37,057 nucleotides of DNA from Candidatus Hadarchaeales archaeon (lineage in GTDB: Archaea; Hadarchaeota; Hadarchaeia; Hadarchaeales; Hadarchaeaceae), in contig JAVZGN010000009.1 in assembly GCA_038872135.1 (NCBI GenBank), forward strand, positions 1-37,057, given 5' to 3'. Positions 1 through 37,057 of the stretch are shown in pieces (the first letter of the stretch is position 1; each line of letters begins with the position of its first letter). The position numbers were made by a program, and so were the translations under genes. The notes below the pieces were generated by a model. It ran no database searches. It was not told the origin of the DNA and saw only the letters and a list, made by a program, of their open reading frames with translations.

Positions 1-182
1 ACGAGGAGCCCTAGGAGGCCCCCGAGAACTGCGGCTATGACCGCTGAAAAAATCGCTGTTGCAACATAGATGTCGGAAGAGACCGGCATCCTGGCTTTTC
101 TTATGGCATCCTGAAGCTGGGGGTATCTTTTTCCCTTTGTGAACCTGCCGAACCATCTGTAGGCCAGCTCAGCGAATGCCAT
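1..182 (-). CDS. Type II secretion system F family / TadC-FlaJ-like pilus platform membrane protein (5' part, runs off the window edge)
   Basis: Hand translation from ATG at 182: MAFAELAYRWFGRFTKGKRYPQLQDAIRKARMPVSSDIYVATAIFSAVIAAVLGGLLGLL. The 'L..A.M.....Y' segment followed by TM helices is typical of archaeal TadC/FlaJ N-termini. TATA-like TTTAATAAA lies ~25 nt upstream. Confidence 0.7.
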   Translation of the reverse strand, partial: MAFAELAYRWFGRFTKGKRYPQLQDAIRKARMPVSSDIYVATAIFSAVIAAVLGGLLGLL

Positions 183-236
183 CGGTTAAAAATACATCTG
201 GAGTTTATTAAAGGTGGCTTGTGGAGGTTTGAAATC

Positions 237-665
237 TTAGAAATAGCTGGTGTAGACGACGCCTATCACAATGCCCTCTATCTGTTTTAGGATGGCAAAA
301 TTTTCTGGAGAAGCATCGCCCTTCACCACAAAATAGTTATCCGTGATTGCTAAGACTCTCTTCACATCCAAAACATTGCCTCTCCTATAAATGATGATGT
401 CTTCCGTCATGACGCTTTCCGGCTGGGCCCTGACCCACATGATCGTGTCGTTCTCCCTGATGGTTGGAGTCATTTCCCAGTTCTCAGCCCTTGAGAATTC
501 TATGAGGGGGGAGATGAACGCCCTGTAGCCTCCGAAGAACTCTGAGCGATCTTTTAGCCCAGCCTGAACCGTGGCCCGCCACCTGAGCACACCTGTCACT
601 AGGGAGAAAATGACTGCTGCGAGGAGGATGAGGATGACGACATTTTTTGCTGTTTCCCTATTCAT
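237..665 (-). CDS. S26 signal peptidase-like protein, probably catalytically inactive
   Basis: N-terminal TM helix. S26 boxes are present (MTPTIRENDT, DIIIY, DVKRV, VKGDA, IEGIVI), but the catalytic Ser of GxSMxPT is replaced (NWEMTPT). Confidence 0.75.
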   Translation of the reverse strand: MNRETAKNVVILILLAAVIFSLVTGVLRWRATVQAGLKDRSEFFGGYRAFISPLIEFSRAENWEMTPTIRENDTIMWVRAQPESVMTEDIIIYRRGNVLDVKRVLAITDNYFVVKGDASPENFAILKQIEGIVIGVVYTSYF

Positions 666-668
666 CTT

Positions 669-1094
669 TTACCACCTCGAGGTGAAGAGGGTGCCGATGA
701 CCCGCCCCTCTATCTGGGAAATTATCTCTCCATCGTCGGAGGGGTTGGCATCTCCCTTCGTCAGCACCCCGTTTGGGAGAACTGAGATGACCCTGTGGAC
801 GACCCTTCCCCCTGCCTTCTGGAGGTAGAAGACCGCGATATCGCCCACCCCAAGGTTTTCCACGGGATAGGTGATAGCAAGGACTAGATCTCCGTCTTCA
901 AATGTCGGCTTCATGCTGTTCCCCTGGATCCTGACGGGCCAGATGGCATTGTCGAGAAAGGCCTCCGCCCTGAAGTATCCTGTCCAGTTCTCGAGGCCTG
1001 CTGGGATCGGCTGGGGCTGAGAGACTAGGAGAAAGGAAATAGTTGCGATCAGGATGCACACCAGAAAAGCGATTTCTCTATCTTTTAGGCTCAT
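669..1094 (-). CDS. Signal peptidase I, S26 family (SipW/Sec11-like, Ser-His type)
   Basis: N-terminal TM; GNSMKPT, GDIAVF, VVHRV and TKGDAN motifs intact. Confidence 0.9.
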   Translation of the reverse strand: MSLKDREIAFLVCILIATISFLLVSQPQPIPAGLENWTGYFRAEAFLDNAIWPVRIQGNSMKPTFEDGDLVLAITYPVENLGVGDIAVFYLQKAGGRVVHRVISVLPNGVLTKGDANPSDDGEIISQIEGRVIGTLFTSRW

Positions 1095-1104
1095 CTATAT
1101 CATT

Positions 1105-1157
1105 AAAAGAGAAAATAAAAAGAAAAAAAGGTTTCGGTTCCCGAGCCCTTAGGGCGC
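1105..1157 (-). terminator. Hairpin plus long U-tract terminator after the putative fibre-subunit gene
   Basis: Minus strand right after the stop: GCCC-TAA-GGGC hairpin, then TTTTTTTCTTTTTATTTTCTCTTTT. Confidence 0.6.
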
Positions 1158-1916
1158 CTACTTCCAGCCAAACAACTTGACCTCGTCCAAGCTCAGCTGA
1201 GATGCGGCGGGAATCTTCCAGTGCTGGCCATTGCGGTTGAACCTAACGTTGACTTTCACATAGCCCGCTGTCGTGTTCTGGTTCTCATAACCATAGACAA
1301 ACTCCTTGGCGCTGGCTGGCTCATTGAACGAGTTGTCCTCACCACTTGTGTACCCACTCCACCTTATGTAGACGTAGAGGTTCTCCTTTGACGCATAGGC
1401 CATGTTGTCCGGTGCGTAGAGAGTCACGTCCACAACTATGTCGAAGTACTGCTCATAGGGAACATTTATTGTCTGACCATTCTGGTTGATCACAGAGTTC
1501 GAGCTGAGCCAAGCGCTAGTTTGGCCGTCAAACGCTGATGTGTTGTCTCCCTGATCGTACTTGATTAAGAAGATGTTTTCGATTCCCTGCCAGTGCCCGC
1601 TTCCCAGAACCCAACCGCGCCCTACTAGAGTTCCATTTGAAAATACTGAAAGCTCTCCAACGCTGAAAGTCGCTGGTGCAAGGGTTGGCTGGGTCAGAGC
1701 CCACGCCCCCAGCCCCGCTGCAATCACTATTACTATCGTCGCCGCAACCCATGGTAGTCTTCCTGACATTCCCTTTTCCACCTCCTTCTTTTCTATTCTA
1801 AACTTCGGTGCCCTCGGGGGCCCGGGAGAATAGTCGAGCCTGCTTTTACACCTCGGACACTCTTTTGGATTGGGGACTTTTGCATTCCATTCATACCCAC
1901 AGCGAGGACACCTCAT
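1158..1916 (-). CDS. Zn-ribbon (CPRC..CPRC) fused to a secreted TasA/CalY-like (SipW-cognate signal peptide) beta-rich protein; alternative internal start at 1769
   Basis: The ORF track starts at 1961, but TATA TTTATAAA at 1941-1948 fits a leaderless start at ATG 1916 (MRCPRCGYEW...PKECPRCKS). SD GGAGGTG (1779-1785) precedes in-frame ATG 1769, which begins a hydrophobic signal ending GLGAWA-LTQPTLAPATFSVGELSV. Confidence 0.7.
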   Translation of the reverse strand: MRCPRCGYEWNAKVPNPKECPRCKSRLDYSPGPPRAPKFRIEKKEVEKGMSGRLPWVAATIVIVIAAGLGAWALTQPTLAPATFSVGELSVFSNGTLVGRGWVLGSGHWQGIENIFLIKYDQGDNTSAFDGQTSAWLSSNSVINQNGQTINVPYEQYFDIVVDVTLYAPDNMAYASKENLYVYIRWSGYTSGEDNSFNEPASAKEFVYGYENQNTTAGYVKVNVRFNRNGQHWKIPAASQLSLDEVKLFGWK

Positions 1917-1940
1917 ACGGAATAAGTTTGTTTTTCGAGG

Positions 1941-1954
1941 TTTATAAACCTTTC
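1941..1954 (-). promoter_or_regulatory. Archaeal BRE/TATA promoter for a leaderless transcript starting near 1916
   Basis: Minus strand GAAAGGTTTATAAA, with the TATA box 25 nt upstream of ATG 1916. Confidence 0.6.
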
Positions 1955-2029
1955 CCACCATCTACTATTATGATTATGATTTTTCAAAAAGTCTTTTTCT
2001 CTTTCTACTATGATTTGGCCAAAATTCTA

Positions 2030-2536
2030 CTATGATGGTCCAGCTATGTAAAATCTTGAAGAAGCCTGGAGATTTTCAATGTTTGTCTCAAAAAACACGT
2101 CAACCCTCCATAGGCCTGGAAGAGCATCTGGGATTGCCCCCGGCATCAGCCCATTCTCGCTCGCATCTCCGACAATTCCCCCCATCCTGTAAATGACAAG
2201 ATTGTAGCCTGGAGGTATCGGAGGTGGCTTCCTGAGAAGTGGCGAGCTAAAGAACCCATTGTTTTCATTCACCAGCTGAAGACCCCCACCGAGCAAAATC
2301 ATTTCATTATCACTTCCATTGGAAATAACTATTCGAATTGTGCCATTCTCCATCCATTCAAAAAAATTATCCGGAAAAAACTCTATCGAAACCCTGGTGT
2401 CCGTTGCTCCGGGCCAATTCTCAAATGCGCGAGTTGGGAAGGTGACAGGGGGTTGTGGGGGACGGCTGCGAACGATGTAGACGGAAGCAAAGGTCACAAT
2501 GCCGGCCACCGCTAGAAGAATTATCTCCTTCTTCAC
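2030..2536 (-). CDS. Hypothetical membrane-anchored/secreted protein
   Basis: GTG start, N-terminal hydrophobic helix, Pro-rich linker, beta-rich domain with N-X-S/T sequons. TTTATAA lies ~22-29 nt upstream. Confidence 0.7.
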   Translation of the reverse strand: MKKEIILLAVAGIVTFASVYIVRSRPPQPPVTFPTRAFENWPGATDTRVSIEFFPDNFFEWMENGTIRIVISNGSDNEMILLGGGLQLVNENNGFFSSPLLRKPPPIPPGYNLVIYRMGGIVGDASENGLMPGAIPDALPGLWRVDVFFETNIENLQASSRFYIAGPS

Positions 2537-2618
2537 AAACTGTCCTTTCTTCCCCCATTATAAACATTTTCTATGAGGATGCATCGCTTTTATCCGCTAG
2601 GAGCTCACGATTATCTGG

Positions 2619-3809
2619 ATGCAGAGAAAACTGATAGCAGAAGGAAAAATCATGCTTGAACTCCAGGACCCGGAAAGCTTCAGGGTAGCCACCGGAGACT
2701 ATGTTCCCTCATTGGCTGAAGTCTTCTACAACCCAAAAATGGAGCTTTGCCGGGACATCTCCGTGGCAGTGGCCCAGGTGATTTCTAGGAAAATATGGCC
2801 GCTGAAAATCTGCGATCCACTGGCAGGTGTTGGGGTTAGAGGTCTCAGGTATGCAGCCGAGGTTTCAGGAGTTTCAGAGGTTGTCCTGAACGATATATCG
2901 GAAAAAGCCGAAAAGGCGATTCTCAGAAATATGGAGCTCAATGGAATTCGATCAGAGGTCCACCGGGAAGACGCAAGCTCTCTCCTCTGGAAAAACAGAG
3001 GAAGATTCAACCTCATTGACATTGACCCCTTTGGCTCCCCGGCCCCATTTTTGGACGCAGCTTTCGGGGCACTCCGGAAAAAGGCGCTTCTCGCAATCAC
3101 GGCAACTGATACAGCCCCCCTTTGCGGCGCTCAAAAGAAAGCCTGCCTGAGGAGGTACGGGGCTGTTCCCATTAGAACAGAATACTGCCGGGAACTCGGC
3201 GTTAGAATTCTGATCGGCTTCGCCCAGAGAGTTGCAGGAAAACATGAGATTGCCATCCGCCCCATCCTCTCCCACGCCACCGAGCACTACTTCCGAGTAT
3301 ATCTCTATGCCGAGCGCGGTGCGAAAAAAGCCGATGAAGCGATAAAAAATCTAGGGTGGATTTCTCACTGCTTCGTCTGCGGGAGGAGATACATCTCAAA
3401 GAGCTTTGCCTTAGCCAACCCCTCCAAATGTTACTGCGGCGGAAAGCTTTCCCATGCTGGACCCCTCTGGACCGGCCCAATCGAGGACGGGGAATTCATC
3501 GGAGAGGTTCTGAAAGATGTGGTCAGGAGAAGCTTTCGCCTCGCCTCGATGGAGATAAACCTCCTCACCAGACTGATGGAAGAAGCCCAAGGCCCACCCA
3601 CCTTTTACGATGTGAATCAGCTTGCCAGAACCTTCAAAACGCGGAGCCCTAAGATGGAAAAGCTGCTCAAATCCATCAGAGGAGCTGGGTTTCACGCCTC
3701 CCGAACCCATTTTTCTCCAACAGGCTTCCGAACTACTGCTCCCTATGAAGCAATTGCAGAAATCATGAAAAATGACTGCCACTCCAACCTCTCAAAAATA
3801 GGAGATTGA
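2619..3809 (+). CDS. trm1: tRNA (guanine-26-N2)-dimethyltransferase
   Basis: VFYNPKM..CRD, DPLAGVGVRGLRY, IDIDPFGSP, TATDTAPL, GPLWTG and RTHFSPTGFRT motifs; CxxC/CxC Zn insert. Confidence 0.97.
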   Translation: MQRKLIAEGKIMLELQDPESFRVATGDYVPSLAEVFYNPKMELCRDISVAVAQVISRKIWPLKICDPLAGVGVRGLRYAAEVSGVSEVVLNDISEKAEKAILRNMELNGIRSEVHREDASSLLWKNRGRFNLIDIDPFGSPAPFLDAAFGALRKKALLAITATDTAPLCGAQKKACLRRYGAVPIRTEYCRELGVRILIGFAQRVAGKHEIAIRPILSHATEHYFRVYLYAERGAKKADEAIKNLGWISHCFVCGRRYISKSFALANPSKCYCGGKLSHAGPLWTGPIEDGEFIGEVLKDVVRRSFRLASMEINLLTRLMEEAQGPPTFYDVNQLARTFKTRSPKMEKLLKSIRGAGFHASRTHFSPTGFRTTAPYEAIAEIMKNDCHSNLSKIGD

Positions 3810-3863
3810 TAGTCTGCGCGCCCCTCCGCCATCCTTTTAAATTCCCAGAGGGATAATGGAGCG

Positions 3864-4433
3864 ATGCTCGCGCTTGCGCAGACCCTAACAGAAGTAATCC
3901 TGATGGTGCTGGTGATAGTTCTCTTAGCTTTGCAGCTTTTCGGTGGCGGCAGCATCGTGAGAAGAAGACAACTTGAGAGAGAGGTGGAAAGTCTCAGGGC
4001 TAGGATAAAGGAAATGGAAGAAGCAAAAAGCGCCCAATCGAGAAGAGCTGAGACAAAACTCTCACCGGATATCTTCGGCTTTGCGAGAGATCTGGAAACT
4101 CTCAGGTCTGCGATAGCCGGCTCGAGGATTTGTCAGAAAATCCTTCAGAAGAAATACCGCCTTCCGCCCGGAGCTGAGCTGCTGAAGAAGATAATGTCAA
4201 GCTATGCCATCGACCAGGTGACAAAGGAGAGGCTCGCAGATGAATTTCTGGTTGGAGAGGTGGGAAGAGGGATAATGAATTCCCTGAAAACCGGAAAAAC
4301 CATTGAGAGAGCAGCGGCGGAGGTTGGCGTCCCCATCCTAGTGGCAAAGGGGCAAATAGCGAGGCTCCAGATCCTCGGCTACCTAGACAACAAGCTGAAG
4401 ATTACCCCTCTTGGAGAAAGGGCATTAAAATAG
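3864..4433 (+). CDS. Hypothetical membrane-anchored protein with coiled coil and C-terminal winged-helix-like domain
   Basis: N-terminal TM, heptad segment, C-terminal IERAAAEVGVP...LQILGYLD..LKITPLG pattern typical of wHTH. Confidence 0.7.
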   Translation: MLALAQTLTEVILMVLVIVLLALQLFGGGSIVRRRQLEREVESLRARIKEMEEAKSAQSRRAETKLSPDIFGFARDLETLRSAIAGSRICQKILQKKYRLPPGAELLKKIMSSYAIDQVTKERLADEFLVGEVGRGIMNSLKTGKTIERAAAEVGVPILVAKGQIARLQILGYLDNKLKITPLGERALK

Positions 4434-5681
4434 AATCCTCTCCGCGGCTTTCTTCACCTTCGCCCGGTATTTTTCATCGGTTAGAACCCTCAGGAAGTAG
4501 CGGGGGGCCTGTCTCTTCTTCAGCGCCGGGGCGAGGGGAGAGACCTTGGAAAGGCTGAGAATTTTTCCATCAGATATCACCGGCATCTCCACCTTCTCCA
4601 GCCTCGGCTCGGAGATTATGATGTCCACAACCGGGACATCCAAGATGACCATTCCCCTCTCAACCCCTGCAGCATCTGCAATCTCCTCCTGCAGCTTCTG
4701 GACTTTCCCCCACCGTCCAAACCTCCTCAGATACTCCCACTTCTCCTCTCTCGTCAGATCTCTCCTTTGCTCAACCAAGGCAGATTTGAAAAGCCTCCTG
4801 TACTTCAGCCGCTGGACGATCTCAGCCGGGTATCCCCCGCATCTCTCAAGGCTCACGATGAGCTGCGAATCGTTCATGAGGAAAAATGTCTCTCGATCAA
4901 GATTCCCGTCCCTAAGGGCTCTGTCAACGGCGTTTGCAAGCATCATTTCAGCGCTCCTGACCGTGTGGTGGAAATACACGGAGGAATACATGAGGCCCCT
5001 CGCCGTCAGAAGCCCCTCGACCGCCTCAACCCCTTTTGAGAGGATGCAGAGCTTTCCCCCTTTTATCCTCAGGATGCTTGAGAGCCTGTGGACATCCACA
5101 AGCCCTAGGGCAACTCCTGTGAAATGGGAGTCACGAAGGAGATAATCCATCTGGTCCACGTCGACCTCGCTGTGGAGGAGATCCCCCAGATATTTTCTTC
5201 TGTGTTTCCCGAGTAGGAGCTGCGAGATTTCCCTGGTTGAAATCCCTCGCCTCTCCAAGAGTTCATTCACAGTTGGAACCCCTATCCTCCCAAGCTCCTC
5301 CTCGGGGGCCACAGGAAGTTTCCCCTCTATGATGTTCCCGGTTATCTCCATGTGATCTTTCTTCAAAAAATCGACCATCAGATACTCCAGGGTGTGGGAG
5401 AAAGGGGCGTGACCGATATCGTGGAGGAGCGCTGCAATCATCACCATCTCCCTCTCCTCTGCGCTCAGCCCCAGCACCGCCCCGACGCTTTCCGCAAGGT
5501 GGGCTGTCCCAAGCGCATGCTCAAAGCGGGAATGGTTGGCTCCCGGGAAAGCGATGTTTGCGAGACCCAGCTGCTTGATCCCCCTCAGCCTCTGAACCTC
5601 TGCAGTGTCTGTGAGGGCTAGGATTATCCCCTTTATCTTAATGCTCCCGTGAACCGGATCGTGAATCGTCTTTTCTTCCAT
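4425..5681 (-). CDS. HD-domain phosphohydrolase (SAMHD1/dGTPase-like dNTP triphosphohydrolase family)
   Basis: IHDPVHG, QRLRGIKQLG, HSRFEHALG, LLHDIGHAPFSH, DVDQMDYLLRDS and VYFHHT motifs. Confidence 0.93.
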   Translation of the reverse strand: MEEKTIHDPVHGSIKIKGIILALTDTAEVQRLRGIKQLGLANIAFPGANHSRFEHALGTAHLAESVGAVLGLSAEEREMVMIAALLHDIGHAPFSHTLEYLMVDFLKKDHMEITGNIIEGKLPVAPEEELGRIGVPTVNELLERRGISTREISQLLLGKHRRKYLGDLLHSEVDVDQMDYLLRDSHFTGVALGLVDVHRLSSILRIKGGKLCILSKGVEAVEGLLTARGLMYSSVYFHHTVRSAEMMLANAVDRALRDGNLDRETFFLMNDSQLIVSLERCGGYPAEIVQRLKYRRLFKSALVEQRRDLTREEKWEYLRRFGRWGKVQKLQEEIADAAGVERGMVILDVPVVDIIISEPRLEKVEMPVISDGKILSLSKVSPLAPALKKRQAPRYFLRVLTDEKYRAKVKKAAERILF

Positions 5682-5796
5682 CTTTTCCCTTTAGAAGGCT
5701 CTCTCTCTGAAGTTATAAACTGATGGCTGAGCGGCAGGGAAAACACCTGACAGTCAACCAAATATATTGGAATTTCCACATAGCTTTGTAGATCAA

Positions 5797-6660
5797 ATGG
5801 ACTGGATAACTCCGGTAAAGCCAGGGTTCGGGGGCTTTGACTTCCCCTATGAGAAGGCCGATGTCGTTTTCATCGGTGTTCCGCTGGACGTCACCTCCAG
5901 CTACAGGTCGGGATACCGCTTCGCCCCGACAAAGATAAGGGAGGCCTCGGCCAACCTGGAAACCTACATCCCCACCGCCGGGATCGACGTCTTCGTGAAG
6001 CACAACATCTCTGACCTCGGGGACATCATTCTCACCCCAACCGACATAGTTGGATCCGGCAGGAGGATAACCGAGGTTGTGAGGAAAGTTGTCAGGGATG
6101 GAAAAATTCCCATCCTGCTGGGGGGCGAGCACACCCTTACATACTTCTCGGTGAAAGCTTTTCCAGATGTCTTTGTCATCCAGCTGGACGCCCACGCCGA
6201 CCTCAGGGATGAGTACCTAGGCGATAGGATCTGCCACGCCACGGTGATGAGGAGAATTCTCGAAAGCATCCCTGAGGAGAAAATCGCGCAGCTCGGGATA
6301 AGATCGTGCTCGGCTGAAGAGGCGGAGTTTCTGAAGAAAAGTAGACATCTCCTCATCTCAACTGAAACTCTGCTGGAAAAAAGAAGCGAGGCAATGGAGC
6401 AACTGAAAAAAACTATTGGGAGTTCTCCAGTTTATTTGACGGTAGATCTGGATGTCCTGGACCCAGCCTTCGCTCCGGGAGTTGCAACCCCTGAGCCGGG
6501 AGGTCTTCACACAGTCGATCTTCTGAGAATCACAAGAGAGATTGCGGGATTGAACCTCGTGGGCTGTGATATAGTCGAGCTGACCCCTCCCCACGACAAC
6601 GGCTCCACTGCATTTGCAGCAGCGAGAATAGCCTATGAGATTCTAGCTTTCATGAAATAG
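5797..6660 (+). CDS. speB: Agmatinase (ureohydrolase family)
   Basis: GVPLD.T, GGEHTLT, LDAHADLRD, DLDVLDPAFAPG..TPEPGG and DIVEL motifs. Start is ATG 5797 or TTG 5767. Confidence 0.93.
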   Translation: MDWITPVKPGFGGFDFPYEKADVVFIGVPLDVTSSYRSGYRFAPTKIREASANLETYIPTAGIDVFVKHNISDLGDIILTPTDIVGSGRRITEVVRKVVRDGKIPILLGGEHTLTYFSVKAFPDVFVIQLDAHADLRDEYLGDRICHATVMRRILESIPEEKIAQLGIRSCSAEEAEFLKKSRHLLISTETLLEKRSEAMEQLKKTIGSSPVYLTVDLDVLDPAFAPGVATPEPGGLHTVDLLRITREIAGLNLVGCDIVELTPPHDNGSTAFAAARIAYEILAFMK

Positions 6661-7176
6661 TTATCTGAGGAGCTCTTCCCCCTTCTCAACTATGAGCTTT
6701 GTCGGCACCGAAAGCTTGATGGATGCTCTCCTGAGGGCTTCCTTTGCAATCGGCCAGAACTCCTTTGCCACTCGCACAGTCATGAGCTTCTGCCCGGAAA
6801 AAACTCTCGCCGCAGATCCTATCGGCTTCCCGAAGGCCCTCCTCATCCCGTCGGAAATTCTGTCTGCCCCAGCCCCAGCAGCCATTGGGTTCTCTCTCAG
6901 GATGTGGTGTGGATAGACTCTGATTTTAAAATGATAACTTTTCCCAGCTTTTGTCTCAAGGAGCCTGTTGGCCGCAACCCTCGCAGCCTCAATCGCATTG
7001 TGCCTTATCTGGCCGCTTTCAATTGCCACCAGGGTCATCTCAATCGGAAAATCTCCATTTGGGTCCCCCATGTCAAAGAAGGTCACCCTCACCCCTGGCG
7101 CCCCCTTCACAAATTCTTTCCTGGCATATGCTGGGCCACTGAAGTGCCTGTAGGTCCTAGCTGGTCTCAACGGCAT
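6661..7176 (-). CDS. rpl10e: 50S ribosomal protein L10e (uL16)
   Basis: RPARTYR, QIRHNAIEAAR, RVYPHHILREN and GAGADRISDGMRRAFGKP. Confidence 0.98.
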   Translation of the reverse strand: MPLRPARTYRHFSGPAYARKEFVKGAPGVRVTFFDMGDPNGDFPIEMTLVAIESGQIRHNAIEAARVAANRLLETKAGKSYHFKIRVYPHHILRENPMAAGAGADRISDGMRRAFGKPIGSAARVFSGQKLMTVRVAKEFWPIAKEALRRASIKLSVPTKLIVEKGEELLR

Positions 7177-7276
7177 GTTCTCCCTCTATAATCCTTCCTC
7201 CACATTTTAAAAGCGTCTCCTTATCCCATCCCAAGTCTTTTATTTCCAATCCAGCAATTGCTATTTGGGGTTTCAA

Positions 7277-7942
7277 GTGAAGAAAGCAAACTATGTGATC
7301 ATTGCCGGCGGGGGGAGGATAGGGTCCCATCTTGCAAAGGCTCTGGAGCCGAGCGGAAGGGACATTGTGATCATTGAAAAAAATCCTAAAGTCTGTGAAA
7401 GGCTTTCCTCCGAGCTCAGTGCCTTGGTCATCTGCGGTGATGCAACCGATGTAAAAATTCTGGAAGAGGCGAAGATTCAAGAGGCGGATGTCTTTGTCGC
7501 TGTAACAGGCAATGATAACGAAAATATTGTGGCCTGCCAGCTTGCAAAATTCACATACAAGGTTCCGGTTGTTCTCGCCAGGGTAGAGGATACAGAGAGG
7601 GCCGAGATGCTGAAGAACATGGGGATAGATCTGATCGTCAACCCCGCTCATGTCGCTGCAATGGTTTTTGAAAATGCCATCGCCCTTCCCGGTACAACAT
7701 CAATCCTCGTCTCGGAAACTGTCACCAGAGCGGTGGAGATCGTTGTCCCAGAAACATCGAAAGTTGTAGGGAGAAGGATCAGGGATTTGAGCTTTCCCGT
7801 TGATTGTGTCATTGCCGCCATTCACAGAGCAGGGAAGCTAATAATCCCCCATGGAGACACTGTCATAAAGCCTGGAGACATCCTGGCCACCATCGGGAAG
7901 GAGGAGGCCATAGCAAAAGTTGTCAAGCTGGTGGAGAGCTGA
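7277..7942 (+). CDS. trkA: Trk K+ uptake RCK (NAD-binding) subunit, single RCK_N + RCK_C
   Basis: IAGGGRIG Rossmann motif, GDATD, AVTGNDNEN and a C-terminal IIPHGDT.I..GD. Start is GTG 7277 or TTG 7265. Confidence 0.93.
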   Translation: MKKANYVIIAGGGRIGSHLAKALEPSGRDIVIIEKNPKVCERLSSELSALVICGDATDVKILEEAKIQEADVFVAVTGNDNENIVACQLAKFTYKVPVVLARVEDTERAEMLKNMGIDLIVNPAHVAAMVFENAIALPGTTSILVSETVTRAVEIVVPETSKVVGRRIRDLSFPVDCVIAAIHRAGKLIIPHGDTVIKPGDILATIGKEEAIAKVVKLVES

Positions 7943-7944
7943 GC

Positions 7945-8091
7945 ATGGGGCTTCGAGAGTTCTCCCTGAAAAAATTCTTGAAGAAAAACTTTGACTTCAC
8001 CATGGGGATTCTCACAGAGTTTGGGATTGCTGCACTCTTCATCTTGGTCGGCTTCATCCTTTCCTTCATCATTGTGATGATCAAGCTATAA
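7945..8091 (+). CDS. Small (48 aa) single-TM membrane protein within the trk operon
   Basis: ATG 2 nt after the trkA stop; MGLREFSLKKFLKKNFDFTMGILTEFGIAALFILVGFILSFIIVMIKL; ends 11 nt before trkH. Confidence 0.65.
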   Translation: MGLREFSLKKFLKKNFDFTMGILTEFGIAALFILVGFILSFIIVMIKL

Positions 8092-8102
8092 GGGGAATAG
8101 AA

Positions 8103-9617
8103 ATGATTTTTCGCCCAGAGAAGAAGGACCTGAGGATAATCTTCTACGGGATGCGCAATGTTTTTTATCTCATCGGGATACTCCTTCTCATCCCGATAAT
8201 TGTCGCCATCAGCGTCCAGGAGTTTGACATGATTCCCGCCTTTCTGATGGGCGCCTCCTTGGCCTTTATCCTAGGAGTTCTGTGTGCAATTTTCTTCTAT
8301 GAGAAGGAGGAGATGGAGCTCAGGCATGCCCTGGTCATGGCGGCTCTTGTCTGGATCATCGCCCCACTGATAGCTGCTGTTCCTCTCTGGCTCTCCGGGT
8401 TCTTCTCCTCTCCCCTGGACGCTGGGTTTGAGGGAGTCAGCGGGTTCACTGGGACTGGTCTAACACTGGCCCTCGACATTGACCACATGCCCTATAGCAT
8501 GAATTTTCTCCGGCATTTTCTCCAGTTCATTGGGGATGGCATAGGGATAATCGTCATCTCCCTCTCCATCCTCGGGAAAACTGAAATCAGCTCTGTGCTG
8601 GCTTTCAAGGGGGAGGCTAAAGAAACTGGGATAAGGCCGAGCATCGTCCGCACCTCCAGGATAATCATTGGCATTGCCGTGGCCTTCTTTTTAATCGGGA
8701 CGGCGATGTTCACGATTGCTGGAATTGCTGAGGGACAGGAGGCGGGAAGGGCTGTTTTTGATGCTGTCAACCACTCGATGACGGCATATGCAACCGGAGG
8801 CTTCAGCGTTCACTCCCAAAACCTCTTATACTACAGCAGTCCCCTCTATGAGATAGTTGCGGCAATTCTCATGATTTTCGGTGCCCTCAACTTCAACCTC
8901 CACTATGCGGTCCTCACGGGGAGGAGAAGGGAGGCGATAAAAAACACAGAAATCAGAATTTTCCTCCTCATACTTTCAACTGGAGTTCTCCTTATCGCCG
9001 CCAGCATCTTCTCTGCCGGGCTATATACCTCCACAGATGCTGTTTTCAGAAAGGGGGTCTTCCATCTTATATCAGCCCAGACGACGACGGGATTCCAGAC
9101 TGTGCCGGCTCACCACTTCATGGTCCTCTGGCCGGCCTTTTCAATCCTCCTCCTCTCGATGCTTATGGTCATCGGTGGCTGCGCCAACTCAACCTCTGGA
9201 GGGATAAAAATGCTCAGGGTGGGGATTCTCCTGAAAGCCGTTGTAAGGGAGGTGAAGAAAGCCCTTCTGCCAAGCTCTGCAGTAGCCACCGAGAAAATCC
9301 ACCACCTCGAGACCACCCCTGTGACCGACACCATCGTAAGGGGGGCTGCTGTCATCACCCTCAGCTATCTTTTCCTTTTTGTCTTTGGGATGATGGTCAC
9401 GGTGGCCCACGGCTATCCCGTGGGGACCTCTGCATTTGAATCAGCGTCGGCGCTTGGAAATGTTGGGCTCAGCGCAGGGATAACAGCCCCATCCATGCCC
9501 GACACCTTGAAACTCACTTACATCTTCCTGATGTGGGCTGGGAAGCTTGAGATAATTGGAGTTCTTGTCCTCATCGGGTTTGCCATTGCCGCTGTTGTCG
9601 GAGGGCCAAGAAAATGA
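8103..9617 (+). CDS. trkH: Trk K+ uptake membrane subunit
   Basis: Multi-TM protein with four pore-loop motifs (FTGTG, YATGG, QTTTG, LGNVG), GGCANSTSGGIK and MWAGKLE. Confidence 0.95.
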   Translation: MIFRPEKKDLRIIFYGMRNVFYLIGILLLIPIIVAISVQEFDMIPAFLMGASLAFILGVLCAIFFYEKEEMELRHALVMAALVWIIAPLIAAVPLWLSGFFSSPLDAGFEGVSGFTGTGLTLALDIDHMPYSMNFLRHFLQFIGDGIGIIVISLSILGKTEISSVLAFKGEAKETGIRPSIVRTSRIIIGIAVAFFLIGTAMFTIAGIAEGQEAGRAVFDAVNHSMTAYATGGFSVHSQNLLYYSSPLYEIVAAILMIFGALNFNLHYAVLTGRRREAIKNTEIRIFLLILSTGVLLIAASIFSAGLYTSTDAVFRKGVFHLISAQTTTGFQTVPAHHFMVLWPAFSILLLSMLMVIGGCANSTSGGIKMLRVGILLKAVVREVKKALLPSSAVATEKIHHLETTPVTDTIVRGAAVITLSYLFLFVFGMMVTVAHGYPVGTSAFESASALGNVGLSAGITAPSMPDTLKLTYIFLMWAGKLEIIGVLVLIGFAIAAVVGGPRK

Positions 9618-10108
9618 TGAAAAAAATTTTAGCTGTTCTCATCATTCTGCTTCTTGCGCAGCCGGCTGGAGCTGAGAGCATTAGGGAGCTGGTTGAGAAT
9701 TCTCGGTCTTTTGATGGAAAGAGGGTGACCATTTCCGGAGAGGTTATCGGGGTTTTCAAAAAGGAGAGCGCTGGATGGATAAATATCTTTGAAAATGGCT
9801 GGGCGATCGGAGTTCTCGTGACGAAAGAGCAGGCGGAAAACATTGCATTTGTCGGTGACTACCGCCATCATGGAGATGTTGTGATGGTGACTGGCATCTT
9901 CCACATGAGCTGCTCAGAGCATGGGGGGAGCATGGATATCCACGCGGAGAATTTCACACTCCTATCAGCTGGTTGGGAGATTCAGAGACTGCCAAACCCC
10001 ATAACAGTTCTTCTGAGCTCCCTCCTCCTTGCGGCTACAGTTTACCTCGCATATTACATGAGAAAAGTCAGAAAGGAGAAACCACTGCCGGTTCCATTTA
10101 GAATTTAG
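9614..10108 (+). CDS. Exported OB-fold-like protein with C-terminal membrane anchor, coupled to trkH
   Basis: Signal peptide (AQPAGA), 'FDGKRVTISGEVIG...GDVVMVTGIF' OB-like pattern and C-terminal TM with basic tail; ATGA overlap with trkH. Confidence 0.7.
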   Translation: MMKKILAVLIILLLAQPAGAESIRELVENSRSFDGKRVTISGEVIGVFKKESAGWINIFENGWAIGVLVTKEQAENIAFVGDYRHHGDVVMVTGIFHMSCSEHGGSMDIHAENFTLLSAGWEIQRLPNPITVLLSSLLLAATVYLAYYMRKVRKEKPLPVPFRI

Positions 10109-11250
10109 ATGTGGAGCTCGACGATGTCCCTGTCCTCCAGCTGGTAATCTTTCGGCACTTGCTGCCCTGGAAATCTCGTGGAGCCCCACACCCTTGCAAA
10201 CTTCAGGCTCTTCTCAAAATCCTTGTGGACGGCCCTCGCCACATCTATCACCTTGGATCCCCTGGGCAGGACCAGCGGCCTCTTGGCTGGCTCCCCGTCA
10301 GGTGGCTTTGTGTAAACCCTTATCATTCCCAGAGCGTGAAAGATTTCCATTTTAATCTTCTTCTCATCGGCTCCGGCCATCACAACTTTGAATCTCTCCC
10401 CGACCTTGGCCACCAGCTCCTCGACTTTTTCCCTTGCTTTCGGAGAATCACACTTTGTGACGATGATGAAAGCTGGTTTATATGTGATCGAGCGCTCGAA
10501 GATTTCCTCAAGCTCCTCCAGGGAAATGGGCTCATCAATAACCAGATGTGCGTTTGAGATGCCGTGCTCCAGAAGAAGCCGCTTTATCTCTCTTTCCCCT
10601 CCCTCAACAAACTGCCCTCCTCTGATCTCTATCCCACCTGAAGACATCACCTCCAGGGAAACTGCCGGGGGGCGACGGTTGAGCCTGATCCCGCTGGCCT
10701 CAAGCTCCCCGAGAAGCAGTTGCAGTTGCTCGAGAAGATTGCCGGTGGCATCGAGCACAAGGGCCACAACATCTGCGCTTTTTGCTAGGGCTAGCGGTAG
10801 TTTTCCCAAACCTCTTCCGATGCTCGACCCCTCCACCACCCCTCCAGCCTCAACCAGCTGAATCTGAACATCCTCAAATTCCATCATTCCTGGAACCGGC
10901 TCAACTGTGGTGAAGGGATAATCTGCAACTTCCGGCCTTGCCCCGGTGAGCCTCCTGAGGAGGGACGATTTTCCTGAGTTTGGTGTACCGATGAGGACTA
11001 CTTGAGCGGCGCCCTCCTTCTTCACCATCAGCGCCTTCCCACCCCCAACCCTCCTCCCCTTTCTCTCCTCCTGTTCCCGGCGGAGCTTTGCGAGCCTTTT
11101 CTTGAGCATCCTGAGGAGCTTTTCTGTCCCCTTGTGTTTTGGGGCAAGTCTGATGAGCTCCTCGGTTGCAGCTATTTTTTCCTCGATTGTTTTTGCCTGT
11201 GCATATCTCATCTCCGCCTTGTAATATTCTGGGGGAAGATTTGCCGGCAT
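10105..11250 (-). CDS. DRG/OBG-family GTP-binding protein with TGS domain
   Basis: Probable start MPANLPPEY at 11250. Motifs PKHKGTE, GTPNSGKS, ADYPFTT, PGMM and a C-terminal TGS domain (IRVYTK...ARVWG...LEDRDIVELH). G3 and G4 are divergent (EAGG, TKCD). Confidence 0.92.
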   Translation of the reverse strand: MPANLPPEYYKAEMRYAQAKTIEEKIAATEELIRLAPKHKGTEKLLRMLKKRLAKLRREQEERKGRRVGGGKALMVKKEGAAQVVLIGTPNSGKSSLLRRLTGARPEVADYPFTTVEPVPGMMEFEDVQIQLVEAGGVVEGSSIGRGLGKLPLALAKSADVVALVLDATGNLLEQLQLLLGELEASGIRLNRRPPAVSLEVMSSGGIEIRGGQFVEGGEREIKRLLLEHGISNAHLVIDEPISLEELEEIFERSITYKPAFIIVTKCDSPKAREKVEELVAKVGERFKVVMAGADEKKIKMEIFHALGMIRVYTKPPDGEPAKRPLVLPRGSKVIDVARAVHKDFEKSLKFARVWGSTRFPGQQVPKDYQLEDRDIVELHI

Positions 11251-11313
11251 CAGTAAAATTTCTGCTTGGTTTATTTTTCTCTCTTTCCACTTTGGAGATA
11301 TATCCATTTTTTA

Positions 11314-11328
11314 AAAAAATCTTAAATA
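11314..11328 (+). promoter_or_regulatory. BRE/TATA promoter of the putative ncRNA
   Basis: AAAAAATCTTAAATA, ending ~22 nt before the 5' strand of the terminal helix at 11350. Confidence 0.55.
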
Positions 11329-11349
11329 GGGGCTTGAACAGAATTGCTG

Positions 11350-11581
11350 TGGCGGGGATGGAAGCCCGCAGAGGGGGCAGAACCGGAGCCTACGGGCAAC
11401 GGGGAGCCACGCAAAAACGGGGGCGAAAAACCCCGGAAGGGCGTGGATAACCTCCGGGGGGATCGGAGGGATGCATCGACTGCGGGAAAAAGATCCAGAC
11501 CCGAAAAGACGTTGGGCGAGCGAAGTGGTCGAGATTCGCTGGCTCAGCGAAAGAGTAGGGGAGGGATCGAAATCCCCGCCA
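11350..11581 (+). ncRNA. Unassigned ~232-nt structured RNA
   Basis: GC/purine-rich intergenic island. 10-bp terminal helix TGGCGGGGAT/ATCCCCGCCA, cUACGg hairpin, several internal stems, upstream TATA and downstream TTTTTATTTT. No RNase P or SRP consensus recognised. Confidence 0.7.
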
Positions 11582-11615
11582 TTTTTATTTTACTGCACCA
11601 GCAAACGGCTCGATT

Positions 11616-12011
11616 TCACTGCTGTGGCTTTTCCTCAATCAAAACAGCGTTGACGACTCCATCCTGCCCCGGGCGGCTTGTGACCTTTGCTCGCCCGATC
11701 TCGGTCTGAACTATCGCTCCTTTGGTTATCACATTTCTCCTCACAAAGTGGGGGTCTGCAGGGTTGCCAACAACCGTCAGGATCTTTGCCTTTGTTATTC
11801 TGCCTGTTTTTGGATCGGCGACATTTGCCATGTCAGAGGAGTAGAGCACTGTTTTTCTGCCTCCACCATACACGCGCAATTTTGCCTTTTTAACTTGCGC
11901 GAGCCTCACCTCTATGAACTCCCTTCCCATCTCCCTCTTTCTCTTTCCCCTCTTTGGCCAGATTCTGCCACCGGTCGGCTTTTTATCTGATCTTCCCTGC
12001 CATCTTCCCAT
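11616..12011 (-). CDS. rps8e: 30S ribosomal protein S8e
   Basis: WQGRS.KKPTGG, KRKREMGRE, RRNVITKGAIV and VTSRPGQDGVVNA. Confidence 0.98.
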   Translation of the reverse strand: MGRWQGRSDKKPTGGRIWPKRGKRKREMGREFIEVRLAQVKKAKLRVYGGGRKTVLYSSDMANVADPKTGRITKAKILTVVGNPADPHFVRRNVITKGAIVQTEIGRAKVTSRPGQDGVVNAVLIEEKPQQ

Positions 12012-12061
12012 TCTTCACCAAAGAAAAATGTTGCTGGGTGATATAAATCCACCCCGAGAGC

Positions 12062-12577
12062 TCACTTTTGTAGGTTTGACTCAAACCATTCCCTTATTTT
12101 ATCCATATCATCCTTAATCCCGAGGAATGAGGCAAACTTCTGGGAAGTGGTCAAAATTCTGGTTTTTCCATGGGGCCTAGACTCAACAAAACCAACATCG
12201 ATGAGTTTTTTCACCTGCTCGTAGGCTCTGCTCCCCCTGAGCTCCGCGAGCTTTGAGAGGGTTATCCCTGGGCGGTAGGCGATGATGGCGAGGGTCTTCA
12301 TCACCCCTCTCGATATCCTCTCCTTCTTGATCAACCCACCGAGGCGGTTAGCGATATCATCCTGCATCTTTACCGTGAATGCCTCCCCGGGGCTCTCGAC
12401 CAGGACAAATACTCCTCCCCTTTCGGAAAATCTCTGTCTCAGAATGCCGATCACTTCATTGACATAGGTCTCGGAGGAGCTGCCGATTATCTTTCCTATT
12501 TCTTTTGGGGTGAGCGGATGGTCGGCGGCGTAGAGAGCGGCTTCGACAATTTTAACATCTTCCTCTATGCCCATCAC
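12062..12577 (-). CDS. scpB: SMC-Scp complex kite subunit ScpB
   Basis: VEAALYAADHPLT, MKTLAIIAYRPGIT..L.ELRG and TTSQKF...G tandem winged helices. Confidence 0.93.
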   Translation of the reverse strand: MMGIEEDVKIVEAALYAADHPLTPKEIGKIIGSSSETYVNEVIGILRQRFSERGGVFVLVESPGEAFTVKMQDDIANRLGGLIKKERISRGVMKTLAIIAYRPGITLSKLAELRGSRAYEQVKKLIDVGFVESRPHGKTRILTTSQKFASFLGIKDDMDKIREWFESNLQK

Positions 12578-13233
12578 TTCTCACCAGAAAGGGTTATCCT
12601 TATCTCCCCAAAAGGCTCATCCTGCTGCATCCTGATTTTTCCATCGGTGCAGAGGAAAAGCAGGGAGATGAACACCCAGAGAATCTCCTCCCTCGTCTTC
12701 ACCGGAACTAAATCTAGGAGGGTCAAAAAACCAGAAGATTTCAGAGCTTCTTTTATTCTGGTGTAAACGAGGGGGATTTTCTCTTCGAGGGTGATATCCG
12801 AGTCCTGTATTGCCTTGAAATCCTCTTTCCCCCACGCCCTGACCTCAGGTTTTATTTCCTGGGCCTCCTCTAAAGGGATTTCCTTCAGGGCCTCTCTGAG
12901 ATAACCGAGAAGATCTTGAAGGGTTATCCTTCTGGGAGCGAGGTGGAGGAGGGTTATTTCTCCAAGGTCGGGGAGGTCATCTATCATCTCCAGAAGTTCG
13001 TCTGTTTCCTCCCCAATATTTTTCCCATTTCCATTCAGGGCGGCTTCAGATTTCATCCTCAGGAGGAATGCCGCTGTGTAAAGGATTTTGGCTGAGGCTC
13101 TTATGTCGCCCCACTCCCTTATTTTCTGAGAGTAGACCATAATCAATCTGCTTATGTCGACATCCCAGGGGTCGAGCCTACCTTCCCGGACAAGAGCCAC
13201 TAGCTCCTCCGCCGGCCGCTCGATCATTTTCAT
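12574..13233 (-). CDS. scpA: Kleisin subunit ScpA
   Basis: LDPWDVDI, AA.LLRMKSE.L and FISLLFL..DGKI.M.Q.EPFGEI; lies between smc and scpB. Confidence 0.93.
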   Translation of the reverse strand: MKMIERPAEELVALVREGRLDPWDVDISRLIMVYSQKIREWGDIRASAKILYTAAFLLRMKSEAALNGNGKNIGEETDELLEMIDDLPDLGEITLLHLAPRRITLQDLLGYLREALKEIPLEEAQEIKPEVRAWGKEDFKAIQDSDITLEEKIPLVYTRIKEALKSSGFLTLLDLVPVKTREEILWVFISLLFLCTDGKIRMQQDEPFGEIRITLSGEK

Positions 13234-15432
13234 TCAATCACCCATCTTTGAGAGATCTATCGAGTAGACCTTTGAAACACCATTCTCCTTGGTTACCCCA
13301 AAGACCCTGTCTGCCACGGCCGCAAGGGAATGGTGGAGAGTGACGACCACTATCTGAGAGTCCTTCGAAAGCTTTCTGAGAAGTGCCGCAACTTTTCTCC
13401 TGTTGCTTGCATCCAGATGAGCATCGATCTCATCTAGGACATAGAATGTTGTTGGGCGGTATTTCTGGATCGCGAAAAGGAAGGCGAGTCCTGCAATTGT
13501 CTTCTCACCCCCGGAAAGTTGCTGGCTTTCACCGAAATCTGCCTCGATTATGACCCCGCCCTCAAATGGAGATTGCTCGTTTTCCAAGAGAAGTCTTCCT
13601 GAGCGCCCGTCGGTTAGCTCTGCAAACAGCTCTGAGAAGTTTTTCGCTATGGGCAAAAATGTTTGCATGAAGACCTCCTTCTTCTTTTCATCGATTTCCT
13701 TCATGTAGGCCAGAATCCTCTCACGCTCAGCGGTAAGCTTTTCCTCTTTCTGCCTTTCGCTGGCCAGTTCTGCCTCTTTCTGCGCCAGATCTTCCTGCGC
13801 CCTGAAATTTACATTTCCGAGGGCTGAAATCTCTTCACTTAAACTCTTTTCTCTCTCGAGAAGGCGGTCCAGGGTTTGTCTTGACATCTCCTCAAAGTTT
13901 ACCGAGATCTTCCCCAGTTCTTCCATCTTCCCCCCGAGCTTTTCATCGCAGGAAGTCAACTCTCCGCTCTTTCTCCCAATCTCTCCACTCAACCCTATGA
14001 GCTTGTTAGAAATGTTGCTTGCAAGGGTTCGCCAGCGCTCTGCCTTTGAAGCTAACAGCCCCTCCGTCTCTTTCAGTTTTTGGATTCTAGATGAAAGGCC
14101 GGCCTCTTGGGGGAGAAGCTTCTCCAACCGCCTTTTTGCGCTATCGACCTCCTCCCTACACTTGCTCAACATCATGTCGTAGGATGTCAGCTCTGCAACT
14201 AGCCTGCTTCTTTCCGAGAAATTGGCGATTTCCGGAATAGGACTCTTTCCTTCAGAAAATGCCGAAACTACTGAGCGGAAAATTTCTTCCAGCTCCCCCA
14301 GGACGGCCTTGAGCTGAGCGACGCTGCTCTTTGCCTCCTCGAGGGTCGTGGAATTCTCTATTTTTTCTATCAGCTGGACGGCTGCTCTCTTTACCTCTTC
14401 AAATCTCTGGAGGGGAGAGGAAGGCTGTGTTTCCGGTGAAGCTTCACTCATCGCATCGAGTTTTGCCTGAATCCTACTTCTCTCCCTCTCGTATTGTTTT
14501 ATCATTCCCTCAAGCGCCGAGATTCTGGTGCGAAGGTTTGCGACTTTCTCCATCACCTTTGATTCTTCAATTTTCTTTATTTTTTCCTGAATTTTCGCTA
14601 TCTTTTCTTCGTAGGTTTTTACCCTTTTTTCATAGATTTTCTTCCTTTTCTCAAGCTTTGCCATTTTTCTTTTTTCGTGCTTCATCGATTTCTCGAGCGA
14701 AGTCTTCTTCTTTAGCAGCACCTCCACCTCTTTCTGAAGGATTGCCCCCCTTACCTGCTGTAGCTCCATCTCCACCTGCTTGTACTTGAGCATCGCCTGG
14801 ACCTGCGACCTGAGACTTTCAATTGTCTTCTGCATCTCTCCCACCCTGGCGCGGAGGGCGTCGAGATTTCTGTCCACAGCGCTGAGCTCCGATTCTGCTG
14901 CCTTCTTTTTTGAATCATAGTCTGAGATACCTGCCAGCCTCTCTATGATTCCCCTCCTTTCCTCGGGATCCATCTCCACGATTTTCCCCACTTGCCCCTG
15001 AAAAACGAAGCTGAAGCTCTCTGGACCCCCCATTATCGGTGCGAGGAGGTCCACGATTGTCTGAAGCTCCGCCCGCTCATCGTTTATTTTATAAATGCAC
15101 TTTCCGCTTTTCTCCACCCTTCTCGTTATTTTAACGATTGGAGAGTTGACGGGAATTGAATTATCGGAATTGTCGATTGTGAGAGAAACCTCCGCGAAGG
15201 GAGCTAGAAACCGTTTTTTATTTTTCTTGTAGATGAAGTCTGTAAGCTGGGTCGCGCGCATGATTTTCTTGCTTTTCTCCCCAAAAACAAAAGAAAGGGC
15301 GTCTACAATGTTACTCTTCCCGGACCCATTTTTCCCTGTTATCGCCGTCAAACCTTTGGATAAGGGAATAACTACCTTTGCGTTGCCGAAGGATTTGAAT
15401 CCCCTTAGCTCTACCCCGCTGATGTATGGCAA
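13234..15432 (-). CDS. smc: Chromosome segregation ATPase Smc, short form (~730 aa) with no recognisable hinge
   Basis: Likely TTG start at 15432 (xPYISGVELRGFKSF; ORF track starts at 15489). Walker A GKNGSGKSN, Q-loop FQGQV, LGNVN.RA, signature LSGGEK, Walker B/D-loop LDEIDAHLD. Abuts scpA. Confidence 0.9.
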   Translation of the reverse strand: MPYISGVELRGFKSFGNAKVVIPLSKGLTAITGKNGSGKSNIVDALSFVFGEKSKKIMRATQLTDFIYKKNKKRFLAPFAEVSLTIDNSDNSIPVNSPIVKITRRVEKSGKCIYKINDERAELQTIVDLLAPIMGGPESFSFVFQGQVGKIVEMDPEERRGIIERLAGISDYDSKKKAAESELSAVDRNLDALRARVGEMQKTIESLRSQVQAMLKYKQVEMELQQVRGAILQKEVEVLLKKKTSLEKSMKHEKRKMAKLEKRKKIYEKRVKTYEEKIAKIQEKIKKIEESKVMEKVANLRTRISALEGMIKQYERERSRIQAKLDAMSEASPETQPSSPLQRFEEVKRAAVQLIEKIENSTTLEEAKSSVAQLKAVLGELEEIFRSVVSAFSEGKSPIPEIANFSERSRLVAELTSYDMMLSKCREEVDSAKRRLEKLLPQEAGLSSRIQKLKETEGLLASKAERWRTLASNISNKLIGLSGEIGRKSGELTSCDEKLGGKMEELGKISVNFEEMSRQTLDRLLEREKSLSEEISALGNVNFRAQEDLAQKEAELASERQKEEKLTAERERILAYMKEIDEKKKEVFMQTFLPIAKNFSELFAELTDGRSGRLLLENEQSPFEGGVIIEADFGESQQLSGGEKTIAGLAFLFAIQKYRPTTFYVLDEIDAHLDASNRRKVAALLRKLSKDSQIVVVTLHHSLAAVADRVFGVTKENGVSKVYSIDLSKMGD

Positions 15433-15502
15433 GGTCTCGACCTTTGGCGAACCCCTCTCGCCCTCAGGTCGTCCCTTGCTAATAATCATTTACCGGTGGG
15501 GG

Positions 15503-15712
15503 TTAAAACTTTATCCATGGCCAGTAGAACCCCGCTGACTCTAGTGTAACCTTTGTTCCTTTTGGAAGCCATTTCAAAAACGACTTCCTCCTGTAGGTGA
15601 AGCACTTTTCCTGCCTCACAATTTTTCCATCCATTTCAATTACTGTTCCATGAGTTTGGCTCACTCGCGGAGCTACGACCACTTGAGCTACATCTTTCAC
15701 CTCCACACACAT
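15503..15712 (-). pseudogene. IS110-family transposase N-terminal remnant
   Basis: HGTVIEMDGKIVRQEK...LPKGTKVTLESAGFYWPW resembles the DEDD RuvC-like N-terminus of IS110 transposases. SD GGAGGTGA is followed by ATG-TAG, and the frame is truncated after ~60 codons. Confidence 0.6.
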
Positions 15713-15805
15713 TTCTTTCGGAGGTTCTTAGATCTCCTGCAAACCGGCTAAAAGCGGTGGCCGACACCTTTTTATTACAAATCGTAAAATATATTTTAGG
15801 ATAAA

Positions 15806-17125
15806 ATGGAAAATCGTAAAATAGACTTAATAAGAGAAGTAGTTTACAGAGTGTGGGAAAAGGGGTTGCCTAAACTCAAAAAAAGAGACAGGTCTCTTGA
15901 AACCGAAACCAGTTTAGTGAATGATATTGTGGGGGTGAGGAGGTCTGGAAAAACATCCATGATGTTTCTCACAATGGGCGAGCTGTCGAAAAGGTTTGGG
16001 CCAAGAAAAACAGTCTACATCAACTTCGAGGATCGTCGCCTCCTGCCGCTTGACGAGAGCTACTTCAACGCAATCGTCAGCTTCATACATTCCGAGAAGC
16101 TCCTTGAGGATGGCAAGGTATACCTCTTCCTTGATGAGGTTCAACACATAAACGGCTGGGAAAAATATGTTCGCAGCATTTATGACGAGTTCAAAAACAA
16201 GATCAAGATTTTCGTAAGCGGCTCAAGCCAGTCCCTCCTCAGCAAGGAATACGCCGAGTTGTTGACCGGCAGACACATAACCACGGTGGTATTCCCCCTC
16301 AGCTTCTCGGAATTTCTAGTGTTCAAGGGCTTCGATAGGAAGGAATACTACACGGAAGAGGAGAGAGCAGTGCTCGGCAAACTCCTAGAGGAGTACCTAG
16401 AGTTCGGCGGGTTCCCGGAAGTGGTCCAGAGCCGGGAGAAGGAGCAGATACTGGAGCAACTTTTCTATGATATAATAACGAGAGATGTGCTCGGGCGGGT
16501 CAGCCTGAAGAAGCCGAAGGTCATGGAGGATATCGCCTATTACATCTGCAGCAATATCGCGAATCCCATCAGCTTCAGCAGGTTTTCGAGGATGCTTGGC
16601 AGCAGAGGGATAAAGATTTCCGTTCCAACACTCGAGAACTACTTCAGGTACCTCCAGCAGGCCTTTTTGTTTTTTGATGTCCCAATCTTCTCCTACAGCG
16701 TCAAAAACCAGCTACAATATCCCAGAAAGATCTACTGCGTGGACAACGGCTTGGCAAATGTTGTCGGGTTCAGGATGGCCAAAAACCTCGGCAAACTTTG
16801 TGAGAATGCTGTTGCCATCGAGCTGCTTAGGTGGGCCTTTGAGAAACCCGCTAGAAAAATTTTTTACTGGAGGGACAGGAGCAAGAGAGAAGTTGACTTT
16901 GTGCTTAAAGAGGGGGCCGATGTTGTCGGGCTGATTCAGGTTTGTCTTGATTTATCCGATCCAGATGTGAAGAAGCGTGAGATGAAGCCTCTGCTCAAGG
17001 CCATGGAAGAATTTAGACTGAAGCGGGGGGTTGTGCTCACAGGAGATCTCGAAGGGAGTGAAACAATGGGCAGCAGAACTATAGAGTTTAAACCACTTTG
17101 GAAGTGGTTGCTGGAAAAATCGTGA
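15806..17125 (+). CDS. AAA+ ATPase (AAA_14 + DUF4143 type)
   Basis: GVRRSGKT, YINFED.R, LFLDEVQ, SGSS, LTGR, YLEFGGFPE, RKIYCVDNG, EN.V and C-terminal EVDF...IQV (PD-(D/E)xK-like). Confidence 0.93.
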   Translation: MENRKIDLIREVVYRVWEKGLPKLKKRDRSLETETSLVNDIVGVRRSGKTSMMFLTMGELSKRFGPRKTVYINFEDRRLLPLDESYFNAIVSFIHSEKLLEDGKVYLFLDEVQHINGWEKYVRSIYDEFKNKIKIFVSGSSQSLLSKEYAELLTGRHITTVVFPLSFSEFLVFKGFDRKEYYTEEERAVLGKLLEEYLEFGGFPEVVQSREKEQILEQLFYDIITRDVLGRVSLKKPKVMEDIAYYICSNIANPISFSRFSRMLGSRGIKISVPTLENYFRYLQQAFLFFDVPIFSYSVKNQLQYPRKIYCVDNGLANVVGFRMAKNLGKLCENAVAIELLRWAFEKPARKIFYWRDRSKREVDFVLKEGADVVGLIQVCLDLSDPDVKKREMKPLLKAMEEFRLKRGVVLTGDLEGSETMGSRTIEFKPLWKWLLEKS

Positions 17126-17198
17126 GTATGGTCCAATTTTGGCGGAAAACTAGAATTTTTGAAGAGATGTTAAACAGCCATCGAATACCGAAATGGGG

Positions 17199-18389
17199 TT
17201 ATTTGACCAGAAACTCGCTCAATTTCTCAGGCTTTAACTTCATCCCGAGGCCTGGGCCTTTCGGGAGGGCCAGATATCCTTTTTCAAAGATTTCGAGCGG
17301 CTCCTCAAGGAGGCCTGTGTTGAGGAGGTTGTCCTGCTTGTACATATACTCGTATGCGATGAAGCTCTTCTTTGGCGTTGCGGCCGAAGCGTGTAAACCT
17401 GCGGCCCTGCTCCCGGGCCCAGAAAGGCCGACATGGGGTGCAAGCTTGACGCCATTGGCCTCGCAGAGCTTGAGAATCCTGAGATACTCTGTGAGGCCAC
17501 CGCACCTGCTCAGGTTTGGTTGGACCACATCTAGGCCACCCCTAACGATGAAATCTCTGAAGGTGTAGCTGGAGAAGAGGGACTCCCCGCCGGCAATGCT
17601 CATGTCCAGAGATTTTGCCAACCTCACGTAGCCATCAACATCGTGGGGGGGGATGGGCTCCTCAAACCACTTAACCTCCAACTTTTCGAACTGCCTTCCT
17701 ATCTTCAGGGCTTCCTCCACAGAGAAGGCGGAATTTGCGTCGACCATTATCTCGATGTCTTTTCCCACAGCATCCCTCACCGCTTTTATCATCTTCACAT
17801 CGGCGTCCTTTCCGCCACCCATCTTGCTGGCCCCAACCTTTATCTTCAACTGATCGTGCCCTGCCTCCACAAGCTTCACGGCTTCCTTTGCAACCTCCTC
17901 GGGGGCGGTTTTTGTGAAGTAATGCCAGTAAATGGAAGAAGCATATGCCTTGATTTTCTCCATGGTTGGGCCGCCGAGCAGCCTGTAGACTGGTTTATCT
18001 TTCGCCTTTCCCAGGATGTCCCACAGGGCTGCGTCAACTCCAGAGAGGGCCTCAACAAAAAAGCCTCCGAAGTGGCCTCGGGTGCAGAGGGAGGAAAACA
18101 TTATTTCCCAGAGCGCCCTGACCCTCCCAGGATCCTGCCCGAGGATAATCTTTGCCAGCAGCTTCTTCACTATAAGGGCGTGAGCTTCGGGGACTTCCCT
18201 CACCAGGCTTTCGCCATAGCCGGTTATCCCTTCGTCTGTCTTGATTTCAACTATGCAGGCGTAGTAGTTGCTTCTGACCCCGGCCGCGCTCAGCTCCTTC
18301 CAATATGGGAGGTAGTGGTCTGGCTTTGAGGTGGCAACGCCTGGGCGCGGGACGGCCAAGGGATAGGCGTTTACTTCAGTTATTTTCAT
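17199..18389 (-). CDS. Mandelate racemase/muconate lactonizing enzyme (enolase superfamily, acid-sugar dehydratase-like)
   Basis: TDEGITGYGE, SGVDAALWDILGK, KxK (KIKVG), metal ligands VDAN/FEEP/GGES, APH and P.GPGLG. Confidence 0.92.
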   Translation of the reverse strand: MKITEVNAYPLAVPRPGVATSKPDHYLPYWKELSAAGVRSNYYACIVEIKTDEGITGYGESLVREVPEAHALIVKKLLAKIILGQDPGRVRALWEIMFSSLCTRGHFGGFFVEALSGVDAALWDILGKAKDKPVYRLLGGPTMEKIKAYASSIYWHYFTKTAPEEVAKEAVKLVEAGHDQLKIKVGASKMGGGKDADVKMIKAVRDAVGKDIEIMVDANSAFSVEEALKIGRQFEKLEVKWFEEPIPPHDVDGYVRLAKSLDMSIAGGESLFSSYTFRDFIVRGGLDVVQPNLSRCGGLTEYLRILKLCEANGVKLAPHVGLSGPGSRAAGLHASAATPKKSFIAYEYMYKQDNLLNTGLLEEPLEIFEKGYLALPKGPGLGMKLKPEKLSEFLVK

Positions 18390-18451
18390 CACCTTAGCTC
18401 TGCGTGCTGGAGGATAAAGGCTTTTTTCTACCGAAATTGAGGGTTGAGACG

Positions 18452-18709
18452 ATGAAGGTGAGGGTGGAGCTGCTGCCGGGAGTGAGGCCGCTGGGGGCGG
18501 AGGGGAAGTTTGAGGTGGAGGTTGGGAGGGAGACGACCCTGAAAGATCTCCTGCTTAAGATTGGGTTTTCTGAAGGGGAGCTACTGGCTCTTAGGGTCTG
18601 GATTGGGGGAGAGCTGGCTGGGCTATCTAGGATTCTGAAAGAGGGGGAGGAAGTCAGGGTTGGCGTTCCAATTGGTGGGGGCTTTGCAGAAGAGTTTTAT
18701 CTCCTCTAG
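18452..18709 (+). CDS. MoaD/ThiS/SAMP-like ubiquitin-fold protein with extension after Gly-Gly
   Basis: MKVRVEL...TLKDLL...LKEGEEVRVGVPIGGG then FAEEFYLL. Confidence 0.75.
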   Translation: MKVRVELLPGVRPLGAEGKFEVEVGRETTLKDLLLKIGFSEGELLALRVWIGGELAGLSRILKEGEEVRVGVPIGGGFAEEFYLL

Positions 18710-18725
18710 CCGAAGATTTAGCGGT

Positions 18726-18801
18726 GCCGGGGTAGCCAAGCGGTTAAGGCGGTGGGCTGCAGACCCGCTATTCGCAGGTTCGAATCCTGCCCCCGGCTCC
18801 A
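18726..18801 (+). tRNA. tRNA-Cys(GCA), intronless, CCA encoded
   Basis: Acceptor stem GCCGGGG/CCCCGGC, discriminator U, CCA. Anticodon arm GTGGG-CT-GCA-GA-CCCGC. T arm GCAGG-TTCGAAT-CCTGC. Confidence 0.98.
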
Positions 18802-18879
18802 AAACAGAAAGTATACTGCCGACGCCTCGGTCCTACAGAATCATTTCCTCGAGGGGCAACGGCTGAACAACCCCAAAGA

Positions 18880-19245
<366 letters not shown>

Positions 19246-19377
19246 CGAAATCAATTGGCTCCTAGTGTATTTGAGATTTCCGAAAAAGTCGGGTTTCTGC
19301 TCTGGAAATCTCGAAATGGATTGCAGCCTATGATCAAACATTTCACTGCATAACATCGCAATTTTCAGGGGTTCTCT

Positions 19378-19650
19378 TCAGCAACTCCATGTGGGCGTGG
19401 AGGTCTTCTTTAAGATATGCGTGGTTTTCTTGGCGTCAAAATGAAATGCGAGATGGAGTATTTTGGAGAGATTTTGATTGGAGGGATGGATGCCGGTTTC
19501 GCTCAGCCACTGGCTTACGGCTGCCGGAGAAACTCCGAGAAGGGATGCTGCTCCTCTGACTGAGCCGACGCTGGCCAGAATGATTTTGAGGAGGTGAATT
19601 CTTGCGCGCCTGCTAATGTATTCTGTCAGGCCATCGTGCCTGGGTTTCAT
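19378..19650 (-). CDS. XRE/Cro-type HTH transcriptional regulator (C-terminus possibly frameshifted)
   Basis: SVRGAASLLGVSPAAVSQWLS...HPSN HTH; TTTATAAA lies ~30 nt upstream. Confidence 0.75.
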   Translation of the reverse strand: MKPRHDGLTEYISRRARIHLLKIILASVGSVRGAASLLGVSPAAVSQWLSETGIHPSNQNLSKILHLAFHFDAKKTTHILKKTSTPTWSC

Positions 19651-19751
19651 TCTTCCGCCATTCTTTTGGGTGGGAGTGGTTTATAAAGTGAAAAAGATTT
19701 TTTGAAACCATCTCGGCCCAACCAAACCTTGGTGTTTGTGATTTCACGACA

Positions 19752-19948
19752 GTGTTAAGACCCCCCTTAACACAATGCTGGGCAGACCTGTTAAGTCCCC
19801 CCTTAACACCCTAAGCGTGGATATTAAGACCCCCCTTAACACAATGCTGGGCAGACCTGTTAAGTCCCCCCTTAACACCCTAAGCGTGGATATAAGTCCC
19901 CCCTTAACACCGGCACAGAACAAGGGTGTTAAGTCCCCCCTTAACACC
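19752..19948. repeat. Array of six palindromic repeats GTTAAG(A/T)CCCCCCTTAACAC with 13-17 bp spacers
   Basis: Copies start at 19754, 19790, 19823, 19859, 19892 and 19928. Spacers are AATGCTGGGCAGACCT (x2), CCTAAGCGTGGAT (x2) and CGGCACAGAACAAGGGT. A 69-bp unit is tandemly duplicated. Confidence 0.95.
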
Positions 19949-20104
19949 TCAACGGAAAACATGCAAAAGAAAATAACGCTTCCCCCCATAGCGCTTTAAA
20001 ATCGAAAAAGTAGACCCCATCATTCCCGCAGACAAGCCTTCCTTGGGGAGTTGCCAAAACTGTACCTTTAACAGGAAATGAACACGATTATTGTCTGGTG
20101 GGCC

Positions 20105-21400
20105 ATGAGCGAAAGCCTCCCCCTGCATGTCGGAATAGACGACACCGACTCCAAGAAGGGAATGTGCACAACCTATGTTGGAGCAGTCGCCATCACCAGG
20201 TTGAGAGAAGCCGGCTTCCAGACGATTGGATTCCCAAAGCTCATCAGGCTAAATCCAAACATAAAATGGAAAACCAGGGGGAACTGCGCAATTTCTTTTT
20301 CCATCTCGTCCCCCAGGAGGAGATTAGAAGAAGCAAAGAGAATAGTGCTTAAAACTGTGGCTGAGCTGGCAGAGCTTGAAGAGGAAAACACGACCCCGGG
20401 AGTTGCATTCCTCTCCTCCCAAGAAATCCCAAAAGAGCTAGTGGATTTCTCAAAGAGGGTTGTGAGGGACGTCATTGAGATAGAGGAAGCCGAAGCTGTA
20501 GCTGAAGAAGTTGGAGCCGAGCTCCACAAGTTCAAGCTCGGGCGGGGAGTCGTCGGGGCCTTAGCGGCTATAGGTCATCCCCTCGACATCGCCCCAACAT
20601 TTGAACTCATCGCATATAGAACTCCCGAAAACCGCGGAAAGCCAAGAAAAGTTGACGAAGCCTCAGTAGTAGAGATGAACAGAAAAACTTTCCCCCGGAC
20701 ATTCGACAACCTCGACCCCTTTACCGGGGAGATAAGAATCACCCCCCACACACCCTGCCCAATTCTCTACGGCATAAGGGGAGAAACCCCAGAAGCTGTC
20801 GAAGAAGCCGCACAGATGGTGAGGGTTTTTGAGCCCATAGAGCAAACAATTGTCTACAAAACCAACCAGGCCACAGATGAACATTTGATCCCCGCAAAAA
20901 TCTCAGAGATAACCCCCGGAAGATCCTACTCCGTGAATGTGAAGGTGATTTCACGGCCTAAAGTCATCCCCGGCGGGCACGTGATCTTCAGGGTGGCTGA
21001 TGAAACCGGCGAGATGGACTGCGCCGCATATGAGCCAACCAGGGGCTTCAGAGATGTGATCCGCCAGCTTCTCCCTGGGGACCTTTTGGTTGTTCACGGA
21101 GGGGTGAAGGATAAAGAGGGCCTCCCCCTCACCATCAATCTCGAAAAGCTTGAGGTGATTGAACTTGCAAAACCCATGATCAAGCGAAACCCATTGTGCG
21201 AGAGCTGTGGCAAAAGGATGAAGTCTGAAGGGCGGGGAAAGGGCTACTCCTGCAAGAAATGCGGCAGGAAAGCCCCACCATCCGCTGCAGAAACGATCAA
21301 GGTTGAAAGGCAGCTTCCCACAGGCTTCTTCGAGGTCCCTCCAAGGGCAAGACGGCATCTGTCCAGACCGCTGATAAGGATGAAAACCCCAGAGCATTGA
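20105..21400 (+). CDS. tiaS: tRNA(Ile2) agmatinylcytidine synthetase
   Basis: GIDDTDS..GMCTTY, LIRLNPN..WKTRGN, GRGVVGALAA, PHTPCPILYGIRG, TNQATDEH, GGHV, zinc ribbon and PP.ARRHL..P. Probable start ATG 20105. Confidence 0.97.
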   Translation: MSESLPLHVGIDDTDSKKGMCTTYVGAVAITRLREAGFQTIGFPKLIRLNPNIKWKTRGNCAISFSISSPRRRLEEAKRIVLKTVAELAELEEENTTPGVAFLSSQEIPKELVDFSKRVVRDVIEIEEAEAVAEEVGAELHKFKLGRGVVGALAAIGHPLDIAPTFELIAYRTPENRGKPRKVDEASVVEMNRKTFPRTFDNLDPFTGEIRITPHTPCPILYGIRGETPEAVEEAAQMVRVFEPIEQTIVYKTNQATDEHLIPAKISEITPGRSYSVNVKVISRPKVIPGGHVIFRVADETGEMDCAAYEPTRGFRDVIRQLLPGDLLVVHGGVKDKEGLPLTINLEKLEVIELAKPMIKRNPLCESCGKRMKSEGRGKGYSCKKCGRKAPPSAAETIKVERQLPTGFFEVPPRARRHLSRPLIRMKTPEH

Positions 21401-21434
21401 CCCAAAGAGCAAGATTTAAACTCAAATCGCCAAA

Positions 21435-21863
21435 GTGAATGTGATGCAGGTAAGGGTGAACCTCTCATACATCTCCGCCGAGCGCTTTCTGCGGCAGGAG
21501 CAGGCGGGACCATCTCAGATTCACGTCTCAACAAATGTCAACCTGGTCGGGCTGGAAAAAAAGGATAATGAAGTCCACGTCCCGTTCATCGTCACCATCG
21601 GCTATAATCCTTCCGTCGCCCAAATAAATCTCAAGGGGGAAGCCGTGATTTCCGGAAACCCCGAGGAGCTGAATGAAATCCACCAGAACTATAAATCCAA
21701 AAAGCCACCGCCGGGGATGCTCCTCCAAGCAATCACAAGCGCCTCTCTCGTGGAAGCCACGATTGTCTCTAGATCCCTGAGCATTCCCCCTCCCCTTCCC
21801 CTTCCCTCAATTCAGGAGCCACCTAAACAGCAGGAGAAGGAGCAGCTCTCCTATGTCGGCTGA
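21435..21863 (+). CDS. Conserved archaeal hypothetical protein (SecB-like alpha/beta pattern)
   Basis: Four beta strands followed by helices and IPPPLPLP, C-terminal YVG. The fold assignment is inference. Confidence 0.65.
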   Translation: MNVMQVRVNLSYISAERFLRQEQAGPSQIHVSTNVNLVGLEKKDNEVHVPFIVTIGYNPSVAQINLKGEAVISGNPEELNEIHQNYKSKKPPPGMLLQAITSASLVEATIVSRSLSIPPPLPLPSIQEPPKQQEKEQLSYVG

Positions 21864-22260
21864 GATGAAACCGGAAAAAAAGCCCCTCACTGAAAGGGGG
21901 GCAGTTTTGATCGCATGTGGGCTGTTTCTGCTTGTGTTTGGCTCTGTGATGGTCTCCCATGCCCTGACCCTGATCTCGGTGTCCGCGGCTGTTCTTTCGG
22001 GAATCGTGATGCTGATCGCCGGTGGTCTCCTCATCCTCTCCACATTTGAGCTGCAGAAACCGACCACAAAGGCTATAACACTGCTCGGAGGAATAGCGCT
22101 CCTTGTTGGAAGCGGAATTCAAATTTCTTCCGACTGGGGAGGAGCAGCCGGGGGACTCGGCTCCCTCGCAATCGGGATACTGCTCATCTGGATCGGAGTT
22201 GAGATAATGAAAAGGGGATGGAAAAAGTATGTGGCGCCAGCACCATCTCCCCCAGCATAG
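21853..22260 (+). CDS. Hypothetical 4-TM membrane protein
   Basis: Four hydrophobic segments; overlaps the upstream stop, so operon context. Confidence 0.75.
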   Translation: MSAEMKPEKKPLTERGAVLIACGLFLLVFGSVMVSHALTLISVSAAVLSGIVMLIAGGLLILSTFELQKPTTKAITLLGGIALLVGSGIQISSDWGGAAGGLGSLAIGILLIWIGVEIMKRGWKKYVAPAPSPPA

Positions 22261-22272
22261 GCCGATGATTAG

Positions 22273-22611
22273 ATGAAACCGCCAACCCGCAAGAGAATAG
22301 AGGTCTCAATAATCCTGGACCCCTCTTTCAAAGAGGAGATCGGGACAGAGATGATAAAGATGCAGCTGGACAGCGATGAGACCATGGACTCCCTTGTGAT
22401 GAAGCTGGGCCGCAGATATCCAAGACTCGTTGAGATAATGATCGATCCTACAACGGGGGAGATAAGCGAGAAGTACAGAATTCTTTTGAATGGAAGGAGG
22501 ATAAGGGGAATTCATACAAAGCTCAAACACAAAGATGAAATCTCTGTCCTCCCCCCAGAACAGCCTCAAGAAAGCTACCCTGCCGGCGGAGAAGCTCAAC
22601 CTCAAGCATGA
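22273..22611 (+). CDS. MoaD/ThiS-like ubiquitin-fold protein with atypical C-terminus
   Basis: TM..L..L..RYP.L, ILLNGR.I, T.LKHKDEISVLPP, then EQPQESYPAGGEAQPQA. Confidence 0.75.
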   Translation: MKPPTRKRIEVSIILDPSFKEEIGTEMIKMQLDSDETMDSLVMKLGRRYPRLVEIMIDPTTGEISEKYRILLNGRRIRGIHTKLKHKDEISVLPPEQPQESYPAGGEAQPQA

Positions 22612-22748
22612 TCTTTCCTCACCACACCTACAATTAACCTCTAAAGTCCAACATCAACAGGGGCGGAAAAGTTTGCCTAGATAATCGATGAGAAAATGCC
22701 GAGCCCAACAAGCATGCTAAAATCCGATGTTGTCGGTGGAGCCGCGAG

Positions 22749-24260
22749 TTACGATTGCAGGCTGCCCTTCTCCAACAGGCGCGAGTACATCCTCCAGCTC
22801 AGAATGGGCTCCCTTGAAGCCTTCACCTCATCCAGCCTTCCAATTGCTGTGCCAGTTGGAGCATTCTTGAGCAACTCTGGGTTCTTGGCGGCCTCCTCAG
22901 ATATCCTCCCGAAAATTTCCACAAAACCATCCAGCTCCTCCTTCGGCTCAGTTTCAGTCGGCTCGATCATCAGCGCCTCAGGGACTATCGGCGGAAAGTA
23001 GTAGGTGGGGGCATGAACTCCAAAATCAAGCAGCCTCTTGGCAACATCCCTCGCCGTCACCCCGGTCTTTCGCTTCAGAGGCTCGGCGCTCAGAACAAAC
23101 TCATGCTTACAGGGGCCTTCAGGAGAAAACTTCACCTCAAACCCTTCGATCCTCTGGAGTTTTTTCATCAAGTAGTTTGCGTTGACCACCGCTGCCTCAG
23201 CGACCTCCTCAAGCCCTTCAGCGCCCATCATCATCAGGTAAACATAAGCCTTCACTAGAACTAGACTCCAGAAAAATCCCCTGATCCTCCCTATGGACTT
23301 CGGGCGATTGTAATTCAGCCAATATTTCCTCCCATCAAACTCCACCGTGGGCACAGGGAGAAATTCCTCAAGCCTCCTGCTCACCCCCACTGGACCAGCC
23401 CCTGGACCTCCCCCTCCATGAGGTGTGGCAAATGTCTTGTGAAGATTGAAATGCACGATGTCAAACCCCATGTCTCCCGGCCTCGCTTTCCCGAGAATTC
23501 CATTGAGATTCGCCCCATCATAGTAAAGGAGTGCCCCAACATCATGAACAATCCTTTTTATCTCCAGTATTTCATCCTCAAAAAGTCCAAGGGTGTTTGG
23601 ATTCGTGAGCATGAAGGCGGCAGTCTTCTCCGATACAGCTGCCTTCAAAGCTCCGAGATCAACCCTTCCCCTTTCGTCTGAAGGCACTACTACAACATCG
23701 AAGCCAGCCATCGCAGCACTGGCAAAGTTGGTCCCATGGGCAGAATCTGGAACAATAACCTCCTTTCTCTCCTCCCCCCTATCTTTGAAATATGCTCTTG
23801 TAAGGAGCATCCCAAGAAACTCCCCGTGGGCCCCGGCGGCTGGATGCAAACAGACCCTCGAGACTCCAGCAATTTCCGCAAGCATCTTCTCAATCCTGTA
23901 CATCACCTCTAGAATCCCCTGAACGGTGCTCTCGTCCTGCCAGGGATGAACATCCGCGACTTTTTCCCATGCAGCCACCTCCTCGCAGATCTTCGGGTTA
24001 TACTTCATCGTGCATGACCCAAGGGGATAAAATCCCGAGTCAACGCCAAAATTCATCTGGGAGAGCCTCGTGAAATGCCTCACAACCGTTGGCTCCGAGA
24101 GCTCTGGAAGATTCAGCTCCCTCCTCCTGAGTTTCTCTGGAATCTCAAATCTCTCCTCAACTTCCCTCCTCACAAAGCTTCCCCTCCTCCCCTCCCTTCC
24201 AAGCTCGAAGAGAAGCGGCTCAAGAACCTCCTCCCCTCCCCACTTCGCCTGCCTGCTCAC
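22749..24260 (-). CDS. gcvPB: Glycine dehydrogenase (decarboxylating) subunit 2
   Basis: YPLGSCTMKYNP, AGAHGE, SAHGTN, TNPNTLG, YYDGAN, NLHKTF.TPHGGGGPG (PLP lysine) and MIEPTETE. Confidence 0.97.
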   Translation of the reverse strand: MSRQAKWGGEEVLEPLLFELGREGRRGSFVRREVEERFEIPEKLRRRELNLPELSEPTVVRHFTRLSQMNFGVDSGFYPLGSCTMKYNPKICEEVAAWEKVADVHPWQDESTVQGILEVMYRIEKMLAEIAGVSRVCLHPAAGAHGEFLGMLLTRAYFKDRGEERKEVIVPDSAHGTNFASAAMAGFDVVVVPSDERGRVDLGALKAAVSEKTAAFMLTNPNTLGLFEDEILEIKRIVHDVGALLYYDGANLNGILGKARPGDMGFDIVHFNLHKTFATPHGGGGPGAGPVGVSRRLEEFLPVPTVEFDGRKYWLNYNRPKSIGRIRGFFWSLVLVKAYVYLMMMGAEGLEEVAEAAVVNANYLMKKLQRIEGFEVKFSPEGPCKHEFVLSAEPLKRKTGVTARDVAKRLLDFGVHAPTYYFPPIVPEALMIEPTETEPKEELDGFVEIFGRISEEAAKNPELLKNAPTGTAIGRLDEVKASREPILSWRMYSRLLEKGSLQS

Positions 24261-25624
24261 CCCATCACCTCCTCGATGACAGCCACTATCCTGTCAAGAT
24301 CTTCCTTCCTGTGAACCTCCGTCGTGGAAAGGAGCGCCGCCTCCCCAAGCTCAGGAAACTCCTCGATTAGCGGCTTTCCACCGTGAATCCTTTTCTCCAG
24401 TAGCCTCCTGTTTAACTCCAAAATGCTCCCATCACACCTCATGACAAACTCATTGAAGTGGGGTGCCTTGAAAACTGGAGCCTCAATTCCATCAACTTTT
24501 GAAAGCCTTCTCATCAAATAAGCAGCATTTGAAGCGCAGGCCTCCGCCACCTCCCTTAAACCAGAAGGTCCGAGGAGAGAGAGATAGACGGCAGCTGCAA
24601 TGGCACAAAGGGCCTCATTTGAACATATGTTCGACGTTGCCCTTTCCCTCCTGATGTGCTGCTCTCTCGTCTGGAGAACCATTACAAAGCCTCTTGCTCC
24701 CCCCTCCACCGTCTCCGTCATCCCTATTACCCTTCCTGGCATCGCCCTGAGAAATTCCATCTCCCCTCTGCAGGCAAAAATTCCCAGCGTTGGCCCCCCA
24801 AACCCAACAGGATTCCCCAGAGGTTGCCCCTCCCCAACAACTATGTCTGCCCCATAGTCTCCCGGGGGCCTGAGAATTCCCAGGGAGATTGGATTCACCC
24901 CGACAACAAAAAGGGCTTTCGCACCATGTACAATCTCTGAGATTTCTTCCACCTGCGTCTCCAAGAATCCAAGATAGGAAGGATTCTCTATGTAAACACC
25001 CGCCACTCCATCCATCTTTTTCTTTAGATCATCTAGATCAAGCTGTCCACTCTTCCCATCCTGCTCAATCTTCAGAACCTCAACCCCTTTTCCCCATCCA
25101 TAATTTTTCAAAACGCTTTCTCTTGCCGGTGAAATGAACTTTGGAACCAAAAACTTTCTCCTCCCGGTCAGCCTCACGCACATCAATGCGGCCTCCCCCA
25201 GAGCCGTGGCCCAGTCATACATAGATGAATTGACAACGTCCAGTCCCACCAGTTCCGCCATAAGGCTCTGATACTCAAAGAGGGCTTGGAGCATCCCTTG
25301 GCTAACCTCCGGCTGATAGGGGGTGTAGGAGGTAAGAAACTCTGATCTTTGAACAATCGTCCTAACCGCTGCTGGGATGAAGTGGGGCCAGAGGCCCCCT
25401 CCAAGAAAAACCGGCATTTCCCCAAAAGAAACATTCTTAGCCAGGATCTCCTTTAGATGCCTCCTGACCTCCTGCTCTGAAAGGGGTCCAGGAAGATTCA
25501 GTTTGCCCTTTAACCTGACCTCTGGCGGGATATCAGCAAAGAGCTCATCAACGCTTGAAACCCCAATCTCCCTGAGCATCTCCTCTCTGAGCTTTCTGTG
25601 GTTTGGAATGAACTGACTCTGCAT
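24257..25624 (-). CDS. gcvPA: Glycine dehydrogenase (decarboxylating) subunit 1
   Basis: EFLTSYTPYQPEVSQG.LQALFEYQS, NSSMYD and LQTREQHIRRERATSNICSN. Confidence 0.97.
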   Translation of the reverse strand: MQSQFIPNHRKLREEMLREIGVSSVDELFADIPPEVRLKGKLNLPGPLSEQEVRRHLKEILAKNVSFGEMPVFLGGGLWPHFIPAAVRTIVQRSEFLTSYTPYQPEVSQGMLQALFEYQSLMAELVGLDVVNSSMYDWATALGEAALMCVRLTGRRKFLVPKFISPARESVLKNYGWGKGVEVLKIEQDGKSGQLDLDDLKKKMDGVAGVYIENPSYLGFLETQVEEISEIVHGAKALFVVGVNPISLGILRPPGDYGADIVVGEGQPLGNPVGFGGPTLGIFACRGEMEFLRAMPGRVIGMTETVEGGARGFVMVLQTREQHIRRERATSNICSNEALCAIAAAVYLSLLGPSGLREVAEACASNAAYLMRRLSKVDGIEAPVFKAPHFNEFVMRCDGSILELNRRLLEKRIHGGKPLIEEFPELGEAALLSTTEVHRKEDLDRIVAVIEEVMG

Positions 25625-25633
25625 GGAATCATT

Positions 25634-26047
25634 TTACCCGAGAGATTCTATGTACTTCCGATATGCGCCGGCGTCCATGAGATTCTTCAGCTCCTCCTCG
25701 AGAGAAGCTGGCTCTATCACGCATATCCAGCCTTCTTCGTAGGGGGAGGTGTTCAGCAGCTCGGGTTTCTCCTGAAGAGCCAAGTTCACCTCTTTGACAA
25801 CCCCGCTCAGTGGAGAGTAGATCGCGGAAACTGCTTTTATCGACTCAGCCGCCCCCAGCTCCATCTCCTTCGACTTGGGTTCTCCCACCTGCTTCACCGT
25901 CTTCCCGATCTCTGGAAGCTCAACATAGACAACGTCCCCAAGTTTCTCCTGAGCATAGTCGGTAATTCCAACCCTTGCATTTCCACCCTCGATCTTCACC
26001 CACTCATGCTCTCTCGAATAGTACAATCCTTCCGGGACCTTGCTCAT
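25634..26047 (-). CDS. gcvH: Glycine cleavage system H protein
   Basis: YSREHEW, VGITDYAQ.LGDVVYVELP, lipoyl site ESIKAVS.IYSPLSG and N.SPYEEGW. Confidence 0.97.
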   Translation of the reverse strand: MSKVPEGLYYSREHEWVKIEGGNARVGITDYAQEKLGDVVYVELPEIGKTVKQVGEPKSKEMELGAAESIKAVSAIYSPLSGVVKEVNLALQEKPELLNTSPYEEGWICVIEPASLEEELKNLMDAGAYRKYIESLG

Positions 26048-26220
26048 CCTCTCAGCCTTTAACTCCTCATCCTAGAATACTTAAAAGCTTCTCCAGTGAA
26101 ACTGCAGAACCGCTCGGACCACAGGCCCTATCTGGGCTGATGCTCTGAGAACCGGTGGTTGGAGAAGAGTCCAAAACAGCTGTTATCTCGCTTCTCTGCC
26201 CCTAGTCCAAAACCGCACGG

Positions 26221-26595
26221 CTATTTGGCGGTTGAGACCAGCTTCCCCACCCTCTTAATCATGGCCTTCTCGAATTCTTCCATAAGACCTTTTCTTATCC
26301 TTTCCATTTTTCTCATCTTCTTCTCGAGCCGGCTCACAAACATGGCTGAGAGGGTGATTGGAGCGGCTAAAGCTACAATCAAAAGCGCCGACCAGATGTT
26401 GACCACCCTGAGAGCCACATCTAGGCCTATGAAGAAAAGCGCTGTCGCGAAGAAGAGGATGGTGCCCACAACCCACATCGCCATCCCCATCTTCACGAGC
26501 CGCCTGGAATATCTGCGGTGAAGCTCCCTGAGATGGTAGAGCTCGCGATCAATAACCTGGATTTCCCTCTTTATCTCTGCTGCAGCTTTCGGCAC
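26221..26595 (-). CDS. Hypothetical 2-TM membrane protein
   Basis: GTG start, two TM helices flanked by charged helices; shares a divergent TATA region (26605-26622) with the HMG-CoA reductase gene. Confidence 0.65.
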   Translation of the reverse strand: MPKAAAEIKREIQVIDRELYHLRELHRRYSRRLVKMGMAMWVVGTILFFATALFFIGLDVALRVVNIWSALLIVALAAPITLSAMFVSRLEKKMRKMERIRKGLMEEFEKAMIKRVGKLVSTAK

Positions 26596-26644
26596 AAATT
26601 AACTCTTTAAAAGCGTTTATAACTTTTCTGCAGAATGTGATAGC

Positions 26645-27916
26645 GTGAGCAAGACATCGGAAATTTCGGGCTTCTACAAACTCACCCCGGAAGAGAGACT
26701 CCAAAAGGTAAAGGAGTTCGCTGATCTCACCGAGGAAGAAGTCGAGCTCCTGAAAAAAGCTGGAGCGCTTCCTCTAGACCAAGCCAACCGCATGATAGAA
26801 AATGTCATTGGAACTTTTCCCCTTCCCCTTGGGATTGCCACCCACTTTCTCATCAACGGGAGGGATTATCTGATTCCCATGGCAATTGAGGAGCCATCGG
26901 TTGTCGCCGCAGCTTCAAATGCAGCCAAGATGGCCAGGGCAAAGGGAGGATTCACGGCAGAGAGCACCCGGCCGGTGATGATCGGGCAGATTCAGCTTAC
27001 AAAAATCGAGAATCCTGAAGAGGCCTGCAGAAAAATTGAGGAGAGGAAGGAAGAGATCCTGAGCTTGGCAAACGCCCAGGACCCGATGCTCGTGAAGGTT
27101 GGCGGCGGAGCTGTTGATGTCACCGCGAGGTCCATAGATACTATGGCCGGAAAAATGGTAATCATCCATCTCTTGGTCGACGTCAGGGATGCCATGGGAG
27201 CCAACGCCATAAACACCATGTGCGAGGCTGTTGCCCCAACCATTGAAAAAATCACCGGAGGAAAAGTCTTCTTGAGGATCATCTCAAATCTCGCCGTCCA
27301 CAGGCTAGCCAGAGCAAGGGCCATCTTCTCGAAAGAGGCCCTTGGCGGCGAAGATGTCGTTGATGGAATTCTTCAAGCATATGCTTTTGCCGCTGCCGAC
27401 CCCTATCGCTGCGCAACACACAACAAAGGGATTATGAACGGGGTGATAGCTGTTGCCCTAGCTACTGCCAACGACACAAGAGCTCTGGAAGCCGGCGCTC
27501 ACGCCTATGCTGCTATGGGGGGAATCTATCGTCCTCTCACAAGATGGTCAAAGACATCTGAAGGGGACCTCCTAGGAGAAATTGAGATTCCAGCCGCTGT
27601 CGGGGTGATCGGTGGGGCAACGGCCGTCCATCCCGTCGCAAAAATCTGCAGGAAAATCCTGGGGGTAAAGACGGCAAATGAACTCGGGCAGGTGATGGCC
27701 TGCGTTGGCCTTGCAAACAACCTCGCAGCGATGAGGGCTCTAGCCACCGAAGGCATCCAGCGGGGACACATGAAGCTCCACGCGAGAAACATCGCGGCGA
27801 TGGCTGGGGCAGAGGGAGAGCTAATCGACCTCGTGGCGGCAAGGCTTGTGGCCGAGAGAAAAATCAGAATTGACAGGGCAAAGGAGATTTTAGAGGAGCT
27901 CAAAAGAGGAGGGTGA
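26645..27916 (+). CDS. mvaA: Hydroxymethylglutaryl-CoA reductase, class II
   Basis: [36 protein letters not shown] and [11 protein letters not shown]. Confidence 0.96.
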
Positions 27917-28675
27917 ATGCTCAAGAAGAGAATCATCCCCTGCCTAGATGTGGCAGGTGGAAGAGTTGTGAAAGGGGTGAAATTCAAGCACCTGAAGGAT
28001 GCAGGAGACCCGGCGGAGCTGGCAAGCTGGTACAACAGGCAGGGGGCGGATGAGGTCGTTTTCCTGGACATCATGGCCTCTCCGGAAAGGAGGGAAGCGA
28101 TGTTTGAGGTTGTGAAGAGAACCGCCAACCAACTCTTCATCCCCCTCACCGTTGGAGGTGGCATCCGCTCTTTGAAGGACATTGGAAAAATGCTGAACTC
28201 TGGTGCCGACAAGGTGGCGATAAACACGGCAGCTGTTGAAAATCCCCTTCTAGTGAAGAAATCGGCTAGAGAATATGGGAGCCAATGCATCGTCGTGGCA
28301 ATTGACGCAAAAAAAATTGGGGAGAAAAAATGGGAGGTATACACCTATGGCGGGAGAAAACCCACGGGATTGGACGCAATCAAATGGGCAAAAAAGGTGG
28401 AAAGCTTGGGAGCTGGAGAAATCCTTCTTACCAGCATGGATGCGGACGGGACAAAAGCCGGCTATGACATTGAGCTGACAAAAGAGGTTGTGGACGCTGT
28501 GAAAATCCCGGTGATAGCCTCTGGAGGAGCTGGAAACCCCCACCACATCTATGAAGTTCTGAAATTCACAGGGGCGGATGCAGCCCTGGCCGCTAGCATC
28601 TTCCACTTCGGGGAGTACACCGTTAGGGAGATCAAGAAGTATCTCAGAAGACGCGGGATTCCAGTGAGGTTGTGA
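27917..28675 (+). CDS. hisF: Imidazole glycerol phosphate synthase cyclase subunit
   Basis: [37 protein letters not shown] and ALAASIFH. Confidence 0.98.
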
Positions 28676-28676
28676 A

Positions 28677-29300
28677 ATGAAATTAGCAATTGTCGACTAT
28701 GGAGTAGGAAATCTCCACAGCATCAGGAAGGGGCTTGAGATGGCCGGGGCAGAGGTTACCATAACTCGTGATCCCTCGGAGATCTCAACGGCGGATGGAA
28801 TAGTTCTGCCGGGGGTTGGAGCCTTCAAAAGCGCCATGGATAAGCTGCGCCCGATTTCCGGAGCTGTGAAAGAAGCCACTTCCAGCGGTACCCCAGTCCT
28901 CGGCATATGCCTTGGAATGCAACTGCTGATGGAAAAAAGCGAGGAGAGTGGCGGCTGCAGGGGACTGGGATGGATAAAAGGAGATGTCGTGAGGCTCCCT
29001 GAAACTCTCAAGGTCCCTCACATGGGCTGGAACTCTCTGAAAGTGGTGCAGAAACACCCCCTTCTCAGAGGAATAAAAAGCGGTGCCGAGGTCTATTTTG
29101 TGCACTCATACTACCTCAGACCGGAGAACCAAGATTGTGTCTTAGCCCTGACGGAATATGGAGTGAAATTTCCAGCGGTGATTGCTGATGGATGTCTCTT
29201 CGGAACTCAGTTCCACCCTGAGAAGAGTGGAGAAGTGGGGCTTAGGATCTTGAAAAATTTTGGAAGGATGGTGAAATCTGGTTGGACCCCGGAAAAATAA
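28677..29300 (+). CDS. hisH: Imidazole glycerol phosphate synthase glutamine amidotransferase subunit
   Basis: DYGVGNL, LPGVGAF, GICLGMQ, PHMGWN, YFVHSY and QFHPEKS. Confidence 0.98.
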   Translation: MKLAIVDYGVGNLHSIRKGLEMAGAEVTITRDPSEISTADGIVLPGVGAFKSAMDKLRPISGAVKEATSSGTPVLGICLGMQLLMEKSEESGGCRGLGWIKGDVVRLPETLKVPHMGWNSLKVVQKHPLLRGIKSGAEVYFVHSYYLRPENQDCVLALTEYGVKFPAVIADGCLFGTQFHPEKSGEVGLRILKNFGRMVKSGWTPEK

Positions 29301-29358
29301 ACCAAAGTGAAATCCATAGTAATCGTTAAAATGGATGGACTGAGTTTTTTGTGGTGAA

Positions 29359-31254
29359 ATGAGAATCCTCCTCATCCACGCAGACTTCCTAGAATTCGAA
29401 ACAAAACAGCCGACCCCTCTGGCCGAGGAGCTCCCACAGGAGAAAAAATCTGGAAGGCTTGAGGAGGTCCTCGTCGTCTTCTCAGCGGCTGAGGAGGAGG
29501 ATGAAGCCGACCTGGAAGGAGTGGCGGAAAAGGCGGCGAGGGAGATAGCCGATGTGGCATCTCAGGTTAAGGCTGAGAGAATCGCAATTTACCCCTACGC
29601 CCACCTCTCTCCTTCTCTAGCCTCCCCAAAGGCCGCCACCCGCCTTCTCGATCTCACAGCAGAAAAACTCAGGAAGCTTGGCTTCGAGACCTACCGCCTC
29701 CCCTTTGGCTGGTACAAAGCCTTTAGGCTCAGCTGCAAGGGACATCCCCTGAGCGAGCTCTCCAGACAGATAACCCCAGAAAAAGCAGAAGTGATCTCTC
29801 AGGCCCTCGCCCAGGAAGAGAAGATAACCTCAAGCTGGTATGTGATGGAGCCTGATGGAAAAATGCATGAGATAAAGCTGGAAGGCGAAAAAATAGTCGG
29901 CTATGACTTCTCCAAGGAGAAAAACCTAGAGCTCTTCGCCATTCATGAAATAAAAAGGCAGAGGGAAGCGAAAGAAGAACCTCCTCACATTCAACTCATG
30001 AAAAGGCTGGAGCTCGTCGATTATGAAGAGGGCAGCGACTCCGGAAACTTCAAGTTCTATCCAAAGGGCAGGTTCGTCAAAAACCTGCTGGAAACTTGGG
30101 TGAGGGAGAAAGTAACCAGCTATGGAGCGATGGAGGTCGAAACCCCGATAATGTACGACTATGAGCACCCTGCCCTGAAAGACTACCTGGAAAGATTCCC
30201 GGCAAGGCAGTACACCCTGAAGTCAACCGGGAAGCGGCTTTTTCTCAGGTTCTCTGCCTGCTTCGGACAGTTCCTGATGATTTCTGCCGGAACCATCTCC
30301 TACCGCCATCTCCCCATGAAGCTTTATGAGCTCACCCGCTACTCATTCAGGCTTGAAAAGGCCGGAGAGCTGGCCGGGCTAAGGAGACTAAGGGCCTTCA
30401 CGATGCCAGACATGCACACATTCTGCAAGAATGAAGAGGAGGCAAAAAAAGAATTTCTCGCCCAATTCAGACTCTGTATGCAATGCCTGAAGGAGCTCGG
30501 CTTCTCAAAAAACGACTATGAGACGGGGTTCAGAGCCTCAAGAGAATTTCTGGAGAAAAATAGGGAGTTTGTGGTATCCATAGCAAAAGCCATCGGCCGT
30601 CCCATCCTCCTTGAAATCTGGAGCAGGAGATATGCCTACTTCGATCCAAAATTTGAGTTCAATTTTGTGGACGCCATCGGAAAAGCTTCGGCCCTCTCGA
30701 CAGTCCAAATGGACCATGAGAATGCAAAGAGATATGGAATAACCTATGTAGATGAAAATAACCAAAGACAGCACCCGGTAATCCTCCACTGCTCTCCATC
30801 CGGGAGCCTCGAGAGAGTGATCTACGCTCTCTTGGAGAAGGCCTACAAGGAGCAGAAGGAGGGAAAAGCCCCTGTTCTGCCCCTCTGGCTCTCTCCAACC
30901 CAAGTGAGACTCATTCCTCTGGCCGACCGTCACCTCAAGTTCTGTGAAAAAATCGCAAAACAGCTCTCTAAGTCTCTGGTGAGGGTCGACATTGACGACA
31001 GAGCAGAAACGGTCCAGAAGAAGGTGAGGGATGCCGAAAGGGAGTGGATCTGGTACATCGTTGTGATTGGAGACAAAGAGCTGAAAAGCAAAAAGCTTCC
31101 GGTCAGGGTGAGAGGAAAGAAGACCCTTAGAAAAATGACGGTGAGGACTCTCTCTCAAGAGATAAGCAAGAAAACCAAAGGGATGCCATTTGCCCTCCTG
31201 CCCCTCCCGCTCCATCTCTCAGACAGACCCATCTTCGTTGGTGGCAGTAAATGA
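29359..31254 (+). CDS. thrS: Threonine--tRNA ligase (archaeal type with N-terminal editing domain)
   Basis: MRILLIH, YPYAHLS, PFGWYKAF..CKGHPLSELSR, LRFSACFG, RLRAFTMPDMH and LHCSPSG..ER. Confidence 0.98.
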   Translation: MRILLIHADFLEFETKQPTPLAEELPQEKKSGRLEEVLVVFSAAEEEDEADLEGVAEKAAREIADVASQVKAERIAIYPYAHLSPSLASPKAATRLLDLTAEKLRKLGFETYRLPFGWYKAFRLSCKGHPLSELSRQITPEKAEVISQALAQEEKITSSWYVMEPDGKMHEIKLEGEKIVGYDFSKEKNLELFAIHEIKRQREAKEEPPHIQLMKRLELVDYEEGSDSGNFKFYPKGRFVKNLLETWVREKVTSYGAMEVETPIMYDYEHPALKDYLERFPARQYTLKSTGKRLFLRFSACFGQFLMISAGTISYRHLPMKLYELTRYSFRLEKAGELAGLRRLRAFTMPDMHTFCKNEEEAKKEFLAQFRLCMQCLKELGFSKNDYETGFRASREFLEKNREFVVSIAKAIGRPILLEIWSRRYAYFDPKFEFNFVDAIGKASALSTVQMDHENAKRYGITYVDENNQRQHPVILHCSPSGSLERVIYALLEKAYKEQKEGKAPVLPLWLSPTQVRLIPLADRHLKFCEKIAKQLSKSLVRVDIDDRAETVQKKVRDAEREWIWYIVVIGDKELKSKKLPVRVRGKKTLRKMTVRTLSQEISKKTKGMPFALLPLPLHLSDRPIFVGGSK

Positions 31255-32405
31255 ACTCCAAGGCCTACCGGGCAATTCTCTCACTTGGAATCGTGAGCCT
31301 CTTCGGCGACATAGTCTACGAAAGCTCCAGAGGTCTGATCCCAGACTACATGAAGCTCCTAGGAGCATCTGCCTTTGTGGTAGGGGCCGCGACCGGGGCA
31401 GGGGAATTGGTAGGATTGACTCTTCGACTGGTGAGCGGTGAAATCGCGGACAGGACGAGGATCTACTGGGGATTAACCTTTCTTGGCTATGGACTGATAA
31501 TTTTCATTCCCCTCCTAGCATTCTCCTGGTGCTGGCAAATGGCTGCGATCTTCGTCCTAGCTGAGAGGCTTGGAAAAGCGATAAGGAGCCCGGCTAGGGA
31601 TGTCATCCTCTCGGTGGCCAGCAGGGGGATCGGTTCAGGCAGAGCCTTCGGCATCCATGAGTTTCTAGATCAGCTGGGGGCCATCTTGGGTCCCCTCATC
31701 GTCACCGCCCTCATGTTCTTCACAGGCAACTACACGCTGGCTTTTGCTTCCCTCCTCTGCCCATTCTTCCTCATGCTATTTTTCCTGGTGAAAGCTAGAA
31801 AATACATCGGCCCCCTCACGACTAAAGGAAGAGAGAAGGGGAATGGAGGAATGGGAGGAAGATTCCTGATTTACACTCTCGCGATGACGATAAACACTGT
31901 AGCCATCTTTCCTGCCCCTCTCATCCTCTTCAAAGCGGCGCTCATCTCTGGAGGAGAAAAATGGATTGCCCCGCTTCTCTATACAACGATCCAACTTGCC
32001 GATGCTCCATCCGCTCTGCTGGCTGGAATTGCCTATGACAGGGTTGGGGCAAAAATTTTACTTCTTCCCTTTGCTCTCTCGACTGTTTCTTCTCTGCTTG
32101 CCGTGGTTTCTGGAGATCTGATCCTCCTCACATGTACAGCTATCCTCTTCGGTGTTGTCTTGGGCATGCAGGAGTCTATCTATCGCTCCGCCGTCGCCGA
32201 CCTCACACCTCTTTCAGGGCGGGGCAGGGCCTATGGAATCTTCAACACCGCTTATGGCGTGGCGATTCTTTTAGCAAGCGTGATTTTCGGAGCATTCATC
32301 GACCTTAAGATCCCGCTGGCGACAGCTTCAGTATACATTGTGGTGGCGCAAGTGGTGGCCATCGCTTTGCTCATAAAAGCCCTAGGTAAGCGATCGTCTG
32401 AGTAA
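31251..32405 (+). CDS. MFS transporter
   Basis: About 12 TMs; VSLFGD..YE, G..ADR, ERLGKAIRSPARD, G.AFG.HE.LDQ.GA and RG.AYGIF. Confidence 0.92.
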   Translation: MNSKAYRAILSLGIVSLFGDIVYESSRGLIPDYMKLLGASAFVVGAATGAGELVGLTLRLVSGEIADRTRIYWGLTFLGYGLIIFIPLLAFSWCWQMAAIFVLAERLGKAIRSPARDVILSVASRGIGSGRAFGIHEFLDQLGAILGPLIVTALMFFTGNYTLAFASLLCPFFLMLFFLVKARKYIGPLTTKGREKGNGGMGGRFLIYTLAMTINTVAIFPAPLILFKAALISGGEKWIAPLLYTTIQLADAPSALLAGIAYDRVGAKILLLPFALSTVSSLLAVVSGDLILLTCTAILFGVVLGMQESIYRSAVADLTPLSGRGRAYGIFNTAYGVAILLASVIFGAFIDLKIPLATASVYIVVAQVVAIALLIKALGKRSSE

Positions 32406-32556
32406 CGGTCCTCAACCTAAACAAATGGAGAAAGCAAGATAGAGAAAATGATATTGAAGGATATCTTTCATGCTTTAAGCGATTGTTACCCACCTATTTT
32501 CACGATAGAAACTGAAATGCCAGAAAAACTCTTTTCCGATTGATGGGCAAATCGAT

Positions 32557-33192
32557 GTGATGGCTCAAGAAAATCTCCGCAGGATACTCTCAAAACTTCC
32601 CACTTACTCTAAGGAGCTTGGCTTGAATCTTCACGACCCCAAAGATCGGTTCAAATGGTTTCTGGCTTCTATCCTTTTCGCCAAAAGGATATCTACCAGC
32701 ATCGCCAAACATACATTCGTGGAATTTGAGAAAGCAGGATTGACATCTCCAGACGCCATCCTAGAGGCCGGGTGGGGCAGGCTGGTAGAAGTGCTCGACT
32801 CTGGCGGCTATGTCCGGTATGACTTCTCAACCGCCTCCATCCTCCTAGAATCTATGGCAGCTCTAAACAGGCTTGGTGGTCTTGAAGAAATCCATCGAAG
32901 GGCTACTGACCCAAAGGATCTTGAACGCAGGCTTATGGAGCTGAAAGGGGTTGGTCCAACCGCTGCCAACATCTTCCTTAGAGAACTCCGGGGAATTTGG
33001 CCAAAGGCTAGACCGGCCCCATGTCCAATCGCAAGAAAAGTCGGAAAGCTGCTCGGCCTCCGCGAGATCGAGCCTCATGAGTCGGCTCTCGTGAGACTCC
33101 ATTTGGAGTTCTGCAAGAAGCATCGCTGCGCAGAGTGTCCCGCTAACCCCAGCTGCAGAAGAGCAAAACCGCGAAACCAGCTGAAAACTTAG
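32557..33192 (+). CDS. HhH-GPD superfamily (endonuclease III-like) protein with C-terminal 4-Cys cluster motif
   Basis: FKWFLASILFAKRI, GGYVRYD, HhH LKGVGP..ANIFLRE and CKKHRCAECP....C. Confidence 0.82.
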   Translation: MMAQENLRRILSKLPTYSKELGLNLHDPKDRFKWFLASILFAKRISTSIAKHTFVEFEKAGLTSPDAILEAGWGRLVEVLDSGGYVRYDFSTASILLESMAALNRLGGLEEIHRRATDPKDLERRLMELKGVGPTAANIFLRELRGIWPKARPAPCPIARKVGKLLGLREIEPHESALVRLHLEFCKKHRCAECPANPSCRRAKPRNQLKT

Positions 33193-33403
33193 AAATTCCG
33201 CATAATTCTACAGAGCTGAAACGAAGGGTAAAACATCTATAGCGCACCTTTGTCAAATATTCACGTCACCGCCAACTCGATTTCTAGCGATGGTGTTCCT
33301 TCTCCGAAAAATGCGTGATAGCTTCTATGGATGTTTGGCTTCTCGATCAGCCTAAGATTAATAATGATTTATTAATGACGCGAGGACCTTTAAGTGTGAG
33401 TGA

Positions 33404-34504
33404 ATGAAAACTGCAATCGCCTATGATTTTATCTTGAGTAGGGGCGGGATGGACAAATCTCTGATAATCCTAGCAAAAGCATTTAAAGCAGATATTTGGA
33501 CCACAACTTACTTACCCGAGAAAACTTACCCAGAATTTAAAAAAATAAATATATTTCAGCACCCATTAAAATTCCGGCGCCGCGGGCTGATGCAGGTTGA
33601 AGCGATATTTAAATTCAGAAACATGGATCTTTCTGATTATGATCTAATACTCAGCTCGGGCGACTGGGCGAAACAAGTTGCGGTGAGAAACGGGAATCAC
33701 CCCCATCTTCATTTTGAGAATAGTGTGGTGCGAGCCCTTTACGATCTTTATGACTTTATTAGAAATAGATACCACTTCCCCAAACGCCAGCTGTTTGAGG
33801 CATGGGTTGGGTTAATGAGAAAATTAGATCAGCAGGCCGTGCGGATGGTGGATAAATTTGTATGCAATTCTGAAATCACACGGAAAAGGATCAAGAAGTA
33901 CTATAAGAGAGACGCAGAAGTGGTTGGAGTACCACTCAATCTCGAAGGGTTCAAACACAGAGAAGCTGAAGATTTTTTCCTTTCCGTTCAGAGGATTGCT
34001 CCACCAAAGCGAGTCGAACTGCAGATCGAGGCCTTCAAGAACCTGCCTCAGGAAAAACTTGTTGTCGTAGGCACATATGATGATGAAGTGTATGCCGAAA
34101 CTTTAAAAAAAGTAGCCCCCCCAAATGTGAAGTTTTTGGGACCTGTATCGGACAAAGTATTGATAGACTTGTACTCCCGCTGCAAAGCTGTTATACAAAC
34201 GAGCATTGACGAAGATTTTGGACAAATCCCAATAGAAGCTATGGCGTCCGGAAAACCAACAATCGCCGTTAACGAAGGCGGTTTCAAATACACGATAATA
34301 CACGGAAAAACGGGTATATTGATACAAAAACCTTATGTGAAAAATCTTGTAGCGGCGATAAAAAATTTCGATCGTTATAGATTCGACCCAAAATTTTGCA
34401 TGGAAAGAGCCAAGATATACTCTAAGGAAAAATGGATTAAGAACTTGAAAGCCGCTGCAAAGGAACTACTGGAAGAGCATAAGAGAAAATCCAAGATGAC
34501 TTAA
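33404..34504 (+). CDS. Glycosyltransferase family 4 (GT-B)
   Basis: RGGMD, NS..T..RI...Y.R, R..PPKR, EDFG.IPIEAMASGKP.IA...GG. Confidence 0.93.
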   Translation: MKTAIAYDFILSRGGMDKSLIILAKAFKADIWTTTYLPEKTYPEFKKINIFQHPLKFRRRGLMQVEAIFKFRNMDLSDYDLILSSGDWAKQVAVRNGNHPHLHFENSVVRALYDLYDFIRNRYHFPKRQLFEAWVGLMRKLDQQAVRMVDKFVCNSEITRKRIKKYYKRDAEVVGVPLNLEGFKHREAEDFFLSVQRIAPPKRVELQIEAFKNLPQEKLVVVGTYDDEVYAETLKKVAPPNVKFLGPVSDKVLIDLYSRCKAVIQTSIDEDFGQIPIEAMASGKPTIAVNEGGFKYTIIHGKTGILIQKPYVKNLVAAIKNFDRYRFDPKFCMERAKIYSKEKWIKNLKAAAKELLEEHKRKSKMT

Positions 34505-34608
34505 AACAAAATCCTAGACGAAATATCAAAGTATAAGCGGGGGAGAACTCACGAGATTGGCTGTTGTCCTCTTTAAATTCCCTTTCCGCCATCGACAATT
34601 TCTGCTAG

Positions 34609-36114
34609 TTAGGCTGTTCCTTCTAAAACCATTTTTACTCTTTTGAACAATGAGCTGGGGTTTTTTATTATCTCTTGAACCGAGTGGGTTTTCAGCAGTA
34701 CACCGGGATGATGAATTAACAACTCCAGCGACGTCAACAGAACTGCTTTTTTCTTCCACTTTATCAAATCCTCCGGCGAGTAATCCTCAGTTTTTAAAAG
34801 GGGAATGGAATACCCCAGCATCAGATCCAACGGCGTAATATTCTTCTTTACTAAATAACCCATTTTCTTTGCATAATCGTACATATCCGTCGCCGGCAGT
34901 GGTGTGGCAATGCCAAACAATGGAACCATCCCCATCCTAGCAAGCTTCCTAGCAAAGTTTATCGTGTCATTTACGATCTTTTCATTTTCGCCTGGGATGC
35001 CGATTATGAAGAAACCCTTCAATTGAATTCCCTCTTTTGTTATCATTTTAACTGCTTCTTCAACTTTCTTTAAATCGAGGTTTTTTCTTATCACCCTATT
35101 CAGAAATTCTTGATTCCCATTTTCTATCCCAATCACCAGATTTGTACAACCCGATTGTTTCATTTTTTTGAGCAAATTTTCATTCAATCTGTCTGCCCTT
35201 ATCCCATTTGGAGTTTCCCAGGTGATTTTGATTCCTCTCCTGATTATTTCTTCAAAAATATTCTCCGCTCTTTTGATATCTATAATCATGTTATCGTCTT
35301 CGAAGAAAATGTGCTCAATCCCATACTTGTTGACCAAAAATTCTATCTCATCTACAACATTTTTTGGGGACCTCGCTCTCCAAACCCGCCCGGATACTGC
35401 GCCTACCGAACAAAAGAAACAATTGTACGGGCACCCCCTGCTCGTTATAATAGAAACCCATTTCTTTACCGTGAAACCCCTTGATGTCAGCCCTTTCTCG
35501 CCAGCCTCAAAATAACGCTCCATAGGTAGCAAATGATACGCGGGGAACGGCAAAGAGTCTAAATCCTTGATGAATTCCCTAGGTTCATTTTCAACTATCT
35601 CGCCATTCTCCTTAAACAACAGGCCTTTAACCTCTCTCAGTTGAATTTTTCCCCGAATACTATTGGCTAATTCATAAGTGGTGATCTCACCTTCACCCCT
35701 AACCACATAATCAATACTTTCACTTTTTATACACTCGTGTGGCACAGAGGAAGGGTGGGCCCCTCCAACAACAACTGGCAAATCCCTGTCTATTTCTTTG
35801 ACCAACTCCGCTGTCCTATACATGTTGTCCGCCTGTGTTGTAAAAAGACATGTTATTCCAACCAAATCTGGCTTGTACATTTTTATTTCGGATTTAATTT
35901 TTTCTTCACTCAAACCAACTCTTACCGTTCCATCTTCTCTATAATCAAAGTTATTCCAACCGCTTGCCAAAGCATCAATTATCTTTACATCAATTCCATT
36001 TTTTTCAAGATATGCCGCTATGTATGCTATCCCGATAGGATACGGGACTCTTATTCTATCCTCATAACCTTTAAGCGTTGACCAAGGAGGATTAATCAAA
36101 CAAACCTTCATCAA
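34609..36114 (-). CDS. Cobalamin-binding radical SAM protein
   Basis: P.GIAYIAAYL, GGAHPS, GEGE, TSRGCPYNCFFC (CxxxCxxC), FEDDN, GIENG and FIIGIPGE. Confidence 0.94.
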   Translation of the reverse strand: MMKVCLINPPWSTLKGYEDRIRVPYPIGIAYIAAYLEKNGIDVKIIDALASGWNNFDYREDGTVRVGLSEEKIKSEIKMYKPDLVGITCLFTTQADNMYRTAELVKEIDRDLPVVVGGAHPSSVPHECIKSESIDYVVRGEGEITTYELANSIRGKIQLREVKGLLFKENGEIVENEPREFIKDLDSLPFPAYHLLPMERYFEAGEKGLTSRGFTVKKWVSIITSRGCPYNCFFCSVGAVSGRVWRARSPKNVVDEIEFLVNKYGIEHIFFEDDNMIIDIKRAENIFEEIIRRGIKITWETPNGIRADRLNENLLKKMKQSGCTNLVIGIENGNQEFLNRVIRKNLDLKKVEEAVKMITKEGIQLKGFFIIGIPGENEKIVNDTINFARKLARMGMVPLFGIATPLPATDMYDYAKKMGYLVKKNITPLDLMLGYSIPLLKTEDYSPEDLIKWKKKAVLLTSLELLIHHPGVLLKTHSVQEIIKNPSSLFKRVKMVLEGTA

Positions 36115-36429
36115 AATATTATTTCATGAAATCTCATATAAACATGTTTCAACCTAGCGCACAAAAATCAGTTTAATTTGTTAATCGCAACTCCTTGAAT
36201 TTTCACACTATGCTCTTTGCATGGGACCTCAAAATCTTTATTGTTTACACATCATAACGCAGAGCTGTAGATCACACGGCAAACTCGCGCATAGATGGTC
36301 CCATTCTACATTGGAGTATACCATGAGCTATTCTAGCCCAAACTGTGTAGAATTCACTTTATCTCCTCCAATAGGAAAAGAGTTTATAAATCGGGGATAG
36401 TAAAATGAGGAGGTTGCCGAGGTATCTAC

Positions 36430-36975
36430 ATGTTTAAGCTCGTGACTGTTGAGGACACGGTGAGGGTTCCGCCGAACAGGTTTGGAGAGCCGCTCAAAGA
36501 TGTCATCATGGACATCCTCCGCAAAACCTACCAGGGCATCTCAGATAAAGATGGGATGGTTCTGGCCATAACAGAGATAAAGTCGATTGGCGTTGGAAGA
36601 GTGATAATGGGAGATGGGGCTAGCTATCACGACGTTATTTTCTCTGCCCTGATTCACCGGCCGGAGATGAACGAGGTTGTCGAAGGAGAAGTCGTGGAAA
36701 TCGTGGAATTCGGAGCGTTTGTGAGGCTTGGTCCAGTGGATGCCCTAGTTCATGTCTCTCAGGTGATGGACGACTTCGTTGGATATGATAAAAGCAAAAG
36801 AATCCTCTATGGAAAGGAATCCAAGCGCCAGTTGAAAGAGGGAGATAGGGTCAGGGCAAGGGTCCTCAGCTCAAGCGTGAAGAAGGGAAAAGGGGGAAAG
36901 ATAGGCCTCACCATGCGACAGCCGGGTCTCGGGAAGCTGGAATGGATCGAGGAAGCTAGGAAGGGAGAGAAATGA
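36430..36975 (+). CDS. rpoE1: DNA-directed RNA polymerase subunit E' (Rpo7)
   Basis: DTVRVPP..FG, GDGA.Y, EGEV....EFGAFV..GP.D.L.H.SQ and KIGLTMRQPGLGK.EW; SD GGAGG upstream. Confidence 0.97.
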   Translation: MFKLVTVEDTVRVPPNRFGEPLKDVIMDILRKTYQGISDKDGMVLAITEIKSIGVGRVIMGDGASYHDVIFSALIHRPEMNEVVEGEVVEIVEFGAFVRLGPVDALVHVSQVMDDFVGYDKSKRILYGKESKRQLKEGDRVRARVLSSSVKKGKGGKIGLTMRQPGLGKLEWIEEARKGEK

Positions 36976-37057
36976 TGAAAGAAAAAGCCTGCAAAAACTG
37001 CAACTTCATAACCACTGGAAATGTCTGCCCCGCCTGTGGTAGCTCTGCCCTCTCCAC
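36972..37057 (+). CDS. spt4: Transcription elongation factor Spt4 (RpoE''), 5' part
   Basis: MMKEKACKNCNFITTGNVCPACGSSALS; overlaps the rpoE1 stop, which is the conserved gene order. Confidence 0.92.
   Translation, partial: MMKEKACKNCNFITTGNVCPACGSSALS

Follow-up and report, generated by a model that had tools for sequence, protein, structure and literature searches.

Among the closest described counterparts of the RNA reported here are the orphan RNAs of bacteria and phages, such as OLE, the raiA motif, GOLLD and ROOL. Bacterial orphan RNAs have repeatedly led to new biology, and together with large ribozymes they typically combine conserved junctions with a complex multi-junction architecture. 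To our knowledge, no family of large, complex-folded RNAs of unassigned function has so far been reported from archaea. Within this domain, Hadarchaeota are a widespread, uncultured subsurface phylum. Full-text searches for Hadarchaeota and Hadesarchaea found no paper describing the RNA, and two preprints from 2026 devoted to systematic discovery of ncRNAs make no mention of the phylum in the main text.

The RNA family described here shares with the raiA motif, OLE, GOLLD and ROOL a lineage-restricted occurrence, an intricate fold with conserved junction nucleotides, strong conservation, high abundance, a stand-alone gene and the lack of an assigned function. It differs from these bacterial or phage-borne RNAs in that it is archaeal, measures only about 200-236 nt, is without an Rfam match and is divided into four paralogue lineages that sit in housekeeping synteny on the chromosome. 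A likeness to the core of the raiA motif, suggested in an initial annotation of this DNA, is not supported, as neither the raiA motif nor OLE, GOLLD, ROOL or HEARO matched at gathering thresholds or even at E ≤ 10.

The gene was found in a stretch of 37,057 nucleotides, hereafter the window, from the genome of a Candidatus Hadarchaeales archaeon (G000; 1.08 Mb, 34 contigs, 91% complete). On the plus strand, window 11351-11581 is a stand-alone RNA gene, preceded by a BRE/TATA promoter of its own and followed by an oligo-T terminator (Table 1). We contend, with a probability of about 0.85, that it encodes an independently transcribed, stable and highly structured noncoding RNA belonging to an undescribed family that is confined, as far as searched, to Hadarchaeota. 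The initial annotation had likewise proposed a novel or highly diverged large ncRNA with a stand-alone, stable gene, and this view is borne out by conservation, covariation and the missing Rfam match.

Table 1. Coordinates of the RNA gene, its structural parts and flanking features, as positions in the window
Feature	Position	Strand	Description and basis
DRG GTPase gene	10105-11307	-	divergent from the RNA gene
Archaeal promoter	11312-11329	+	A-rich BRE-like run, then TATA box TTAAATA (11322-11328)
RNA gene	11351-11581	+	about 231 nt, long form, paralogue type I; 259 bits to covariance model R1
P1, 5' strand of terminal helix	11352-11359	+	pairs with 11572-11579
P1 extension, window copy	11349-11351/11580-11582	+	MFE fold
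J1/2	11360-11364	+	GGAAG, conserved purine junction of the central three-way junction; near-invariant in 93 sequences
Domain A	11365-11486	+	helices 2-6, in each of which 3-8 pairs are doubly changed
P2/P3	11365-11379/11472-11486	+	closes the four-way junction
Hairpin H1	11383-11402	+	
Hairpin H2	11407-11446	+	symmetric 5x5 A-rich internal loop and A-rich apical loop
Hairpin H3	11451-11469	+	
J2/5	11487-11491	+	conserved A-run between domains A and B; alignments A1 and A3
Domain B	11492-11568	+	helices 7-9, by covariation
P5	11492-11496/11564-11568	+	
P6	11500-11502/11558-11560	+	
P6-P7 internal loop	11503-11505/11554-11557	+	5' strand GAA, 3' strand AGUA
P7 hairpin	11510-11549	+	
P7 apical loop	11525-11534	+	10 nt, invariant in 39 of 39 long forms
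J5/1	11569-11571	+	GAA, third strand of the three-way junction; alignments A1 and A3
P1, 3' strand and one unpaired A	11572-11581	+	sequence and covariation; an RNA-contig 3'-to-5' joint starts at 11581
Oligo-T transcription terminator	11582-11593	+	TTTTTATTTT, directly after the terminal helix; T-tracts at 11582-11586 and 11588-11591
rps8e, gene end	11616		convergent with the RNA gene
tRNA	18726-18798		only gathering-level Rfam match in the whole window

The promoter lies within the 43-nt intergenic space that the RNA gene has in common with the divergent DRG GTPase gene, its TATA box standing 15 nt beyond the DRG start codon and about 23-29 nt before the first base of the terminal helix. Between the TATA box and the T-tract the plus strand forms a G+C- and purine-rich block. 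All three boundary marks reported by the initial annotation, namely the TATA box, the T-tract and a perfect helix at 11350-11359/11572-11581, could be confirmed from the sequence. The same layout recurs across the family. A T-tract follows P1 within at most 25 nt in 69/69 members with sufficient flank, and a strict A/T heptamer lies upstream in 54 of these 69, a count that leaves room for weaker boxes in the other 15. Where the heptamer is present, it stands 23-30 nt before the model start in 49 of 54 members, which places the start of transcription at about the first base of P1.

The fold of the RNA is far more stable than its composition predicts. The plus strand from 11345 to 11585 has a minimum free energy of -121.5 kcal/mol, versus -83.9 +/- 4.7 kcal/mol for 200 dinucleotide-preserving shuffles (z = -8.0; 0/200 as stable), and the minus strand folds more weakly (z = -5.7). 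The structure computed by RNAalifold from 39 full-length homologues (alignment A1) comprises 63 base pairs in nine helices; 43 of the pairs show compensatory changes, with at least two doubly changed pairs in every helix. Standard pairs fill 96.4% of the 2449 cells, versus 82.6 +/- 0.4% when partners are shuffled and 33.5-45.5% when partners are slid by one to three columns. Double changes were counted in 345 cells versus 96 +/- 9 in the shuffles, the covariation score is 0.476 versus 0.205, and any of the observed values was matched by 0/500 shuffles. These shuffles ignore relatedness, which the slid controls retain with an equally clear result. A broader alignment (A3) holds 104 matches with 93 distinct sequences from all four paralogue classes, and the 23 column pairs in it with the strongest corrected mutual information all belong to the nested model; the same scan of the 93 sequences found no pseudoknot or long-range tertiary pair. 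Support for the secondary structure is comparable to that of curated Rfam families.

P1 (helix 1; eight pairs, of which four are changed in both strands, and pairing in 96.8% of cells) closes a three-way junction that bears domain A, in which P2/P3 leads into a four-way junction of three hairpins, and domain B, a long hairpin. The purine-rich junction strands are near-invariant over the four paralogue lineages. The internal loop between P6 and P7 is probably loop-E-like, since we take the AGUA/GAA signature of its strands to be a loop-E (bulged-G) motif. As to the invariant apical loop of P7, exact 9- and 10-mer occurrences of its complement on both strands of the genome all fall outside the 42 tRNA genes called by ARAGORN, and this comparison with tRNA genes yielded no target.

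Five of the six internal pairings drawn in the initial annotation are part of the covariation-supported consensus: 11365-11371/11480-11486, the hairpin at 11383-11402, 11451-11456/11464-11469, and 11407-11412/11441-11446 enclosing 11418-11422/11431-11435. The sixth, a local hairpin at 11535-11551, is replaced by pairing of 11535-11549 with 11510-11524, where 11 of 13 pairs carry double changes. Similarly, 11492-11496 had been offered as a pseudoknot or switch partner of the G-rich loop of H3, and its true partner is 11564-11568, paired in every cell of the 39 sequences.

The family is widespread among Hadarchaeota. With a 251-nt query, blastn returned matches over the full length, 72-83% identical, in 30 of the 41 genomes (the source included), often two or three in each. 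The covariance model R1, which is ready for annotating Hadarchaeota genomes, detected the family in 51/66 genomes of the phylum at one to six copies each, and in 20 of the 26 genomes of high quality. By family of the genomes, the positives are 39/45 in f1, 6/6 in f2, 1/1 in f3, 3/3 in f5, 1/9 in f4 and 0/1 in f6. Beyond the phylum, the genomes of 185,579 prokaryotic species, one per species, were scanned for a degenerate motif made up of two blocks of the long form. The scan returned 63 stretches, all from the Hadarchaeota group by title or synteny: 57 have titles of the Hadesarchaea/Hadarchaeota type, four are titled Hodarchaeaceae, one 'uncultured archaeon' and one 'Methanobacteriota archaeon'. 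The four stretches titled Hodarchaeaceae, an Asgard family in NCBI, come from two MAGs and were placed in the window's own family, and the 'Methanobacteriota' stretch has the typical DRG/GGR synteny.

With R1, the RNA was not found in 15/66 Hadarchaeota genomes, which means that it is not universally required in the phylum; its loss in some lineages speaks against a universal essential role. Three genomes assigned to the window's own genus (G001-G003, 88-95% complete) lack it with both R1 and the broader model R2 at E ≤ 1, and their DRG and S8e loci are without the RNA gene. Among negative genomes, the best R2 match has E = 0.17. A divergent homologue at the syntenic site was considered for G003, G001, G041, G033 and G038 and rejected by eye, as these sites are coding or AT-rich spacers and the regions upstream of DRG hold no GC-rich block of the size of the RNA. 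A chimeric bin as the reason for the absence in G001-G003 was also rejected: the DRG protein of the window is about equidistant (53-64%) from all members of the family, so that nothing marks the contig as foreign. Partial model matches lacking P1/P2 (G043, contigs C38 and C103; G057, contigs C18 and C127) had raised the idea of permuted genes, which was dropped because they lie at contig ends and in normal order.

The source genome carries a second copy, which is of the short form (contig C2, 17203-17413, minus strand, 86 bits). A midpoint-rooted FastTree of the 93 distinct sequences resolves four groups which track synteny where the locus is known, a grouping made without support values and with 48 of the 93 tips free of a context label. 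Type long-I, to which the window copy belongs, is divergent from the DRG GTPase gene in a block with agmatinase, uL16 and TrkA; downstream of it lies a convergent geranylgeranyl-reductase-like gene, followed by DUF1616, Pth2 and an AIR-synthase-like gene. Type long-II stands 31-57 nt upstream of the family-B DNA polymerase gene (PolB) on the same strand. The short forms are short-A (about 208-222 nt), located about 80 nt upstream of long-I or replacing it at the DRG locus, and short-B (about 200-217 nt), located near MoeA/MoaA, glutamine synthetase (GlnA) or aldehyde:ferredoxin oxidoreductase (AOR) genes. No class has an adjoining mobile-element gene or a recurrent gene for an RNA-binding protein. 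All of them have in common P1, the junction strands, H1, the H2 internal loop and the AGUA/GAA loop; what varies is the H3 loop and the P7 hairpin. In 14 genomes, the RNA shares on average 77.7% global identity with the window copy, and in these same genomes the means are 72.1% for SRP RNA and 73.8% for RNase P RNA. For the adjacent DRG protein, identity is only 53-64%. Constraint on the RNA is thus no weaker than that on SRP or RNase P RNA.

Expression was assessed in the assembled contigs of a sediment metatranscriptome (X1), which contains 5% of the words sampled from window 10000-13000. At a likeness of at least 85%, 79/79 matching contigs fall in the three bins spanning 11313-11615, and none falls in the 27 remaining bins over DRG, rps8e and ScpB. 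The initial annotation had named metatranscriptome coverage as a check on a discrete RNA species, and in this one run the contigs indeed lie over the RNA only. Summed mean word depths in the three bins are 44,482, 17,795 and 3,196, sums that include relatives. A 199-nt contig is identical to the window over 11382-11580 at a depth of 195, and the other contigs represent relatives. In this one contig-only run, the RNA accumulates in nature far above the neighbouring mRNAs; the contigs come from a single study and as such carry no strand, end or true-abundance information.

Circular forms of stable archaeal RNAs are known, as with the permuted, circularised SRP RNA of Thermoproteus. The new RNA is like these circularised RNAs, among them C/D box sRNAs, rRNA processing intermediates and permuted SRP RNA, in that a terminal helix brings its ends together and in that its hosts belong to a thermophile-associated archaeal lineage; it is unlike them in showing, by eye, neither C/D nor H/ACA boxes and in lacking an Rfam match. 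Circularisation pathways for archaeal stable RNAs are described in PMC12918454 and PMC9014305.

Two joints from the 3' to the 5' end were seen in X1, both from relatives at a likeness of at least 85% and in the one run. The first leads from 11581 through one extra letter to 11352 (depth 1677, shorter side 32) and connects the base after P1 with the P1 start. The second leads from 11571 through six letters to 11360 (depth 1463, shorter side 91) and would retain only the inner three pairs of a P1 variant that is seen elsewhere (e.g., in L004). Both are as expected of a circle, at which they hint, with the added need in the second case for the reverse transcriptase to skip the tip of the stable P1. 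Alternatively, template switching of the reverse transcriptase across the very stable P1 could have produced such joints from a linear RNA. We regard the chances that the ends are covalently joined into a circle as evenly balanced. RtcB is encoded in the source genome and is the only RNA ligase found there; an Rnl3-type ligase was rejected, as the only PF09414 match is an ATP-dependent DNA ligase. No bulge-helix-bulge motif is evident at P1, which is an uninterrupted helix, and the position of the TATA box leaves essentially no 5' leader from which an outer helix could form. The RNA is a concrete candidate for a new stable circular RNA.

Several other explanations of the locus have to be weighed. 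Its 5S-like topology, its stand-alone, multi-copy gene and the G/C-rich terminal helix followed by a single unpaired A, as at the tRNA acceptor end, could suggest that one of the known universal RNAs has strongly diverged or expanded here, be it a 5S rRNA that gained insertions, an RNase P or SRP RNA in reduced form, or a tRNA- or tmRNA-like molecule; J1/2 with P2 also faintly recalls what we take to be the CR-I/P4 region of RNase P. The likeness to 5S rRNA (RF00001) extends to a stable, often multi-copy and highly abundant RNA whose ends form a terminal helix closing a three-way junction, one arm of which has an AGUA/GAA loop of the loop-E-like kind. Against this, 5S rRNA has 121 nt and the new RNA 231 nt, in the latter the other arm branches at a four-way junction into three hairpins, and its loop-E strands are oriented the other way round. 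All 4227 families of Rfam 15 were searched with cmscan at gathering thresholds on the window and at E ≤ 10 on 11250-11650, where only six unrelated matches of no account appeared (E 1.1-8.9, 9-18 bits). At E ≤ 10, no family matched within the RNA itself in four divergent members either, and RF00001, RF00373, RF02357 and RF01857 matched neither these nor the window copy. A snoZ30a C/D-box match in the L032 copy (E = 9.1; 17 bits versus a cut-off of 80) covers the 5' flank and the first bases, and by eye the consensus contains no C/D or H/ACA boxes and no K-turn with a 3-nt bulge. ARAGORN called 0 tRNA or tmRNA genes in 11200-11700, and by covariation the 11564-11568 pairing is long-range, unlike that of a T-arm. 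In addition, the same genome encodes canonical RNase P RNA (C18, 15582-15871, 162 bits), SRP RNA (C1, 31288-31600, 161 bits) and 5S rRNA (C12, 11879-11999, 97 bits), and SRP and RNase P RNAs were each found in 24 of 26 relatives, including genomes without the new RNA. The initial annotation was therefore right to set RNase P and SRP RNA aside; reduced forms of these or a tRNA-like RNA were rejected given the Rfam and ARAGORN results and the canonical copies elsewhere, and an expanded 5S rRNA was dropped given the canonical 5S gene and the missing RF00001 similarity. On the whole we hold a known universal RNA to be very improbable here. A protein-coding gene is exceedingly improbable, even though a 121-aa ORF on the plus strand (11344-11709) spans the region and some minus frame is stop-free over about 236 nt in 37/39 homologues. 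Conservation of this ORF had been named beforehand as evidence against an RNA gene, and the ORF is not conserved: 22/39 homologues have stops in all three plus frames, and it has no Pfam family. The open minus frame varies (index 0, 1 or 2, counted from the shared 3' end), no minus-strand ORF with a start codon reaches 40 aa at this place in the window, and stops are scarce on this pyrimidine-rich strand because the plus strand is purine-rich. Substitutions in the helices are compensatory rather than synonymous, and homologues differ by 1-nt indels.

It can also be asked whether the element acts in cis on a neighbouring gene, given that type II copies lie so close upstream of PolB on its strand, or is an omega RNA, a retron, a fragment of a group II intron or another RNA from a virus or mobile element, as the several copies per genome could suggest. 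Both are extremely unlikely: the RNA has its own TATA box and, in 69/69 members, a T-tract directly after P1; type I copies, that of the window included, point away from DRG and towards the downstream gene; and the contigs of X1 lie over the RNA and nothing else. Its surroundings show no recurring gene for a transposase, integrase, reverse transcriptase or nuclease, synteny is stable across genera, and the long-form motif has 0 matches in a viral contig collection, on which ground a viral or mobile origin was rejected. A trans-acting ribozyme or ligand-sensing RNA, whose purine junctions would form an active site or binding pocket, deserves more attention and is still improbable in our judgement. 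The conservation of single-stranded junction nucleotides in four paralogue lineages, the complex multi-junction architecture and a constraint at or above that of RNase P RNA would all fit it. Neither a covarying pseudoknot or long-range tertiary pair nor similarity to any ribozyme or riboswitch family in Rfam accompanies them, however, and no association with a substrate or metabolic gene is constant across the paralogues; several diverged paralogues per cell would also be unusual for a ribozyme.

Support for the structure, constraint, the keeping of four paralogue lineages and abundance together indicate an important cellular role of the noncoding RNA in Hadarchaeota, and the rRNA-like constraint and abundance indicate such a role wherever the RNA is present. 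As the likeliest mechanism, we propose that proteins bind to a platform built from the invariant junction core and the loop-E-like motif, which would make the RNA a stable subunit or scaffold of a lineage-specific ribonucleoprotein. P1 would hold both ends together and protect them, and the variable peripheral loops of H3 and P7 may give each paralogue its own partner or target. Such a core with different partners is suggested by conservation, which is highest in the single-stranded junction nucleotides and the loop-E-like motif, and by the paralogue-specific peripheral loops. The proposal of a scaffold with paralogue-specific partners is a tentative one, to which we give somewhat less than even odds; it draws on general analogy, as the neighbours are ordinary housekeeping genes that differ between the paralogues. 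Under this ribonucleoprotein reading, the closest working analogue would be the Y RNAs and vault RNAs, which may be compared with the new family in their diverged paralogues per genome, conserved terminal stem and core, variable loops, abundance and loss in some lineages. Unlike them, the new RNA is more than twice their size, and no similarity in sequence or structure to them was found.

A more far-reaching view, which we consider doubtful, is that of a phylum-specific circular housekeeping RNA with up to four specialised paralogues, under constraint like that of RNase P and SRP RNA and among the most abundant transcripts in situ. Such an RNA would lie at the heart of a novel ribonucleoprotein machine or would itself be a novel ribozyme, with a possible link to translation. 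This link is drawn from the 5S-like layout of three-way junction and loop-E motif and from the conserved position of the gene beside those of the DRG GTPase, uL16 and Pth2.

The window's own genome (G000) carries a second, short-form paralogue of the RNA family, 211 nt in length and scoring 86 bits with the covariance model R1, which lies about 5 kb from a gene for the RNA ligase RtcB and, likewise, about 5 kb from two tRNA-Ser genes. In relatives, paralogues of the short-A class and of long-I, the class of the window copy, occur in tandem with a spacing of ~80 nt in six sequence stretches (L109, L074, L101, L061, L015 and L049), each copy having a separate TATA box and T-tract. Before a PolB gene of the relative G009, only the 3' half of a copy is retained (model positions ~120-236), with unrelated sequence in place of the 5' half, and this is probably a decayed paralogue of the long-II class, which is found upstream of PolB.

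Genes for aldehyde:ferredoxin oxidoreductase (AOR) recurrently adjoin different RNA paralogues, as do the molybdopterin genes MoeA/MoaA at loci of the short-B class. The recurrence of AOR may be a mere consequence of the many AOR copies in these genomes.

Motif matches L051, L069, L078 and L084 come from two MAGs with GenBank titles reading 'Candidatus Hodarchaeaceae', an Asgard family according to the NCBI taxonomy. GTDB-based placement assigns both to the Hadarchaeota family of the window, and the record titles probably carry 'Hod-' by mistake for 'Had-'.

Among the protein genes, the DRG GTPase match in the sole genome of the family-level group f6 contains one in-frame TGA. The product of the window ORF between TrkH and DRG has a signal-like stretch at its N-terminus and a hydrophobic one at its C-terminus; no Pfam family was found for it.

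The 5S rRNA gene of G000 has its own TATA-like box, is not linked to other rRNA genes and is followed within 300 nt by tRNA-Asp and tRNA-Lys. The 'tRNA-???' reported by ARAGORN, with a four-base anticodon (tggg), may be a mis-parsed tRNA-Pro with an intron.

Locations of the features discussed (C, contig; L, sequence stretch)
Feature	Location	Strand	Remark
Short-form paralogue	G000 C2:17203-17413 = L113:1501-1711	-	
RtcB gene	G000 C2:11116-12423		
Tandem short-A, long-I	L109:291-499, 579-815		
Half copy	L044:2998-3113 (G009:C17:4231-4417)		
AOR or MoeA/MoaA beside RNA paralogue	L124, L128, L129, L133, L138, L139, L047; also L093, L058, L064, L102, L056, L092		
DRG match L150	G041:C51:1593-2756		
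TrkH-DRG ORF	window 9614-10108	+	164 aa
tRNA-Cys (GCA)	window 18726-18798	+	65.5 bits as a tRNA gene; type called by ARAGORN
5S rRNA gene region	G000 C12:11879-12285		
'tRNA-???'	G000 C3:10341-10435	-	95 nt
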